The position numbers and the translations under genes were made by a program. 64,000 bases of DNA from positions 422,245 to 486,244 of the forward strand of contig CAWDFQ010000010.1 in NCBI GenBank assembly GCA_963801625.1, given 5' to 3'. The first letter of the stretch is position 1. Each line of letters begins with the position of its first letter. The notes beneath the pieces were generated by a model. That model was not told the origin of the DNA, searched no databases, and saw nothing but the letters and a program-made list of their open reading frames with translations. Shown in pieces: positions 1 to 64,000 of this stretch. Source of the stretch: an uncultured delta proteobacterium (lineage in GTDB: Bacteria > Myxococcota_A > UBA9160 > PR03).

Positions 1-1
1 G

Positions 2-1066
2 CTCTCGGCGGGCGCGTTCCTGCTGCTCCGTCGCGTGACTCTGCAGACCGTCGCGCGCATGCGCGGCGACAACCGGCGCCTCGAAGCGCTGCTCGAAGCG
101 TCCGCTCGACTCGCTTCCGCGCAGCACGAAACAGAAGTCGCGACGGCCGCCGCCAACTGCGCGCAACGCCTCGCCGTCGCGCAGGCGGCCTTCTTCGTGA
201 CGATGCCGACCGGCGGCGCGCCCAAGCTCGAAGGCGCAGCCGGCGACCGCGCCCTCTTCACGCCGCTCGAAGAGCGCCTCGGCGACCTGCTCGCGCAGGC
301 GCTCGCCGAAGGACGCGCGGTCGTGTGGGGAGCGACACGCTCGCGCAGCGACGCCTACGGCGCCGGCGTTCTGCTCCCGGTCGAAGGCATCGGCGCAATC
401 GCGGTCCTCGCCGCGCCCGGACGACCTCTCGAGCAGGCCGACCTGCGCTCGCTCACGACGCTCGCGCAGCAATGCTCCGTCGCGGCGCGGCGCGCGCAGC
501 TCGTGGATTCGCAGCGCAACTTCTTCGCGCACGTCACCGACATCCTGGTCGCGGCGCTCGATACCCACATGGACCTGCAGGCGGGCCACGCACGGCGCGT
601 CGCGCAGCTCTCGAACCGCATGGGTCGCGAGTTGGGACTCGACGAGGCGCATCGCCAGCGCTTGCACTTCGCCGCGCTGCTGCACGACGTTGGCATGCTG
701 CGCATCGACCCCCTGCGGATGAACGAGCAGCGCATCGCGCGCCAGCACCCGATGCTCGGTCACCGGATGCTCGCGCCGATCCAGCTCTGGGAAGAGGTGG
801 CGCCGCTCGTGCTCCATCACCACGAGTGGTTCAACGGGAACGGCTACCCGGAGCAACTCGCCGGCGACACGATCCCGCTCGAGTCGCGCATCATCGGCCT
901 CGCCGAGGCTTTCGACTCGATGACGAGCGCAACGAGCTACAAGGATCCCGTGGAGCGCGACGAGGCGATCCGCCGCGTGGAAGCCGGCAGCGGCACCCAG
1001 TTCGACCCGAACGTGGTGCGCGTCTTCCTCGAACTCGCGCGCCGCGGCGACCTCGACCTCTCCTAG
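2..1066 (+). CDS. HD-GYP domain protein (c-di-GMP phosphodiesterase family); N-terminus outside window
   Basis: The frame of ORF 35..1066 stays open back to base 2 (LSAGAFLLLRRVTLQ...). HD motif ALLHDVGM and HD-GYP signature HHHEWFNGNGYPEQL are present. Confidence 0.8.
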   Translation, partial: LSAGAFLLLRRVTLQTVARMRGDNRRLEALLEASARLASAQHETEVATAAANCAQRLAVAQAAFFVTMPTGGAPKLEGAAGDRALFTPLEERLGDLLAQALAEGRAVVWGATRSRSDAYGAGVLLPVEGIGAIAVLAAPGRPLEQADLRSLTTLAQQCSVAARRAQLVDSQRNFFAHVTDILVAALDTHMDLQAGHARRVAQLSNRMGRELGLDEAHRQRLHFAALLHDVGMLRIDPLRMNEQRIARQHPMLGHRMLAPIQLWEEVAPLVLHHHEWFNGNGYPEQLAGDTIPLESRIIGLAEAFDSMTSATSYKDPVERDEAIRRVEAGSGTQFDPNVVRVFLELARRGDLDLS

Positions 1067-1090
1067 CGCGCACACCGCGGAGCACTCCGC

Positions 1091-1149
1091 TCGGATCGGC
1101 CGCGAAGCCCTCAGGTCGGATCGGCCGCGAAGCCCTCAGGTCGGATCGG
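1091..1149. repeat. 25-bp perfect tandem duplication (2 full units plus a 9-nt third start)
   Basis: tcggatcggccgcgaagccctcagg occurs at 1091-1115 and 1116-1140, then tcggatcgg. The second unit contains the stop codon (1136-1138) of the minus-strand peroxidase gene. Confidence 0.9.
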
Positions 1150-2182
1150 GCTTCGGCGTCTTCGGACCGCTCGGAAGCGCCTTTGGCGCCGCGATGTAGG
1201 TCGCGTCGGGCTTGCCGGTCAGGCTGTTCAGGAACGCGGCGATCGACGCGATGTCGGCCGGCTCGAGCTTCTTGCCGAGCTGGTGCCACGCCATCAGCCG
1301 GATCGCCTCGTCCAGCGACCGAACGCTGCCGTCGTGGAACCAGGGACCGGTCTTCGCGCTGTTGCGCAGCGACGGCACCTTGAAGAAGTACTTGTCGCTC
1401 TCCTTCTTGGTGACTTCGTAGCGGCCGAGGTCCTTGGTCTCGTAGGGGTTCACGAGGCCTAGTTTTTGGAACATCAGGCCGCCCACCGTCGGACCGGCGT
1501 GGCAGGTGGGACAGCCCACCTCGATGAACTTCGCGAGGCCGGCGACCTCGGCTTCGGAGAGTGCATCGAGCTTGCCGCCGAGGAACGCGTCGAAGGGCGA
1601 GGGCGTCGTGAGCTTGCGCTCGAAGGCGCCGACGGCCCGGCCGAAGTTGTCGTAGTTGATGGGATCCTTCTCGCCCGGGAACGCCTTGGCGAAGAGCGGC
1701 GCGTAGCCCGGGATCGACCGCAGCACGCCCAGCACGTGGTCGGGGTCGGGCATCGCCATCTCGACCGAGTTCAGCACGGGGCCCTTGGCCTGTTCCTCGA
1801 CGTCGGCGGCGCGACCGTCCCAGAACTGCGCGACATGGAAGGCGGCGTTGTAGACGCTCGGCGAGTTGCGGGCGCCGCGCTGTCCCTTGTGTCCAGGCGA
1901 CGTGGCTTCGTTGTCGACGCCGAACTTATCGAGTCGGTGACAGCTGTTGCAGGAGATCTCCTGGCTCTTCGAGACCCGCGGATCGAAATAGAGCAGGCGC
2001 CCGAGTTCCACCTTTGCGTCGGTGACCGGATTGGCCGGGTTCGGTGCCTCCGCAGGCAGCACACCGAATAGCTGTTTGGCGCGCGGCTGCAGCGCGTCTC
2101 GCGATTCGGCGCGCGCCACGGCGGACGCCGCGAACAGAACCAGCGCTGCCGCGCCGAGTCGGGTCCACAAGTACTTCGCCAT
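1136..2182 (-). CDS. di-haem cytochrome c peroxidase (CCP/MauG family)
   Basis: Intact 348-aa ORF with an N-terminal signal-like segment. Two CxxCH haem motifs (CNSCH, CPTCH). Confidence 0.9.
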   Translation of the reverse strand: MAKYLWTRLGAAALVLFAASAVARAESRDALQPRAKQLFGVLPAEAPNPANPVTDAKVELGRLLYFDPRVSKSQEISCNSCHRLDKFGVDNEATSPGHKGQRGARNSPSVYNAAFHVAQFWDGRAADVEEQAKGPVLNSVEMAMPDPDHVLGVLRSIPGYAPLFAKAFPGEKDPINYDNFGRAVGAFERKLTTPSPFDAFLGGKLDALSEAEVAGLAKFIEVGCPTCHAGPTVGGLMFQKLGLVNPYETKDLGRYEVTKKESDKYFFKVPSLRNSAKTGPWFHDGSVRSLDEAIRLMAWHQLGKKLEPADIASIAAFLNSLTGKPDATYIAAPKALPSGPKTPKPDPT

Positions 2183-2224
2183 GACGGATCTCCTTGCTAG
2201 AGGACGGCAGCCTAAGCCCCTCCC

Positions 2225-2296
2225 GCGCGCAGCTCAAGTGGAGAAAGGGGACGGTCCTCGAAGTGACCTGGCTGTTGACTCGAGGGACACACCTCG
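2225..2296 (+). repeat. intergenic repeat family B, copy 1
   Basis: gcgcgcagctc..ggagaaaggggacggtcctc..ctggctgttgac..gggacacacctcg. A diverged inverted copy lies at 12745-12824. It sits in the divergent ccp / enoyl-CoA hydratase intergenic region. Confidence 0.7.
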
Positions 2297-2348
2297 ACCT
2301 CGCAGCGCACGCCGACGCCCCGAGACCCCACCCGCTCGGGGTTCCGCG

Positions 2349-2849
2349 ATGAGTATCAGCGATCTCGACGTCGCAACGCTGCGCATCGACCGCCGCGGCC
2401 TCGTCCTCGAAGTGACGATCGACAACCCCAAGGGCGATCTCAACGCCGTCGACGGGATGCTGCACGAGGAGCTGGCGGCGCTGTTCCGTGAACTGCGCAG
2501 CGAGAACGACGCGCGCGCCGTCCTCCTCACCGGCTCCAAGCGCGCCTGCTGCGCCGGCGACGACTTCGCGTGGTTCCCCGAACTCCAGGGGCTCGAGAAG
2601 CTCGACACCGTGCGCCGCGACGGCAAGCAGATCCTCTGGGACCTGCTCAACGTCGAGGCGCCGATCGTCGCGGCGCTGAACGGACCCGCGGTGGGCCTCG
2701 GCGCATCGATCGCGCTGCTCTGCGACGTCATCTTCATGGCACCACGATCTGGCCGCTGGTGCTCGGCCCCGCTCGCACTTCGTTACACGAAGCTCGCCGT
2801 GAACCCGTGGATCAAGTCGGTCGCGAACGTCGCCTTCGAGGGACGCTGA
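2349..2849 (+). pseudogene. enoyl-CoA hydratase/isomerase remnant (internal deletion, truncated C-terminus)
   Basis: The N-terminal half is good crotonase sequence (MSISDLDVATLRIDRRGLVLEV...GPAVGLGASIALLCDVIFMA). It then joins almost directly to the late helix LRYTKLAVNPWIKSVANVAFEG. Roughly 60-70 residues of the fold seem to be missing. Confidence 0.6.
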
Positions 2850-2852
2850 GGG

Positions 2853-3571
2853 TCAGGCGGAAACGGCGCTCGGCGCGAAGCGCCGCCGATACGACTGCGG
2901 CGGGAAGAACGCCAGCCAGATCGCGAGCGCGCAGGTGCCGCCCAACAGCGACGCGACCAGATAGAACTCGGCCGTGTCGTCGTTCTGCGCGAGCTCGCTC
3001 CACAGCGAGTAGGCCCAGATGCCGTTCGCCGCGAGCGTGCTGACGCCCCAGAGCAAGAAGCGGTTCGCGACGAGCGGCTCGAGTGAGCCCGATCCGCACG
3101 CGCCGGCGCGCCAGCGTGGCCTGGCGCAGCGTTTCGAAGCCAGCCCAGCCATACATCGCAAAGCGACCGACGTAGTCGGCCGTCATCGAGAAGCCGGAGC
3201 GGCGCACGCCGAGATAGTGGCCCGAGACCCAGTCGCTCGCGAAGGACAGGAAGAGCAGCGCGGTGCAGGTTGCGACGACCGTCGCGCCGACCAGCCCGGG
3301 CCGGAACACCCGCCAGGTGAAGACGCCGAGCACCGTGATGCCGCAGTCGATCGCGAGCATCGCCGCGGTCGAAAAGACGCCGCGCGCCGGCCCGGCGAAG
3401 CCGGAGACGATAAGCAGCGCGGTGCCGAACGCCGCCGGCAAGGAAGAGCGATCCGCCGATCAGCTTCTCGGGGAGCATCCCCGTGCGGTGGGCGAGCCAG
3501 AGCAGCCGCCAACCGACCACGAAGCTCGCGACCGCGAACAGCGAAATCCCCAGCAGAGCGAAGAGCGCCAC
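2853..3571 (-). pseudogene. integral membrane protein of unknown function, reading frame broken at least twice
   Basis: Hydrophobic pieces lie in three frames. They are MALFALLGISLFAVASFVVGWRLLWLA (3571 frame), LLIVSGFAGPARGVFSTAAMLAIDCGITVLGVFTWRV (3441 frame) and FLLWGVSTLAANGIWAYSLW...ALAIWLAFFPPQSYRRRF (3161 frame). Confidence 0.5.
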
Positions 3572-3640
3572 GCAGGCCCCTCCCGGTCGGAAACGATCCG
3601 GGAGGACATCGGCGCCCGCCCGCGGATCCTTGAGCCTACG

Positions 3641-5174
3641 CTACTCACCGTCGCTCGCGTCGCTGCGACTCGCGAGCACACGCTCGAGGCGGCGCGGATC
3701 GCGCCGCAGGCGCAGCGACTTGCCACCCGTCACGTAGACGAGACCCGGCTTCGCGCCGCGCGGCTTCGAGACGCCCTTGATCGGCGCCACGGTCACCTGC
3801 GCTTCCGTCACTTTTCGGTGCTTCGAGAAGTGCACCGCCATCTCGGCCGCCTCGAGAATCGCCTCGGCAGGCGGGTCGCTGCGGCCTTCAGTGCGCAGCA
3901 CTACGTGGCTGCCCGGCGACGCTTCGAGGTGGAAGAAGAGATCGTTGCCGCGCGCGAGCCGCGTCGAGAGCAGGTCGTTGCCCTCGTCGCTGCGGCCGAC
4001 CCAGATCTCGAGGCCGCTGCTGCTGCGATACACGCGCGGAACGAGACGGGCCGGGATCTCCTGCTTGCCGAGCCGCCACACGCGACGCTTCGGAGCGGGT
4101 TCCGCGGTTGCGCCGGTCGAGGTCGCCGGCGCCGACTCGGCCGCGTAGCGCGCGAGCAGCCGCGCGACTTCGGGGATGTCCGCGAACGCAGCGAGCCCCG
4201 CGACGTCGCCCGCCGCGATCGTGTCGAAGGCCGCACGCAGAGCAACGAGCGCATCGCGACGCGCCTCCGCCTCGCCGGTCTCGCGCAGCGCCCGCGCCGC
4301 GCGCCGCTCGGCCTTGCGCGCCTTCGCGAACAGCGCGTCGAGATTTGCGCGCGGTGAGAGCGCGGGATCGAGCGGGATCGCAACCTCCTCGCCGCTCGCG
4401 AAGTCACGCACGCGCACTTCGCTCGCGCCGCGCTTCACGGAGCCGACGGCGCCCTTCAGCACTTCGCCCTGCTGGCGCAGCGCGCCCACGACGTCGCCCG
4501 CCGCCGCGTCGCCGCGCAGCAACGACAGTTTCTTCTCGATCGCCGCGAGCGCGCGGCGCAGCGCGCGGTCGAGCCGCCGCTGCGATCGTGTCGGACTCCC
4601 GCGCGCCCTCGCGTTGCGGCGGCGAGCGCTTCGAGCGCCGCGAAGAAACGCTCGTCGGGCTCTGCGGCGAAGCGATCCTCGCCCTCGCTCGGCGACTTCG
4701 AGCGCGGGACTCTTCCAGACCGCACCGACCGCGAGGTCGCGACGCGTCTCGGCGAGCGGCCGCAACGCGCCGAGGATGCGGCCCTCGGCGTCGAGCAGAT
4801 GGAGATTGGTGCGCGGGCCTAGGAGCGCGAGCAGCAACTCGAAGACGCCCGCTTCGCCCTCGAAGCGCAGCGCGGCCTGGCGATCGCCGTCGACGATGCG
4901 CGCGCCCGCGACGCGCGCTCCGCCGAGCCGCGCGCGCAGCAATTGCGCGAAGCCAGGAGGCGCCGGCGGCGCGGCGGGGCGTCTCTCGACCAGCGACAGC
5001 CGCGCGCTCGGCGGCTCGCAGCAGAAGAGCAGATGCAGGTCGCCGCGACCGGCTCGATACAGCGACACCACCACGCGCCGGTCGTCCGGCTGCACGATCT
5101 TCTCGACGCGCGCGCCCGCGCAGCTCGCGATCGACGATCGCCACCGCGCGGCGCAGCTCCGCGAGCGGCATCAT
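3641..5174 (-). CDS. NFACT/DUF814 (FbpA/RqcH-like) protein; one frameshift near the 5' end
   Basis: C-terminal DUF814-like block: GLEIWVGRSDEGNDLLSTRLARGNDLFFHLEASPGSHVVL. The N-terminus MMPLAELRRAVAIVDREL lies in another frame and joins at about 5100. The ATG overlaps the fpg stop (ATGA at 5171-5174). Confidence 0.7.
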
Positions 5175-6050
5175 CGCTGGCAGCTCGGGCAGTAGTGCGC
5201 GCTGCGCTGACCCAGCACGATGCGCTTCACCCGCGTGCCGCACACGAGACACGGCTCGCCCTCGCGCGCGTAGACCCGGCGCTCGTCCTGATAGGCGCCA
5301 TCCGCGCCGTCCGGCGCGATATAGTCGCTGATCGACGAGCCGCCGGTCTCGATCGAGCGCAGCAGCACGCGGCGCAGCGCGCGCGGCGATGCGCTCGTAC
5401 TCGTCGCGCGTCACGCGACCCGCGCGACGCGTCGGCCGCACGCCGGCGCCGAAGAGCGCTTCGTCGGCGTAGATGTTGCCGACGCCCGCCAGCACCGCCT
5501 GATCGAGCAGCAGGTTCTTCACCGCGACGCTGCGACCGCGACTCGCCGCGAACAGCGCGGCGCCGGTGACCTCGAGCGCGTCGACGCCGAGTCGGTCGAG
5601 TCGCTCGCGAATCTGCACCCGGCGCGAGCCACTGCACCTTGCCGAACTTGCGCGCGTCGCGCAGGAAGATCGTCGGGGCCGGCGTCGCGAAAATGGAGAC
5701 GCAGATGCGTGTGTTCATCGGGCGTCGAAGCGCGACTGCGCCTCGGGCGCGAGGCTGCCGCGCGCCGAAGCGCGCAGCAGCCGCGGACTCGTGACGGCGC
5801 TCGAGAAGAGCTGCCCCGTCATGCCGAGGTGGAGGAGCAAGCGGCTGCCGTCGTCGAGCTTCGCGACGAGGTACTTGCCCTGGCGCGCGAGCCCCTGCAC
5901 GCGGCGGCCGCCGAGTGCGCGACGCAGCGCCGCGGGCGGCGTCAGGAAGAAGTAGCTCGGCGCCGTGGTGTGGACGGCGTCGATGGTGCGACCGACCAGC
6001 AGCGGCGCGATGCGCCGCCGCGTGGTCTCGACTTCGGGGAGTTCGGGCAC
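5171..6050 (-). pseudogene. mutM: formamidopyrimidine-DNA glycosylase, split over three frames
   Basis: The N-terminus is MPELPEVETTRRRIAPLL (ORF 5715..6050). The middle is VKNLLLDQAVLAGVGNIYADEALFGAGVRP (frame of ORF 4404..5618). The C-terminal zinc finger is EGEPCLVCGTRVKRIVLGQRSAHYCPSCQR (ORF 5171..5368). Confidence 0.85.
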
Positions 6051-6078
6051 GCGCAGCCTTCTCGAAACGGCGAGCTGT

Positions 6079-7100
6079 TCAACTCCGCCAGGGTTCGACC
6101 AGGATCTTCGCGTGCGCCTCGGGATTCGCGAGCGTGCGAAACGCCTCGCCGACGCCCTCGACGCCGGTCTTGCCCGTCACCATCGGCGCCACGTCGACTT
6201 CGCCCTCGGCGAGCGCGCGCAGCGTGCGCGCGAACTCGTCGGGCGTGTAGCCGAGCACGAACTGCACGTTCAGTTCCTTGTTGATGCCGAAGATCGGCCG
6301 GATCGAGTCGTTCTCCATGCAAACGCCGGCGACGACGATGCGCGACTGCGGCGGCGCGCTGCGCATCAGCTCGTCGATCACACCCGGCACGCCGACGCAT
6401 TCGAAGAGCACGGCGGCCTTCGCGCCGGCGACTTCGCGCCAGGCGTCGATCGGGCGCTCGCACGTTCGGATCGACAACGACGTGCGCACCCATGTGTTGC
6501 GCGAGGCGGCGCCTCATCGGCGAGTAGTCGGCGGCGACGATCGTCTCGACGCCTGCGAGGCGCAGCCCCGCGATCACGGCGAGTCCGACCGGCCCGCAGC
6601 CGACGACGAGCGCGGCGTCGCGCGGCGTGAGGTTCGCCCTCGCGACGGCGTGGACGCCGACGGCGATCGGCTCGGTGGTCGCGGCGTGCTCGGTCGGCGA
6701 GGCCGTTCGGCACCTGCGAGCAGCAGCGGTTCGGTGAGCACCATCAGCTCGCCGTAGCCACCAGGCACCTCATCCGAGTAGCCGACCGCTTGCGGCCTGC
6801 CGCCGCGGAAGCTGATCGGCATCGAGACGACGCGGCTTCCGACCGGGATCCGCTTCAGCGTATTCGGCCCGAACTCGACGATCTCGGCGCAGAACTCGTG
6901 GCCCATCACGACGTCGGCGCGCAGGTTCGGCACGAACGGCGCGCCGGTGTCGCGCATCGACTCCATCATCTTGTCGGCGTGGCGGAGCATGTGCAGATCG
7001 GAGCCGCAGATGCCGCAGGCGAGCGTCTTTACCAGCACCTCACCGGAGCCCGGCACCGGGATCGGCCAGCGTGTCCGTCACGATCTCTCTTGTTGCGCAT
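6079..7100 (-). pseudogene. zinc-dependent alcohol dehydrogenase family, several frameshifts
   Basis: GEVLVKTLACGICGSDLHM and MGHEFCAEIVEFG (ORF 6574..7056). GLRLAGVETIVAADYSPMRRRLAQHMGA (middle frame). RIVVAGVCMENDSIRPIFGINKELNVQFVLGYTPDEF (ORF 6079..6489). The ATG at 7100 is again in a different frame. Confidence 0.8.
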
Positions 7101-7142
7101 CACCGCCGCACGCATCTGCCCACCTCGTCACTCGAGCCGTGT

Positions 7143-7260
7143 TCGGCTCGCCGCGTCCGGTGGCGAGCGGGGTCATCGTGTCGGCTCGCCGCCGTCCGGT
7201 GGCGAGCGAGGTCATGAGCCCGGCTCCGCCGGCGTCCGCCATCGGAGCCAGGATCATGAG
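7143..7260. repeat. about 38-bp tandem repeat, 2 good units plus 1 degenerate unit, each with an internal short inverted repeat
   Basis: tcggctcgccgcgtccggtggcgagcggggtcatcgtg / tcggctcgccgccgtccggtggcgagcgaggtcatgag / a degenerate third unit. It lies between the hydrolase stop and the adh start on the minus strand. Confidence 0.75.
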
Positions 7261-7267
7261 TTGCACT

Positions 7268-8222
7268 CTAGCGGCATTCGGTCCCGATCCATTCGACCAC
7301 CGCGTGCGCCAGCGCGATGCGCTTGTCGGAGAAGGCGTGGTCGGCGTCGAGCACGACGCTGCGGGTGTGCTTCGCGCCGGCGGCGGCGAAGGCGGCGACC
7401 AGCGGGTCGTGATGGACGGATGCGGGCGTCACGGCGTCGCGCGTACCGGCGACGAGCAGCACCGGCCGCGTTGCGAGTGCTGCGCCGCGTCGCGTGGTGT
7501 CGAAGCGATCCAGCGTTCTTCATCAGCTCCGCGACCAGCTTCTTGCCGGATGCGCCGCGGATCGGTCCGCTCCAGCCTCCCAGCGTCTTCTCGAACTCGG
7601 CGCGGCGATCGGGATTCGCGGCAGCGCGTCCGAGCAGCCCCAGGTTCGCGCCGGCCAGCGACGCGACGCAGCGCACGCCGGGATCCTCCGACGCCACGGT
7701 GATCGCGAGGAAGCCGCCCATGCTGTGACCCACCAGTACGACACGCGACGGATCGGCGCGGAAGCGCTTCGCGAACGAAGCCGTTCGCGCCTCCGCGAGC
7801 GCCGAGCCCACGTCTTCGAGCGCGTTCGAGAAGCTGAACTTCCCCTGGCTGCCCCACGCCCCTCGATAGTGGAAGATCAGCACGTCGTAGCCCGCGCGCC
7901 GCAGCGACTGGGCGAGATCGGCATTGCGCTCGTCGCCCGGATAGCCGTGCAGCAGGATCACGAGCGGATGCGGGCCCGCTCCCTGCGCGACGTAGACGAT
8001 CCCGACCATGTACGACTCGCCACTCGCGATGCCGACCTCCTCGATCGCCGCCGGAAAAGCCGCGTCGATCGTGGCGGGGTCGCTCGTGACGGGATCGGTC
8101 GCGACGGCACGGCTCGCGTCCGTCGACCGCGCCGCGGCCGCTGCGGGGCGCGCCTTCGGCTGCGCGCAGGCGACGAACGTGGCGGCGATCGCGAGCAGGA
8201 CGAGGCGTTGCGTGCGGAACAT
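7268..8222 (-). pseudogene. alpha/beta hydrolase (secreted or lipoprotein-like), one frameshift near 7480
   Basis: The N-terminus MFRTQRLVLLAIAATFVACA is followed by the nucleophile elbow GHSMGG. The C-terminal piece LLVAGTRDAVTPASVHHD...DADHAFSD lies in another frame (ORF 7268..7462). Confidence 0.75.
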
Positions 8223-8279
8223 CAGGACCTCGCGGCGGGAATGGCGCAGTCTAGGTTACGGTCGCGGCGGGAGGAGTGC

Positions 8280-9060
8280 ATGAGCGACGAGCAACGATCG
8301 GTCGTTTTCGATCGCGCGGCCGACTTCTACGACGCCACGCGCGGCTTCCCGCCGGGCGTGGAGACGCGCGCCGCTGCGCTGATCGTGCAGGCGGGCCGGC
8401 TCGGCGCCACTTCGCGCGTGCTCGAAGTCGGCGTCGGCACCGGGCGCGTTGCGCTGCCGCTCGCCACGCTCGTGGCGAACGTCGTGGGCGTGGATCTCTC
8501 GGTGCCGATGCTGCGCCAGCTGGTCGCCAAACGCGGCGCGCAGCGCGTCGCAGTGATGCGCGCCGACGCGGTGCAGCTCCCGTTCCCTGCCGCCCGCTTC
8601 GACGCAGTGCTCGGCGTGCACTTCTTCCACCTCGTGCCGCGCTGGCGCGAGGCGCTCGCGGAGGTGGCGTCGCGTGTTGCGTCGCGGCGCGCCGCTGCTG
8701 CTCGGCGCGGACGAACCGCAGGACGCCTGGGCGCGCTTTCGCGAAGAGCTCGCGGCCTGCAGCGAGGTCGACCATCCCGGCGTGCCGCGCGATCGATTCT
8801 TCGATTTCCCGGCGGACGAGGGCTGGCGTCCGCTCGGCGAGCGCCACCGCATCGCGTTCCCGCGCCGGATCCGCCCGCGGCAGATTCTCGAGCGCCTCGC
8901 AGAGCGCAGCTGGTCGATCACCTGGCGCATGAGCGACGCGCAGATCGAGCGCGCGGTGGAGGCGCTGCGCCCGGAACTCGTCGCGCGCTTCGGCGACCTC
9001 GACGCGGAAGCCGAGGTCGCCGGCGGTTTCAGCATCCAAGGCTGGCTTGCGCCGGAGTAG
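8280..9060 (+). pseudogene. class I SAM-dependent methyltransferase, one frameshift near 8670
   Basis: MSDEQRSVVFDRAADFYDATR...VLEVGVGTGRVALPLA (SAM motif I). The C-terminal part continues in ORF 8674..9060. Confidence 0.7.
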
Positions 9061-9110
9061 ACCGGAGTGAGTAGAATGGCGCCGCGCCCCCGCGCCGCTG
9101 GAGAACGCCG

Positions 9111-10349
9111 ATGAGTGAAGTCGCTTCCTTCGACCCGCGCAAGCTCGACCCGATCTCGTCCGCCCACTACGAACGCAACGGGTATCCGTTCCGAGAGTGG
9201 GCCTGGCTCCGCAAGAACGATCCGGTCTCGATGATCACGTATCCGGGCTACGACCCGTTCTGGGCGATCACGAAGCACGCCGACATCATCGAGCTGTCCA
9301 AGCAACCCAATCTCTTCCTCAACGAGCCGCGCCTTGCGGTCTTCAACAACAGCGTTCCGCCGCCGCCCGAGGCGACGATCCGCCATCTGCTGAACATGGA
9401 CCCGCCCGATCACGGCGAGTACCGCAACGTCGCGGCGAAGCGCTTCACGCCGCGCGCCGTGCAGACCTGGGCGCCCAAGGTGCAGCGCATCACCGACGAA
9501 GTGCTCGACGCCTGTTCGCAGCGCAACGGCGGCGACTTCGTCCAGGACATCTCCGCGCGCATCACGATCGCGGTGATCGCCGAGATGCTCGGCGTACCCG
9601 CGAGCGACCGCGGCCTGCTGTTCCGCTGGACCAACGAGGTGATCGCACCCGAGGATCCCGAGTACCAGACGGGGGGCAATCCCGAGGCGACGCTCGAGAA
9701 GGCGCGCATCGAGCTGTTCCAGTACTTCGACGCGATGTCGAAGGACCGCCGGGCCAACCCCAGGGACGACATCGTCAGCGTCGTTGCGAGGGGTACGGTC
9801 GACGGCGCGCCGCTCGGTCCCGTCGAGCTGCTCTCGTACTACCTGTTGGTCGTCGTCGCCGGCAACGAGACTACACGCAACGCGATGACCGGCGGCATGC
9901 TCGCGTTCCTCGAGAACCCCGCCGAATGGGAAAAGCTCCAAGCGAACCCGGACCTGCTCGATCTCGCCATCGAAGAAGTCGTGCGCTGGACGACGCCCGT
10001 GATCCAGTTCTGCCGCACCGCCACGCGCGACTACCCGCTGCGGGACAAAGTCATGAGAAAGGGCGAGAGCGCCTGTCTCTTCTATCCGTCGGCGAATCGC
10101 GACGAGGAAGTCTTCGCGGACGGCGACGTGTTCCGCATCGACCGCGACCCGAACCGCCACCTCGCCTTCGGCGTCGGTGAGCACGTCTGCCTCGGCGCGC
10201 ACCTGGCGCGCCTCGAACTGCGCTGCGCGTTCGCCGCGCTGCGCGAGCGGCTGCGTTCGGCCGAACTCTCGGGCCCGGTCGAACGCGCCCGCTCCAGCTT
10301 CGTCGGCGGCATCAAACGCGCCCCGATGCGCTGGCACATCACCGGATAG
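9111..10349 (+). CDS. cytochrome P450
   Basis: Intact 412-aa ORF. Haem-ligand loop FGVGEHVCLGAHLARLE. ETTRN I-helix-like and EEVVRW motifs. Confidence 0.9.
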   Translation: MSEVASFDPRKLDPISSAHYERNGYPFREWAWLRKNDPVSMITYPGYDPFWAITKHADIIELSKQPNLFLNEPRLAVFNNSVPPPPEATIRHLLNMDPPDHGEYRNVAAKRFTPRAVQTWAPKVQRITDEVLDACSQRNGGDFVQDISARITIAVIAEMLGVPASDRGLLFRWTNEVIAPEDPEYQTGGNPEATLEKARIELFQYFDAMSKDRRANPRDDIVSVVARGTVDGAPLGPVELLSYYLLVVVAGNETTRNAMTGGMLAFLENPAEWEKLQANPDLLDLAIEEVVRWTTPVIQFCRTATRDYPLRDKVMRKGESACLFYPSANRDEEVFADGDVFRIDRDPNRHLAFGVGEHVCLGAHLARLELRCAFAALRERLRSAELSGPVERARSSFVGGIKRAPMRWHITG

Positions 10350-10462
10350 GTGCCCACCGGATAGGTGTCGGGCGTCAGGTTATTTCTAGTCAGGTTATTC
10401 GCCGCGCCCTCGCGCGAATGCCCAACAACTTGACAGCAAAATAACTTGACGCCCGGCACCGG
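10340..10462. repeat. intergenic repeat family C, copy 1 (hairpin-like element with doubled arms)
   Basis: A 13-bp direct repeat caccggataggtg x2 (10340-10352, 10355-10367) includes the P450 stop. The left arms are gggcgtcaggttatt / gtcaggttatt. The right arms are aacaacttgaca / aaataacttgacgcccggcaccgg. It fills the gap between the convergent P450 and ychF. Confidence 0.7.
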
Positions 10463-11494
10463 TCAGACGTTGAAGCGGAAGTTCACCACGTCGCCGTCCT
10501 GGATGACGTACGACTTGCCTTCGACGCGCAGCTTGCCGGCGTCGCGACACCTGGATTCCGAGCCGAGTTCGACGAGGTCCTGCCACGCCACCACTTCGGC
10601 GCGGATGAAGCCGCGCTCGATGTCGGAGTGGATCTTGCCGGCTGCGCGCGGCGCGGGCGTACCGCGCGGCACGGGCCAGGCGCGGCACTCGTCAGGGCCG
10701 GCGGTGAGCATCGAGATCAGGTCGAGCAGCTCGTAGGCGGCGCGGATGAAGCGGTTCTTCGCGGGCTCGCTGAGATCGAGCGAGGCGAGGAAGTCGGTCT
10801 GCTCGGACTCCGCCATCTGCGCGATGTCCATCTCGACGGCCCCCGAGAGCACGACGAGCCCCAGCCCGCGCGCGCGCGCCGCCGCGACGACGCCTTCCGC
10901 GGGCGGCTTCGAGACGTCGCCCTCGCCGACGTTGAGCACCAGCAGCAGCGGCTTCTGCGTTAGAAATGTGTAGCCCGCGATCGCCTTGCGCTCTTCGGGC
11001 GAGAGCTCTAGTTCGCGGATCGCCTGCTCCGACTCGAGCGCGTCCTTCAGACGCTCGAGCAGCGGCAGCTCGACCTTGCCGGCCGGATCCTTCGCGAGCT
11101 TCTTCATGCGCGACTCGATGATCTCGAGGTCGGCGAGGATCGTCTCGGTCGCGAGTCCCGTGATCTCAGCGAGCGCGTCGGGCGCCTCGCCCGCTGCGTC
11201 CGGGAAGGCGCGCACCACCTGGCAGAGCGCGTCGAGCGGGCGCATTGCGTTCAGCACGCCGCGGTCGACCCCTTCGCCGTGACCGCCCGCGAGATCGGTG
11301 AACGCGATCTCGGCGTAGGTCTTCTTCTTCGGGCTGTACAGCTTCGCGAGCGCATCGACGCGCACGTCGGGCACCTTCACCACACCGATGCGGGCCTTGT
11401 CGCCCACGCCGCGCGTCTCGACCGGCAGGCCGGTGAGCGCGCCGAACACGGTGCTCTTGCCCGCCCCGGGATAGCCGACGAGTCCGATCTTCAT
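10463..11494 (-). CDS. ychF: YchF-type (Obg family) ribosome-binding ATPase
   Basis: Intact 343-aa ORF. P-loop GYPGAGKST. The C-terminal TGS-like end is [18 protein letters not shown]...[10 protein letters not shown]. Confidence 0.85.
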
Positions 11495-11506
11495 GGGGCG
11501 CGGAAC

Positions 11507-12694
11507 CTAACGTTTCGGCCAGAAGCGGCCCACGCTCTCGAAGCGCTCCCAGAGTCCGGGCAGCGCCCCGCTCTCGTGATTCGCGGCGTGGGCGGCCCAG
11601 CCCGCGAGGAAGCCGGCGGCGCCCAGCAGATCGGGGCTCGCGCCGAGCTCTTTCGCGAGCTGTCCGGCGACGCGCTAGGCGACGAGCGCGTCGTTGGCGA
11701 TGCCCATTGCGTCCTACAGCGCGGCGAGACGGCGCGCGTAGCGATTCGCCTGCTTTCCGGGAAACAGGCTCGACGTGAATTCCGCCGCGTAACGCAGCTT
11801 CTTCAGCTGGATGCGGAGCTGGTGGCGCCGCTCGGGCGGCGCCGCTGCCAGATGGCGCGCGAGCGCGACGTCGCCGGCGCGCGCGCACAGCGCCGACGCG
11901 AGCCACTCGCCGGCGAAGACGTCGAGGTCGCGCGGGACCGAGCGGCGGTACCGAGCCAGACGAGCGGCTCGCGCAACGCCAACCGCTGTCGCTCGGGCAG
12001 CACCGGTCCTCAGAACGCCAGCGCCGAACCCAGTCGCCGCGCGCCGACGCGCAACTGGTGGACGCCTTCGGGATCGACGCCGAGAACGGCCGCGTCTTCG
12101 TTGTCGCCGATCTGACGCAGACAGCCGGAAACCACGGCGACGATCAGCTCTTCGAGCGTCGAGTCGGTCGACACTTCGACGGCGTCGGCCCTGCGTGGCC
12201 GGGCGCCGTCGCCGAGCAGGAGTGCGCGCTCGGCCGGGTGCGCTGCGACCGGCCGCAGCGGCAGCGCTTCGAGCAGTTCGAGCGCGAGCTGCGCGGGATA
12301 GCCGGGATCGCCGGCGCGCGCCGGCGAGGTGCAGACGGGAACGGGCCGCGCCGTGCGCAGCTCGCCCCTTCGAGCGCGAAGCCGATCTCGTTGTCGTCCT
12401 CGCGACAGGCGCGTCTCGCGCGCGATCTCCACTCGAAGGCGGGCGCGAGCGGCGCCGCGACGCGGCACGACCAGCGCCCGCAGCTCCGGTCGGAATGCGC
12501 GCGAGATCGGCGCGTCGCTCGCGAGCACGTGTCGCCGGCGCGGCGCGCACGCGGGCGCGCGTCGCAGTCGCGAGACGGTCGCACGCCACGCGCCGCGCGT
12601 CGCACGGCAAGTGCGAGCGTCGGCGCGCGCGGCGCGAGATCGGGCGTGTCGCAGTGGACGGCGCGAGCTCGCGGAGCGCGGCGGCGGCGGCCAT
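11507..12694 (-). pseudogene. CYTH + CHAD domain protein, multiple frameshifts and three in-frame stops
   Basis: CHAD-like strings include GVHQLRVGARRLGSALAF, RDLDVFAGEWL and HQLRIQLKKLRYAAEFTSSLF. In-frame TGA at 12010-12012 and TAG at 11714-11716 and about 11675. The start is uncertain. Confidence 0.7.
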
Positions 12695-12824
12695 GGGACG
12701 GTCCCAGTGTGGACTTCTCGCGACCGTTGGGACAGTCCCGGCAGCGAGGTCTGTCCCCCTGATCCACAGCCAGTCCACGAGGAGGACCGTCCCCTTTCTC
12801 CGCCTTACTCCCCGAGTTGCGCGC
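12695..12824 (-). repeat. intergenic repeat family B, copy 2, with four GGGAC(N)GTCCC-like cores
   Basis: gggacggtccc (12695-12705), gggacagtccc (12729-12739), ggtctgtcccc, ggaccgtcccc. The outer 80 bp is an inverted, diverged copy of 2225-2296. Confidence 0.7.
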
Positions 12825-12839
12825 GAATTGCAGGCTAGA

Positions 12840-13475
12840 ATGCCGCGCACGATGGCCGTCGACGCCCCGCCGGAGCTTCCGAGCAAGCGCAACCCGCTGT
12901 TCCGCCATCCGTTTCGGCGCAAGACGCTGAAGCCGCGGACGGGGGTGCTCTATGTGTTGGGAGCCGCGGCGCTCTTCGCAGCGCGGCCCGAACTCCCACT
13001 CTTCCTTCCCGGGCTGGTGTTGGTCGCCGCCGGCCAGTCGCTGCGCCTGTGGGCAACGGGCTACCTGCTCAAGACGGACGAGCTGACGACCGCCGGTCCC
13101 TACGCCCACCTGCGTCACCCGCTCTATGTGGGCTCGCTGCTGATGGGCTGTGGCTTTGCGCTGGTGGCGGGTCGTCTGGTCGCGAGCGTGGTGATTCCCG
13201 CCGGGCTCGTCTTCTACTTCGGCTACTACCTGCGATACAAGGAACGCGTCGAGTCGAAGCGGCTCGAAGACATCTACGGCGACGCGTTCCGCGCCTATCG
13301 CGCCGCGGTGCCCGCGATCTTCGCGCGTCTCTCGCCCTGGCACCCGCAGTCGCAGACCGAGACGCCGCCCTGGCGACTCGAGCGCGTGATCGAGAACGAC
13401 GAGCAGACCGCCTTCGTCTACACGGTCCTCGCGCTCGCGGCCATCGTCGCGATCTGGATCTACCGGGGGATGTAG
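12840..13475 (+). CDS. isoprenylcysteine carboxyl methyltransferase (ICMT/PEMT) family membrane protein
   Basis: MPRTMAVD... with several TM segments. GPYAHLRHPLYVGSLLM is typical of the family. It is in frame with ORF 11811..13475. Confidence 0.75.
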   Translation: MPRTMAVDAPPELPSKRNPLFRHPFRRKTLKPRTGVLYVLGAAALFAARPELPLFLPGLVLVAAGQSLRLWATGYLLKTDELTTAGPYAHLRHPLYVGSLLMGCGFALVAGRLVASVVIPAGLVFYFGYYLRYKERVESKRLEDIYGDAFRAYRAAVPAIFARLSPWHPQSQTETPPWRLERVIENDEQTAFVYTVLALAAIVAIWIYRGM

Positions 13476-13482
13476 CCCGCGC

Positions 13483-13546
13483 GTTGACTTGGGGACGTTC
13501 CTGACTTCGTTGACTTTGTTGAATTCAGGAACGTCCCCAAGTCAAC
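13483..13546. repeat. palindromic repeat family A, copy 1 (perfect 22-bp arms, 20-nt loop)
   Basis: gttgacttggggacgttcctga (13483-13504) and tcaggaacgtccccaagtcaac (13525-13546). The loop carries another gttgactt. It starts 8 nt after the ICMT stop. Confidence 0.9.
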
Positions 13547-13568
13547 ACAGCTGCGCGAGAGAGTTCCC

Positions 13569-14267
13569 ATGAGCGACACACCCGAGTTCGAGATTGTCGC
13601 GTACGAGCCGAGTCCCGTCGGCATGATCTGCCTGCGGCGACGCGCGTCGAGCGCCGAGCCGGGCGGTTTCGTCACCGAGATCACGCTCGATCACCGCTTC
13701 CTGATGAGCAGCGCCGTCACCGACTCGGAGCGGGCGCTCACGTTCCACGCGCTCGCGATACACGACGGGCGCGAGCTGCAGGTGCTCGTCGGCGGGCTCG
13801 GTCTCGGCTACACGGCGCGCGAAGCGCTGCGATCGGAGCGCGTCGCGCGCGTCGACGTCGTCGAGTTCCTGCCGCCGGTGATCGACTGGCTCAGCCGCGG
13901 TCTGGTGCCGCTCGCCACCGAGTTGCAGGCAGATCCGCGCTTCGCCGTGATCGAGGGCGACGTCTATCAGCGACTCGCGAGTCCTCCCGCACGGCGTTAC
14001 GACATGATCCTAGTCGACGTCGACAACTCCCCCGACGAGCAACTCGGCAACGCGAACGCCTCGTTCTACACCGAAGCGGGGTTGATGCTGGCGAAGCGCC
14101 ACCTCGCCGACGCCGGCGTGCTCGGCGTGTGGTCGTACGCCGACAGCGCGACCTTCGAGCGCGAACTCCGCCGCGTCTTCCGCGAAGTCCGCGTCGAGCC
14201 AGTGCAATTCTCGAACGGCGTAGTCGGCGAAACCGAGACGAACTGGCTGTTCTTCGCGCGGGGATGA
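13569..14267 (+). CDS. spermidine synthase-like methyltransferase family protein
   Basis: Intact 232-aa ORF. VLVGGLGLGYTAREAL and MILVDVDNSPDE are reminiscent of the SpeE-like fold. Confidence 0.6.
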   Translation: MSDTPEFEIVAYEPSPVGMICLRRRASSAEPGGFVTEITLDHRFLMSSAVTDSERALTFHALAIHDGRELQVLVGGLGLGYTAREALRSERVARVDVVEFLPPVIDWLSRGLVPLATELQADPRFAVIEGDVYQRLASPPARRYDMILVDVDNSPDEQLGNANASFYTEAGLMLAKRHLADAGVLGVWSYADSATFERELRRVFREVRVEPVQFSNGVVGETETNWLFFARG

Positions 14268-14343
14268 AGGCGCGCACTTGCATTCGCAACCCGTTGCCCC
14301 GCCCGATGCCTGTATGCGGGCCGCAACCTGCGGAGGGGAAACC

Positions 14344-16348
14344 GTGAAGACTCGATGCGCGGTTCTGCTCGCCTCACTCGCCTCGATGCTGCCGTCCGGA
14401 TGCAACGTGGAGATGGAGCACATGGCGCAGCCGACCGCCGCCGATGCCGGCGCCGGCGCGCAGGGGAACACCGCGCCGACGCGCTTCACCGAGGCGGCGA
14501 ACGCCGCCGTCGCGAAGGCGCTGCCGCTCGCCGACCCACAGGACTTCGAGGACGCGCAGCGCGGATTCGTGGCGAGCGATCCAGACTTCGTCGTGAAGAA
14601 CGCCACGGGCGACACGATCTCGGAAGCTCGCGCGTACGCCTTCGTCACGGGCGACGCGCCGTCGAGCGTGAACCCGAGCCTCTGGCGCCAGGCGAAGCTC
14701 AACAGTGTCCACGGTCTCTTCCAGGTGACCGACGGCGTCTACCAGGTGCGCGGCTACGACGTCGCGAACATGAGCTTGATCCGCGGCAGCAGCGGGTGGA
14801 TCGTCGTCGACCCGCTCACCGCGAGCGAAACCGCGGCGGCGGCGCTCGCGCTCGCACGAAAACATCTCGGCGACGCGCCGATCGTCGCGGTGATCTTCAC
14901 GCACAGCCACCTCGACCATTTCGGTGGCATCGCGGGCGTATTGCCGGAGGAGGATGCGCAACGCGGCATCCGCATCATCGCGCCGCGTAGCTTTGTCGAG
15001 GAAGCGACCAGCGAGAACGTGCTCGCGGGTGTCGCGATGGGGCGTCGCGCGAGCTTCATGTACGGGATGCCGCTCGAGCGCTCGCCGCGGGGCCATGTCG
15101 ACACGGGCCTCGGCAAGGCGCCCGTGCGCGGCACCTTCGGAATTCTCGAAGCCCACCGAAGTCGTCGATACGACCGGGCAGGAGCTCACGATCGACGGGG
15201 TCCGCTTCGTGTTCCAGTTCGTCCCGCACTCGGAGGCACCCACCGAGCTGACCTTCTACCTGCCGGAGCACAAGGCCTGGTGTGGCGCCGAGATCGTGTC
15301 GCACACGCTGCACAACCTGTACACGCTGCGTGGCGCCAAGGTGCGCGACGCGCTCGCATGGAGCGGCTACATCGACGAGGCGATCGAGCGCTTCGGCGAT
15401 GCCGAGGTGGTGTTCGCGAGTCACCACTGGCCGGTCACCGGCAACGCGCGCGTACTCGACTATCTGGAGAAGCAGCGCGACCTGTATCGCTTCCTCCACG
15501 ATCAGACGCTGCGCCTCGCGAACGCGGGCCTCGGACCCGCGGAGATCGCGGAGGCGGTCGAGTTGCCATCCACGTTGCGCACGGCGTTCGCAAACCGCGA
15601 CTACTACGGCACGGTGAGCCACAACACGAAGGCGGTGTACCAGGCGTACTTCGGCTGGTATGACGGCAATCCTGCGAACCTGAATCCGCTGCCGCCCGCC
15701 GAAGCGGCCACGCACTACGTCGAGGCAATGGGCGGCGCCGGCGAAGTGCTCCGCAAGGGCCGCGAAGCAGCCGCGCGTGGCGAGTATCGCTGGGCCGCGA
15801 TGCTGCTCAACCAACTCGTGTTCGCCAATCCCGCGAACGACGATGCGCGCGAAGCGCTTGCAGGCGTCTACGACCAGCTCGGCTACCAGGCCGAGTCGGG
15901 TCCCTGGCGCGACGTCTACCTGACAGGCGCGCTGGAACTGCGCCGCGGCGTGCAAGGCGGAGGCCCGAAGATCGCCGCCGCGGCGGGCTTGCTGAGCCAT
16001 CTGCCGGCGGGCGAGTTCTTCGACTCGCTGGCGACCCGGCTCGACGCCGCCAAAGCCGACGGCAAGCAGGTCGCGATCAACTTCATCTTCAGCGACCTCG
16101 GCGAGACGCATGTGGTGACGATCGAGAACGCCGTGCTGCACCACCACCAACGCGACGCCGATCCCGCCGCCGCCGCGACGGTGCGTCTCACGCGCGACTT
16201 CCTGGTGCAGCTGGCGACCGGCCAGGCCGGCCTGCGCGAGATGATCTTCTCGGACGATCTCGCCGTCACGGGCAGCCGCCTCGAACTGCTCTCGTTCTTC
16301 TCGCTCTTCGACAAGGGCGAAGACCGCTTCCCGATCGTGACGCCGTAG
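14344..16348 (+). CDS. alkyl/aryl-sulfatase (metallo-beta-lactamase fold, SdsA1/YjcS-like); one frameshift near 15148
   Basis: GTG start after the ggagggg RBS, with a lipoprotein-like N-terminus. FTHSHLDHFGG metal motif. The C-terminal dimerisation and SCP2-like part lies in ORF 14924..16348. The junction reads GTFGIL / KPTEVVDTTGQ. Confidence 0.8.
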
Positions 16349-16446
16349 CCTGATGAGGTCTCGCCGCTCGCCTGCGGCTCGCTACGCGGGAAACGGGCGA
16401 TCTGAGCGTCGAACGGGGCGGCGGCGCGTCGTGCGCGGCTGATGGG

Positions 16447-17244
16447 TCAGCGCTCCTCTTTCTCTTCCTCGTCCCACGCTTCGGTGACGAGGTCGAGCGT
16501 CGGAAGCGGATCCTGCGCGGCGAAACGCGACGGCGCGAGCCAGCTGCGGACCCGGTAGTCGAGGATCAGCTGGATCATCCGCAGGCCCACGCGCACGGCC
16601 ACCCGGGTGTTGCCGGTGACGGACGAGGTGCCGACGCGCTTGCTGTAGTTCACCGGGATCTGGATGATCTTCCGCTTCATCAGGATGCTGAGCACCATCA
16701 TCTCGGGACCGAAGAAGGACCCGTCCACGGTGAAGAACGGCTCGAGCCGGCGCAGCACGTCGCGACGCACGCAGCGAACGGTGCAGCCGACGTCCGTCAG
16801 CGACGTCGTGTTGAACAGGAACTCCATCCGCTTCGCGACGCTGTAGTTGCCCCACTTGAGGAAGAGCCCCATGTTGGCGCCACGCCAGATCAACTCTTTC
16901 ACGGTGCGGCTGCCGTACACGACTTCGAAGTCTTCGAGTAGGCGAGCAGCTTGCGCACGTCGCGGGCGTAGAAGGTGCCGTCGGGTTCCGAGACCGACGA
17001 TCAGGTCGCCGTCGGCTTCGCGGAAGCCGCGCCGGATCGCCGCTCCGTAGCCCTGGATCGGCTCGTGCACCTCGCGCGCGCTCGTCCTCGCAACTTCCTC
17101 GCTGGTGCCCGGCGCCGCGTTGTTGTTGACGACGAGGATCTCGTCGACGACGCCGGTCGCCTCGAACTCCTGGATGCAGCGGCGGATCGAGTCCTTCTCG
17201 TTGTAGGTCGGCAGGACCACCGAGACGCGCTTGCCGCACCACAT
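16447..17244 (-). CDS. family 2 glycosyltransferase (Dpm1/GtrB-like)
   Basis: VSVVLPTYNEKDSI. The ORF is open throughout. However, about 20 codons (16936-16996) read GLGTRRHLLRPRRAQAARLL where the +1 frame reads the family-typical SEPDGTFYARDVRKLLAY. This is a compensated +1/-1 pair. Confidence 0.8.
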   Translation of the reverse strand: MWCGKRVSVVLPTYNEKDSIRRCIQEFEATGVVDEILVVNNNAAPGTSEEVARTSAREVHEPIQGYGAAIRRGFREADGDLIVGLGTRRHLLRPRRAQAARLLEDFEVVYGSRTVKELIWRGANMGLFLKWGNYSVAKRMEFLFNTTSLTDVGCTVRCVRRDVLRRLEPFFTVDGSFFGPEMMVLSILMKRKIIQIPVNYSKRVGTSSVTGNTRVAVRVGLRMIQLILDYRVRSWLAPSRFAAQDPLPTLDLVTEAWDEEEKEER

Positions 17245-19132
17245 CAGCGCAGGCTCTGCCGCGCGGCGACGATCTCGGGCGCGCAGGAACGGGAAGCGCT
17301 TCTCGTAGATACGCCGTGATCATCCCGGCGTTGCGCGCGAGCTGGACGGGGTCGCGGCCCGGAGCGCGCCACGTACTCCAGGAAGTAGGCCCACGAGCTT
17401 GCGCACGAGCCGCTCGCGATCGGCTTCCGGCGCGCGCTCCGACAACTGGAGATTCAGCTCGGCGAGGAGGAAGGCGCTGGCGCGATTCGGGCGCGATCGC
17501 GTGGGCGGTCTCGTAGTGCGCGAGCTGCGCCGTCGAGCGATTCGCCGAGCAGCGCGCCGCTGCGCCCGAGCAGCGTGTGCAGGCGCGACACCTGGAGCGG
17601 CTCGGAGGTCGCGTAGCCGGCGGGTCACGCGACCGAGTGCGCGATCGCGCGCGAGGCCGCGCTCGATCTCGCTGCGCGCCTGCCCCGCGAGTTCGCGCCG
17701 CCGCGCCGGATCGGGCTCCTTCTCGGCGCGCTTCACGGTCGCCGTCGCGACCGACTGGAGCGCGAGCAGCGACGGCTCGTCGAGCGCCGCCTCGTGCGCC
17801 ACAGCGAAGTCGCTCGTCGCGCCAGACCACCTGGTGGAGAAGCGTCTGCGCGGCGGAGCCGAGCGCGAAGACAGCGCACGCCGCGGCGATCGCGACGACG
17901 AACCGCGCGCGTGCCGCGCGCGGCGAGCTGCGCGAGCAGCAGCGCCGGAACGGCGAGCGCGCAGAACGACGCCAGGTAGATGTATCGATCGGCGCGCCAG
18001 ATGTCGACGTAGACGACGTTCAGGTACGGGAAGAGCAGCGCGAGGAACGCGAGCGAGATAGAAGGCGAGATCGCGGCGGCGCAGGCAGCAGTAGCGACCG
18101 CCGCGACGATCGCGAGCGCGATCGCCATCGCAGCCGAGCTTCTCCGCGGCCGCTGAGCGCGAATCTCGACGTGCGGCCAGCGGTAGAAGACCGAGAGCTG
18201 CGCCGGCCAGACGAGCGAGCCGAGTAGCCGCCGATCACCAGCGGCGCGAAGATCGCGACGGTCGCGAGATGCTCGGGATCGAGCGGCCCGCGCCCGCGCC
18301 AGCCGATCACGCCGTACTCGGCGACGGCGCGCCTGATACCAGGCGACGATCGCCACGACGTCAGCGACGGCGTGCGGCAGCACCGGCGGAATCGCGACGC
18401 GCAACGTGCGCAGCACGCCGAGAGCGCGACGTCCGGCGCGCGCCGCCGTCGAGATACGGGCTAGAAGACGCGGTGTAGCGCGAGCAACGCGACGCACGGC
18501 AACGCCGCGATCTTCGCGAGCAGCGCGAGGCAGGTGCAGAGCAGCGTCGCGAGGTAGAGCTGCCGGCGGCGGCTCGCGTCGGGCTCGTCCAACTCGTAGG
18601 ACTGCGCGAGCAGCGCCGCCGAGCACGAAGAAGGCCGAGAGCGTGTCCTTGCGGCCCATCACCCAGGACACCGCCTCGACGTGCACGGGCAGCACGGCGA
18701 AGACGCCGGCGATCCGCGAGCGACAGCCGAAGCGTCGCGTCGCGCGCGCGAGGAACCAGAAGAGCAGCGCGACGTTCGCCGCGTTGAGCAGGACGTTGCC
18801 GAGGTGGTAGCCGACGGGATTCTGGAAGCCGAAGAGCGCGCGTCGAGCGCCCAGGAGACGTCGCGCAGCAGCAGCGGCTCTTCGCGCGGGAAGTACTCGT
18901 AGAAGATCTGGGAGAGGCTCGCGACGAAGGAGGTCTCGTCGTAGAGCTGCGGGATGCGCGAGCAGCACCTGCGGGTCGTCGAAGTTGACGAACTCGAAGC
19001 CGACAGCGCGCGGGCATAGAGCGCGAGGCTCACCACGACGAGCGCGAGCGCGGCGAGCGCCGTCTCGTGACGCACAGCCCAGCTCGAGCCGGAGACCGCT
19101 CGGCTCACCCCGCCTCCTCGCCCGCATGGCAT
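17244..19132 (-). pseudogene. TMTC / GT39-like membrane protein (DUF1736-type) with a C-terminal helical-repeat region, many frameshifts
   Basis: Pieces are spread over three frames. They include ALAALALVVVSLALYARAL, GFEFVNFDDPQVLLAHP, NVLLNAANVALLFWFLARA and AGVFAVLPVHVEAVSWVMGRKDTLSAFFVLGG. The stop overlaps the GT2 start (TGATG at 17242-17246). Confidence 0.6.
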
Positions 19133-19267
19133 GCCCAGGAGGGTTCATCGGCACGCAGCCGCTCCTGCTAAACAGCAGAAACGGCAGCCGTGACGGCGCT
19201 CGGATGCGAAGGCCCGGAGACGTAACCGCCTCCGGGCCTTCCTCGTTCCACTCGATGCTGCGGCCGA

Positions 19268-20464
19268 CTACTGCGGCTTGCGATACACCGCCACGACCGC
19301 CGCACCGCCGAGCCCGATGTTGTGCTGGATCGCCGACCTTCGCGCCCGCGACCTGGCGCTTGTCCGCGGGCCGCGCAGCTGCCAGGTGAGCTCCGCGCAC
19401 TGCGCGAGGCCCGTCGCGCCGAGCGGGTGGCCCTTGCGAGATCAGCCCGCCCGACGGATTCACGACCCACTTGCCGCCGTAGGTCGTGGCGCCCTCGTTC
19501 GACGAGTTCGCCGGCCTTGCCGATCGGGCCAGGCCGAGCGCTTCGTAGGTGATCAGCTCGTTCGCGCTGAAGCAGTCGTGCAGCTCGATGACCTGCGCGT
19601 TCTCCGGGCCGAGGCCCGCCTGCTCGTAGGCCTTGCGCGCCGCGTTCTGCGACATGTCGAAGCCGACCATCTTGATGCAGCTCTTCTCGTCGAAGCTGCT
19701 GGGCAGTGTCGGTCGCCATCGCCATGCCGGCGATCTCGATCGCCTGGCCCATCAGGTTGTGCTTCCGGACGAAGTCCTCGCTCGCGACGATCGCGGCGCC
19801 GGAGCCGTCCGACTGGTCGGGCAGCACTGCAGCTTGGTGAGCGGCTCGTAGACCATCGGTGCGTTCAGGATGTCTTCGAGGCTGTACTCCTGCTGGAACT
19901 GCGAGTACGGGTTGTTCACCGAGTGCTTGTGGTTCTTGTAACCGATCTTCGCGAACACCTCGGGCTTGGTGCCGTACTTCTCCATGTGCTCGCGACCGGC
20001 GTTGCCGAACATCTGCGGCGCGGCGGGCGCCTTCGCGAAGCCGCGCAGCTCGACCATCGTCTTCATGTGCTTGTCGAGCGGAACGGTGCGGTCGGTGTAC
20101 TTGATGCCGAGGGAGCCCTTTTCCATCTTCTCGAAGCCGAGCGCCATCGCGCACTCGACGATGCCGCCCTCGACGAGCTGCTTCGACCATGAAGAGCGCC
20201 GTCGAACCGGTCGAGCAGTTGTTGTTGACGTTGTAGATCGGCACGCCGGTGAGGCCGATCTCGTAGACGGCGCGCTCGCCGCAGGTCGAGTCGCCGTAGC
20301 AGTAGCCGACCGCCACCTGCTCGACGGCGGTCGTACGGAATCTTCGCGTCGGCGAGCGCCTTCTGGCCCGCCTCCTTCGCCATGTCCGGATAGTCCCACT
20401 GCTTCGAGCCGGGCTTCTCGAACTTCGTCATGCCGACGCCAATCACGTAGACCTTGCGACCCAT
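19268..20464 (-). pseudogene. SCP-x / nonspecific lipid-transfer-type thiolase, at least 6 frame changes
   Basis: Pieces lie in all three frames. They include [77 protein letters not shown] and [23 protein letters not shown]. Further pieces are [58 protein letters not shown] and the end [17 protein letters not shown]. Confidence 0.85.
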
Positions 20465-20492
20465 CTTTGCGTTCTCCTTTGGGGGTTTCGTG

Positions 20493-21150
20493 CTAGAGCG
20501 ATGAACCTCGCAGCGCTTGCGCCGCCATCTCCCGCCACAGGTTCTGGAGACGGCGACGCGCGCTGTCGTCGCTGCGCAGGATCTTCTGGAGCGCCATGCC
20601 GCGCGCCATGTGCATGGTGAGTTGCGAGCAGCGCGTCGAAGCGCTCGTGATGGGCGAGGTCGCCGGCCACTTCGCGCCACAGCGACGCGAGTCCGCGCCC
20701 CGCGACGCGCTCGAACTGGTAGAGCGAGCGGTGCAGCTCGGCGTCGGTGCGCGCCGCCACCCAGAGTTCGAGCGCGGCGTCGAAGAGGGGACCGCCGAAG
20801 GCGTCCGTCACGAGGTCGAGCAGCGCGTCGAGTCGATCGGCGCCGTTCGCGTCCGGCACGGCTTCGGCCCGCCGGCGCAGTTCCGCCGCGCGGCGCGCGG
20901 CCAGATGCGCGACGGCCGCGACGACGAGGTCCTGCTTGCGCGGGAAGTGGTGCACCTGCGCGCCGCGCGAGACGCCGGCGCGCTCGCAGACCGCGGTGGT
21001 GGTGGTGCTCGCGTAGCCGACCTCGACCAGCGAGGCGATCGTCGCGTCGAGCAGCCGTGCGCGCGTCTCGGCGCTGCGCTCTTCCTGGGTGCGCCGCGGT
21101 CGCGCGTCGCGCACCGCGAGGGGGGCGGTGGAGCTGGGGGTCTCCGACAT
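20493..21150 (-). CDS. TetR family transcriptional regulator; last 40 or so codons in another frame
   Basis: HTH region [45 protein letters not shown]. The shifted tail reads [36 protein letters not shown]... The stop lies 28 nt upstream of the thiolase start. Confidence 0.8.
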
Positions 21151-21180
21151 CGGGACCCGCACGCTAGCCGCGAGAAACAA

Positions 21181-21198
21181 ACAGTCAAGACTGACTGT
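21181..21198. promoter_or_regulatory. candidate TetR operator (7-4-7 palindrome)
   Basis: acagtca-agac-tgactgt lies 31 nt upstream of the tetR start, in the tetR/qor divergent region. Confidence 0.4.
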
Positions 21199-21229
21199 AA
21201 GTTCACGGTGCAGAACAACCCGACAACGC

Positions 21230-21268
21230 AATAACTTGACGCCCCAATAACTTGACGCCCGGCACCGG
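21230..21268. repeat. intergenic repeat family C, copy 2
   Basis: aataacttgacgcccc followed by aataacttgacgcccggcaccgg. The 23-mer is identical to 10440-10462. Confidence 0.85.
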
Positions 21269-21284
21269 GGGGAGAGGGGGCGAG

Positions 21285-22257
21285 ATGGAACGCGCTGTCG
21301 TGGTCGGGGCGATCGGGGGGGCCGAGGTACTGAAGGTCGCGGAGCGTGACCCGGGGGCGCCGGACGCCGGGCAGACTCCGCATCCGGGTCGCCGCGGCCG
21401 GCGTGAACTTCATCGACGTCTACTTCCGCAGCGGCCTCTACCCGCGCCCGCTGCCCTTCGTCGCGGGACTCGAAGGGGCCGGCCGCGTCGAGGCGATCGG
21501 CCCGGACGTCGCGGGCGTCGCGGTCGGCGATCGCGTCGCGTGGGCGTCGGTGCCCGGTTCGTATGCGGACGTCGTCGTCGCGCCGGCCGCGTCGGTGGTG
21601 CCGGTGCCGGACGCGGTGCCCGACGAGATCGCCGCCGCCGCGATGTTGCAGGGCATGACCGCGCACTATCTGGTGTATGCGATTCGCCCGCCCGAGCCCG
21701 GTGGCACCGCGCTGGTGCACGCAGCCGCGGGCGGCACCGGTCTGCTGCTGGTGCAGCTGCTGAAGGCGGCGGGAATGCGCGTCGTCGGAAGCTGCGGCAG
21801 CGCGGAGAAGGTCGCGTTGGCGCGAGACGCCGGCGCCGATCTCGTCGTGCGTTCCGACGACGCGGACTTCGTCGCCCGCGTGCGCGGCGCGACGGGCGGT
21901 CGCGGCGTCGACGTCGTCTACGACGGCGTCGGTCGCGTCACCTTCGACCGGAGTCTCGCGTGTCTGCGGCCGCGCGGCCTGCTCGCGCTGTTTGGACAGG
22001 CGAGCGGACCGGTGCCGCCCTTCGACCTGCAACGCCTCAACGCAGGCGGCTCGCTGCTGGTGACACGCCCTTCGCTCGCGCATTTCGTCGCGACACGCGA
22101 CGAGCTGCTGATGCGCGCGGGAGCCGTGTTCGGCGCGGTGGCGCAGGGCCGCCTGCACATCAGGATCGGCGCGCGCTTCCCGCTCGCCGACGCGGCCGAC
22201 GCGCACCGCGCCCTCGAAGGTCGCGCGACGACGGGCAAGGTGCTGCTGCTCCCCTGA
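21285..22257 (+). CDS. qor: NADPH:quinone oxidoreductase (zeta-crystallin/Qor family); one inserted base near 21365
   Basis: MERAVVVGAIGGAEVLKV, then a frame change into LRIRVAAAGVNFIDVYFRSGLYP...AAGGTGLLLVQLLK...GRATTGKVLLLP. Confidence 0.85.
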
Positions 22258-22258
22258 G

Positions 22259-23452
22259 CTACACGCGATAGGGAAAGAACCGCTTGAGCTGCAGCGCGGG
22301 CCCTTCGAGCAGCAACCAGCTCGCGCGCGCCAGCGTGTAGCTGACGCCGATTGCGAGCAGCCAGAAGCAGAGCTGCGCGAGGGAGAAGTGCTGCGGATGG
22401 TTTCCGGGTGTAAAGAGGTTCACCGCCAGGATGGCCACGAAGAAGTGGAAGAGATACATCGCGTAGCTGTAGCGCCCGAAGCTGCGGAGCCACTTCATCG
22501 CGAAGCAGCGCGCGCGCCACGAAGCGGCCGGCGCAGTGAGCACTTGGACCAGCAACGCACCGTAGACGCCACAGAGCAGCGAGAAACCGATCGTCTGCAT
22601 CAGCGGATCATTGTTGAGCTCGAGTACCTGTCGGGTAATCGCTTGATTGCCGCTCGCCGCCGGTTGGCCGAGCCGGATCCACGCCTGCAGGGCGGCGAAG
22701 AGTGCGAGCGCGACGGGCAGCACGACGCGCGCCGCCCGCGCCAGCGCCGCGAGGCCGCCCGCGCGCCGCGCCAGGATCGCGATCGCGGCGCCGGTGGCGA
22801 GCGTGTCGAGCCGGCACGGCGTCAGTGTGTAGGCGGCCAGCGGCGACGCGCCGGCCGCGACCAGCGCCGCGCGCAGCAGCAACGCTGCGACGATCGTGCC
22901 GGCGCAGATCTGCAACAGGCGCCGCTCGCTCGCGCACCGCACCACCAGCGGCCACAGCAGGTAGAAATGCTCTTCGATCGCCAGCGACCAGCTGATGTCG
23001 AGCGTCTGGTGCTGCCACGCGCCGCTGAGCGCAGCCTGCACATTCGAGAGGAAGAGCCAATACCAGAACTGTTCGCGACTCGCGCCGGGGTTCCAGAAGG
23101 AGTCGACCGCAGCGAAGAACGGTAGGCGCGGGACCACGAGCAGGAAGAACGCCAGCGTCGTGTAGTAGAGCGGGAAGATGCGCAGCACGCGGCGCGCGTA
23201 GAACGCGCGGTAATAGGTCGTGCCGTCCCGAGCCCCGAGCAGGATGCCGGTGATCAGGAAGCCCGAGAGCACGAAGAAGAGATCGACGCCCGACCAGCCC
23301 ACGGACGGCACGATCGTGAGCGCTGCCTCGAGCTTCGTACGCACCAGTCCGTAGTGCGTCGTGTGGTAGAGCATGACCAGCAGGATCGCGAGACCGCGCA
23401 GCCCGTCGAGGCGCGGGTCGCGCGCTGCGACGGTCGCACCGCCGTGCGTCAC
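22259..23452 (-). CDS. acyltransferase family 3 membrane protein
   Basis: RDPRLDGLRGLAILLVMLYH and VDLFFVLSGFLITGIL motifs, about 10 TM segments. A GTG start at 23452 was chosen; the ORF itself is open to 23791. Confidence 0.75.
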   Translation of the reverse strand: MTHGGATVAARDPRLDGLRGLAILLVMLYHTTHYGLVRTKLEAALTIVPSVGWSGVDLFFVLSGFLITGILLGARDGTTYYRAFYARRVLRIFPLYYTTLAFFLLVVPRLPFFAAVDSFWNPGASREQFWYWLFLSNVQAALSGAWQHQTLDISWSLAIEEHFYLLWPLVVRCASERRLLQICAGTIVAALLLRAALVAAGASPLAAYTLTPCRLDTLATGAAIAILARRAGGLAALARAARVVLPVALALFAALQAWIRLGQPAASGNQAITRQVLELNNDPLMQTIGFSLLCGVYGALLVQVLTAPAASWRARCFAMKWLRSFGRYSYAMYLFHFFVAILAVNLFTPGNHPQHFSLAQLCFWLLAIGVSYTLARASWLLLEGPALQLKRFFPYRV

Positions 23453-23552
23453 TGCATCTTGCGGGCGCGCGCTCAACGGCGTGACCCTCGGCCAGAGGAC
23501 GCGGGAGGATCGCAGGCAGGGGTCGGCGAGTCGAGCGCGCGCGGCCGCTCTG

Positions 23553-24617
23553 CTAGCGCTTCCGACTCGCGCAGCCCTCGACGGGCAGCGCCTCCATCGG
23601 ATAGAGCGGCACGCCTTCCTTCGCGAGTTCGAAGAACTCCGGGCCCATCGGGTTGATGCCGCGGATCGGCATCGAACCGCGGCGGATCGTCCAGTCCTTC
23701 GGAGCGAGTTCGCCAGCGCGCACGAAGTGGCGTTCGGCCGCTTCCGTGCGGCCGTGCCGGTGCAGCCACCACGCGAGCGCGCGGTGCGCACGCGCGAGCT
23801 GCGACTCCGGCGTCGGCAGCAGCTGGTGACTGCGCACCGTCGCCGGATCGAGGGCGCCCTTCCCCTCGCGCACCCAGGTGCGCAGCGCAGCGAGGTACGG
23901 CGCCGAGTGCTTGCCGTGGAACGCGGTGAAGGTGTCGGTGCCGAACTGCGAGTCGTGCGGACGAACGATGCGACCCTGTTCGTCGATCCAGATCATCGTC
24001 GGCACGTTGACGAGGTGGTACAGCTCGGCGACGACGTGCTCGGTGTCGATCACGCTGGGATGCGTCGGAGCGGCGCGCTCGATGTACGGCCGCGCGTCCT
24101 CGGGATCCTTGTCGAGCGCAACGGTAATCGGGACGAAGCCCTGCGAGCCGAGTTCTTCGTACAGCGCCTGCCACACGGGCAGGTCCTCGCGGCAGCCTCA
24201 CCAGGAGGCGTAGGCAATCAACAGCGCCTTCTTGCCGCGATGTTCCGAGAGCGTATGCAGCCGGCCATTGAGATCGGGGAGCGAGAAGTCGGGCGCTTCG
24301 AGCGTGGCGAGGCGCGCACACAGCGAAGCGGCAGACGTACCGAGCGCGGCGGCGCGTTCGGCGACGTCGAGCGCGAGCGGACGATCCTGCGCTCGCGCGA
24401 AGACCGCGAGATCGACGCCGCGCGCGTCGGCGAGCGACGCGCGGTCGCGCACCGGCACGCAGAGGTCCCCCTGGCACAGGCCTTCGGGCTTCAGCTCCCA
24501 GCCGGTGCCGTCGCGCAGCACGTCGGGCGCGACGCGCACGGCACCGCCGTCGACGCTCGCGCGCAGCGGGACCGCGCGGTCGCCGTCGATCAGCGTGAAA
24601 GTTTCGGCGATGGCCAT
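23553..24617 (-). CDS. ResA/TlpA-like thioredoxin-fold protein with in-frame TGA (probable selenocysteine) at 24198-24200
   Basis: ORFs 24198..25319 and 23553..24176 share one frame. Read through, the sequence is LLIAYASW-[TGA]-GCREDLPVWQALYEELG...VNVPTMIWIDEQGRIVRP. The ATG at 24617 follows a ggagga RBS. Confidence 0.65.
24167..24183 (-). promoter_or_regulatory. SECIS-like hairpin downstream of the in-frame UGA
   Basis: The mRNA forms CCUGCC-CGUGU-GGCAGG starting 14 nt after the UGA. The stem is GC-rich and 6 bp, and the loop contains G and U. Confidence 0.4.
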
Positions 24618-24655
24618 GGCGGCTCCTCCGGTTTCGCAAGCTAGCATGGGCCGCA

Positions 24656-25447
24656 ATGCCGACGATCGAACGAGAGGGCGCTGCGCTCTACTACGAGACA
24701 CACGGGAGCGGTCCCGCGGTGGTGTTCGTGCACGGGTCGGGTGGAAATACGCTGTCGTGGTGGCAGCAGATTCCGCACTTCGCGACGCGCCATCGGGTCG
24801 TGGCATTCGATCACCGCGGCTTCGGTCGCTCGAGCTGTGCACCCGAAGCGATCGACCCGCGCCACTTCGCGAGCGACCTCGCGGCAATCCTCGACGCGGC
24901 CGGCGTCCGGCGCGCCGCGCTGGTGTGCCAGTCGATGGGCGGTTGGACGGGACTGCCGTTCGCGATCGCCCACCCCGAGCGCACCGCGGCGCTCGTGCTC
25001 GCGGGCACGCCCGGTGGCGTCGTGACGGAGCGCGTCCGGCGCGACTCCGCCGAGGTGCCGAGGCGCGCCGCCGAGCGCGGCTTCCTCGGCATGGCGCTGG
25101 CGCGCGCCTTCGTCGAACGCGATCCGATGCGCAGCTTCCTCTACGACCGCATCGGCTCGCTGAATCCGCCGGCGACGCTGGGCACCGTGCTGCCGAAGCT
25201 CGCCGCACTGCAAGTCGACCGCGCGCAGCTCGCGGGGTTCCGCGTGCCGACGCTGCTGTTGGTGGGCACCGAGGACGCGTTCTTCTCGGTCGAAGGACTG
25301 CGCGAAGTCGCGGATGCAATCCCGGCCGCGCGACTGCACGTGCTCCCGGGCATCGGCCACTCCGCCTACTTCGAGGAGCCGGAAGCCTTCAACGGGCTCG
25401 TCGAGTCGTTCTTCGAGGAGATCGAGCCATGGGCCTCTTCGTCCTGA
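24656..25447 (+). CDS. alpha/beta hydrolase
   Basis: Intact 263-aa ORF. HGSGGN, nucleophile elbow QSMGG, C-terminal GIGHSAYFEEPE. Confidence 0.85.
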   Translation: MPTIEREGAALYYETHGSGPAVVFVHGSGGNTLSWWQQIPHFATRHRVVAFDHRGFGRSSCAPEAIDPRHFASDLAAILDAAGVRRAALVCQSMGGWTGLPFAIAHPERTAALVLAGTPGGVVTERVRRDSAEVPRRAAERGFLGMALARAFVERDPMRSFLYDRIGSLNPPATLGTVLPKLAALQVDRAQLAGFRVPTLLLVGTEDAFFSVEGLREVADAIPAARLHVLPGIGHSAYFEEPEAFNGLVESFFEEIEPWASSS

Positions 25448-25725
25448 TCGGTCGCGACGGCGCGAGCGGCGCACCACTGCGCAAGCGACACCGCGACGCA
25501 CATCTCGCCAACCTGCGACCGCTCGCCGACGCGGGCCGTGTCGTCTACGCGGGACCGCTGCTCGACGACGCGGAGCAGCCCTGCGGCAGCGTGATCGTGT
25601 TCGAAGCCGAGAGCCTCGACGCCGCCCGCCGCGTCGCCGCGAGCGACCCGTACGTGGTGCACGGCGTCTTCGAGAGCTACGACGTATTCGGCTCGCGCCA
25701 GGTCTTCCCCGGCGCCGGAACGTGA
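25429..25725 (+). CDS. YciI family protein
   Basis: MGLFVLIGRDGASGAPLRKRHRDAHLANL...DPYVVHGVFESYDV. It overlaps the upstream hydrolase by 19 nt. Confidence 0.7.
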   Translation: MGLFVLIGRDGASGAPLRKRHRDAHLANLRPLADAGRVVYAGPLLDDAEQPCGSVIVFEAESLDAARRVAASDPYVVHGVFESYDVFGSRQVFPGAGT

Positions 25726-25739
25726 CGACCAACGGGCTG

Positions 25740-26480
25740 CTAGAGCGTGAGCTGGAGTGACGCCTCGGCCACCACGCGACGGATGCGCCCCAGCTCGACG
25801 TCCGGGATCCCGTGGAAGTGCACACCCATGCCGTGCGGCAGGTTCGCGCGGCGCAGGTTGCCGGGCACGCTCGTGTAGACGACGACCCCGGCGGCGCACA
25901 CCGGACTCGGCCACAAGTCCAGCTCCACCGAGATCGCGGCGCTGCGCATCGACGGGCGCTGCGTGTCGAGATAGACGCCGCCACTCGACAGCGTGTAGAC
26001 GCGCGCCGGCTTGCGGCGCCCCGCCTGGATCACGTGAGCGGGGATGTCGAGCGGAGCGCGCATCTCGGTACGCGAGACTTCCTGCGTGCCGAAGCCCGCG
26101 AGCGCGCGGTTCACCTGGAAGCGCAGCCGCGCATCGTCGATCGGTTCCCAGAGCGCGAGCCGCAGACCGGCCCCGCGGAGTTCGGCGAGCGACTCCTCGC
26201 CGGGGCACGCACCCACGACGACGTACGAGAGACGTCCCTGCGGCGCGCGCGCTGCAAGACTCGCCAGCGCCGCGCCGAGATCGGCGACCGCGAGCTGCGG
26301 AGGAATCAGCGCCGCCGTGACTCGATGGCGGTGTTCCTCGACGATCGCAAACGCTTCCTCGGGCGTCTTGGCGCGCATCGCGCGGTAGCCCATCTTGCGA
26401 ATGCGGTGGGTCAGCGCAGCCCGCGGCGCGTCGCTGCCATCGATGACGAGTACCGTGGACTCGATCGGCATGCTCCCCAC
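25740..26480 (-). CDS. receiver-like domain + PilZ domain protein
   Basis: Intact 246-aa ORF. N-terminal VLVIDGSDAPR... resembles a REC-like fold. C-terminal RxxxR / D-x-S-x-x-G-like block (RKPARVYTLSSGGVYL). Confidence 0.6.
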   Translation of the reverse strand: MGSMPIESTVLVIDGSDAPRAALTHRIRKMGYRAMRAKTPEEAFAIVEEHRHRVTAALIPPQLAVADLGAALASLAARAPQGRLSYVVVGACPGEESLAELRGAGLRLALWEPIDDARLRFQVNRALAGFGTQEVSRTEMRAPLDIPAHVIQAGRRKPARVYTLSSGGVYLDTQRPSMRSAAISVELDLWPSPVCAAGVVVYTSVPGNLRRANLPHGMGVHFHGIPDVELGRIRRVVAEASLQLTL

Positions 26481-26603
26481 TCCCTCTCCTGGGTTTCATC
26501 GGTTGGTCGAGGACCGGGTGTGAGCAGAGGAAGCGAGCGAGCAGGCGCGCGGCAGGACGGGATCGGCGAGACGCGGGCGCTGCGCGCGGGACGCGACAGA
26601 AGG

Positions 26604-27857
26604 CTACGCGGGCGGGTCGATGATCTCGGAGACGACGAGGCCCCGGCCGGGCTCGTCTGCCGCTTCGAGCACCGGCAGCGAGCCGACCATCTTTGCGAGA
26701 TAGCGCTCGGCAGGCGTGGAGAGATCGCGGAATCGCAGCGCGAAGCCGCGCTCGCCGTCGTCGCGCAGGATTTCGGCGTGCACGACGAGAGGCGTCTCGC
26801 CCGCCGTCACGTGGATCGCGAGCTGCAGGACCTGACCGGCGTGGAGATTCGGCGCGCGATCGACGCGCATCCCGCCAACCGAGAGATCGCGCCCGATCAG
26901 CACGCGCGTGGCCTGCTCGCCGAGCGCGACGACGCGGCGACCGGCAAGCGCGTGGCGCTCTGCGCCGCGTCGCTCATCGGCGTCCTGGGGTGTGGCGGTA
27001 TCGGCGACATCGCATGCGGAATCGGGAGCGAACCCTTCGTCGATCTCAGCGGGCGCGCGGGCGACTTCACGGCGCACCGAGCCGGTCACCTTGTAGGTGA
27101 CGGGCTGTGTCGCGCCAGCGTCCGGTGTCGGAACTTCCGGCGGCGCAGCTTGCGCCCGTGCGATGGCCGGCGAAACCAGCTCCTTCGATCCAGCGGCGGG
27201 ACCGTCGAGATGCGCGGCGACCGCCGCCTTGAGGTGCGGGACGAACTCCTTCGCGACCTTGCCGAAGTCGACGCCAAAGCCACGCTCGCCGCCGTCCGTC
27301 GTCATCGTGCGAACGACCGAGCCGCGCAGCGCAAAGCTGCGGCCGTCGGTCGCCGGATCGGGCACCCACACGACGACGCGCTGCCCGACGCGCACCTGAT
27401 GACGCGAGAGCAGCAGACATCCCCGCATCGAGAGATCCGCGAGCGTGCCGTCGCGCTTGAACAGCCCCAGCCGGAAGCGCACCGGCGCTCCAACCGCGAC
27501 GCGCCGGGTGCGTCGCTCGGGACCGCGATAGAGCGCATGCACCAACAACAGCCGCAGCGCCGCCGGATGCACCGGCCGCCGCACCACCAGATCGACGCCC
27601 GAACGCCGCAGCAGCGTGCACAGCGTGCGCGAGTTCCGGTCGAGCACCGCGATGCGCACCGCCTTCGCGCGACCGCCGGCGAGATGTTCGCTCTTGGCGT
27701 AACGCGCGGTCGTGACGAGCACGTCCCACTCGGGTGCAACGCCCGCCTCGACGCCCTCGATGACCTGCACGCCGATCGACGTGGCAAGCGCCTTCACGTC
27801 GGCGAGCTCGCCGTCGTGGATCATCAGGAGTGTGCGATTCGAAGCGTCGAGACCCAC
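26604..27857 (-). CDS. multi-PilZ domain protein
   Basis: Two PilZ-like blocks (RRTRRVAVGAPVRF...DLSMRGCLL and RHALAGRRVVAL...DLSVGGMRV). A GTG start at 27857 after ggag was chosen; an ATG at 27824 is the alternative. The ORF is open to 28808. Confidence 0.6.
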   Translation of the reverse strand: MGLDASNRTLLMIHDGELADVKALATSIGVQVIEGVEAGVAPEWDVLVTTARYAKSEHLAGGRAKAVRIAVLDRNSRTLCTLLRRSGVDLVVRRPVHPAALRLLLVHALYRGPERRTRRVAVGAPVRFRLGLFKRDGTLADLSMRGCLLLSRHQVRVGQRVVVWVPDPATDGRSFALRGSVVRTMTTDGGERGFGVDFGKVAKEFVPHLKAAVAAHLDGPAAGSKELVSPAIARAQAAPPEVPTPDAGATQPVTYKVTGSVRREVARAPAEIDEGFAPDSACDVADTATPQDADERRGAERHALAGRRVVALGEQATRVLIGRDLSVGGMRVDRAPNLHAGQVLQLAIHVTAGETPLVVHAEILRDDGERGFALRFRDLSTPAERYLAKMVGSLPVLEAADEPGRGLVVSEIIDPPA

Positions 27858-28019
27858 GTCGCTCCAGTCTGGACCGGCGGAAGACGACCAGTACGCGTCG
27901 CATCGGCAGCTCCTGCGCGGGTCTGAAGCGACGCGGGCCGGTTCGATCCCCTCAATCGGGGCGGTCGTCTGGTCGATCCGATCCGTCGGACCCAGGGGCG
28001 CGCGGGAAGGGACCCCAAC

Positions 28020-28724
28020 GTGCGAAGACGACTCCTGGCCCCGCTCCTGATTTGCGCGCTGCTTGCGCTTCCCGGCTGCGGGATCGCGAAGGGCGCCGCC
28101 CAGCGCTCGCTCGTCCGCTTCCTCGGCGGCACGGTCGCCGCGATGATCCTCGGCTCCGACGAAGCCGCTGCCGATGACGAGGCGTACGTCGAGCAAGACG
28201 ACACGACCGTCGCCGACGACGAGGGCGGCGGCGCCTTTTTCGGAAACGGCGAAGACGCCAGTGACGACGCGGCCGGCTCCGGCTTCTACAAGGTCGTCGA
28301 AACCAACGGCACCGTGCGCTTCGTCTCGAGTCTCGAGGAAGTACCTGCGGCGCAACGACCAAAGGCCGAGCGCATCGCTTCCCGATCGATCAGCGGCGGG
28401 GGCGACGCGAAGCGCAGCGCTCCGTCGCGTCGCGCTGCGCAGCAGCTCGCGGCCGCGAAGTCTGCGGAGCCGGCGGCGTTCCCCAACGGCGGCCATGAAG
28501 TCGTCGTCTACACCACGTCCTGGTGCGGCTGGTGCAAGAAAACGCTCGCCTGGCTCGACGCGAAAGGCATCGACTACGAGAACCGCGACGTCGAAACGAG
28601 CGCGGCGTGGGCCGAAGAGATGCACGATCTCACCGGCTCGGGTGGCGTCCCGGTGATCGTGATCGACGGCGAGGTAATCAAGGGCTTCAACCAGGCGCAG
28701 ATGGAAAAAATGCTGCGCGGCTAG
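28020..28724 (+). CDS. lipoprotein with C-terminal glutaredoxin domain
   Basis: Lipobox LLALPGC, an acidic low-complexity middle, and VVVYTTSWCGWCKKTLAWLDAKGIDYENRDV...GVPVIVIDGEVIKGF. Confidence 0.8.
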   Translation: MRRRLLAPLLICALLALPGCGIAKGAAQRSLVRFLGGTVAAMILGSDEAAADDEAYVEQDDTTVADDEGGGAFFGNGEDASDDAAGSGFYKVVETNGTVRFVSSLEEVPAAQRPKAERIASRSISGGGDAKRSAPSRRAAQQLAAAKSAEPAAFPNGGHEVVVYTTSWCGWCKKTLAWLDAKGIDYENRDVETSAAWAEEMHDLTGSGGVPVIVIDGEVIKGFNQAQMEKMLRG

Positions 28725-28774
28725 TGATCGTTTCCTGCACGCGGCGCGATTGCGCGGGATGTTTTCGGTAGTCT

Positions 28775-29581
28775 GTGGCGACCACGAGGACGCTGATGCC
28801 GCGAACACGCGTGTTGGAAGCTTTGGAAGACGGCGTGCTGCTGCTCACGCTGAATCGCCCCGAACGGAAGAACGCCTTCGACGAGACGATGTGGCGCGAG
28901 GCACGCGACGCGCTGGCCGACGCGCTGGCCGACGACGCCGTGCGCGCGGTCATCGTGACGGGCGCGGGCGAGGCGTTTTCCGCCGGACAGGATCTCGGTC
29001 AGATGGCTGCCCGACCCGACGACGAACCGCCCGGCTTCCCGGGCTTCATGGACCGCCTCAGCGCTTTCGACAAGCCGCTGCTCGCGGCCGTGAACGGTGT
29101 CGGCGTCGGCATCGGGCTCACCATGCTGCTGCACTGCGACGTGGTCTGGATGGCGGAGCAAGCGCGGCTGCGCGCGCCGTTCGTCCAGCTCGGCGTCGTA
29201 CCCGAAGCGGCGAGCAGCTATCTGCTGCCGCTTCAGTTGGGCCACCAACGCGCGGCGGAGATGCTCTTCGTCGCGGAGTGGATCGATGCGCGACGCGCCG
29301 TCGAACTGGGCATCGCGACGCGCGTGGTGCCGCGCGCGCAGCTGCTCCCCGAGATGCGTGCGCTCGCGATGCGCATCGCGGCGCAGCCGCTCGGTGCGCT
29401 GCGCTGGACCAAGCGGACGTTGCTCGCCGTGCGTGCCGACGGGATCCGCGCGGCGCGCCGCCGCGAAGATGCGGCCTTCGCGGTACGCATCGGCTCCCCG
29501 GAGAATCAGGAGGCGCTGCACGCCTTCTTCGAGAAGCGCCCACCCGACTTCAGGAAGGTGCCGGCAAGCGATCGCGAGTAA
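28775..29581 (+). CDS. enoyl-CoA hydratase/isomerase
   Basis: Intact 268-aa ORF. VIVTGAGEAFSAGQDL and AAVNGVGVGIGLTMLLHCD. Confidence 0.9.
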   Translation: MATTRTLMPRTRVLEALEDGVLLLTLNRPERKNAFDETMWREARDALADALADDAVRAVIVTGAGEAFSAGQDLGQMAARPDDEPPGFPGFMDRLSAFDKPLLAAVNGVGVGIGLTMLLHCDVVWMAEQARLRAPFVQLGVVPEAASSYLLPLQLGHQRAAEMLFVAEWIDARRAVELGIATRVVPRAQLLPEMRALAMRIAAQPLGALRWTKRTLLAVRADGIRAARRREDAAFAVRIGSPENQEALHAFFEKRPPDFRKVPASDRE

Positions 29582-29813
29582 CACGCGGCGCCGGCGAGGT
29601 CGGCGGCTCGACGTCGCCGCCTTCGGTGTCGGGCTCGCAGGGGGCGCGGTGGCGCGCCGCCTTGCAGGGCTTGGGGCTGCGCTGGTGATCGCGGTAGCGA
29701 ATGCCGCAGTCGCGGCACTGGAGATCGGGCCCGAAGCGGTGGCCCTGCGCCGAACTCGGTTGCGGCTCCGCGCCCTGTGGGTCGCGGCGACGCGGCGGGC
29801 GCTCGGGCGTCAT
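29550..29813 (-). CDS. small Cys-containing, Pro/Arg-rich ORF (87 aa), third gene of the TIR-like cassette
   Basis: The ATG lies 1 nt after the TIR-gene stop (aggagATGAgATG). GC3 is about 84% by hand count. It contains LQCRDCGIRYRDHQRSPKPCKAARHRAPC. Its last 10 codons overlap the convergent hydratase gene. The composition also resembles spurious GC-rich ORFs. Confidence 0.35.
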   Translation of the reverse strand: MTPERPPRRRDPQGAEPQPSSAQGHRFGPDLQCRDCGIRYRDHQRSPKPCKAARHRAPCEPDTEGGDVEPPTSPAPRVTRDRLPAPS

Positions 29814-29814
29814 C

Positions 29815-30261
29815 TCATCTCCTGCCGAGCCCGCGCGGCTCGTTTGCCTCGATCTCGCTGCCGGATCGCATTCGCACGGCGGTGTCGATCTGCGACGTGA
29901 TGACGTCCCAGCTCCACGCGTAGAAGTGATCGTTCGCCTTGGCTGCGACGGGCTTGGTGCACGACGCGCTGCGACGGCCCCAGAGCAGCACATAGGGCTT
30001 GCCCTGTTCTTGCACGATGCTGAACTCGCGATTCACGTTCGACGCCGCGACGGTGTGTTCACCACAGATTACGACGACGACGTCCACGCCGTTCATGCGC
30101 CCGCGCAACTTGTCTTCCCAGCCGGAGTGCGGAACTTCCTCCCGCGACCAGTCCTGGACGGAGAGCGTGGAGCCCGGCGCAACGCACTGCTTCGCGAAGA
30201 GGGCATGCAGATCGGCATCGTGCCCGGAGTCGAAACACGCGAAGATGCGGAGCGCCGTCAT
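29815..30261 (-). CDS. TIR-like domain protein (DUF1863 / ThsB-like)
   Basis: LRIFACFDSGHDADLHALF...W(x)nGVDVVVVICGEHTVAASNVNREFSIVQEQGKPYVLLWG matches the family pattern as I recall it: vF.S....D...f...W...i...vivliG..T..s.WV..Ei.....gkp. Confidence 0.55.
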   Translation of the reverse strand: MTALRIFACFDSGHDADLHALFAKQCVAPGSTLSVQDWSREEVPHSGWEDKLRGRMNGVDVVVVICGEHTVAASNVNREFSIVQEQGKPYVLLWGRRSASCTKPVAAKANDHFYAWSWDVITSQIDTAVRMRSGSEIEANEPRGLGRR

Positions 30262-30265
30262 GCCC

Positions 30266-30472
30266 TCACCCCTTGCGGTCTTCGAAGGGATCTCCGGATG
30301 CGCCGCGCGGGAGGCCGTACCCGTCGAGTTCCTCGCGCGTCGCGACGCGCGGGCCAGCGTCGTCGGACCCGCGTTCCGGGCGGCGGGTGCGGTCCTCGCG
30401 TTTGCGGGCAGCTTTCTCGTCGCGCGCCCGCTCGCGGTCGCGCTTCAGCATGGACGGCTTCTTGGCAGCCAC
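30266..30472 (-). CDS. small highly charged protein (68 aa), first gene of the TIR-like cassette
   Basis: GTG follows gaggtg. The product is MAAKKPSMLKRDRERARDEKAARKREDRTRRPERGSDDAGPRVATREELDGYGLPRGASGDPFEDRKG. The stop lies 4 nt before the TIR ATG. The ORF is open up to 30664, but GC3 drops upstream. Confidence 0.4.
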   Translation of the reverse strand: MAAKKPSMLKRDRERARDEKAARKREDRTRRPERGSDDAGPRVATREELDGYGLPRGASGDPFEDRKG

Positions 30473-30757
30473 GGGGCACCTCGACTCGGCAAGGGAAAGC
30501 GTGGAGTTTTCCGCCGAGGGACAGCGCCCAATCGGCGAAATCGACCGCAGACTAGCATTTTCGACGCGGCCGACCCCACGAAGGACCCGAGCTGCGCGCA
30601 GCGTCGTCGCGAGCGACGATTTCGCCGGCTCGCAGCGGCGTCCGTCGGTCTCCGGTCCTGTCATGCCGCGGTAGCCCGGGCTTCATCTGCAGACGAAGTT
30701 CTCCGACGACTCCTCCGTCGAAGCGCGCCCCGTACGCACGAACGCATGGGAGGAGCC

Positions 30758-30985
30758 ATGAAGATCTGGCCCGTACCCGGCACCCTGCTCTCGCTCGTCA
30801 GCGGTTCGCTGCCCGATGCAACGCCCAACGACCTCGACGACGTAGACGAGAACGAGATCGTCCACGTCGCACCCAGCGGCTTCGGCATCGAAGGCGACGG
30901 CTACTACGTCTGGGACGAGGACCGCCGCGAAGCAGAAGACTGGGCGACCCTGCTGGCCAGCCCGGCGTTTCCGAAGCGTTCGTGA
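30758..30985 (+). CDS. small acidic hypothetical protein (75 aa)
   Basis: Strong RBS gggaggag before the ATG. The product is MKIWPVPGTLLSLVSGSLPDATPNDLDDVDENEIVHVAPSGFGIEGDGYYVWDEDRREAEDWATLL. It is divergent from the TIR-like cassette. Confidence 0.45.
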   Translation: MKIWPVPGTLLSLVSGSLPDATPNDLDDVDENEIVHVAPSGFGIEGDGYYVWDEDRREAEDWATLLASPAFPKRS

Positions 30986-31064
30986 CTTCGCCTCGGGCTT
31001 CGCGCGCTTTGCTGTGCAGCGACTCGACCTGCGCGCGCGACCTCCGCGTGGAGCTCGGGTCCGG

Positions 31065-31550
31065 CTACTTCCACTCTTCGGGCTTCGCCGTCGCGAGATG
31101 CTGGATCCACCACTGCGGCGCGCGTCCGAGCAGCGTCTGCAAGTCCCAGTAGTCGCGCCAGGCGGCGATCTTGCCGTCGTCGCGGATCTCGTGGATCGAG
31201 ACGAACGGCAGCTCCACGACCTCGCCGGTCGGGAAGTGCCAGTCTTCCTGATGCTCGGTGACGACGGTGTCGCCGTCGCAGACCATGAACTTCAAATGGT
31301 GTACCTGCTTCTCGAGCGGCTCGAGCCCGAGCCGCAGCCGCGCCGCGACGCCGCGCGGACCGACCGCGCCGGCATCGGGCGTCGGCACGTCGACGTAGCT
31401 GCCGTCGGCGGCGAAGAAGGCGCCGACGCCGTCGAAGTCGCGGCGGTAGAGGGTGTCCCAGAAGCGGCGGATGAGGTCGAGGTTCTGCTCGCGCGTGCGC
31501 ATCGCGGCGAGCATACCAGCGACCGGCTCGATGCGAGGCTCGGTCCGCAT
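31065..31550 (-). CDS. SnoaL-like / limonene-1,2-epoxide hydrolase family protein
   Basis: Intact 161-aa ORF. NLDLIRRFWDTLYRRDFDGVGAFFAADGSYVDVP ... WRDYWD. Confidence 0.7.
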   Translation of the reverse strand: MRTEPRIEPVAGMLAAMRTREQNLDLIRRFWDTLYRRDFDGVGAFFAADGSYVDVPTPDAGAVGPRGVAARLRLGLEPLEKQVHHLKFMVCDGDTVVTEHQEDWHFPTGEVVELPFVSIHEIRDDGKIAAWRDYWDLQTLLGRAPQWWIQHLATAKPEEWK

Positions 31551-31591
31551 GACGTTGCAGCGAGGCCACGCCCTCCGCTATCCCGCTCTTC

Positions 31592-32398
31592 GTGACGACG
31601 CGCTTCGACCGCGACACCGCCGTCCGCAAGCTCGACGCGCCCGCCGGCGCGACGGTCCACGAGGCGTGCATCGACCGCGGCTGGTGGGTGGTGCGCGGTC
31701 CCAACGGCGGCTACGTCGCGGCGCTCGTGTTGCGGGCGCTCGCGGGCAGCGTTGATGCGGATCGCGCGCCGCGCTCGCTCACCGTTCACTACACGGCCCC
31801 GCCGGTCGAAGGCCCGGTGCGCATCGAGACACGCGTCGAGCGGGTCGGTCGCTCGATGAGCGCCGTGTCGGGACGCATGCTGCAGGGCGATCGCGTGCTG
31901 GCGCTCGCGCTCGGCGCGTTTTCGAAGCCGCGCGTCGGCCCGAGCTTCGACGACACCGCGATGCCCGACGCGCCGCCGCCCGAAGACTGCGAGTCGTTCG
32001 CGAAGATGATTCCGATCCACGAGCGCTACGACTACCGCTTCGCGGTTGGCACGCCGCCCGGATCGGGCGCGGATCGGGCGCTCATCGGCGGCTGGATCCG
32101 CAGCGCCGAGCCGCGTGTCGCAGATGCCGCGCTCGTCACCGCGTTCACCGACGCATGGCCGCCGGCGTGCTTCGCGTGGGCGAAGGATCCCGACGGGATC
32201 GGCCCAGTGCCCACCGTCGACCTCACCGTCCATTTTCGCCGCGAGTTGCCGCTCGCGAACGCGAGGCCCGACGACTTCTATCTCGCGGTGTTCCGCTCGC
32301 GCTTCGCAGAGCAGGGCTTCGTCGAAGAAGACGGCGAAGTATGGAGTCGCGACGGACTGCTACTCGCGCAGTCGCGCCAACTCGCCGTGATCGGCTGA
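31592..32398 (+). CDS. acyl-CoA thioesterase (TesB-like double hotdog)
   Basis: Intact 268-aa ORF. WWVVRGPNGGYVAALVLRAL and C-terminal SRDGLLLAQSRQLAV. Confidence 0.7.
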   Translation: MTTRFDRDTAVRKLDAPAGATVHEACIDRGWWVVRGPNGGYVAALVLRALAGSVDADRAPRSLTVHYTAPPVEGPVRIETRVERVGRSMSAVSGRMLQGDRVLALALGAFSKPRVGPSFDDTAMPDAPPPEDCESFAKMIPIHERYDYRFAVGTPPGSGADRALIGGWIRSAEPRVADAALVTAFTDAWPPACFAWAKDPDGIGPVPTVDLTVHFRRELPLANARPDDFYLAVFRSRFAEQGFVEEDGEVWSRDGLLLAQSRQLAVIG

Positions 32399-32424
32399 GG
32401 CGCGCAGCGACCGGGGGGGTGGGC

Positions 32425-33207
32425 ATGAACGGCGACCTCGACAAACACTCTTCGACGCGCGACTCCACCTGGCTGCTCTGGCTCGGGCTCTCGCTCACCG
32501 CGTTCTGGGTCGCGATGCAGCTCTACTACATCGTGGACATCGTCGGCTTCCGTGACTTCGTCGACGAAGGCCCGCCTTCGGTCGGCGGATTCCTGGAAGG
32601 GGCGTTCGCGCCGCTCGCCTTCCTGTGGCTCGTCGTCGGTTTCTTCCTGCAGCGCGAGGAGCTGCAGCGTTCGAGTCGCGCGATCGACCTGCAGTACCAG
32701 GAGATGCGCCGCGCTTCCGAGCACGCGGAGGTGCAGGCGCGCGCGATCGCCGGGAGCGAGCTGCACGCGCGGCAGGAAGCGTTCCTGCGCCTCGCGGAGT
32801 TGATCCATCAGCAGCTCGCGACGTCGCTCGGCCTGCTCTTCATGTCGAGCCAGACGGTTGCGGCGGGCGGCACCGCTTCGGTCGAAGAGACCACCGCGAT
32901 GTGGACCCAGCTCGGCAACGGCGACGTCTTCGTATTCGGCCGCGGGATGATGGGGGCGCACTTCCGGGGCGACGGCGAACAGGACAGCTGGGCGCTGTTC
33001 TGGTCGACCCCGATCCGCACGCGCCACAGCGAGACCTTCATCCGCATCTTCGATCGCATGATCGAGCGCGCACGCGGCTGCGACGCCGACGGACTGCTGG
33101 TCGAGACGCTGCTCGGCAGCATGCATGGGCAGGTCCGCACGCTGATGGACGCGGTCCGCGACTTCGCTCCACCGGCAACTCGCGCGCAAACCCTTGGGGA
33201 CGCGTGA
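32425..33207 (+). CDS. membrane-anchored hypothetical protein
   Basis: The ATG follows a G-run. Two N-terminal TM helices (WLLWLGLSLTAFWVAMQLYYIV, FAPLAFLWLVVGFFL) precede a soluble helical region. I recognised no family. Confidence 0.55.
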   Translation: MNGDLDKHSSTRDSTWLLWLGLSLTAFWVAMQLYYIVDIVGFRDFVDEGPPSVGGFLEGAFAPLAFLWLVVGFFLQREELQRSSRAIDLQYQEMRRASEHAEVQARAIAGSELHARQEAFLRLAELIHQQLATSLGLLFMSSQTVAAGGTASVEETTAMWTQLGNGDVFVFGRGMMGAHFRGDGEQDSWALFWSTPIRTRHSETFIRIFDRMIERARGCDADGLLVETLLGSMHGQVRTLMDAVRDFAPPATRAQTLGDA

Positions 33208-33266
33208 TCCGGCCGCCCTTCCAGTTCAGTCTCGATGCCGGGCGTCCGAAACGAGACGGCGACGCC

Positions 33267-34157
33267 ATGCCGATCGATCGCGATACACCCAAGATCACGC
33301 TCACCGATCCGGAGGTCCTCGCGCCGTCGGGTGGTGAGACCTGTCTGGTTTCGATCTACGGGCCGAATCTCGGTCGGCGCTGGTCGGTCGACCGCGACGA
33401 AATGATCGTCGGTCGCGAGAACGAGTGCGACGTGATGGCGCCGATCGACACCGTGTCGCGGCGCCACTGCCTGCTGCGCCAACGCGGAGGAGCGGTCTTC
33501 CTCACCGACCTCGGTTCGACCAACGGCACCGCGCTGAACGACGAGGTGCTCCCGCCCCACGAGGAGTTCACGCTGCACTCCGGCGACCGGATCCGCGCCG
33601 GCTCAGCGATCTTCAAGTTCCTGCGCGGCGACGACGTCGAGTCGCTCTATCACGAAGAGATCTACCGCACGATGATCGCGGACGGTCTCACCGGCGCGCA
33701 CAATCGGCGCTTCTTCAGCGAGTTCCTCGAGCGCGAGATGGCCCGCTGCTCGCGCCACGGTCGCCCGCTCTCGCTCGTGCTCTTCGACCTCGATCACTTC
33801 AAACTCGTGAACGACGGCTTCGGTCACCTGAGCGGCGACGAGGTGCTGCGCGAAGTGGCGAAGCTGGTGCGAGAACAAGTGCGCCGCGAGGACTGCTTCG
33901 CGCGATACGGCGGCGAGGAGTTCGCCGTGGTGCTGACCGAAACCAATCTCGAAGCCGCACTCGAGTTTGCCGAGCGACTGCGCGGGCGCGTCGAGGTACA
34001 CGAGTTCAAGGCCGGCAGCGAGTCGATCCCCGTCACGATCTCGGTGGGCGTCGCCGCGATGACCCGGGACACGCGCGATTCCGCCGACTTCCTCGCCGCC
34101 GTCGACACCCACCTCTACGAAGCCAAGTCCGCCGGCCGCAACCGCATCGCCAGCTAA
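33267..34157 (+). CDS. FHA domain + GGDEF diguanylate cyclase
   Basis: FHA region: IVGRENECDVMAPIDTVSRRHCLLRQRGGAVFLTDLGSTNGTALN. GGDEF region: LTGAHNRRFF...FDLDHFKLVNDGFGH...RYGGEEFAVV. Confidence 0.9.
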   Translation: MPIDRDTPKITLTDPEVLAPSGGETCLVSIYGPNLGRRWSVDRDEMIVGRENECDVMAPIDTVSRRHCLLRQRGGAVFLTDLGSTNGTALNDEVLPPHEEFTLHSGDRIRAGSAIFKFLRGDDVESLYHEEIYRTMIADGLTGAHNRRFFSEFLEREMARCSRHGRPLSLVLFDLDHFKLVNDGFGHLSGDEVLREVAKLVREQVRREDCFARYGGEEFAVVLTETNLEAALEFAERLRGRVEVHEFKAGSESIPVTISVGVAAMTRDTRDSADFLAAVDTHLYEAKSAGRNRIAS

Positions 34158-34161
34158 CCCC

Positions 34162-34239
34162 GTTGACTTGGGAACGTTGACTTGGGGACGTTCCTGCTGC
34201 TGTTGACTTAATTGCCAGCAGGAACGTCCCCAAGTCAAC
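34162..34239. repeat. palindromic repeat family A, copy 2 (perfect 24-bp arms)
   Basis: A partial gttgacttgggaac is followed by gttgacttggggacgttcctgctg (34176-34199) and cagcaggaacgtccccaagtcaac (34216-34239). The loop contains gttgactt. It starts 5 nt after the GGDEF stop. Confidence 0.9.
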
Positions 34240-34302
34240 ACGCGTTGACGCGGTTGGCGGGGGCCTAGTGTCGGGCGTGTTCTGTGCCTCGCCGGAGTAG
34301 CC

Positions 34303-35232
34303 ATGCCGCTCGACCCGCAGGCCCGTTTCGTGCTCGACCAACTCGCCGCGCAGGGTGGTCTGGAGCTGCATGAGCTGACGCCCACGGAGGCGCGTCGGGT
34401 GTTCTCGGCGCTGCAACTGCCGATTCCCGGCGAGCCGGTCGCGCACGTCGAGAACCGCAGCATCCCCGGTCCCGCCGGTGCGGTGCCGGTGCGGGTGTAC
34501 CGTGCCGAAGGCGTTGCGACGCCCGCGCCCGGCGTCGTCTACTTCCACGGCGGCGGCTGGGTGGTCGGCGACCTCGAGTCGGAGGACAACTTCTGCCGCG
34601 CGCTTGCGAACCGCACCGACGCCATCGTCGTGTCGGTGGACTACCGGCTCGCGCCCGAGCACCGCTGCCCCGCCGCTGCCGAAGACTGCTACGCCGCGAC
34701 GCGTTGGGTCGCCGACCACGGCGCCGCGATCGGCGTCGACGGCACGCGCATCGCGATTGCGGGCGACAGTGCGGGCGGCAACCTCACAGCGGTCGTTGCG
34801 CTGCTGGCGCGCGATCGCGGCGGGCCGTCGCTGCGCCATCAGGTGCTGATCTACCCGGTCGCGGATCACGACTTCGAGACGCAGTCGTACCGCGACAACG
34901 CCACCGGCTACCTGCTCACGCGCGCGAGCATGCAGTGGTTCTGGAGCCACTACGCCCCGGACGAAGCCCAGCGCCGCGCGGTCCACGCATCGCCGCTGCG
35001 CGCCGAGAAACTCGTCGGGCTCCCGCCCGCGACCGTGATCACCGCCGAGTACGATCCGCTGCGCGACGAAGGCGAAGCCTACGCCGCACGCCTGCGCGAA
35101 GCCGGCGTCGCCACCGTGGCGACGCGCTACGACGGCCAAGTCCACGGCTTCGTCAGCCTCTTCGACGTCTTCGAGCAGGGCAAAGTGGCGACCGAGCAGA
35201 TCGCCGCGGCGCTTCGCGCGGAGCTCGCCTAG
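34303..35232 (+). CDS. alpha/beta-fold esterase/lipase (HSL family)
   Basis: Intact 309-aa ORF with HGGGW oxyanion motif and GDSAGG nucleophile elbow. Confidence 0.9.
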   Translation: MPLDPQARFVLDQLAAQGGLELHELTPTEARRVFSALQLPIPGEPVAHVENRSIPGPAGAVPVRVYRAEGVATPAPGVVYFHGGGWVVGDLESEDNFCRALANRTDAIVVSVDYRLAPEHRCPAAAEDCYAATRWVADHGAAIGVDGTRIAIAGDSAGGNLTAVVALLARDRGGPSLRHQVLIYPVADHDFETQSYRDNATGYLLTRASMQWFWSHYAPDEAQRRAVHASPLRAEKLVGLPPATVITAEYDPLRDEGEAYAARLREAGVATVATRYDGQVHGFVSLFDVFEQGKVATEQIAAALRAELA

Positions 35233-35256
35233 CCTACGGCCAAGGGGTGAACCTTC

Positions 35257-35841
35257 ATGAAGAACGGGCTGTCGATACTCGTAGTCGCACTGAGTGCGGC
35301 GTTGCTGGCATGCGCTTCGACCCAGGAGACGGCGAGTTCCCAACCGCCGCCGAGCGGACTGATCTCGGAGGGCGCCGTCACCGCAACCGCAGTCGTCGAG
35401 AAGATCGACGTCGCGAAGCGCTTGGTCACGCTGCGCAAAGCCGACGGCCAGTTGACGGAGCTGCAGGCCGACGAGTCGGTCAAGAACCTGCCGCAGGTGA
35501 AGAAGGGCGACCGGGTCGTCGTGAAATACTACGAGTCGCTCGCCTACGAGGTGAACAAGCCTGGCGCGGCGACACCCGGCACCGCCGGCGCCGAGCAGGT
35601 CGCGACGGCCGCACCCGGGGCGAAGCCGGGGAAGGTCGCGGCGCGCCAGGTCGAAATCACCACCACGATCGAGGCGATCGACAAGAAGATGTCGATGGTC
35701 ACGCTGAAGGGCGCCGACGGGAAGCTGACCCCCGTGAAGGTGAAAGACCCGAGCAAGCTCGACCGCGTGCGCGTCGGCGACCTCGTGACGATCACCTACT
35801 CGCAGGCGGTCGCGGTGGCGGTGGAACCGGCGCCGAAGTAG
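35257..35841 (+). CDS. lipoprotein with two internal repeats
   Basis: Signal and lipobox ALSAALLAC. The two related halves are VEKIDVAKRLVTLRKADGQLTEL...GDRVVVKY and IEAIDKKMSMVTLKGADGKLTPV...GDLVTITY. Confidence 0.7.
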   Translation: MKNGLSILVVALSAALLACASTQETASSQPPPSGLISEGAVTATAVVEKIDVAKRLVTLRKADGQLTELQADESVKNLPQVKKGDRVVVKYYESLAYEVNKPGAATPGTAGAEQVATAAPGAKPGKVAARQVEITTTIEAIDKKMSMVTLKGADGKLTPVKVKDPSKLDRVRVGDLVTITYSQAVAVAVEPAPK

Positions 35842-35897
35842 CGGCGCTGCTCACGGGTGCCACGAGTTGCGTTCGCCTGCGGCTCGCATCGCACCCT

Positions 35898-38048
35898 CTA
35901 CACTGATCTGCACAAGCTCGCCACCGCGTTCGCGACGAGACGCAGCCCCAGTTCCCCCGGCGTCAGGATCGACTCCGGGTGGAACTGGACGGCGGCGAGC
36001 GCTTCGCTGGCGTGTTCGAGCGCCATCACCACACCGTCGTCACTCTCCGCCGTCACGCGCAGCTCGGCGGGCAGCGTCTCGCGAAGCGCGTAGAGCGAGT
36101 GGTAGCGACCGGCACGGAAGCGCTTCGGCAACCCGTCGAAGAGCGCGCCGCCCCCCACTTCGATCCAGGACGACTTGCCGTGCACCGGGTAGTCGAGCAC
36201 GCCGAGCTTGCCTCCGAAGTGTTCGACCATGGCCTGCAGTCCGAGACACACGCCAAAGACCGGAATGCCGCGCGCGCGCAGCGCCGCGAGCGTTCCCGAG
36301 ACGTCGAAATCGGACGGTCTCCCCGGCCCCGGTGAGAGCACCGCGAGATCGGGTGCGAGCACGTCGAGATCGGCGTGCGGGAAGCCGCTCCGCCACGTTT
36401 CCACACTCGCGCCGGTCTGGCGCAGATAGTTGGCGAGCGTGTGCACGAACGAGTCCTGGTGATCGACGAGCAGGACGCGCTTGCCGAGGCCCACCTTCGT
36501 GAACGACTCGCGCGACGTTTCGGGCACGACACCGTCCGGCCGGCGGATCGCGTCCACCAGCGCCGACGCCTTGACGTGCGTCTCCTCCTCCTCGGCTTCG
36601 GGATCCGAGTCGTAGAGCAGCGTCGCGCCGACGCGAATCTGCGCGATGCCGTCCTGCACGCGGATCGTGCGCAGCGTGAGCCCCGTATTGAGATTGCCGT
36701 CGAAGCCGACGAACCCGACGGCGCCACCGTACCAGGCACGCGACGAGCGTTCGTGGTCCTCGATGAACTGCATCGCCCACGCCTTGGGCGCACCCGTCAC
36801 CGTGACCGCCCACGCGTGGCACAGAAACGCGTCGAGCGAGTCGAAATCGGGGCGCAGCGTTCCCTCGACGTGGTCGACGGTATGGATCAGCCGCGAGTAC
36901 AACTCGATCTGACGGCGACCGATCACGCGCACCGAACCGGGTTCGCAGATGCGCGACTTGTCGTTGCGATCGACGTCGGTGCACATCGTCAGCTCCGACT
37001 CGTCCTTCTCGGAGGTGAGCAGCGCCTTGATCTGCTCGGCGTCCTCGATCGCATTGCTCCCGCGGCGGATCGTTCCCGAGATCGGACAGGTCTCGACGCG
37101 GCGCCCCTCGACGCGCACGAACATCTCGGGCGACGCACCGACCAGGTACTCGCTCTCGCCGAGATTCATCAAGAAGCCATAGGGAGCGGGGTTGCGGCGC
37201 CGCAGGCGACCGAAAACGGTGGCAGGCGAATCGAGCGCCGACTCGAAGAAGGTCTGGCCGGGCACCACTTCGAAGAGATCGCCGCGCCGGAACGACTCCT
37301 TCGCGCCCCGCACGACGCCGGCGTACTCGCCGGGCGCGTGGTCGGTCGCTCGTTCGATCTCGGCGCGACCCGTGTAGGGCGTGGCGATGCCCGTGCGCGG
37401 CAGCCCGTGCGTCGAGGCGCCGTCGCTGCGGAACTCGTAGCGACGGCGCATCGCGAGCTCTCGGCGATGGTCGACGAGCAGCAGCTCGTCGGGCAGATAG
37501 AGCAGCAGATCGCGCTGGCGCGCGGGCCGCTCGAGTCGCAGCCGCAGCGGCTCGAACTGCAGCGCGAGGTCGTAGCCGAAGGCGCCGTAGAGGCCGAGGT
37601 GCGCATCGGCGTCCGATCCGAAGAGTTCCACCAGTGCGCGCAGCACCGAGAACACCGACGGCTGACGACTGCGTTCTTCTTCGGGGAAGTGACCCTCGGA
37701 CTCGCGCACGCTGCAGCGCAGCGACGTCTCGCCCCCCTCGAAGCTCGCGACCGCCGCGAGATCCGCGAGAGCGCGCGCGATCGGCGACAACAGAACGACA
37801 CCGCGTGGATTCAGCGCTTCGATCGCGACGTTGCGCCCGCGCGCCACCAGCACCAGCGCCGGATCGACGAAGCCCATGTCCCAACGGGTGTAGCGACCGG
37901 GGTACTCGTAGCTCGACGCCAGCAGCACGCCGCGATGCGCATCGAGCTGCGCCGTCAGCGCGTCGAGCGCGACCTGACCCGCGACGGGCTCGATGCTGCA
38001 CTCGACGCCGATCCCACCGCGCGTTTCGTAGCTGCGAACTTCATTCAT
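35898..38048 (-). CDS. trpE: anthranilate synthase, fused component I-II (TrpE-TrpG)
   Basis: Intact 716-aa ORF. The chorismate-binding part reads GSPEMFVRVEGRRVETCPISGT...GGAVGFVGFDGNLN. The C-terminal amidotransferase has catalytic GVCLGLQAM. Confidence 0.95.
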   Translation of the reverse strand: MNEVRSYETRGGIGVECSIEPVAGQVALDALTAQLDAHRGVLLASSYEYPGRYTRWDMGFVDPALVLVARGRNVAIEALNPRGVVLLSPIARALADLAAVASFEGGETSLRCSVRESEGHFPEEERSRQPSVFSVLRALVELFGSDADAHLGLYGAFGYDLALQFEPLRLRLERPARQRDLLLYLPDELLLVDHRRELAMRRRYEFRSDGASTHGLPRTGIATPYTGRAEIERATDHAPGEYAGVVRGAKESFRRGDLFEVVPGQTFFESALDSPATVFGRLRRRNPAPYGFLMNLGESEYLVGASPEMFVRVEGRRVETCPISGTIRRGSNAIEDAEQIKALLTSEKDESELTMCTDVDRNDKSRICEPGSVRVIGRRQIELYSRLIHTVDHVEGTLRPDFDSLDAFLCHAWAVTVTGAPKAWAMQFIEDHERSSRAWYGGAVGFVGFDGNLNTGLTLRTIRVQDGIAQIRVGATLLYDSDPEAEEEETHVKASALVDAIRRPDGVVPETSRESFTKVGLGKRVLLVDHQDSFVHTLANYLRQTGASVETWRSGFPHADLDVLAPDLAVLSPGPGRPSDFDVSGTLAALRARGIPVFGVCLGLQAMVEHFGGKLGVLDYPVHGKSSWIEVGGGALFDGLPKRFRAGRYHSLYALRETLPAELRVTAESDDGVVMALEHASEALAAVQFHPESILTPGELGLRLVANAVASLCRSV

Positions 38049-38108
38049 CGGGACTCTCCTGCAACTTCGTCCCGTCGCCCCCGCGATCGGCCTCTCGCAT
38101 CCACAACG

Positions 38109-38134
38109 AAAAAAGCCGCCTCGGAAGAGACGGC
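38109..38134 (-). terminator. Rho-independent attenuator terminator in the trpE(G) leader
   Basis: GCCGUCUC-UUCC-GAGGCGGC followed by UUUUUU, 60 nt upstream of the trpE ATG. Confidence 0.85.
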
Positions 38135-38169
38135 CTTGGAAGACTTCACGCCCAAACCCGGCAGCCGCC

Positions 38170-38265
38170 TCAAGGGAGAGAGCGCCACCACCACGGCGTT
38201 GCGGTTCGACCAGTTCGCGCGTTTCGCACGTTTCGCATCTTTCGCACGTTTTCGCTTCGAATCAT
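38170..38265 (-). CDS. trpL: trp leader peptide (31 codons, three consecutive Trp codons)
   Basis: The product is MIRSENVRKMRNVRNARTGRTATPWWWRSLP*. TGG TGG TGG lies 4 codons before the stop, and the stop overlaps the first GAGGCGGC copy. Confidence 0.8.
   Translation of the reverse strand: MIRSENVRKMRNVRNARTGRTATPWWWRSLP
38213..38258 (-). repeat. five tandem 9-nt units (nTGCGAAAn) inside the leader ORF
   Basis: agcgaaaac gtgcgaaag atgcgaaac gtgcgaaac gcgcgaact encodes SEN-VRK-MRN-VRN-ART. Confidence 0.8.
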
Positions 38266-38300
38266 CGCGATCGGCACCTTCCCACAGATCCCTGGAGGCG

Positions 38301-39341
38301 TCAAGCAGCGGGCCGCAGCTCGGGCTGCGCACGGAGCATGGTTGCGATCCGTGCAATCGCTTCGTCGATGTCGTCCGTCGAGACGTCGAGGTGCGTCACC
38401 GCGCGGAAGCGCCCCGGATCGAGCGGGATCACCCCCACGCCGCATGCATGCGCCGCGCGCGCGAAGCCCATCGTATCCGCCACGCCGAACATCACGATGT
38501 TGGTCTCGGGCCACGGATCGACCGGCAGGCCGAGGTTCTGAAGCCCTTCCGCGAAGCGGCGCGCATTCGCATGATCGTCGGCCAGCCGCGGCACGTGATG
38601 GTCGAGTGCATGGAGCGCGGCAGCCGCAATGATGCCCGCCTGCCGCATCCCGCCGCCGAACCGCTTGCGCAGCCGGCGCGCGTGGCCGATCGCGTCGCGC
38701 GAGCCGCACAGCACCGACCCGACCGGCGCGCCGAGTCCCTTCGAGAAGCAGAACGACAGCGTGTCGAAGTGCGCGGCCCAGAGCTTCGCGTCGATGCCCG
38801 AGGCGACCGCCGCGTTGAACAGGCGCGCACCGTCGAGATGCGCGCGCAGGCCTTTGTCATGCGCGGCCGCGGTGGCGGCGGCGAGCTGCGCGAGCGGAAA
38901 GATGCGACCCCCCGAAGCGTTATGGGTGTTCTCGATGGCGAGCAGCGACGTTGGTGCGAAGTGCACGTTGCTGGCGGGCAGCACGGCGGCGCGCACGTCT
39001 TCTTCGTCGAAGAGCCCGCGTCTGCCGATCGGCGTGATCTGTACGCCCGAGAGCGCGGCCGCTCCGCCCGCTTCGTAGCGGAGGATGTGCGCGCCCTGGC
39101 TCGCGAGCACCGAGTCGCCGTGCCGCGTGTGAAGGGCGATCGCGATCTGGTTCGCCATCGTGCCCGAGGGAACGAAGACCGCGGCCTCTTTGCCGACGCG
39201 CTCGGCCGCCGCCGCTTCGAGGCGGTTCACGGTCGGGTCCTCGCCGAAGACGTCGTCGCCGACCTCGGCGTTCGCCATCGCCTCCCGCATCGCGGGTGTG
39301 GGGCGCGTCACGGTGTCGCTGCGCAGGTCGATCGGTCGCAT
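38301..39341 (-). CDS. ltaE: low-specificity L-threonine aldolase
   Basis: [22 protein letters not shown]...GTMANQIAI...[13 protein letters not shown] (PLP lysine). Intact from the ATG at 39341. Confidence 0.9.
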
Positions 39342-39461
39342 CGCGCGCAGAGTATCGCCCGCTGGCAGAGCGCGCAGCCGTCGATCTCGGAGCTGGCCGA
39401 AGGTCATCGCCGTGGAAGCGCAGCAAGGCTCGTCGAAGTCGGCCGCGTTGCGATCGCGCGC

Positions 39462-39890
39462 ATGCTGCGCGTCGATGCGTACTCGATCCATCACTCGTCC
39501 AACGCCTACCTCGGCGTGATCCTCGCCGAGCGCGCGCTCGCGGGGCTGCCCGCAAAGCTGGTGCGGCGCCCGCTCTGCGTGCCGAAGCAGCGCGGCGTCT
39601 GGGTGGCGGATCTCGTCGGCGGTCGCGCGAACCCGCGCCAAGGCAGCTACCACCGCGAGGACTGCCTGCGCTGGGCGGCGAAACACGGCATCGAGATGCG
39701 CTTCCTGGCGCGCGAGGAAGTTCCGGCGCGCGGCGACGAAGCGGGGTGCCTGCTCGACGCAGCGCTCGCCGACTTCGACCGCATCGAGTGTCCAGGCGGG
39801 CCGACCTTCGTGTTCGAGGGCGAGCGCTTCTGGGGCAAGGATCGCGTCGACTGGCTCGCGGACGCGGTGCGACGGCGACTCGCTTCATGA
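39462..39890 (+). CDS. DsbA-family / 2-hydroxychromene-2-carboxylate isomerase-like protein, unusually short
   Basis: [18 protein letters not shown]...[23 protein letters not shown]. Only 142 codons, and the middle of the fold seems abbreviated. Confidence 0.45.
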
Positions 39891-39913
39891 ACGCCGGACA
39901 GTGACGGTCCGCG

Positions 39914-40240
39914 TCAGGCGCCGGCGCGCGTCGGCAACTCGAGCTTCGGTTCGTCGGGGTGACGCCGGTACAGGATCACCGTGTGGCCGACCAGACCGAC
40001 GAGCACCGCGCCGCCGACCCGTGCCAGCTCGGCAGCCGCCGCGCGCTTGTTGGAGGGCGAGCGCATCCGGACCTTCACCAGCTCGTGTACCGCGAGCGCT
40101 TCGCGCAGCGCGCGCAGCACGCCCTCGCTGAGACCGCCGTCGCCGACCCACACGACCGGATCGAGTCGCTGCGCGAGCGAGCGCAGGTACCGCTTCTGGA
40201 AGCCGGGGAGTTCGGGGGAGGCAGCAGGGCGATCGGACAT
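39914..40240 (-). CDS. yhbY: YhbY-like CRM-domain RNA-binding protein
   Basis: FQKRYLRSLAQRLDPVVWVGDGGLSEGVLRALREALAVHELVKVRM...GHTVILYR. Confidence 0.8.
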   Translation of the reverse strand: MSDRPAASPELPGFQKRYLRSLAQRLDPVVWVGDGGLSEGVLRALREALAVHELVKVRMRSPSNKRAAAAELARVGGAVLVGLVGHTVILYRRHPDEPKLELPTRAGA

Positions 40241-40321
40241 CGCGGCGCAGCATAGAGCGAGCCGGGAGCGGCGCGAGCGCGCGGGAAATCGCAACGATCT
40301 GACGCCGCCCGGCTTGCCACC

Positions 40322-41557
40322 TTGCGACGCGCGCGGCATCCATGTGCCGTGAACCCGAAGCGCCGCGTCGGCCTGCTGCTCGGGCTGTCCTACGTGGGCT
40401 TCGTGAGCCTGGGCCTGCCCGACGGCCTGCTCGGCGTCGCATGGCCGTCGATCCGCGCGCGCTTCGGGCTCGAACTCGATGCGCTCGGTCCGCTGCTGGT
40501 CGCGCTCACCGCGGGCTACGTCTTCGCGAGCTTTTCGAGCGGGCGACTGCTCGCGCAGATCAATCTCGGCGCGCTGCTCGCCGCGAGCTGCGCCGCGACC
40601 GCGGCGAGTCTGCTCGGCTATGCGCTCGCGCCCGCCTGGTCCGTGCTGGTCGGCTTCGGTCTCCTCGCGGGACTCGGCGCCGGCGCGATCGACGCCGCGC
40701 TCAACACCTACGTCGCCACCCACCACAGCGCGCGCACGCTCAACTGGCTGCACGCCTGCTACGGCGTCGGCGCGGCGAGCGGACCCGCGGTGATGACGAG
40801 CGTGCTGACGGCGGGACGTCCCTGGCAACGCGGTTACTTCCTCGTGGCGCTCGGCCAGATCGCGCTCGCGCTCTGTTTTCTCGTCACGCGCTCTTCGTGG
40901 CCCACAGTCGCGGGCGGCCCGCGCGACGGCGCGACCCGCGCTGCGAAGACCGCGTCCGGTCGCGCAACGCTCTCGCTGCCCGCCGCCTGGCTCGGCATGG
41001 CGGCGTTCTTCCTCTATGTCGGCCTCGAGCAGTCGGCCGGCGCGTGGGCATACAGCTTCTTGACCGAAGCGCGCGGCGTCGGGGTCGCTGTGGCCGGCAC
41101 CTGGGTAACGCTCTACTGGGGCGCCCTCACGGTCGGACGCGTGGTGTTCGGCATCCTCGCCGGTCGCGCGCGACTCGACGCGCTGGTGCGCGGCGCGCTC
41201 GTCGCGATCGCCGCCGCGGCGGCGCTGATCGCGTTCGATCCCTTCCCCGCCGCCAGCCCGATCGGCCTCGCGCTGCTCGGCTTCGCGTGTGGACCGATCT
41301 TCCCGTCGCTGATCGCCTCGACCGCGCGGCGACTCGGCGCGGCACACGCCGCCAACGGCGTCGGCTTCCAGGTCGCGGCGGCCGCGCTCGGGCAGGCGCT
41401 GATCCCGTGGCTGGTCGGCGGCATTGCGCAGCGCAGCAGTCTCGATGTGCTCGGTCCGCTGCTGCTCGGCTTCGCGGTCGTACTGATCGCGGTGCACGAG
41501 TGGCTCGCCCGTTCCGCTAGCGTGGGCTCGAGCGAAGTGGCGGTCGGCGCGTCCTGA
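40322..41557 (+). CDS. MFS transporter
   Basis: Intact 411-aa ORF with about 12 predicted hydrophobic segments. The start codon is uncertain. Confidence 0.75.
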   Translation: MRRARHPCAVNPKRRVGLLLGLSYVGFVSLGLPDGLLGVAWPSIRARFGLELDALGPLLVALTAGYVFASFSSGRLLAQINLGALLAASCAATAASLLGYALAPAWSVLVGFGLLAGLGAGAIDAALNTYVATHHSARTLNWLHACYGVGAASGPAVMTSVLTAGRPWQRGYFLVALGQIALALCFLVTRSSWPTVAGGPRDGATRAAKTASGRATLSLPAAWLGMAAFFLYVGLEQSAGAWAYSFLTEARGVGVAVAGTWVTLYWGALTVGRVVFGILAGRARLDALVRGALVAIAAAAALIAFDPFPAASPIGLALLGFACGPIFPSLIASTARRLGAAHAANGVGFQVAAAALGQALIPWLVGGIAQRSSLDVLGPLLLGFAVVLIAVHEWLARSASVGSSEVAVGAS

Positions 41558-41585
41558 CCCGCGCGGCTGCCGGTCAGGAGGTGAC

Positions 41586-42395
41586 GTGACACGAGCCGAC
41601 GAGAAAACGCGCTGGGATCCGGCGCAGTACCAGCGCTTCGAGCGCGAGCGCTCGCAACCGTTCCACGATCTCGTCACGCGCATTCCCGAAGGACCCGTGC
41701 GGCGCGCGGCCGATCTTGGCTGTGGCACCGGCGAACTGACGCGCAGCCTGCTCACGCGTTGGCCCGACGCCGAGATCGTCGGTGTCGATTCTTCGGAGAC
41801 GATGCTGGAGCGCGCCGGGGCGCACTCCACTTCGAACTCGCCGTCGGCGCGGCTGCGCTTCGTGCACGCCGATCTGCGCAACTGGGAGCCGCCCGCGCTG
41901 CTCGATCGCATCGTGTCGAACGCGGCGCTCCAATGGGTGACCGATCATGACGCGCTGCTCGCGCGTCTGGTCGGCTTCCTCGCGCCGGGCGGCGCGCTCG
42001 CCGTGCAGATGCCGCACAACGACGAGTCGCCCACGCAGGAAATCCTGCGCGCACTCTGGCGCGAGGCGCGTTTCGCATCGCAACTCGGCAACGCGCCGCG
42101 CGACCGGCGCGTCGCCGAGTCGTCGTGGTACGGCGAGCGCCTACTCGACCTTGGCTGCGACGTCGACGTGTGGGAAACCGTGTACCTGCACCGCATGGAG
42201 AACGCCGCGGCGATCGTCGAGTGGGTGAAGGGGACGGCGCTGCGCCCCGTTCTCTCGCGGCTCGACACTGCGGCGCGGGAAGCCTTCCTCGCCGCCTATC
42301 GCGAACGCGTGTGCGACGCCTACCCGAGCGGACCCCACGGCACCTGGTTCCCGTTCCGCCGGCTCTTCTTCGTCGCGACGCGCCGCGGCAAGTAG
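41586..42395 (+). CDS. tam: trans-aconitate 2-methyltransferase
   Basis: [21 protein letters not shown]...[10 protein letters not shown]...[10 protein letters not shown]. Intact 269 aa. Confidence 0.85.
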
Positions 42396-42541
42396 ACGCG
42401 AGGCCGACACGAAGTGGGCAAAGTCCCCCTAGCCCTCCTCGAATTCTTCTGCGTCCCTCGAAAAACGGGCCCACATTCGTTCGTTCCAGGGTTAGGCTGG
42501 AATCGCCCGCTCACCCCCAGTCTCCATGGAGGATTGGAATC

Positions 42542-43240
42542 ATGTCGATTGGAAGTCGCGCCTCAGCGGAATTTCTCGGCACGTTCTGGTTGGTGCTCGG
42601 CGGTTGCGGCAGCGCCGTCATCGCCGCCGCGTTCCCGCAGGTCGGGATCGGCCTGCTCGGTGTCGCGCTCGCCTTCGGCTTGACCGTCCTCACGATGGCG
42701 TATGCGATCGGCCACGTGTCGGGCTGCCATCTCAACCCCGCGGTGTCGGTGGGACTCGTCGCGGGCGGCCGCTTCCCGGCCGGCGAGCTGCTCCCGTACG
42801 TGATCGCGCAGGTCGCGGGCGCGATCGTCGCCGCCTTCGTGCTCTCGGTGATCGCGAGCGGCAAACCCGGCTTCGATCTGGTGGCGTCGGGCTTCGCGGC
42901 GAACGGCTATGCCGATCACTCGCCTGGTCACTACTCGCTCGTCGCGGCGTTCGTCTCGGAAGTGGTGATGACCTTCATGTTCCTGATGATCATCCTCGGC
43001 TCGACCGACAAGCGCGCGCCGGCCGGCTTCGCGCCGATTGCAATCGGGCTCGGGCTCACGCTGATCCATCTGATCAGCATCCCGGTGACCAACACGTCGG
43101 TGAACCCGGCGCGCAGCACGGGGCCGGCGCTCTTCGTAGGTGGCTGGGCGATCGGACAGCTCTGGCTGTTCTGGGTGGCGCCGATCGTGGGCGCCGCGCT
43201 CGCGGGCATCGGGTACCGCACGCTCTTCGAAGAGAAGTGA
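42542..43240 (+). CDS. aqpZ: aquaporin Z
   Basis: Two NPA boxes ([13 protein letters not shown]), [19 protein letters not shown] ggagga. Confidence 0.95.
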
Positions 43241-43244
43241 CCGA

Positions 43245-43839
43245 GCGCAGGGCTGGCGCTTGTCCCAGATCTCGGTGTCGATCGGACCGGGATGGATCAG
43301 CGCGACGTGGATTCCGGATCGCGCGAGATCCAGCCACAGACCTTCGCTGAAGGCGTTCAGAGCCGCCTTGGACGCCGTGTAGACACCGTCGCGCGGCGGC
43401 ACCACCAGCGACGCGAACGAGGACACGTTCACGATCGCCCCGCCGCCGCCCTGCAGCATCTGCGGGATCGCCGCGTGCGTCGTCCAGACGCACGACAGGA
43501 AATTGAGACGCAACGTCGCCTCGACGTCCTCGTCGGTGACGCCGTACGCGAGCTTGTGCATCGGGATCGCCGCGTTGTTGACGAGCACGTCGATGCGACC
43601 GCAGCGCGCGACGGTCTCGTCGACGATGCTCCTGGCGAAGGCGCGCTCGCTGAGATCGCCGGCGAGATGGAACGACCCCTGTGCATCGGCGATGAGTTCG
43701 GCGACGAGTCCGCGCAGCTTCGCTTCGCGCCGTGCCACGACGACCACGGATTGCCGCGCCGCGCGAGGGCACGCGCCGTCTCTCGGCCGATCCCGGCGGA
43801 GGCGCCGGTGACGACACAGATGCGATCGTGCAGCTCCAC
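43245..43839 (-). pseudogene. short-chain dehydrogenase/reductase, one frameshift and 3' truncation
   Basis: [22 protein letters not shown] (frame 1), then NNAAIPMH...YTASKAALNAF...HPGPIDTEIWDK (frame 2). The conserved sequence runs straight into the aqpZ stop with no SDR stop codon. About 50 C-terminal residues are missing. Confidence 0.75.
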
Positions 43840-43994
43840 CGCCGCAGTCCTCCAGGGCTCGCGGACGCCCCATCTGTTCCGAAAAGGGGGTGGCGACGCA
43901 AGCGCCAGGCGCGCTCGCGCGGCGGGCTGACTGCGAGTTCCGTTTGTGCCCGCCTAAGTGGCAGGTTAGCTTGGCCTTTTCTCGCGAGGACCGA

Positions 43995-47180
<3,186 letters not shown>

Positions 47181-47184
<4 letters not shown>

Positions 47185-48926
47185 CCGACTACTACACCCC
47201 GACGATGCGCCTCTACATCGACCGTCTGGTCGACTGGGAGGGTTACCTGCGCCTGCGCAACGGTGGCACGCCCGACGTCGGCACGGAAGTCGGCGCCTAC
47301 CGCACCGTCCTCGAGACGACGGCGCTGCTCGCCGCGAGCCTCGAGCGCCGGGCGCGCGAGGATTGGCACATGGAGGCGGAGCTCACGCCGGACGGCGGTG
47401 CGCGGCCGCCCGCTCACATCCGCGACGCCTACCAGGAGCTTTGCGAGGCCGGGCTCGTGAGCCTGACCGTCTCCGAAGCCTACGGCGGCGCCGCGCTCCC
47501 TACGCTCGTGAATGGCATGTACATGGAGATGATGTCGCGTGCCGACGCGAGCTTGTTCACGTTGGTCGGCCTCCAGAACGGCGCGGCGAACGACATCGAG
47601 CGATACGCGAGCGACGAGCTGAAGCAGCTCTGGTTGCCGCGCTTCGTCTCCGGCGAGGCTCTCGGTTCGATGGATCTCACCGAGGCGAAGGCCGGCAGCG
47701 ACCTCGGCGGCATCACCACTCGGGTCACCGAGCAGCCCGACGGCACGGTGCGCGTGGACGGCACCAAGATCTTCATCACCAATGGTGGTGCTGACGTCCA
47801 TCTGGTGCTGGCCCGCGACGGCGACAGCTACGAGCAGTCGAAGGGCACCACCAACGGCCTCTCGCTGCTGCTCGTACCGTGGAAGCTCGAGGATGGCAGG
47901 CGCAACGGTGTGCGCGTGGCGCGGCTCGAACACAAACTCGGCATCCACGGCTCGCCGACCTGCGAGGTGCTCTTCGAAAACGCGGTGGGCTACCGGCTCG
48001 GCGCCAAGGGCCAGGGCTTCCGCGCGATGCTCGACCTGATGAACAACGCGCGGCTCGGGGTCGCGGAGCAGTCGGTGGGTGTGGCCAGCGCGGCGTTCCA
48101 TGAGGCGCGTCGCTACGCGGGCGAGCGCGAACAGTTCGGGCAGCCGGTGGCCAAGCAGCCGCTGGTGGTCGCGATGCTGGCGAAGATGGCGATCAACGTG
48201 GAGTCGGCGCGCTCGCTGCTCTACCGCACCTTCGCGCTGATCGACAAGAACATCGCGCGCGAGGCGGCGCTCCGGCGCGGCGACCTGCCGGCGGACGAAG
48301 CGGCGAAGCTGCAGCTCGCACTCGACCACGACCTCGCGCGCGTGCGGCTGCTGACACCGCTCTGCAAGTACTACGGGACCGAAATCTGTCCCGACGTCAC
48401 GCGCGACGCCATGCAGATCTTCGGCGGCCTCGGCTACACGATGGACGCCGACGTCGCGAAGCTGCACGCCGACAGCCTGATCATGACGATCTACGAAGGT
48501 ACCAGCGAGATCCAGGCGAGTTTCGCCTTGCGCGAGATGGGCAAGGGTGGCCTCGCTGGCGCGCTCGCGCACCTGAAGGACGAACTCGGCGCGATCAGCG
48601 GCGACGCGAAGCGCGCCGAACTCGCCAAGCTCGTCGGCACCCTGCTCGGCCGCATCCAGGAATGCTCGCAGGTGCTCTTCACCGACCTGCCCTACGCACT
48701 GCTGCGCGCCAAGATGATTGCGGAGATGGTGATCAACGCGAAGTGCGCCACCGAGCTGCTCCACCAGGTCGGCGCCGACGCGGCTCGCATCGACCTCGCC
48801 GAAGCCTTCATCCGCCGCCGCGTCATCGAGAGCGAGGCGCTCGCGAAGCGCATCGAGCAGAACCCCGTGGGCCGGCTCGAACGCGATGCGCGGATCCTGG
48901 CGGGGTACGCGGCGGCTGAGGGGTAG
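47181..48926 (+). CDS. acyl-CoA dehydrogenase (long form)
   Basis: Intact 581-aa ORF. The ATG overlaps the ileS stop (ATGA). Motifs GSMDLTEAKAGSDLG and IFGGLGYTMDADVAKLHADSLIMTIYEGTSEIQ. Confidence 0.9.
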
Positions 48927-48985
48927 AGCCCCCGCGGCTCTCTTGTCCCTCGCTGGCCGGTCTACGACGCGCCGCGCCCCGTTGC

Positions 48986-49477
48986 TCAGCCCACTCGCCG
49001 TCGGCGCGCCCCCGCGCCGAGTGCCACGCAACCGAGCGAGACGAGCAGCGCGGCCGTCGGCTCCGGCTCCGGCACGTTCACGGTGGCGAACGAGAGGGTG
49101 ACCGCCTCGAGCGGGATCGAGCCCCCGCTGCTCGCGGGCGCGATGCTGCTGATCAGCACGTCGCCGAAGACGAACATCGCGATCGGCACGTTGGGCAACA
49201 CGGTCGTGTCGACGCGGTCGACCTGCGCGGTGGCGAACGAGGTCCCAAGGACCGCGGCCATGGAGAGCGCCGGCGAGGCCGAGTCGACTTCCTTGGTGAA
49301 CGAGAAGGTGTTGCTCCCCAGCGACCAGCTGAGCAGCTGGATCGAGCCGGCGGGACCCGGTGGCCCGGCCTCGCCGGTGATCCCCGGGAGTGTGAGGTAG
49401 TAGAGCTGGAGCGCGTAAGCCGGTGCGGGGGCGGCGAACACGGCAAGCGTCAGGCAGAGGGCGCGGACGAACGGCAC
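48986..49477 (-). CDS. secreted Hcp-like domain protein with PEP-CTERM anchor
   Basis: GTG follows aaggag, then a signal peptide VPFVRALCLTLAVFAAPAPAYA. GSIQLLSWSLGSN and EVDSASPALSMAAVLG resemble Hcp signatures. The C-terminus reads VPEPEPTAALLVSLGCVALGAGARRRR. Confidence 0.55.
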   Translation of the reverse strand: MPFVRALCLTLAVFAAPAPAYALQLYYLTLPGITGEAGPPGPAGSIQLLSWSLGSNTFSFTKEVDSASPALSMAAVLGTSFATAQVDRVDTTVLPNVPIAMFVFGDVLISSIAPASSGGSIPLEAVTLSFATVNVPEPEPTAALLVSLGCVALGAGARRRRVG

Positions 49478-49795
49478 CACAGCTCCTTCTCGGATTGAAG
49501 TCGGACGAGCGGAGGCGCCTGCCTCCCCCTGGAGTAGGTAGTCCGGGAGAGGAGTTCGTGTCAGCCGATCCGGGGCCCGCGCATCGGAGACAGAAAAGCC
49601 CCTGCGGCAAGCGAGCCTTGCGTACATCGACCCAGCAGCTCGCGTCGTCGGGGAGCTGCGTTTGAGACTCCAGAAGCGTGTACAGGAATCGCATTCGGTT
49701 GTGTCCTCGAGCTTGTGCACGATCAAGCTCCCGCCGAACTGCGAGCTCTTCGATCAGAAGCAACTCGCCTGGTCCGAAGTCCACGCTGAACTCTT

Positions 49796-50179
49796 TCACT
49801 TCCGTACCGCCGCCGGTCGGCCGTGATCGGAACCGCCGCCGTCCTGGGTACCCGTGCGCACCTGGAGAGCACCGGGGCGTACCGTGAACACGAGGGCGAG
49901 GATGGGAGGACGGACCTCGCCGTCCAGCTCGTAGGGGCGCGGGGTCGCGGTTCGCACGGCGACCGTGCGACCGCGGTACCTCGCCACGAGGTCGAGCCGC
50001 TGCGGGAAGCCGCGCACGAGTCGCCACAGCACCGAGGCCCACTCGATCGGGCCTCGGGCGGACAGCACGGCCACGTCGAGGATGCCGTCGTCGGGTCGGG
50101 CGTCGGGGAACACTTCGACGCTACCCGTGACAGTGCCGCAGTTGCCGACGAGCACCATCGCGGTGCGGCCGTCGAACAC
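49796..50179 (-). pseudogene. C-terminal half of a YegS/DAG-kinase-family lipid kinase
   Basis: VLVGNCGTVTGSVEVFPDARPDDGILDVAVL...YELDGEVRPP...VRPGALQV. No catalytic N-terminal half is found upstream in any frame. Confidence 0.55.
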
Positions 50180-50419
50180 GGTCGCGGCGCTGTGCTTCGC
50201 GCCCGGCGCTCATGCGCAGGACGCCGCCGCGCTGCATGCGCGCCGGACGCTGCTGAGGCGTCTGCGCGACTGGTTCGCCGCGGTCGAACGCTACCCGCGG
50301 CAGCTGCACGAAATGGGGCGCGACGAATACCTGTCGATGCAGCGCAGGGAGCTGGCGCGGCAGCAAGCCGCCTCCGTCGAAGCGAACTGAGCGCGTGTCG
50401 GAACACGGGGGATGCGCGT

Positions 50420-50494
50420 ATGGCGATGGCGGAGAAGGTCCTCGCGCGGGCGTCCTCTCGCACGAGCGTCGCGCCCGGCGAGTACCTGACGGCG
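50420..50494 (+). pseudogene. 25-codon N-terminal fragment resembling aconitase-family LeuC/HacA
   Basis: MAMAEKVLARASSRTSVAPGEYLTA resembles the MAEKILAR..gr..v.PGe.v start of the family. Similarity ends after about 25 codons. Confidence 0.3.
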
Positions 50495-50575
50495 CTCGCG
50501 GGCTCGACGTACGTCGGCAGCTTGATGAGCTCCTGCGGGAGATTCTCTCTCTCGTCCGCCACCCGAGACAAGTTC

Positions 50576-50734
50576 TCACTTCAAGACCGTCCAGAGCGCG
50601 TGAATGACGCCGGGAACCCAACCGAGGAGACACAGGATGATGTTGATGATCGTGCTCTCCGCCGAATTGGTCTTCAGGTAGACGGCGAGCGGTGGCAACA
50701 GGATCGCGATGATGACGAGCAGTAGTTGATTCAT
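50576..50734 (-). CDS. YqaE/Pmp3 family small membrane protein
   Basis: The product is MNQLLLVIIAILLPPLAVYLKTNSAESTIINIILCLLGWVPGVIHALWTVLK. Local GC is lower. Confidence 0.8.
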   Translation of the reverse strand: MNQLLLVIIAILLPPLAVYLKTNSAESTIINIILCLLGWVPGVIHALWTVLK

Positions 50735-50997
50735 GCCACAGCGTCTCCTCGTTCGGTGGGACAAGGATCATCGCACCTGGTGGCGAGGCGCCCCTCTCGA
50801 TCCGGTCAGCCGTCCTGGCATAGATGGGACACGGGATCGGACGAGGCGTTTTGGCACTGGTGTGGCATGGGGCGGGACGGTCTTGATCGGCGATGGGTGC
50901 GGACGCCGCGGCTCAGTTTGGTGCGGCCCCGAGGCGGGCATGATACTTGCTGATTCGTAGGGCACGGAGCGCGACATCGCGCTCGCAGGAGCTCACC

Positions 50998-51198
50998 ATG
51001 AGTGGAAAGATGGATCAGGCGAAGGGACGGGCGAAGGAAGCTGCGGGCGTGGTGGTGGGCGACAAGGAGCTCGAGCGCGAGGGCAAGCTCCAGCGCGCAG
51101 CCGGTGACATCAAGGAGAAGGCGGGAGAGCTCGCCGACGACGTCAAGAAGGCGACGGAGAAGGTCGTCGACAAGGTGAAGCACGCGATCAAGCGCTGA
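50998..51198 (+). CDS. CsbD family stress protein
   Basis: MSGKMDQAKGRAKEAAGVVVGDKELEREGKLQRAAGDIKEKAGELADDVKK. Confidence 0.8.
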   Translation: MSGKMDQAKGRAKEAAGVVVGDKELEREGKLQRAAGDIKEKAGELADDVKKATEKVVDKVKHAIKR

Positions 51199-51327
51199 TC
51201 GCGCGCTGAGAATCCCGCGCGATATCCACGACTCCCTCGGGCGAGTGCTGACCTACATGCCCAGGGAAATCACCGCCGGAGAGTTCAGCTTCAAGCTGTC
51301 AGCCGGCCAACGAAATAGGAGTGGTTA

Positions 51328-51720
51328 ATGAAGGGCTTCGTGCAAGACATCGAGCGGCTCGCTGTCGAGAATAACGAGTTTCGCCGAGTGCTTTATACGG
51401 CAAAGCACTGCCAACTCGTCGTCATGACACTAAAGCCCAAGGAAGAGATCGGGGCGGAAGTCCACAAGCTCGACCAGTTCTTTCGCGTGGAGGAGGGGAC
51501 CGGTGAGGCGGTTCTCGATGGCGTTCGGACAGCGATCCGAGCGGGCTTCGCGGTAGTTGTCCCGGCTGGGACCAATCACAACATCATCAATACCGGCAAT
51601 CGTCCACTGAAGCTCTATACGCTCTATGCGCCGCCGAATCATCGGGACGGTGTTGTCCACCATACCCGCGACGACGCGGAGGCCGACAACGAACACTTCG
51701 ACGGCAAAACGACGGAATAG
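51328..51720 (+). CDS. cupin domain protein
   Basis: Intact 130-aa ORF. EVHKLDQFFRVEEGTGEAVLDG...VVVPAGTNHNIINTG. Confidence 0.75.
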   Translation: MKGFVQDIERLAVENNEFRRVLYTAKHCQLVVMTLKPKEEIGAEVHKLDQFFRVEEGTGEAVLDGVRTAIRAGFAVVVPAGTNHNIINTGNRPLKLYTLYAPPNHRDGVVHHTRDDAEADNEHFDGKTTE

Positions 51721-51890
51721 AGATTCGAGTGAGCGCCCGGCTCATCTCCGTCGCCGACAGCTTCGAGCGCTTCCGAGGCGGCTCTCGTTCTCCGCGGGAG
51801 TTGGCCGATCATCCCTACACGGACGTATAATGCCCGCTTGAGTCGGCTATCCGCTTTCCGGTGAAAAACGGATCCACAAGGAGTAAGACC

Positions 51891-52382
51891 ATGTCGCACT
51901 TCGATCGTGTTGCCGCCTCTGGAATGCTGCGCTCGACCGTCATTCTATTGGGGGCGGCTACTCTCGCCTCGTGTTCCGCGCACAGCCGGCCGGCAGTGCA
52001 AACATCCTCGAGCAAACCAACCGTAAGCTACGTGTATGGCGACGATCAAGGGCTGCTGGATGCCACGCGAAAAGCCGAAACCTTCTGCGTGCAATACAAC
52101 GCTTGGCCGACCGCCACGGGCTCCGAGGCACGATCTGACGGTCGTCATCTTACCTTTGTCTGTGACCAGCAGCGTACCTCTTCGCCGGCACCCGCCACAG
52201 TGGTAGTGCCGCCCGCTCCGCCGGCTCTCAACTACCCTTATCGGGATGACCGGGGTTTGATTGACGCGGTCAACCAGGCGCAACGGTATTGCATGGGATT
52301 CAATGCGAATGCGCGTTCGACTCGCGTAACCAACAATGCGGATGGCAGCCGAACCGTCTCGTTTGAATGTGAGCGCATGTAA
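51891..52382 (+). CDS. lipoprotein with a duplicated Cys-containing domain
   Basis: Lipobox LGAATLASC. The two related halves are YVYGDDQGLLDATRKAETFCVQYNA...HLTFVCD and YPYRDDRGLIDAVNQAQRYCMGFNA...TVSFECE. Confidence 0.6.
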   Translation: MSHFDRVAASGMLRSTVILLGAATLASCSAHSRPAVQTSSSKPTVSYVYGDDQGLLDATRKAETFCVQYNAWPTATGSEARSDGRHLTFVCDQQRTSSPAPATVVVPPAPPALNYPYRDDRGLIDAVNQAQRYCMGFNANARSTRVTNNADGSRTVSFECERM

Positions 52383-52679
52383 GTATCCATTGGCGTCCAC
52401 CGGCTCTTGTGCGGCGAATTCACCGTCCATCAACACGCGCGCAATCGCGGCTCGCGAGCCGGCGCGAAGTCGTTCGAAAGCCTCCAACGACGGCATTTCG
52501 CTGTGGTGTCGCTGTGATCTCTTGGAAATGCAGCAGAACATGGTCGTGAAGGCAGCGAGGAGGGGTTTGAAGCAGATGAAGCTCGAAGCGACGGCGTCGG
52601 TCGTGAATCGCCTTCGCAACGTGACCTTGTTCTGAATACCGGACAGCGTGCTCTGCTGCTGCGCGTAGCGCGCCGCGCG

Positions 52680-54119
52680 ATGCTCGAGCGCGGCCTCGAG
52701 CCCGATTTTCCGGCGGCCGCGCTCGCCGAGGCGCGTGACCTGTTCGTCCCGACTGCTGCGTCCGGCGCGGACCGGCGCGATCTGCGCAGTCTCCCGTGGT
52801 GCTCGATCGACAACGACGATTCGCGCGATCTCGACCAGCTCAGCGTTGGCGAATCACTCAATGGCGGCGGCGCGAGGATCTTCATCGCGGTGGCGGACGT
52901 GAGCGCCAGCGTCGTGCCCGGCTCGGCTCTCGACCGGCACGCGCACAACAACACCACGTCGGTCTACACGCCGCCGAGGAACTTCCCGATGCTGCCCGAC
53001 CGGTTGAGCACCGATCTCACGTCGCTGGTTCAAGGCGAGGACCGTTTGGCGATGGTGGTCGAGATGGAGCTGGATCCCGCGGGCGCGATGGGTGCGGCGC
53101 GTGTCTACCGGGCCGTGGTGCGCAACCAGGCCAAGCTCGCGTATCCCGGCGTGGGCGCATGGCTCGAGGGGACCGCTGCCATGCCGGCAGCCGTCGCTCC
53201 GGTGCCGGGGTTGGTCGACAATCTTCGGCTTCAGGATCAGGTCGCACAGCGTCTCAGGGCACGCCGACAGGAGGCCGGCGCTCTGGAGCTCGAGACGGTG
53301 GAGGTTCGGGCCCAGTTCGACGGCGACGCGGTGAGCGGGCTCGTGGCGGAGCGACGCAACCGTGCCAGGGAGCTCATCGAGGAATTCATGATCGCCGCCA
53401 ACGGCGGCATCGCCCGCTTCCTCGAAGCGCACGGATTCCCCGTCTTGCGGCGCGTGGTGCGCTCACCGGAGCGCTGGGAGCGGATCGTCGAGATCGCAGT
53501 CTCCCAGGGCGGGCGGCTCCCGCGTGAGCCCGACGCCAGGGCACTGAACGAGTTCCTCCTCGCGCGCCGGGCGGCAGACCCGCTTCAGTTCCCCGATCTC
53601 TCGCTCTCGGTCATCAAGCTGCTCGGCAGGGGCGAATACATGGCGAGCTTCCCCGGCCAGGCGAGCACCGGCCATTTCGGCCTCGCCGTGAGCGAGTACA
53701 CCCACTCGACCGCACCGAACCGACGCTACCCGGACCTCGTCACCCAGCGGCTGCTGCAGGCGGCGCTGGCGGCGCGCGAGGTGCCCTATCCGCGCGATGC
53801 ACTCGACGCGCTGGCGGTCCAATGCACGCTCAAGGAGGACGGCGCGCAGAAGGTCGAGCGGCTGGTTCGCAAGGCCGCGGCAGCGTGTCTCTTGAGCGGG
53901 CGCGTCGGCGAGGAGTTCGATGGCATCGTGACTGGCGCCTCTCCCAAGGGAACGTGGGTGCGCATCTTCGAACCACCCGCCGAAGGCCGCGTCGTGCAGG
54001 GTGAGGCCGGGCTCGACGTCGGGGACCGGGTGCGAGTGAAGCTCATCCACACCGACCTGGAGCGCGGCTTCATCGACTTCGCGCGCGCGGTCCGGCGAGC
54101 AGACGCGGCGAACCGCTAG
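52680..54119 (+). CDS. RNB-domain exoribonuclease (short RNase II/R family)
   Basis: CSIDNDDSRDLDQL, TTSVYTPPRNFPMLP, HFGLAVSEYTHSTAPNRRYPDLVTQR, plus a C-terminal S1-like end. Family-like sequence (ALLLRVARRA) continues upstream of the first ATG with no in-frame ATG, GTG or TTG start. Confidence 0.85.
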   Translation: MLERGLEPDFPAAALAEARDLFVPTAASGADRRDLRSLPWCSIDNDDSRDLDQLSVGESLNGGGARIFIAVADVSASVVPGSALDRHAHNNTTSVYTPPRNFPMLPDRLSTDLTSLVQGEDRLAMVVEMELDPAGAMGAARVYRAVVRNQAKLAYPGVGAWLEGTAAMPAAVAPVPGLVDNLRLQDQVAQRLRARRQEAGALELETVEVRAQFDGDAVSGLVAERRNRARELIEEFMIAANGGIARFLEAHGFPVLRRVVRSPERWERIVEIAVSQGGRLPREPDARALNEFLLARRAADPLQFPDLSLSVIKLLGRGEYMASFPGQASTGHFGLAVSEYTHSTAPNRRYPDLVTQRLLQAALAAREVPYPRDALDALAVQCTLKEDGAQKVERLVRKAAAACLLSGRVGEEFDGIVTGASPKGTWVRIFEPPAEGRVVQGEAGLDVGDRVRVKLIHTDLERGFIDFARAVRRADAANR

Positions 54120-54901
54120 GGGCCGTGGGGTGCGAGGCGGCGCTCCCCAAGGAGCCGCCGCGGTCGGGGTGCGTACGATAGCCCGAAACGCCGCAGGCCC
54201 ACGTCGCGCACGAGCGTCGCTGCCTCCTCGGGCGAGTCGGTGAGCGTGAGATAGCGCAGATCCCCAGCATCGATCGCGCCCGCGGCCGCCACGTCGCGGA
54301 GCTGGGCAACGAGCGGCCCCCAGTAGTCGACCCCCATCAGGACGATCGGGTAGTCGCGGACCTTGCCCGTCTGGACGAGCGTGGCGACCTCGAAGAGCTC
54401 GTCCAGCGTTCCGAAGCCGCCCGGCAGCGCGATGAACGCGTAGGAGTACTTCACGAGCATCAGCTTGCGGACCATGAAGTATCGAAATGTCACGCTGCGA
54501 TCGAGGTAGGGGTTTCGCAGCTGCTCGCGAGGAAGCTCGATGTTGCAGCCGATCGACGCGCCGCCCACCTCCTTGGCCCCGCGGTTCGCCGCCTCCATCA
54601 CGCCCGGGCCGCCACCGGTCATGACGGTGAAGCCGGCGCGCGCGATGTTGCGGCCTACCAACCGCCCCATCTCGTAGGCCGGGTGACCCTCGCCGAAGCG
54701 CGCCGAGCCGAAGACCGTTACGCACGGCCCCACGAAATGGAGGGCGCGGAAGCCACGGATCAGCTCCCGGAAGATCCGAACGGCGCGGAGCAGCTCGAAG
54801 CTGCGCGATCGCGGACCTTCGAGGAAGGGGATCTCCTCCGCGCCAGGACGATCGGCGACCGCGTCCTCCGTCACGCTCCGCTCCTCCTCGTACGGGACCA
54901 C
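54116..54901 (-). CDS. LOG family (TIGR00730-type) nucleotide phosphoribohydrolase
   Basis: VFGSARFGEGHP, MTGGGPGVMEAANRGA, PGGFGTLDELFE. The GTG at 54901 is taken as the start; the ORF is open to 55489. Confidence 0.85.
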   Translation of the reverse strand: MVPYEEERSVTEDAVADRPGAEEIPFLEGPRSRSFELLRAVRIFRELIRGFRALHFVGPCVTVFGSARFGEGHPAYEMGRLVGRNIARAGFTVMTGGGPGVMEAANRGAKEVGGASIGCNIELPREQLRNPYLDRSVTFRYFMVRKLMLVKYSYAFIALPGGFGTLDELFEVATLVQTGKVRDYPIVLMGVDYWGPLVAQLRDVAAAGAIDAGDLRYLTLTDSPEEAATLVRDVGLRRFGLSYAPRPRRLLGERRLAPHGP

Positions 54902-54985
54902 AGTGTACGGCAGCAGCGAGGTGAGCAGAACTTGCGGGCGGAAGCCACGGCGCTGGTCGTGCACGTTGCGACTCTCACTCCGTCG

Positions 54986-55495
54986 ATGCAGAACCACTCG
55001 CTGCGGACCTTCGTATTCGGGCTCGCCCTCGCGAACCTCGACGGCGTTCGACTCGATGTCGAACACTTGTGCGTCGCGTCGCTGCTGCACGACCTCGCGC
55101 TGGAGACGCCGACGCCCGGGCGCTGCTTCGCGGTGGTGGGCGCCGAGCGGGCGCTCGCGATCGCGCAGCGCGCCGGGGCAGATGATGCCTCGGCGCGCGC
55201 GATCGCCGAGGCGATCGCGATGCACGTGACACCCGGCGTCGGCTTCGAGCGCGGGCCGCTCGGGCCAATGATCGCCGCCGGTGCGCTCGTCGATGTCGCG
55301 GGCGTGCGGCTCTGGGATCTCGATCCGGTATTCGTGCAGGCCGCGCTCCAGCGCCACCCGCGCCTCGCGATGAAGCGCCATCTCACCGCGTGCTGGCGCG
55401 CTGAGGCGCGCGCCGTGCCGGGCGGTCGCGCGGCGTTCCTCGCGCGCTGGGCCGCGTTCGGGCTCTTCGTGCGACTCGCGCCGTTCCACGAGTAG
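54986..55495 (+). CDS. HD domain phosphohydrolase-like protein
   Basis: NHSLRTFVFGLALA...CVASLLHDLAL. Alternative starts are TTG 54932 and GTG 54959. Confidence 0.65.
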   Translation: MQNHSLRTFVFGLALANLDGVRLDVEHLCVASLLHDLALETPTPGRCFAVVGAERALAIAQRAGADDASARAIAEAIAMHVTPGVGFERGPLGPMIAAGALVDVAGVRLWDLDPVFVQAALQRHPRLAMKRHLTACWRAEARAVPGGRAAFLARWAAFGLFVRLAPFHE

Positions 55496-55524
55496 GAGAT
55501 CGGGCAGCGTGAGCGCGACGCGAG

Positions 55525-55740
55525 TCAGGTAGTCGTCTGGAACTCGACCTTGCGCGGCTCGGTGATCCGACTCGACGCATCGACGACCTCGAGTGACACC
55601 AGTTCGCCTCGTTCGTCGTAGTCGAGGATCACACCGGGACGATCCTCTTCGCTCTCGGCGATTGAAGCGCCTTCCTTGAAGATGACCGTCACGGTGTCGG
55701 TCCGCGCGTCGTAGGTGACCTTAATCGGTCGCGCCTCCAG
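55525..55740 (-). CDS. DUF2283 family protein (antitoxin-like partner); no canonical start codon found
   Basis: IKVTYDARTDTVTVIFKEGASIAESEEDRPGVILDYDERGELVSLEVVDAS. The nearest in-frame candidates are CTG 55740 and ATT 55725. An ATG at 55748 is in another frame. Confidence 0.6.
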   Translation of the reverse strand: MEARPIKVTYDARTDTVTVIFKEGASIAESEEDRPGVILDYDERGELVSLEVVDASSRITEPRKVEFQTTT

Positions 55741-56021
55741 TACTTCATGATCTTGCTGGTCCGATACGCCGTGACGGTCTCGGGCGCCTCGCGATCGACG
55801 TCCACGAGTATGTGGACAAGACAGATGCGCCGAGGGGTATCTTGCAGGGTCCGCGACTGCAACAACCCCCGCCCCGGGCGAACCTCCCACCCTTGCTCTG
55901 GACTCAGTAGCACCCGAGCGATGAGATCGGTCGATAAACGGCGCCGCGTGATCGCAGTGAGCGCGTGGGGCGTGAGAGTCCAGCCAGAGGGCGGACGAAA
56001 GGGCGGTCCCAACGGCAGCAT
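55689..56021 (-). CDS. DUF4258 family protein (toxin-like)
   Basis: WTLTPHALTAITRRRLSTDLIARVLL...ICLVHILVDVDREAPETVTAYRTSKIMKYW. It overlaps the DUF2283 gene. Local GC is about 60%. Confidence 0.6.
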   Translation of the reverse strand: MLPLGPPFRPPSGWTLTPHALTAITRRRLSTDLIARVLLSPEQGWEVRPGRGLLQSRTLQDTPRRICLVHILVDVDREAPETVTAYRTSKIMKYWRRDRLRSPTTRGPTP

Positions 56022-56127
56022 CCGCGGGACAGTGGGGTGCTTGCTCGGATAGCACGCTGGGCGCCGGCAACCCATGTCGCTGCGCGTTGACACGCGCATC
56101 CGCGCTTCGTCGGGTAGGCTGTCGCCC

Positions 56128-56598
56128 ATGGCCAGGCATCCCGACGTCGGCGACTCCGCCCCGGACTTCACGCTCGCCTCGACACAAGGTGAAGTCACGC
56201 TCTCGAAGCGGCTCGCGAGCGGCGCGGTGCTGCTCGTGTTCTATCCGGGCGACGACACCCCCGTCTGCACCAAACAGCTCTGCGACTACCGCGACAACCT
56301 CGCGATCTTCAGCGGGCTCGGCGTGCAGGTGATCGCGCTCAACCCGCAGCCAATCGCGTCGCACGAGAAGTTCGCGAAGAAGCACACGCTGCCATTTCCG
56401 GTTGCAGCCGACGAGGGCGGCACGGTCTGCAAGCTCTACGGTGCGGCGGGACTCTTCGGAATGACGAAGCGCGCGCTGGTACTGGTCGGTCGCGACGGCC
56501 GCGTGCAGTGGCGCAAGACCGACTTCCCGATCTTCTACGAAAGCGCCGACGAAATCCGCAAAGCCATCGCCAACCTGTCAATTCGGGGACGTTCCTGA
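56128..56598 (+). CDS. bcp: peroxiredoxin (Bcp type)
   Basis: GDSAPDFTLASTQGEVTLS...LVFYPGDDTPVCTKQLC. The last 5 codons are encoded by repeat family A sequence. Confidence 0.9.
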   Translation: MARHPDVGDSAPDFTLASTQGEVTLSKRLASGAVLLVFYPGDDTPVCTKQLCDYRDNLAIFSGLGVQVIALNPQPIASHEKFAKKHTLPFPVAADEGGTVCKLYGAAGLFGMTKRALVLVGRDGRVQWRKTDFPIFYESADEIRKAIANLSIRGRS

Positions 56599-56656
56599 AC
56601 TCAACTAAGTCAACGGGGCAGGAACGTCCCCAAGTCAACGGGGCAGGAACGTCCCC
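56585..56656. repeat. palindromic repeat family A, copy 3 (one left arm, duplicated right arm)
   Basis: ggggacgttcctg (56585-56597), then caggaacgtccccaagtcaac (56619-56639) and caggaacgtcccc (56644-56656). It abuts the pqqB ATG. Confidence 0.85.
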
Positions 56657-57551
56657 ATGAGAATTCGCGTACTCGGGTCGGCGGCGGGGGGGGGGCTTCC
56701 GCAGTGGAACTGCGGGTGCGAGCGCTGCGTGCGGGCGCGTGCGGGCGACCCCGCGGTGCCGCCGCGCACGCAGCCGTCGATCGCGGTGTCGGCCGACGGC
56801 GTGCGCTGGTCGATCGTGAACGCGAGCCCCGACGTGCGCGACCAGCTGGCGCGCTTCCCCGCGCTGCACCCGCGACCGGGCACGCGCGACATCCCGCTCG
56901 ACACGATCGTGGTCACCAACGCCGACGTCGACCACGTGCTCGGCCTGCTGGTGCTGCGCGAGTCGCTGCCGTACCGGATCGTGTCGACGCCCTTCGTGCG
57001 CGACGCGCTGCACGATCACAACGCGCTGCTGCGCCTGCTCGAACCGGCGTGGGGGATCGCGAAGCTCGACCAGCCCGTGACGCTCGACCGCGACGGGCAC
57101 CTCGAAGCGCGCTTCTTCCCGGTGCCAGGCAAGGTGCCGACGTGGCTCTCGAAGCTCGCGCCCAATCACCCCGAGACGACGGTCGGCGTGCGCATCACCG
57201 ATCTGCGCAGCGGGCGGCGGCTCGTGTACGCACCCGGCGTCGCAAAGCTCGACGCCGGCACGCTCGCGGAGTTCGAGGCCGCGAGCTGTTCGTTCGTGGA
57301 CGGCACCTTCTTCCGCAACGACGAGCTCTCCGCGACTGCGGCCCGGCGCGCCCGACGCGACGGCGATGGGGCACGTGCCGATCTCGGGCCCCGGCGGTTC
57401 GTTCCCGATCCTCACCGAGCTGCGCGGACGCGTCGTCTACATCCACATCAACAACACCAACCCGATTCTCGATGCGGGCTCGCCCGAGACGTCGCTCGTG
57501 CAGCGCGCGGGGATCGAGATCGCGATGGACGGGATGGAGCTGGAGCTTTGA
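56657..57551 (+). pseudogene. pqqB: PQQ biosynthesis protein B, one frameshift near 57340
   Basis: [24 protein letters not shown]...[12 protein letters not shown], then [19 protein letters not shown]...[11 protein letters not shown] in another frame (ORF 57366..57551). Confidence 0.85.
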
Positions 57552-58228
57552 GGGAAGCCGCGACACCGTGGACCGTCACCGAGTTCGAAGCGCGCCTGCG
57601 CCGCGTCGGCACCGAGCGCTACCACGACAAGCACCCCTTCAACCTGCGCATGCACGAGGGCCGGCTCTCGCGCGAGGAGCTCCAGACCTGGGTGCGCAAC
57701 CGCTACTACTACCAGACGCGCATTCCGGTGAAGGACTCCGCGATCCTCGCGCAAGTCGGGCGATTCCGCGTTCCGCCGCGAGTGGGTGCAGCGCCTGCAC
57801 GATCACGACGGTCGCGCGCCCGGCGAAGGCGGCCTCGAGCTCTGGCTGCGGCTCGCGGAAGCCGTCGGCCTCGCGCGCGACGAAGTCGCGAGCCTCGCAC
57901 TTCGTGCTGCCCGGCGTGCGGCGCGCCTGCGACGCGTACGTCGATCTCGTCGAGCGCGCCGATCTGCTCGTCGCGGTCGCGGCGTCGCTCACCGAACTCT
58001 TCGCCGGCGACATCATGGTGCACGCGCATCGCCGCCTTCGAGCGCCACTACCCGTGGGTCGACGCGGAGGGCCTCGCCTACTTCCGCACGCGCACCACCG
58101 CGGCGCCGCGCGACGCCGCCTTACGGGCTCGCCTTCGTCGCCGAGCACGCGCGCACGCGCGAAGACCAGCAGCGCTGCATCGACGCGCTCGAGCGCAAGT
58201 GCGAGATCCTGTGGAGCCTCCTCGACGC
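57548..58228 (+). pseudogene. pqqC: PQQ synthase PqqC, at least 5 frame changes
   Basis: Pieces alternate between frames. They include [79 protein letters not shown] and [18 protein letters not shown]. The TTG start at 57548 is tentative. Confidence 0.8.
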
Positions 58229-58495
58229 GTCGAGGCGGCGCACCGCCGCCCGCGCGTCGCGCCGCAGGCGATGCTGCGCGAGGACGCCGAGCGGCCCGGG
58301 CATCTGCTCGCGGTGCTGCCCGAGCGCGGCGTGCGCGTCTCCGAATCCGGCCGCGAGATCCTCCAGCTCTGCGACGGCGCGCTCAGCTCGGACGCCGTCG
58401 CGACGGCGCTGCGCGCGCGTCATCCCGACGTCGCGCACCTCGGCACCGACGTCCACGAGTTCCTCGACCAGATGGAGAAGCTCGGCGTGATCGTC
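58229..58495 (+). pseudogene. pqqD: PqqD-like peptide chaperone segment (no stop separating it from pqqC or pqqE in the conserved frames)
   Basis: [44 protein letters not shown]...[16 protein letters not shown]. Confidence 0.65.
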
Positions 58496-59597
58496 GTGAC
58501 GCCTGATCCGGGCGCAACGGCAAGCCAGCCGCGCGTCTGGAACCTGATCGCCGAGCTGACCTACCGCTGTCCGCTGCGCTGTCCGTACTGCTCGAACCCG
58601 GAGAACTTCGCGTCGATCCGCGACGCGCCTCGACGCCGACGCGTGGGGCCGCGTGTTTCGCGAAGCCGCCGCGCTCGGCGCCGTGCACGTCGGGCCTCAC
58701 CGGCGGCGAGCCGTCGGCGCGACGCGATCTCGCGGCGATCGTGCGCCACGCCGCGGACGCGCGATCTCTACCCGCACCTCGTCACGGCCGGCGTTCCGCT
58801 CGGCGCGGCGGGACTCGCGCCGCTGCGCGACGCCGGCCTGCGCAGCGTGCAGCTCTCGATCCAGGACGCGACGCGCCGCGGCGTCCGACGCGATCGCCGG
58901 CACGGCGAGCTTCGAGCGCAAGCTCGAGGTCGCGCGCGCAGCGCGCGCGCTCGGGCTCGCGCTCACGCTGAACGTCGTGCTGCACCGCCACAACCTCGCG
59001 AACGTCGGCGCGCTGATCGCGCTCGCGCGCGACGCTCGACGCCGATCGCCTCGAGCTCGCCAACGCGCAGTACGACGGCTTCGCGCTGCGCAATCGCGAC
59101 GCGCTGCTGCCGTCGCGCGAGCAGCTCGAAGCGGCGTCGCAGGTCGTCGCCGACAGAGCGCGCGCGCGCGAAGCGACCGGAGCTGCAATGGGTCCTGCCC
59201 GACTACTTCTCGGGACGCCCGAAGCCGTGCATGGGCGGCTGGGGCCGCAGCCTCGTCGTCGTCGCGCCCGACGGGCTCGTGCTGCCCTGTCACGCCGCGC
59301 GCGATCTGCCCGGGACTCGAGTTCTGGAACGCTGCGTGAGCACTCGCTCGCGAGAGTGCTGGAACGACGCGCCCGGCATGAACGCGTATCCGCGGCGAAG
59401 CGTGGATGCGCGAGCCGTGTCGCTCGTGTCCCGAGCGAACGCGCGACTTCGGCGGCTGTCGCTGCCAGGCGTATCGGCTCACCGGCGACGCGGCGAACAC
59501 CGATCCCGCCTGCGCGCTGGCGCCGCAGCGCGACGCGATCGCCGCGGCGCGCGAGCGCGCGAGCGGCGCCGCGCAGTGGGTGTACCGCGGCAGCTGA
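58496..59597 (+). pseudogene. pqqE: radical SAM enzyme PqqE, several frame changes
   Basis: [79 protein letters not shown], and the C-terminus [26 protein letters not shown] (ORF 59406..59597). Confidence 0.8.
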
Positions 59598-59689
59598 CGC
59601 GACGGCGCCGAAGCTCCGTCCGGACGAGGCGGGAGGCGCGGCCGATGCGCGCCGCACGCGGGCCCGCCTCGGCGCATGGCCGCGCTTCG

Positions 59690-62586
59690 CTACGGCAGGT
59701 TCGAGGCGTCGAGGTCGAAGCGCAGAATCCCGTAGCGACCGCTGGCGGAAAGTGCGCTGCGGCCGTCGATCAGGATCCGCGTCAACCAGCCGTAGGTCGG
59801 GAAGAATGCCCGCGCGCGCGGCGCCGAGGCGTCGTCGAGATCGATCACGAGCAGCCCTGCGGAGGTCCGGAACAGCACCCGACCGGGAATCGTGTCGAGC
59901 AGCGAGGCCGAGCTCTCGACGGGCAGCTCCGACGACACGTCGAGCTCGTCGGACTCGGCATCGAGAACGGTCAGCGCGCTCGCGGGCTGTTGCACAGCGG
60001 GCCAGATGAACGATTGCCACTGCGGCCCGTGGCTCACCAGCACGTGGCCGGCCCGATCGAGCACGACCTTCTCGACGTTGCGCTCCGAGAACCAGCGCAC
60101 CGCCTCGACGCGAGCCATCCCGGGTTCGAGCGCGAGTCGCACGACGGCCGTCTCGAGTAGGTCGTCGTTCCATTGCAGATCGCGCGTGAAGATCGTGTCG
60201 CCGTCGACGCCGACCAGCTCGCCCGGCACGTTGATCGGTTCATCGGCAACGGGCGACGCCGCGTCCGACACATCGACGCGCACCGCAAAGTAACTGGCAC
60301 GCGCCCGCCCGAGACGATCTGCGCCGGTGGGGCGCTTCACGGTGACCCATGCGTCGCTGCCGTCGACGAGCAGGCCCACGCCCTCGGCCCCGGGCGCCAG
60401 CGCGACGGGAGCTGCGAACTGGGGCGCCTCGGGTTCGCCGAGATCGAGCACGTCGAGCGTCCAGGGGCGATCGAGTTGCCCTTGCAGGAACGCGAGACCG
60501 TCCGGGACAGCGGCGACGTGGCTGCTCGCAAACGACTGCGGTGCGGTGCAACGGAAGCAGTCGAAGAAGGGCATCCCGAGCGATGGCGGCCAATACGAAA
60601 CCGAATAGGCCGGCTGCAAGCGGTCCGTGCGGAGCTTTCCGGCCAGCTTCGGCTGGGCCGGCTCGCGCAGGTCGTAGACCGCGATCTCGGTTTCGGGAGC
60701 GGCATCCGGCGCCCACGCGGCGATCTCGGACGCGATGCTCACCAGGAACGGGCCGCTGCGATGCAGGGCCGCGTGCGACGGGATCTCGAAGCGGGCGACC
60801 GGCTCCGCGAGGTCCGGATCGGCGTCGCCGGGGACCACCTCGACCACGGCCGGCGGATCCTCCACGCCGAAGTTCCAGACGCCGAGGTCGCTGCTGCTGC
60901 CGTTCACGACGCGCACCCAGAACGCGCCGAATCGGAACACGTCGGTGTAGTTCGGTGCGAGATCCACGCGGCCGATCTCGGTGGGCTGGTCCGGGTCTGC
61001 GGTCGCGAACAGGCTGAGTTCCGTCTCCGAGAGGTTGGCAACCCGCTCGTCGCCGGCTTCGAAACTGCGCCGGACCGGCGAGCCATGGAGCATCAGGCCG
61101 CGCCGGGTGAGGGTGCGGCCCGAGAAGGTGAAGATCTGCACCGCGGCGGCGTATTCGTTCCGGGCGCTGTCCCAGCCCGAGAAGGGAAGCAGCACGAGTC
61201 CCGTCTCCAGGACGCCTCCCGGCCCCGCCACCGAAACGGCGTCTTCGAGCACCGAGAACGCGCGATGATCGAAACTCGCCTCGGACCAGCTGCGGCGTCG
61301 GCGACGCGCTCGCGCGCCAGCAGCGGCTCGGGATTCGTGATCTCGGTCATGTCGTAGAGGCTCACCGCGAGGGTCTGGCCGCCCTCGTCGTCGATGCCGA
61401 TGCCGATCAGGCGCGAATCATCCGAGCACCGGGCGGAAGAAGTCGTTCCAGCCCGAGACGACGAACTCGGCGCCGGGCGTGATCACCCCGTCGTCGCTGA
61501 TCTCGAAGGCGTGGAACGGATCGACGCGGCGGTAGGTGACGCAGAAGGCCCGGTTGCCGAGGAAGATCGTCGCGTAGAGATCCTCGTTCGCGCCGAAACT
61601 CTCCGCGTCGATCTCGATGAGATGCGACGCGTCCGACGCGTCGAAGGTCTGGAGATGATTGGTCCAGTCGCTGCCCCAGCGGCTGCCGGCCGAAACGATC
61701 CGCAGCACGCCTTCGTGGTAGTCCATGTTGAACTGGCTCTCGATCCAGCCCTCGACGCCGACCTCGTCGCCCGGCTGCATCGCGCCCGACGGATCGCTGA
61801 TGTCGATCAGCGCGACGCGGCTCTCGCTGCCGACGACGCTCGAGGTGTCGTTGCGCGCGACGAGCAGCAGCTCGGGCGTCGCATGCACAGCCGAAACCGA
61901 GCCCCCGAGGTCGAGTTGGCCGGCGGGTTCGAGGCGCCCGCTCGCGACGTCGAAACTCGCGACGGCCGTGCGGCTCTCGAAACTCGCTTCGGTCCACTGC
62001 GACCACTGCTGCGCGACGACGTAGAGCGCCGCACGATCGCCCTGGCGGGTGAGGCGACTCGTCTCGATGAAGCCCGGCACGACTGCCTGGTCGAGCAGCA
62101 CCGGATTGGTGGGATCGCTGAGGTCGACCGACAGCACCATGCCGCTGTCGGCAATCTCGTTGGCGCCCGGTTCGAGCACGCCGGTGTAGCCGCGCAATCC
62201 GTTCACCAACACGAAGGCGATGTCGCCGACCACGTAGAGTTCGACCGGCGAGCCAGACACCGGCAGCCGCCCGACGATCTTCGGCTTCGTCGCGTCATGC
62301 AGATCGATCACCTGGAGTCCGCGGAATGCGTTCAGATTCAGCAGCCGATCGGGAGCCAGGACGCGGAACAGATCGCCCTCGACGACCGCAGGCTCGGCAC
62401 CCGCATCCGCCGGCGCGGACAGCAACGCGATCGGCAACGCGAAGTCGTCCAGGGCGAGATTGCCCGCCCCATCGCCGGAGACGAAGAAGGTCTGCCCGGG
62501 AACGGGGCAGCGAGCGGCCAGCAGCAAGCTCGCGAGGGAAGAAGTGCGCTCCACGCGATGCGCGGCGACGACACGGCTCTCTTCAC
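59690..62586 (-). CDS. large secreted beta-propeller-domain protein (PF09826-like); frame breaks near 62545 and a compensated pair at about 61295 and 61421
   Basis: ORFs 61418..62554 and 59690..61252 share one frame. The bridging sequence [43 protein letters not shown] lies in another frame. The GTG start overlaps the upstream stop (GTGA, 62583-62586). Confidence 0.65.
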
Positions 62587-63480
62587 GCTGCCACCCTCCA
62601 ATTTCCCCTCGTCATGTTCTTCCTTGGATCGGGCCAGGTCAACCGCAAGTCTGGGAACCGCAATGGCACGCCCAAGAGTCGCGCGAACCGCGCCCGCGAT
62701 CGGCCCACGACCACCAGCCCGAGAATCGCTGCGATCGCGGCAATGTCTGCCCGAGCCTCGGGCAGCCGCGCGACGAATGGTTCCGCTTCTCCGTTCGGGT
62801 TGCGCGCCGATCCAGCGATCACGGTGCCATCAGACGAAATGGCGAGCGGCGCAAGCGCCGTCCAACCGACGAGCTCGTGCCCAAGCTGTTGTTCGAGCAC
62901 CGACTTGAGCGAGCGCATGCCGCGCGCTTCATCCCAGATGAATCCGGCGCGGACCGTGACCGCCAGATTGGGGGGCGCGTCGCCGCTGACACCCACGACC
63001 GTCGATCCGTCGGCGGTCGTGGCGAACGCTTCGAGTCGGGATAGCGCGAGAGTGCCGAGCAGCATGAGCCCCGCGCCGGCGGTCCAGCGGAAGGCGACGC
63101 GGTCTCCCGCTTCGAACGCGTATCCGACCGCTACTTCACCGTCCGCGGATACGCCATGCGAAAGTCCGAACGCGATCGGGTCGCTTGGCGCCGGAAGCCG
63201 CAACACGTCCCCGTAGTTGTATCCGCGATGAGCGGCGAGTATCGCGCGCTCCCAGAGGTTGCGGTTGCGCGTAGATCCTCGAAGTGGTCGAAGCCGCCCA
63301 CGGCATCCCGACGGAACGCCGAGACGCGTTCAGCCCGCCGGCCCAGTACGAGTTGCCAACCAGCACGAGACCGTCATCCGATACATCGACGAGTTCAACG
63401 TCGTACGGGAAGCCTGGATGGAGGCCGGACCGAAGACCTCACTCGGCGTCACGACTTCATCGTCATCTCCAACCCTGTGC
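62583..63480 (-). pseudogene. HAF-repeat protein with PEP-CTERM-like tail, frameshifted and lacking an N-terminus
   Basis: GLSHGVSADGEVAVGYA, AFRWTAGAGLMLLGTL, ATTADGSTVVGVSGD, LAISSDGTVIAGSA and the tail LPEARADIAAIAAILGLVVVGRSRAR. Upstream pieces (LVGNSYWAGGLNA) lie in other frames. No signal peptide was found. Confidence 0.55.
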
Positions 63481-63493
63481 CCGGCGCTGGGGG

Positions 63494-64000
63494 CTGAAGC
63501 CGCTGGTCATCTCCGGCAATCTCGTCATCGCGCTGCAGTATCCGCTGTTGGCCGAGGTGCACGGGGTCGACCAGTCACTCCTCGCGTACTGTCTGGTCTC
63601 GGCGCTCGGAGACACTTTCTACTGGACGTCGTATCACTCGTACTTCGCGCTGCTGGGTGACAACGAGCATCGCGGCCATCAGATCGGCGCGAACGTGGCG
63701 CTGGCGGCGATCGTGGGGATCGTCGCGCCACTCATCGGCGCGTGGACGCTCGGCGAACTGGGCCCGCGCCTCGCCTTCGGCGCAACCGGCTTGGTTCAGG
63801 CGCTCGCGGCCGTTCCACTGTCAGCCACGCCGAACGTGAGGGTTCCGCGAACGGCGCCCGGCGCGCTCCTCGCGGCGCTCCCGGGTGTCGGGCTGTTCAT
63901 GGCCGACGGCTGGTTCGCAGTGAGTTACGTCCTCGTCTGGCAGATCGCGCTGTTCCTCTCACTCGGCGCGAGTCTCGCGGCGTATGGCGGCGCGATGGCG
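63494..64000 (+). CDS. MFS-type transporter fragment (no N-terminus; continues past window end)
   Basis: My own translation gives 169 stop-free codons. It reads LKPLVISGNLVIALQYPLL...YHSYFALLGDNEHRGHQIGANVALAAIVGIVAPLIGAW...LFMADGWFAVSYVLVWQIALFLSLG. It is not in the ORF track because it has no start codon. Confidence 0.55.
   Translation, partial: MKPLVISGNLVIALQYPLLAEVHGVDQSLLAYCLVSALGDTFYWTSYHSYFALLGDNEHRGHQIGANVALAAIVGIVAPLIGAWTLGELGPRLAFGATGLVQALAAVPLSATPNVRVPRTAPGALLAALPGVGLFMADGWFAVSYVLVWQIALFLSLGASLAAYGGAMA

Follow-up and report, generated by a model that had tools for sequence, protein, structure and literature searches.

The locus described here, from a soil myxobacterium, raised the question of what a TIR protein of the Thoeris ThsB type does when it is encoded together with two very small open reading frames (ORFs) among metabolic and signalling genes. 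A preliminary description of the window, i.e., the whole 64-kb stretch of DNA that was analysed, had proposed a stand-alone TIR signalling or defence module with small partners or, alternatively, an orphan TIR gene whose small GC-rich neighbours are spurious ORFs. All four ORFs on which these proposals were based were found at their coordinates in the ORF check of the window, and the features concerned are as follows.

28775..29581, convergent to PR87: enoyl-CoA hydratase (ECH) gene, overlapping the 3' end of PR87 by 32 nt
29813..29550, minus strand: PR87, third gene of the cassette, 87 aa, Pro/Arg-rich
30261..29815, minus strand: TIR, middle gene of the cassette, 148 aa, ThsB-type
30472..30266, minus strand: KRE68, first gene of the cassette, 68 aa, GTG start, reads MAAKKPSMLKRDRERAR...
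30549..30558, minus strand: ATGCTAGTCT element, -10-like TAnnnT with an upstream TG, 77 nt 5' of the KRE68 start codon
30758..30985, plus strand: acid75, 75 aa, acidic, divergent

KRE68, TIR and PR87 follow one another in this order on the minus strand (30472..29550), and the tight packing noted previously was reproduced in full, with 4 nt between the KRE68 stop and the TIR ATG, 1 nt between the TIR stop and the PR87 ATG, and the overlap of PR87 with the 3' end of the convergent hydratase gene. Shine-Dalgarno-like motifs (GAGGTG, AAGGGG and AGGAGA) were found ahead of the three ORFs. The flanking genes encode ECH, glutaredoxin (Grx), PilZ, SnoaL, acyl-CoA thioesterase and FHA-GGDEF proteins.

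The earlier assignment of the 148-aa product to the ThsB-type TIR proteins was well supported by profile and structure comparisons. The protein matched Pfam PF08937 (ThsB_TIR) with an E-value of 4e-5 and 24.4 bits, above the gathering cut-off of 21.2, and the PADLOC profile ThsB1 with an E-value of 9e-6, whereas its score for PF13676 (TIR_2), the other family considered at the outset, was 18.3 and thus below the cut-off of 28. The AF2 model (pLDDT 85, pTM 0.79) adopted a flavodoxin-like TIR fold, and its top Foldseek matches in the PDB were 8fz9 (a Bacillus cereus TIR, E=1e-5) and 8wcf (EcThsB), with the ThsB structures 6lhy and 8v6t lower in the list and TM-scores of ~0.55-0.6. The protein therefore shares its Pfam family (PF08937/DUF1863) and fold with ThsB of type I/II Thoeris (6lhy, 8wcf, 8v6t), but the similarity is remote, amounting to 11-18% identity in structural alignments.

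The Glu residue that had been placed at the catalytic position was identified as Glu79, which coincides in the alignment with the Glu in the ThsB/TIR profile, showed no variation among 67 TIR copies covering all clades, and has the same number and motif as E79 of PsTIR, a residue whose replacement (E79Q) abolishes type IV Thoeris defence (10.1101/2024.10.24.620036). The sequence also contains the conserved motifs VVVICGEHT and PYVLLWGRR. The caspase-linked and Myxococcota clades have D11, D15, D60, C66, E79, C101, P104, Y114 and W116 in common as invariant residues, and these sequence features led us to regard the protein as a Thoeris-lineage TIR that is predicted to be catalytically intact. 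Animal TIR domains have classically been regarded as adaptors, and the Myxococcota clades carry lineage-specific surface changes, such as WGRR at positions 94-97, Cys9 and a C-terminal extension; one might thus suppose that the TIR has lost catalysis and now acts within a ribonucleoprotein complex as an adaptor or scaffold without enzymatic activity. We consider this very improbable, because all of the residues invariant in the caspase-linked proteins, including Glu79, are also invariant in both Myxococcota clades, which would not be expected after catalytic loss.

Inspection of the surroundings bore out the statement that no ThsA-type effector is in view. No SIR2, SLOG, Macro or caspase partner was found by Pfam among the 7 flanking genes or by PADLOC among the 10 genes within ~8 kb, and the cassette thus differs from type I/II Thoeris in having no SIR2/SLOG or Macro ThsA partner nearby. 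A tblastn search with two ThsE-like caspases likewise gave no match in the 64-kb window. In terms of systems, PADLOC returned no match in the 10 window genes within ~8 kb and none that was meaningful in the 10 flanking genes of relatives.

The nearest relatives of the TIR outside the Myxococcota, with identities of 37-45%, presented a distinct picture. A Peptidase_C14 gene was adjacent in 21 of 32 such loci, RefSeq plasmids carried a 'TIR domain-containing protein' annotated beside a 'caspase family protein', and one viral contig had a TIR and caspase pair; caspase, 8xMP membrane protein and DUF4062 all occurred as partners within the TIR family. Type IV Thoeris is composed of the TIR protein ThsB and the caspase-like protease ThsE (Rousset et al., 10.1101/2024.10.24.620036), and the TIR of the window resembles its TIR component in being short (~130-150 aa), in belonging to the same lineage and in sharing the core D11, D15, D60, VVVxCGE, E79, C101, P104, Y114 and W116. 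In contrast to type IV Thoeris, however, the window has no caspase-like gene in its 64 kb, none of the ~40 Myxococcota loci has a caspase within 8 kb, and the Myxococcota TIRs are partnered by a basic protein of 68 aa, by an RRM protein or by a CCHC mini-protein. The two also differ in that the window TIR has an extra C-terminal extension and is stably placed in the chromosome between metabolic genes, not in a defence island or on a mobile element.

Within the Myxococcota, two groups of TIR loci were distinguished by the gene at the 5' side: a KRE gene in all 16 complete loci of the group to which the window is closely related, and an RRM gene (Pfam RRM_1, E=3e-23) in 21 of 21 loci of the second group. 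The order RRM-KRE-TIR was observed in 3 loci, ~18 RRM-TIR loci were devoid of KRE, and in one locus (L047) the TIR gene followed a DEAD-box helicase gene. The window itself contains neither an RRM nor an NYN gene. Comparison with the related locus L008 showed amino-acid identities of 88% for ECH, 88% for TIR and 93% for KRE, and the TIR substitutions numbered 16, 6 and 40 at the first, second and third codon positions. All three cassette genes are under purifying selection, and the cassette is single-copy at a syntenic site fixed across relatives; it is vertically inherited and changes at the same pace as its core neighbours. The Myxococcota TIR was either captured from a defence operon or passed in the reverse direction, the tree being a midpoint-rooted neighbour-joining tree.

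These observations bear on the possibility that the cassette is a Thoeris-like anti-phage system with an unlinked effector. In such a system, infection would be sensed by the TIR, perhaps through the state of its small partners or of RNA-binding proteins of the host, and an N7-cADPR-like signal made by the TIR would activate an effector, caspase-like or of another kind, whose gene lies elsewhere in the genome. The identity of 37-45% to TIRs of TIR-caspase operons with all invariant residues in common, the variety of partners within the TIR family, and the report that Thoeris TIR clusters swap effectors (10.64898/2025.12.03.692087) are in line with this possibility. We nevertheless judge it unlikely, considering that no effector was present within 8 kb in ~40 Myxococcota loci, that the flanks are metabolic and gave no PADLOC match, that the cassette was absent from the viral contigs and plasmids searched, and that its fixed syntenic site and slow change resemble those of core neighbours and not those of typically patchy defence genes. 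The idea of a stand-alone TIR module was accordingly borne out with regard to the conserved small partners described below, but its defence aspect found no support in the context, given the metabolic and signalling flanks, the lack of a PADLOC match and the fixed site.

The small ORFs were then decisive for the orphan-TIR alternative, which takes them to be spurious. The genome has ~70% G+C, long chance ORFs are abundant in it, and none of the small products matched a database domain: KRE68 had no Pfam, NCBIfam, PADLOC or PDB match, and PR87 and acid75 had no usable match in the same four collections. Against this, KRE68 proved to be better conserved than any other protein nearby, with 93% protein and 85% DNA identity to its counterpart in L008 and substitutions of 4, 2 and 25 by codon position, and had homologues in 49 clusters of a 5.8-billion-protein database. 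It lies directly 5' of TIR in 16 of 16 complete close loci, so that co-occurrence with the TIR gene was confirmed in every one of them. The protein is rich in Lys, Arg and Glu and carries an N-terminal basic helix (residues 6-30, pLDDT ~80 in an AF2 model that consists of a single helix at modest confidence), a conserved GPRVATRxELDGYGL motif and an SGDPF tail.

PR87 has a zinc-knuckle-like core, GHRFGPxLxCxRCGxxxxDHxxxPxxC, of the form CX2CX6HX6C, and its ATG is preceded at 4 nt by a strong AGGAGA. It was intact in four relatives (L007-L010), where substitutions were biased towards the third codon position (13, 8 and 29; 9, 9 and 24; 13, 7 and 24) and where a 9-nt deletion in L009 was in frame. 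Homologues were located directly after TIR in L011, L012, L013 and L015, in which TIR is 43-48% identical and an RRM gene lies upstream; pairwise BLASTP with such distant homologues gave E-values of 2e-13 and 3e-14. The gene has been called by both the NCBI (MBS1105900.1) and JGI pipelines and belongs to a cluster of 33 members. L003-type loci have no room for PR87. The view that PR87 is spurious, which had been considered on account of those loci, was overturned by the codon-position pattern and the cross-clade homologues.

The divergent acid75, which had been listed beside the cassette in the preliminary description, must be left out of the module: compared with L007, substitutions were even (7, 7 and 7), a 113-nt indel removes the 3' half of the ORF, and the ATG is changed to GTG, and no ORF exists at the position in L008-L010. 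Judging from these alignments, acid75 is not conserved, lies outside the unit and behaves like a chance ORF. Since such behaviour is limited to acid75, whereas KRE68 and PR87 are conserved with coding-type substitutions, and PR87 in addition has homologues across clades and an indel that keeps the frame, the alternative of an orphan TIR can be dismissed with near certainty.

What the small partners may do is best approached from the wider KRE family, which comprises 89 clusters in a representative library by profile search. KRE68 aligns throughout with this family and possesses its basic helix and VATxxDLxGYG motif, and a distant member matched the window at 30451..30311 with an E-value of 5e-8 by tblastn. 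The wider family also has an acidic tail. In metagenomes, which were scanned with a tighter subgroup instead of the broad KRE alignment, an NYN-domain gene (Pfam, E=5e-35) was directly 3' of KRE in 42 of 65 loci and an RRM gene directly 5' in 17 of 57, and this TIR was present in 0 of 80 loci of the family outside the TIR loci; the neighbours were taken from a GC3-filtered gene call, as stop-to-stop clustering was swamped by GC-rich shadow frames. The family thus normally sits in RRM-KRE-NYN (RNase) clusters when it is not paired with TIR, and these are not defence genes, which further weighs against an anti-phage system with an unlinked effector. Seen against this usual arrangement, the TIR here occupies the slot of the NYN RNase. 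The RRM-(KRE)-NYN/LabA clusters indeed resemble the window in their small KRE family and in the tightly linked downstream enzyme at the same position, although that enzyme is an NYN/PIN-like RNase and not a TIR; the upstream RRM gene is shared with the sister TIR loci but not with the window itself. For the zinc-knuckle family, the search of NYN-type loci gave a single weak match (E=1e-3). In Synechocystis, LabA/NYN proteins and ribosomes were recovered together with the RRM protein Rbp3 upon its purification (PMC12232666), and the widespread RRM-KRE-NYN cluster fits these independent cyanobacterial data. As far as our searches went, both the KRE family and the RRM-KRE-NYN cluster were undescribed; together with the GHRFGP-CCHC knuckle, the analysis thereby exposes two undescribed families of small proteins.

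The layout of the cassette, with a small first gene and an enzyme second at a 4-nt spacer or ATGA overlap, is also reminiscent of type II toxin-antitoxin pairs, and KRE68 could be imagined to neutralise a toxic downstream enzyme (the TIR NADase here, or an NYN/PIN-like RNase in the wider family) with PR87 as an accessory regulator. The occurrence of the KRE family ahead of two unrelated, potentially toxic enzymes and the acidic tail of the wider family would accord with such a function. On the other hand, the basic helix and VATxxDLxGYG are the same whether the partner is TIR or NYN, which argues against a partner-specific inhibitor; the NYN partners are core-gene-like, being 78-92% identical across loci; and the cassette occurs as one copy at a syntenic site and is inherited vertically. 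In addition, the ~18 RRM-TIR loci would have the toxin without KRE, and L063 retains KRE, the putative antitoxin, after loss of the putative toxin TIR, indicating that the pairing is not obligatory for KRE. An antitoxin-like role is accordingly improbable.

Taken together, we tentatively favour, with slightly less than even confidence, the reading that a Thoeris-lineage TIR, predicted to be catalytically intact, was recruited into an operon of RNA-binding proteins. The RNA link of the cassette itself is suggested by guilt by association only. Since the TIR lineage pairs with caspases and the KRE family belongs to RRM-KRE-NYN clusters, a function outside immunity that is linked to RNA has no lower probability than a stand-alone defence module. 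In such an operon, the TIR would still act as an N-glycosidase on the nicotinamide-ribose bond and may work with RNA or RNA-binding proteins via its small partners. The Arg/Lys helix of KRE and the CCHC knuckle could serve here as tethers or regulators, and docking would take place at the C-terminal tail that is specific to the Myxococcota TIRs.

Two kinds of chemistry are conceivable for the recruited TIR. It may remove nicotinamide from NAD-capped RNAs and thereby start RNA turnover, in parallel with the NYN RNase, or it may produce a cyclic ADPR-type signal dependent on the state of RNA, with an unlinked receptor. The RNA-directed option is slightly favoured. Bacterial TIR proteins are able to remove nicotinamide from NAD-capped RNA (PMC10937652), and this deNAMing, the sole activity towards RNA that has been documented for bacterial TIRs, would fit an RNA-binding neighbourhood. 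AbTir and the other proteins concerned are catalytic-Glu TIR domains like that of the window; they belong to another TIR subfamily, however, their activity was observed in vitro and upon heterologous expression, and no dedicated RNA-binding partners were described (PMC10937652). With regard to the signal, the product that the closest characterised TIR relatives form from NAD+ is a free signalling nucleotide and not RNA, and a receptor for such a signal could lie anywhere in the large genome.

The locus places a predicted-intact enzyme of the Thoeris TIR lineage, fixed in the Myxococcota core genome, in an RNase slot next to RNA-associated-looking proteins, which suggests that the enzyme was rewired to a new set of partners. 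To our knowledge, bacterial TIRs of the Thoeris type have been described solely as generators of a signal that is triggered by phage and coupled to a killing effector. If the TIR acts on NAD-capped RNA or signals the state of RNA, it would offer a physiological setting for deNAMing, seen so far in vitro and upon overexpression, and would illustrate the exchange of parts between immune enzymes and housekeeping modules. One may go further and imagine a housekeeping enzyme that acts on RNA, which would be without precedent among bacterial TIRs: held in place by very small RNA-binding proteins (KRE, the CCHC knuckle and the RRM protein), it would deNAM NAD-capped RNAs or otherwise mark RNA and would replace the NYN RNase in a conserved RRM-KRE-NYN/TIR ribonucleoprotein module. 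We regard this proposal as speculative and rather unlikely.

As for expression signals, a sigma-70 promoter and intrinsic-terminator consensus scan yielded no sites, and an RNA element in the KRE 5' leader was rejected, as the consensus fold was weak (-3.6 kcal/mol) and no convincing conserved 5'UTR structure was obtained. An Rfam scan of 28500..32000 produced only a sub-threshold match to Rhizobiales-2 (E=0.86), which was discarded as a chance match. The upstream sequence around the ATGCTAGTCT element, however, diverges among the window, L007-L010, L003, L064 and L067, whereas the element itself is kept in all of them, and judging by this conservation we infer it to be a candidate promoter of the operon.

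All four ORFs named in the preliminary description were found in the window, arranged as follows.

30472..30266, minus strand: KRE68, a Lys/Arg/Glu-rich (KRE) small protein with a GTG start
30261..29815, minus strand: TIR protein, 148 aa
29813..29550, minus strand: PR87, a Pro/Arg-rich protein of 87 aa with a zinc-knuckle-like motif
30758..30985, plus strand: acid75, a divergent acidic ORF of 75 aa

The three minus-strand ORFs are separated by spacers of 4 nt and then 1 nt. Shine-Dalgarno-like motifs (GAGGTG, AAGGGG, and AGGAGA) stand ahead of all three, and PR87 shares 32 nt with the 3' end of the convergent enoyl-CoA hydratase (ECH) gene. The G+C content is approximately 70% across the window with no compositional break at the cassette, and long chance ORFs therefore occur everywhere. 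The G+C per codon position of the TIR gene (0.61/0.48/0.84) was coding-like; that of KRE68 and PR87 was less decisive, and both were therefore judged on conservation. A -10-like element, ATGCTAGTCT (window 30549..30558, minus strand), lies 77 nt 5' of the KRE68 start and is kept in relatives despite the diverged upstream sequence around it, while a search for a conserved leader structure 5' of KRE68 found none.

The TIR protein belongs to the ThsB/TIR family, as had been proposed, and shows every testable family feature. It scored above the gathering threshold of Pfam PF08937 ThsB_TIR (24.4 bits against 21.2, E=4e-5) and matched PADLOC ThsB1 (E=9e-6), with a score under the cut-off for PF13676. 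An AlphaFold2 model built with 21 homologues as input (pLDDT 85) best matched the solved structures 8fz9 (B. cereus TIR) and 8wcf (EcThsB), followed by the related MilB and DNPH1 N-glycosidases, with ThsB 6lhy and 8v6t lower down. The Glu already noticed at the TIR catalytic position, Glu79, is invariant in the family, as are D11, D15, D60, VVVxCGE, C101, P104, Y114, and W116; a role of the protein as a non-catalytic scaffold is thus set against an invariant Glu79, and we regard it as quite improbable. Myxococcota TIRs have a C-terminal extension (window 29815..29890, minus strand; residues ~124-148) that caspase-linked TIRs lack in the family alignment. Its end is a disordered tail in which a G-L-(R/G)-x-R-(R/K) motif recurs and which could be a docking site.

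KRE68 is a real gene. It lies immediately 5' of TIR in every close locus, including loci with other flanks, and the pair is kept in locus L001 though the flanks differ there (questin oxidase, PLP decarboxylase); in L066, the most distant detectable KRE-TIR pair, KRE is again directly 5' of TIR. The pair could alternatively be read as toxin-antitoxin-like, which we consider improbable. In the comparison with the homologous locus L008, KRE68 was the most conserved protein of the neighbourhood (93% amino-acid identity; ECH 88%, TIR 88%, PilZ 77%, glutaredoxin (Grx) 65%), with 4, 2, and 25 substitutions at the three codon positions.

PR87 is likewise a real gene. It was first taken as spurious because only 6 nt separate TIR from the convergent ECH gene in L003-type loci, and this suspicion was overturned by codon-biased substitutions, distant homologues, and pipeline gene calls. 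The gene is intact in L007-L010, with substitutions by codon position of 13/8/29, 9/9/24, and 13/7/24 and one in-frame 9-nt deletion. Homologues with the core GHRFGPxLxCxRCGxxxxDHxxxPxxC lie directly 3' of TIR in L011, L012, L013, and L015, loci with a different gene upstream and a TIR just 43-48% identical (pairwise BLASTP of PR87, E=2e-13 and 3e-14), and the NCBI and JGI pipelines called PR87 independently. Both tiny partners proposed for TIR were thus borne out as genes conserved beside TIR homologues, and the three genes form a conserved, tightly coupled operon. The other reading offered at the outset, an orphan TIR next to spurious ORFs, fails on the conservation of KRE68 and PR87, and we give it almost no credence. 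Small convergent ORFs with paired CxxC were also seen just 3' of TIR in L015 (8644..8931, minus strand) and L066 (1241..1450, minus strand); they are zinc-ribbon-like, with faint Pfam Zn_ribbon matches in L066, and have no sequence kinship to PR87.

The fourth ORF, acid75, is not a gene and no part of the cassette: relative to L007, its 21 substitutions are spread evenly over the codon positions, the start codon is changed, and a 113-nt indel takes away the 3' half, and no counterpart was found in L008-L010. The region (window 30758..30985, plus strand, against L007 2200..3015) is a local hypervariable patch with ~15% substitutions between flanks that are 97-98% identical, and may reflect relaxed constraint or recombination.

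A one-genome-per-species scan for TIR relatives gave 56 loci, which, together with metagenomic loci, fell into three contexts by neighbour clustering and targeted tblastn. The first, KRE-TIR with or without the zinc-knuckle gene, comprises the window, L001-L010, and L064-L066, from 'Deltaproteobacteria'/Myxococcota MAGs, unlabelled metagenomic contigs, and one MAG record labelled Spirochaetales. The second, RRM-TIR, comprises 21 loci, mostly from MAGs labelled Myxococcota or Deltaproteobacteria (four with Spirochaete labels), and in all 21 a 90-100-aa RRM_1 protein (Pfam E=3e-23) is encoded on the same strand 60-340 nt 5' of TIR, with mutually unrelated flanks beyond it. A diverged KRE lies between RRM and TIR in three of them (L021, L035, L048; HMM E ~1e-8), and the zinc-knuckle gene follows TIR in four (L011-L013, L015). 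In one further locus, L047, a DEAD-box helicase gene lies directly 5' of TIR in place of the RRM gene. Helicase genes of this kind, found beside or near Myxococcota-type TIRs at three loci (L047 6709..7989, L020 7584..8726, L001 8002..9255), are another RNA-related neighbour. Tandem duplications were seen in L035 (6100..8465, RRM-KRE-TIR-RRM-TIR) and L048 (6630..8441, RRM-KRE-(295-nt gap)-RRM-KRE-TIR). In the third context, spread over many other phyla, plasmids, and one viral contig, a 129-aa TIR adjoins a ~324-aa Peptidase_C14 protein (Pfam E=6e-19; 'caspase' in PADLOC), at times with a second TIR; RefSeq labels the pair 'TIR domain-containing protein' and 'caspase family protein'. A few family members have an 8xMP membrane protein or DUF4062 as partner instead of the caspase: the octameric 8xMP (PF24838) in L034 (2164..2673) and L061 (4347..4958), and a 367-aa membrane protein plus a DUF4062 TIR-like protein in L039 (8419..10088), all three non-Myxococcota. 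Such pairings probably represent further configurations of Thoeris effectors.

An operon of TIR and caspase is the type IV Thoeris system. There, the N7-cADPR made by TIR switches on the protease, and defence is lost with PsTIR E79Q or PsCaspase C129A (10.1101/2024.10.24.620036). Residue 79 is likewise Glu in the present family, and residue 129 of the L057 caspase is Cys. All invariant residues of caspase-linked TIRs are invariant in the Myxococcota clades too, which additionally carry WGRR at 94-97 and the C-terminal extension; a midpoint-rooted neighbour-joining tree placed the caspase-linked clade apart from the two Myxococcota clades. By sequence, the window TIR belongs to the type IV ThsB lineage, with its catalytic signature intact. 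No caspase was found in the window, and no effector of types I and II among ten genes within about 8 kb. With the defining effector and context looked for and absent, the locus is not type IV, I, or II Thoeris, in keeping with the earlier remark that no known ThsA-type effector is nearby. PADLOC found no defence genes among twenty flanking proteins of the window and relatives, the cassette occurred on no viral contig, and plasmid matches of TIR were exclusively of the caspase type. A Thoeris system acting through an unlinked effector would share the intact signature, and we consider it unlikely at this locus. No account of RRM-TIR or KRE-type operons turned up in full-text literature searches, and TIRs that lacked a recognisable multigene defence context had been explicitly left out of the systematic Thoeris survey.

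A KRE profile searched against 1.84 billion representative proteins retrieved 89 clusters of 55-120-aa proteins, one annotated from a Planctomycetota MAG, sharing a basic helix (SVLKRQRExKKAEKAAxKRE), a VATxxDLxGYG motif, and then an acidic tail. A metagenome scan with a distant KRE subgroup as query yielded 80 loci (L070-L149), all 80 without the window's TIR family. Downstream sequence was sufficient in 65 loci, 42 of which encode a highly conserved protein with an NYN domain (Pfam E=5e-35) directly 3' of KRE; upstream sequence was sufficient in 57, 17 of which have an RRM gene directly 5'. Nine loci show the complete RRM-KRE-NYN order, a cluster that is apparently widespread and undescribed. 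Its NYN protein is 254 aa long with 78-92% identity (e.g., L144 4001..4960, L137 3700..5000), and the gene was found in no TIR locus, nor in the window. Since the distant KRE loci are linked to RRM and NYN without TIR, KRE is a generic small component of RNA-related clusters. The co-purification of two LabA/NYN proteins and ribosomes with the Synechocystis RRM protein Rbp3 (PMC12232666) was counted as independent support for this RNA link. L063 has an intact KRE gene (5055..5267) but has lost TIR; its downstream stretch (to 8692) contains a TetR regulator, an MFS transporter, and a 168-aa membrane-like ORF between KRE and a PLP decarboxylase gene, the gene that comes after TIR in the syntenic L001.

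The cassette partners are thus drawn from an RNA-associated gene set, with the Myxococcota TIR in the position held elsewhere by the NYN RNase. We tentatively propose an RNA-associated role for the operon, to which we give not quite an even chance. TIR would still cut a nicotinamide-ribose bond, in association with RNA or RNA-binding proteins, and a tethering or regulatory part would fall to the Arg/Lys helix of KRE (residues 6-30 in an AF2 model of KRE68) and to the CCHC knuckle. The chemistry might be deNAMing of NAD-capped RNA, an activity demonstrated for bacterial TIRs other than this one (PMC10937652) that would parallel the NYN RNase in function, or production of a cADPR-type signal for an unlinked receptor. 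There is a real chance that a Thoeris TIR serves here in a new, non-immune function.

The cassette is flanked in the window by genes for ECH, glutaredoxin, PilZ, SnoaL, acyl-CoA thioesterase, and FHA-GGDEF proteins, and in relatives by luciferase-like monooxygenase, nucleoside hydrolase, SDR, glyoxalase, and cytochrome c genes; its position (TauD or SnoaL/cassette/ECH-Grx-PilZ) is constant down to 64% TIR identity. A Rhizobiales-2 sRNA match (Rfam; window 31048..31158, plus strand), within or antisense to the SnoaL gene, was sub-threshold (29.7 bits against a gathering score of 40, E=0.86) and is most likely due to chance. Genes for c-di-GMP-type signalling are abundant near the cassette (window 25740..28808 and 33261..34157): two genes with PilZ domains lie to one side of it, and a gene for an FHA-GGDEF diguanylate cyclase lies to the other. 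Relatives show synteny of the PilZ-Grx-ECH block with the cassette.

What the first reader, a model, noticed from the sequence alone, without database searches (positions are those of the whole stretch)
38049..38270. Ribosome-mediated Trp attenuator upstream of fused trpE(G)
On the minus strand a 31-codon ORF (38265..38170) ends ...ACG CCG TGG TGG TGG CGC TCT CTC CCT TGA, with three consecutive Trp codons. The 8-mer GAGGCGGC occurs twice. The first copy overlaps the leader stop (38164-38171). The second is the 3' arm of a terminator hairpin, GCCGUCUC-UUCC-GAGGCGGC-UUUUUU (38109-38134). Either copy can pair with GCCGUCUC, which gives the antiterminator/terminator choice. The trpE ATG follows 60 nt later. 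Attenuation of fused trpE(G) through a WWW leader is established in Sinorhizobium meliloti (trpL). Finding the same logic in this high-GC, apparently non-rhizobial context is worth noting.
Basis: partly seen in the sequence, partly recalled or inferred. Interest (0 to 1): 0.6.

Follow-up and report, generated by a model that had tools for sequence, protein, structure and literature searches.

The report
Tryptophan attenuator upstream of fused trpE(G)
A short leader gene with three tryptophan codons and a switchable RNA terminator sits in front of the anthranilate synthase gene; it is a distant relative of the well-studied rhizobial tryptophan attenuator, here in a probable myxobacterial genome, so it is a sound but expected kind of control.

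Summary
On the minus strand there is a 31-codon ORF (38265..38170) ending WWWRSLP*. GAGGCGGC occurs twice, flanking GCCGUCUC. An 11-bp hairpin with U6 lies 60 nt before the ATG of a fused TrpE(G) gene. Three mutually exclusive helices fold as in a classical attenuator: 1:2 at -24.7, 2:3 at -22.0 and 3:4 at about -17 kcal/mol. The leader stop codon lies inside segment 2.

Comparison settles the interpretation. The same four-part motif (UGGUGG(UGG), GGCGGC, GCCGCC, GGCGGC plus a U-rich tail) precedes trpE(G) in 48 of 80 genome loci and 54 of 72 metagenome loci, and is almost absent elsewhere. The loci carry labels from Myxococcota, Binatia, Methylomirabilota, Alphaproteobacteria and Actinomycetota.

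The experimentally characterised S. meliloti trpL attenuator (rnTrpL, Rfam RcsR1) shares UGAGGCGGC and GAGGCGGCUUUUUUCGU with the window. A covariance model built only from alphaproteobacterial copies hits the window once, at 38205-38105 (E = 2e-4). Rfam's own RcsR1 model misses it.

Verdict: a real attenuator and a new, distant member of a known kind. Tryptophan-dependent read-through is untested. Interest is modest.

The parts
38299..38304 (-). Candidate -35 hexamer TTGACG. It overlaps the TGA stop (38303-38301) of the upstream aldolase-like gene.
   Evidence: Read from the sequence. TTGACG, a 17-nt spacer and GA[AC]G[GT]T are kept in L004 and L005 although the spacer sequences differ. The strict sigma-70 scan does not call it. 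Inferred, not shown.
38276..38284 (-). Candidate extended -10, TGG-GAAGGT, ending 10 nt before the leader ATG.
   Evidence: Sequence and conservation. The geometry resembles S. meliloti CTTGCG-17-CTAACA-9-ATG, where the transcript starts at the A of the ATG (PMC6614838). Alternative reading: AGGUG here is a Shine-Dalgarno site for the leader.
38170..38265 (-). Leader ORF (trpL-like), 31 codons plus UGA: MIRSENVRKMRNVRNARTGRTATPWWWRSLP*
   Evidence: Homologous short ORFs ending W(W)W plus 2-4 codons occur in relatives.
38214..38251 (-). In-frame 9-nt tandem repeat (4.2 copies) in the 5' half of the leader ORF.
   Evidence: The copy number differs in L001, L002 and L006. It probably has no function beyond setting the leader length.
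38185..38193 (-). Three consecutive Trp codons, UGGUGGUGG (the sensing site).
   Evidence: TGGTGGTGG is more than 140-fold enriched in the 300 nt upstream of trpE(G) across 80 loci, in 43 loci on the sense strand and 0 on the antisense strand.
38180..38204 (-). Segment 1, the 5' arm of the 1:2 (anti-antiterminator or pause) hairpin. It includes the Trp codons.
   Evidence: pairs 38204-38180 with 38171-38151, -24.7 kcal/mol.
38151..38171 (-). Segment 2. Its core GAGGCGGC (38171-38164) overlaps the leader stop codon. It pairs with either segment 1 or segment 3.
   Evidence: A GGCGGC-like core starts 2-7 nt after the first base of the leader stop codon in most relatives.
38127..38136 (-). Segment 3 (AG-GCCGUCUC). 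It pairs with segment 2 (antiterminator, 38171-38163/38135-38127, -22.0 kcal/mol) or with segment 4 (terminator).
   Evidence: The GCCGCC-like core is nearly invariant in 52 relatives.
38109..38122 (-). Segment 4 (GAGGCGGC, 38122-38115) and the U6 tract (38114-38109). Together with segment 3 they form the intrinsic terminator.
   Evidence: 11 pairs, loop of 4, T-run. (-17.1 kcal/mol, z = -4.3). GAGGCGGCUUUUUUCGU is identical in S. meliloti.
38050..38073 (-). Small hairpin GGGAC...GUCCC with the trpE(G) Shine-Dalgarno site GGAGAG (38059-38054) in its loop.
   Evidence: Kept in L001, L002, L004 and L005 but absent in L006. Role unknown.
35898..38048 (-). Regulated gene: fused anthranilate synthase TrpE(G), 716 aa.
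   Evidence: TIGR01815 TrpE-clade3 at 1113.6 bits; NF010081 at 1135.7 bits.

Best explanation
This is a classical ribosome-mediated transcription attenuator that sets anthranilate synthase (trpE(G)) expression according to the supply of charged tRNA-Trp. It belongs to the same RNA lineage as the rhizobial trpL attenuator (rnTrpL, Rfam RcsR1).

Proposed mechanism (inferred):
1. Transcription starts at or just before the leader AUG, and a ribosome translates the 31-codon leader.
2. When Trp is plentiful, the ribosome runs to the UGA at 38172-38170. There it covers segment 2 (38171-38160), or after release segment 2 pairs with segment 1. Segment 3 is then free to pair with segment 4. The GC-rich hairpin plus U6 stops RNA polymerase 60 nt before trpE(G), releasing an RNA of about 155-160 nt.
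3. When Trp is scarce, the ribosome stalls with a UGG codon (38193-38185) in its A site. It then covers segment 1 and reaches only to about 38181-38175. Segment 2 stays free and pairs with segment 3 as soon as that is made (9 bp plus an inner stem, -22 kcal/mol). The terminator cannot form and trpE(G) is transcribed.

Shown here: the sequence elements, their mutual exclusivity in silico, their conservation and the homology to the rhizobial element. Inferred: the transcription start, translation of the leader, the ribosome geometry and the response to Trp.
For: Anatomy:
- Leader ORF with WWW.
- Helices 1:2, 2:3 and 3:4 at -24.7, -22.0 and -17.6 kcal/mol that share segments.
- The stop codon lies inside segment 2.
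- The strongest terminator-like site in the 60 kb scanned.
- The downstream gene is TrpE(G).

Conservation:
- WWW, segment 2, segment 3 and segment 4 plus U are invariant in the six closest relatives, while the N-terminal part of the leader varies.
- TGGTGGTGG occurs in 43 of 80 loci upstream on the sense strand, against 0 on the antisense strand and 0.012 per kb elsewhere.
- The four-part motif occurs in 48 of 80 loci, against 3 hits in about 0.9 Mb elsewhere, and in 54 of 72 metagenome loci.
- All 49 relatives tested fold into the three helices (median -19.1, -21.3 and -20.6 kcal/mol; -13.6 when segment 2 is shuffled).
- Terminator flank pairs covary (AU 25 / GC 20 / GU 6; UA 19 / CG 15 / UG 12).
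- Native 2:3 and 3:4 duplexes are more stable than partner-permuted ones in 102 unique elements; 0 of 300 permutations reach the native value for either.

Homology to the characterised system:
- The S. meliloti locus, annotated 'trpE operon leader peptide TrpLE', reads ...UGGUGGUGGGCUCGCUGAGGCGGCC...GGAGCCGCCC...CGAGGCGGCUUUUUUCGU.
- Model R1, built from 21 alphaproteobacterial copies only, hits the window once: 38205-38105 (-), full length, 23.3 bits, E = 2e-4.
- In S. meliloti the attenuation mechanism, its three stem-loops and a leaderless 110-nt terminated RNA are documented (PMC6614838; PMC7298713).
Against: - There are no experimental data for this organism.
- Single-sequence folding is not decisive. 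The 222-nt region folds no better than shuffles (z = +0.37). The 1:2 hairpin has z = -0.55 and the antiterminator z = -1.8.
- With a ribosome footprint imposed, the terminator and antiterminator states are nearly isoenergetic (-50.1 against -49.9 kcal/mol). The choice must therefore be kinetic.
- The 6-bp cores never vary, so they give no covariation. Ungapped flank positions of the antiterminator show little classical covariation. The permutation test does not correct for relatedness.
- No canonical sigma-70 promoter is called, and the start codon is unproven (in L006 the ATG is ACG, with a GTG one codon upstream).
- Rfam RF02552 (RcsR1) and the NCBIfam models do not recognise the RNA or the peptide.
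Confidence: 0.85

Rival explanations
1. It works as a Trp attenuator, but its resemblance to the rhizobial element is convergent. A run of UGG codons that must pair with segment 2, which must pair with segment 3, which must pair with segment 4, forces GGCGGC/GCCGCC-type triples. Similar sequences could then arise independently in high-GC genomes.
For: Conserved complementary triples in attenuators at large evolutionary distance have been noted before: gGCC-rGCy-GGCC in actinobacterial trp attenuators (PMC1262725). The invariant cores are short and GC-rich. Leader peptides share nothing but the W run.
Against: The element always accompanies the same orthologous gene (TrpE-clade3) at the same distance. 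The leader stop codon begins 2-7 nt before the segment 2 core in most loci. A 17-nt block, GAGGCGGCUUUUUUCGU, and UGAGGCGGC are identical between the window and S. meliloti. A model trained on Alphaproteobacteria finds the other phyla at the expected site and hardly anywhere else.
Confidence: 0.08
2. The main product is a trans-acting small RNA, a small protein, or both, as with rnTrpL/RcsR1 and peTrpL in Sinorhizobium. Control of trpE(G) in cis would be secondary or vestigial.
For: In S. meliloti the terminated attenuator RNA represses trpDC in trans, and the peptide acts in antibiotic-dependent regulation (PMC6614838; PMC7298713). Rfam files the family as an sRNA gene (RF02552). The leader here is unusually long and basic.
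Against: The conserved features are exactly those needed in cis: Trp codons, stop position, the 2/3/4 triple and a U-rich tail directly before trpE(G). The rest of the peptide and its length vary even among close relatives. No target could be examined.
Confidence: 0.05
3. The hairpin plus U6 is simply the terminator of the upstream aldolase-like gene, and the WWW ORF is a chance reading frame in GC-rich DNA.
For: The leader begins only 35 nt after the upstream stop codon, and no independent promoter is called by the strict scan. Spurious ORFs abound in this 69% GC window.
Against: The WWW ORF plus motif recurs upstream of trpE(G) in over 100 loci with unrelated upstream genes. One example is a TonB-dependent receptor gene in the two rhizobial records. 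The motif is essentially absent elsewhere. The window otherwise lacks canonical terminators.
Confidence: 0.02

Closest known systems
Sinorhizobium meliloti trpL attenuator of trpE(G) (terminated RNA rnTrpL = RcsR1 = SmelC587, Rfam RF02552; leader peptide peTrpL/TrpLE)
   Same: - The position, directly upstream of a fused TrpE(G).
- A WWW leader whose UGA stop abuts GGCGGC.
- Three stem-loops: SL1 (1:2), SL2 (antiterminator) and SL3 (terminator plus U6).
- Identical UGAGGCGGC and GAGGCGGCUUUUUUCGU blocks.
- Similar predicted energies: -18.9, -18.2 and -19.6 in S. meliloti against -23.6, -22.0 and -17.1 kcal/mol here.
- A promoter-like hexamer pair ending 9-10 nt before the AUG.
   Different: - The leader has 31 codons rather than 14, with a 9-nt repeat array.
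- There are 4 rather than 2 codons between the last Trp codon and the stop.
- Segment 3 is GCCGUCUC rather than GAGCCGCC.
- The host is a roughly 69% GC, probably myxobacterial genome; TrpE(G) identity is 57%.
- The Rfam RF02552 model does not detect it.
- The trans-acting roles are untested.
E. coli trp operon attenuator (trpL, Rfam RF00513 Trp_leader), the textbook model (from established knowledge)
   Same: The logic is the same: a leader peptide with tandem Trp codons, four segments forming 1:2, 2:3 and 3:4, an intrinsic terminator, and no trans-acting factor beyond the ribosome and charged tRNA.
   Different: There is no sequence relationship and no Rfam hit at E <= 10. It has two rather than three Trp codons. 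It controls a whole trpEDCBA operon and is combined with the TrpR repressor. Here a single fused gene is controlled.
Actinobacterial trp attenuators (Corynebacterium, Streptomyces; Seliverstov et al. 2005, PMC1262725)
   Same: Leader peptides with double or triple UGG, GC-rich terminators with poly-U, and a conserved complementary triple shared by the antiterminator and terminator. Nonomuraea gerenzanensis carries MRNHAQLQWWRRS* plus GGCGGC...GCCGCC...GGCGGC before its TrpE(G).
   Different: The triple described there is gGCC-rGCy-GGCC and lies upstream of multi-gene trp operons. Whether those elements are related to this family was not tested.

Membership tests
Classical ribosome-mediated (leader-peptide) transcription attenuator | A short leader ORF with tandem codons for the regulating amino acid, upstream of a biosynthetic gene for that amino acid. 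| tested here: met
   31-codon ORF with WWW. The downstream gene is TrpE(G).
Classical ribosome-mediated (leader-peptide) transcription attenuator | An intrinsic terminator (GC-rich hairpin plus U-run) between the leader and the structural gene. | tested here: met
   11-bp stem, 4-nt loop and U6; -17.1 kcal/mol, z = -4.3.
Classical ribosome-mediated (leader-peptide) transcription attenuator | An antiterminator that shares a strand with the terminator, and an upstream helix (1:2) that shares a strand with the antiterminator and includes the regulatory codons. | tested here: met
   Pair lists. The same three helices are predicted in 49 of 49 relatives. This is in silico only.
Classical ribosome-mediated (leader-peptide) transcription attenuator | A leader stop codon placed so that a terminating ribosome masks segment 2, while a ribosome stalled at the regulatory codons does not. 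| tested here: met
   The UGA at 38172-38170 lies inside segment 2. The last UGG is 12 nt upstream. Footprint reach is taken from general knowledge of ribosome footprints (about 12 nt 3' of the A-site codon start). The spacing is kept in relatives.
Classical ribosome-mediated (leader-peptide) transcription attenuator | Read-through that depends on amino acid (charged tRNA) supply in vivo or in vitro. | not testable with these tools
   Needs reporter fusions, Term-seq or in vitro transcription-translation.
Rhizobial trpL attenuator / rnTrpL (RcsR1) RNA family | Sequence and structure similarity to the alphaproteobacterial elements. | tested here: met
   Model R1, built from 21 alphaproteobacterial copies including S. 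meliloti and R. leguminosarum, gives a single full-length hit at 38205-38105 (-), 23.3 bits, E = 2e-4. Shared blocks with S. meliloti.
Rhizobial trpL attenuator / rnTrpL (RcsR1) RNA family | A match to the curated Rfam model RF02552 at its gathering score (60 bits). | tested here: not met
   No RF02552 hit in 37500-38800 even at E <= 10. The model scores 98 and 110 bits on S. meliloti and R. leguminosarum, but only 22 bits on L011 and nothing on the attenuator strand of the Stellaceae-type loci. The curated model is narrow.
Rhizobial trpL attenuator / rnTrpL (RcsR1) RNA family | A location immediately upstream of a fused trpE(G) of the TrpE-clade3 type. | tested here: met
Rhizobial trpL attenuator / rnTrpL (RcsR1) RNA family | A leaderless transcript starting at the A of the leader AUG. 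| tested here: inconclusive
   TTGACG-17-GAAGGT ends 10 nt before the AUG. The figure is 7 nt in L004 and L005 and 9 nt in S. meliloti, where the start is known (PMC6614838). An AGGUG Shine-Dalgarno reading is equally possible. There are no transcript data.
Rhizobial trpL attenuator / rnTrpL (RcsR1) RNA family | Trans-acting functions: sRNA repression of trpDC, and peTrpL action in antibiotic-dependent regulation. | not testable with these tools
   No targets are in the window. This is function, not sequence.
TrpLE leader peptide (protein family used in NCBI annotation) | A peptide match to a curated model. | tested here: not met
   No NCBIfam hit at E <= 10 for the 31-aa or 22-aa version. Known peTrpL peptides share only the W run (PMC7298713), so this says little.
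Other Trp-sensing leaders (enterobacterial Trp_leader RF00513, T-box, TRAP sites) | A match to the Rfam models. | tested here: not met
   No such family appears among the matches at E <= 10.

The most novel reading that the evidence does not exclude
The trpL attenuator plus trpE(G) may be one self-contained gene-and-regulator cassette. It would have been kept or passed around across at least five phyla because it needs no dedicated regulator protein. In this lineage the released RNA of about 155-160 nt and its basic 31-aa peptide, whose 9-nt repeat array expands and contracts, might also act in trans, as rnTrpL and peTrpL do in Sinorhizobium.
Probability: 0.15. Interest if true: 0.5.

Novelty: new member of a known kind. 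Interest (0 to 1): 0.3.

Why it matters
1. Annotation. The leader ORF and the attenuator are recognised by neither the Rfam nor the NCBIfam models tried here, so the element is likely to go unannotated in genomes like this one. The curated family (RF02552) covers only Rhizobiaceae-type copies. The same element precedes trpE(G) in about two thirds of 152 loci sampled from several phyla. A broader model would annotate many of these.
2. Evolution. It is a clear case of a factor-independent regulatory RNA staying attached to its gene over very large distances. It needs only the ribosome, tRNA-Trp and RNA polymerase.
3. Practice. In myxobacteria-like producers of tryptophan- or anthranilate-derived metabolites, deleting 38109-38136 or recoding the UGG codons is the obvious way to change anthranilate synthase expression.

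None of this changes the understanding of attenuation.

Tried and rejected
- Rfam scans of the region at E <= 10, and of the window plus seven loci at gathering scores, gave only chance hits (miRNA and snoRNA families).
- Whole-region MFE folding was uninformative (z = +0.37).
- Equilibrium folding with imposed ribosome footprints did not cleanly switch structures. I therefore relied on segment-wise folds and on comparison.
- My first automatic terminator finder was too strict and missed many relatives. I replaced it with anchoring on the conserved cores.
- The other three TGGTGGTGG sites in the window are not leaders. The one at 51050 lies out of frame inside a CsbD-like ORF. Those at 16141 and 20997 lie in long open frames, without the motif.
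- The look-up of encoding contigs and the listing of cluster members did not name the source organism.
- Merino 2008 and Xie 2003 are not held in the library. A literature search for myxobacterial Trp attenuation found nothing.
- The supplements of PMC6614838 are not held. The S. meliloti sequence came instead from a chromosome-sized S. meliloti record in PLSDB, whose description line calls it plasmid pSymB.
- The Legionella plasmid copy and a Streptomyces plasmid copy of trpE(G) have no leader.
- The strict sigma-70 scan finds no promoter.

Full report
**1. What is in the sequence**

Read on the minus strand, the interval holds the following, in order.

- The stop codon of an aldolase-like gene (NCBIfam GntG-family/low-specificity threonine aldolase) lies at 38303-38301.
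- An ATG at 38265 opens a 31-codon ORF, MIRSENVRKMRNVRNARTGRTATPWWWRSLP*, with its UGA at 38172-38170.
- GAGGCGGC lies at 38171-38164.
- A 28-nt spacer follows, then GCCGUCUC (38134-38127), UUCC, GAGGCGGC (38122-38115) and U6 (38114-38109).
- Sixty nucleotides further on, preceded by GGAGAG, is the ATG (38048) of a 716-aa ORF.
- That ORF is a fused anthranilate synthase: TIGR01815 TrpE-clade3 at 1114 bits and NF010081 at 1136 bits.

**2. Is it more than chance?**

- The 8-mer alone is not unusual in this window of 69.3% GC: 15 copies against 13.8 expected.
- TGGTGGTGG is rare: 4 copies against 0.12 expected. The other three copies are not leaders.
- A T6 run occurs only twice in 64 kb.
- The 11-bp hairpin plus U6 is by far the best terminator-like site in the 60 kb scanned. 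Such sites are otherwise about as frequent as in shuffled sequence: 24 found against about 26 expected.
- The terminator folds better than all 200 shuffles (z = -4.3).

**3. Alternative structures**

Segment-wise folding gives three helices.

| Helix | Pairing | Energy (kcal/mol) |
|---|---|---|
| 1:2 | 38204-38180 with 38171-38151; Trp codons in the 5' arm, stop codon at the base of the 3' arm | -24.7 |
| 2:3, antiterminator | 38171-38163 with 38135-38127, plus an inner stem | -22.0 |
| 3:4, terminator | 38136-38127 with 38122-38113 | -17.1 to -17.6 |

- Each neighbouring pair of helices shares a strand, so they exclude one another.
- Using the usual reach of a ribosome (about 12 nt beyond the first base of the A-site codon; general knowledge), a ribosome paused on UGG covers to about 38181-38175. 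Segment 2 is then left free.
- A ribosome at the UGA covers to about 38160 and so buries the 5' arm of the antiterminator.
- Equilibrium folding with imposed footprints leaves the two states nearly isoenergetic. The whole region, the 1:2 hairpin and the antiterminator are not significantly more stable than shuffles.
- On one sequence alone, then, the model is plausible but not proven. The choice would be kinetic, as in the classical model.

**4. Relatives**

- A scan of one genome per species with the TrpE(G) protein returned 80 loci.
  - The nearest, at 95, 90, 89, 80, 77 and 76% identity, are MAGs. Four are labelled Deltaproteobacteria or Myxococcota; two carry an implausible 'uncultured Spirochaetales' label.
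  - The next nearest carry labels of Methylomirabilota/Rokubacteria, Binatia, Sorangium, and Stellaceae and other Alphaproteobacteria.
  - Several other record labels are also implausible, so phylum names rest on the record titles only.
- In the six closest loci, UGGUGG(UGG), GAGGCGGC, GGCCG(U/C)CUC, CCGAGGCGGC plus a U-rich tail (U-run interrupted in L004), and the GAGAGUCCCG(A/U)UG start region are invariant or nearly so. The 5' half of the leader ORF differs in length and sequence.
- Across all 80 loci, a short ORF with WWW or WW lies 110-250 nt before trpE(G) in about 55.
- TGGTGGTGG is present in the 300 nt upstream in 43 loci on the sense strand and 0 on the antisense strand. The background is 0.012 per kb.
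- All carriers share one architecture: Trp codons, 2-4 further codons, a stop codon beginning 2-7 nt before a GGCGGC-like core, 18-49 nt, a GCCGCC-like core, a short loop, GGCGGC, and a U-rich tail.
- A regular expression for this four-part motif hits 48 of 80 loci at the expected place and only 3 places in about 0.9 Mb of other sequence. It hits the window once, at 38193-38115.
- An independent metagenome sample gave 54 of 72 usable loci.
- Loci without the element include all Sorangium, several Acidimicrobiales/Microthrix, Legionella, and a Streptomyces plasmid copy.

**5. Support for the structures from comparison**

- All 49 relatives tested fold into the three helices. Median energies are -19.1 (1:2), -21.3 (2:3) and -20.6 (3:4) kcal/mol. 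The 2:3 value drops to -13.6 when segment 2 is shuffled.
- RNAalifold predicts the terminator in all 50 aligned sequences, with compensatory changes in four of its pairs.
- Anchored counts show the pairs flanking the core covarying: AU 25 / GC 20 / GU 6 and UA 19 / CG 15 / UG 12. These are 98% and 90% paired, above every shuffle.
- The 6-bp cores never vary and so say nothing about structure.
- Ungapped flank positions of the antiterminator show little classical covariation. Different clades extend that helix in different directions.
- A native-versus-chimera test captures this. In 102 unique elements, the 2:3 duplex averages -22.35 kcal/mol against -21.07 ± 0.26 for permuted partners. The 3:4 duplex averages -26.02 against -23.16 ± 0.37. 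In both cases 0 of 300 permutations reach the native value.
- That test does not correct for shared ancestry.

**6. Comparison with the known system**

- A chromosome-sized S. meliloti record in the plasmid collection (its description line calls it pSymB) annotates a 'trpE operon leader peptide TrpLE' 115 nt before trpE(G).
- Its sequence is AUGGCAAAC...AUCUGGUGGUGGGCUCGCUGAGGCGGCCUUGACC...GGAGCCGCCCGGAGAUUUCGAGGCGGCUUUUUUCGU. R. leguminosarum is alike.
- The window shares UGAGGCGGC (the stop codon fused to segment 2) and the 17-mer GAGGCGGCUUUUUUCGU.
- The three helices have similar predicted energies in the two species.
- In S. meliloti this attenuator has been studied experimentally. It has mutually exclusive SL1, SL2 and SL3, a leaderless 110-nt terminated RNA (rnTrpL, earlier called RcsR1 or SmelC587), and the peptide [14 protein letters not shown] (PMC6614838; PMC7298713; PMC4962803).
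- Rfam holds it as RF02552 RcsR1. That model scores 98 and 110 bits on the two rhizobial loci. It does not hit the window at E <= 10. It finds no attenuator-strand match in the Stellaceae-type loci. On L011 it scores only 22 bits.
- As an independent membership test, I built a covariance model from 21 alphaproteobacterial copies only.
  - It finds one significant, full-length match in the 64-kb window: 38205-38105 (-), 23.3 bits, E = 2e-4.
  - It also finds the elements of some twenty non-alphaproteobacterial loci at E < 0.01 (a few more at weaker E-values), including Nonomuraea gerenzanensis (MRNHAQLQWWRRS*), all at the expected site.
- The window element is therefore best filed as a distant member of the trpL/RcsR1 family that the curated model is too narrow to see.
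- Convergence driven by the UGG run is a fair caveat, because conserved complementary triples in attenuators are known (PMC1262725). It fits poorly with the constant gene partner, the constant stop-to-core spacing and the identical 17-mer.

**7. Transcription and translation start (inferred)**

- TTGACG (38304-38299), a 17-nt spacer, TGG-GAAGGT (38284-38276) and then 10 nt lead to the AUG.
- The same hexamers and spacing are kept in L004 and L005, where only 7 nt separate the -10 from the AUG and the spacer sequences differ.
- S. meliloti has CTTGCG-17-CTAACA-9-AUG, and its transcript starts at the A of the AUG.
- A leaderless or nearly leaderless leader mRNA is therefore plausible.
- The alternative is that AGGUG serves as a Shine-Dalgarno site on a transcript coming from the upstream gene. 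L006 has ACG in place of ATG and a GTG one codon upstream, which fits this reading.
- The strict sigma-70 scan calls nothing.

**8. Verdict**

- The element is a Trp-sensing, ribosome-mediated transcription attenuator of trpE(G), related to the rhizobial trpL/rnTrpL element, in a probably myxobacterial genome.
- It is a new, distant member of a known kind.
- The useful by-product is that this family is far wider than its Rfam entry.
- The regulation itself remains to be shown experimentally.

Noticed in passing
L081:525-620, L082:522-617; window 38105-38205: Rfam RF02552 (RcsR1 sRNA) is the rhizobial trpL attenuator. The model is so narrow that it misses the window, the Stellaceae-type alphaproteobacterial copies and those of other phyla. 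It is also typed as an sRNA gene rather than a cis-regulatory leader.
   Followed up: yes
window 38214-38251 (-): An in-frame 9-nt tandem repeat (4.2 copies, unit ACGUGCGAA) lies inside the leader ORF. The copy number differs between the window, L001, L002 and L006, so leader length changes by repeat slippage.
   Followed up: partly
window 38050-38073 (-): A small hairpin GGGAC...GUCCC holds the trpE(G) Shine-Dalgarno site GGAGAG in its loop. It is conserved in L001, L002, L004 and L005 but absent in L006. It might modulate translation or stabilise the mRNA.
   Followed up: partly
L021, L023, L035, L042 (about 20-60 nt after the attenuator terminator); similar in L022, L077, L013, L015: Binatia-type loci carry a second hairpin plus U-run (for example AGGCCGCCGCCUCUCCCAAGGUUGCGGCCUUUUU) after the first terminator. 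This could be a tandem terminator or an extra regulatory element.
   Followed up: no
L019, L020, L024, L026-L028, L031, L033, L037 (Sorangium): The TrpE(G) match spans 3.0-3.1 kb instead of 2.1 kb, implying an insertion of about 1 kb in the gene. No WW(W) leader is present upstream.
   Followed up: no
L062, L064, L067; L047, L053: Other leader types precede trpE(G). One is ...TWWPFYGTRRHVMRSGA*, with a different terminator (GGCCUCUACCC...GGUAGCGGCCUUUUUU). Another is ...GWWRWS*, with a different helix set.
   Followed up: no
window 1-60000: Apart from the attenuator, the window has essentially no canonical intrinsic terminators. Terminator-like sites number 24 against about 26 expected from shuffles. 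A T6 run occurs only at 38109 and 28705. No terminator follows trpE(G) itself (34000-36100).
   Followed up: partly
window 51000-53000: A lower-GC patch (0.60-0.625 against a mean of 0.69) holds a CsbD-like small ORF (50998-51198) and a 130-aa ORF (51328-51720). It may be acquired DNA.
   Followed up: no
window 34160-35897: The 1.7 kb downstream of trpE(G) has only overlapping ORFs with no Pfam match on either strand. Whether trpE(G) is monocistronic could not be decided.
   Followed up: partly
L084:560-680 (Nonomuraea gerenzanensis): An isolate genome of Actinomycetota carries the same element (MRNHAQLQWWRRS*, then GGCGGC...GGCCGCC...AGGCGGCCUUUCU) before its clade-3 TrpE(G).
   Followed up: partly
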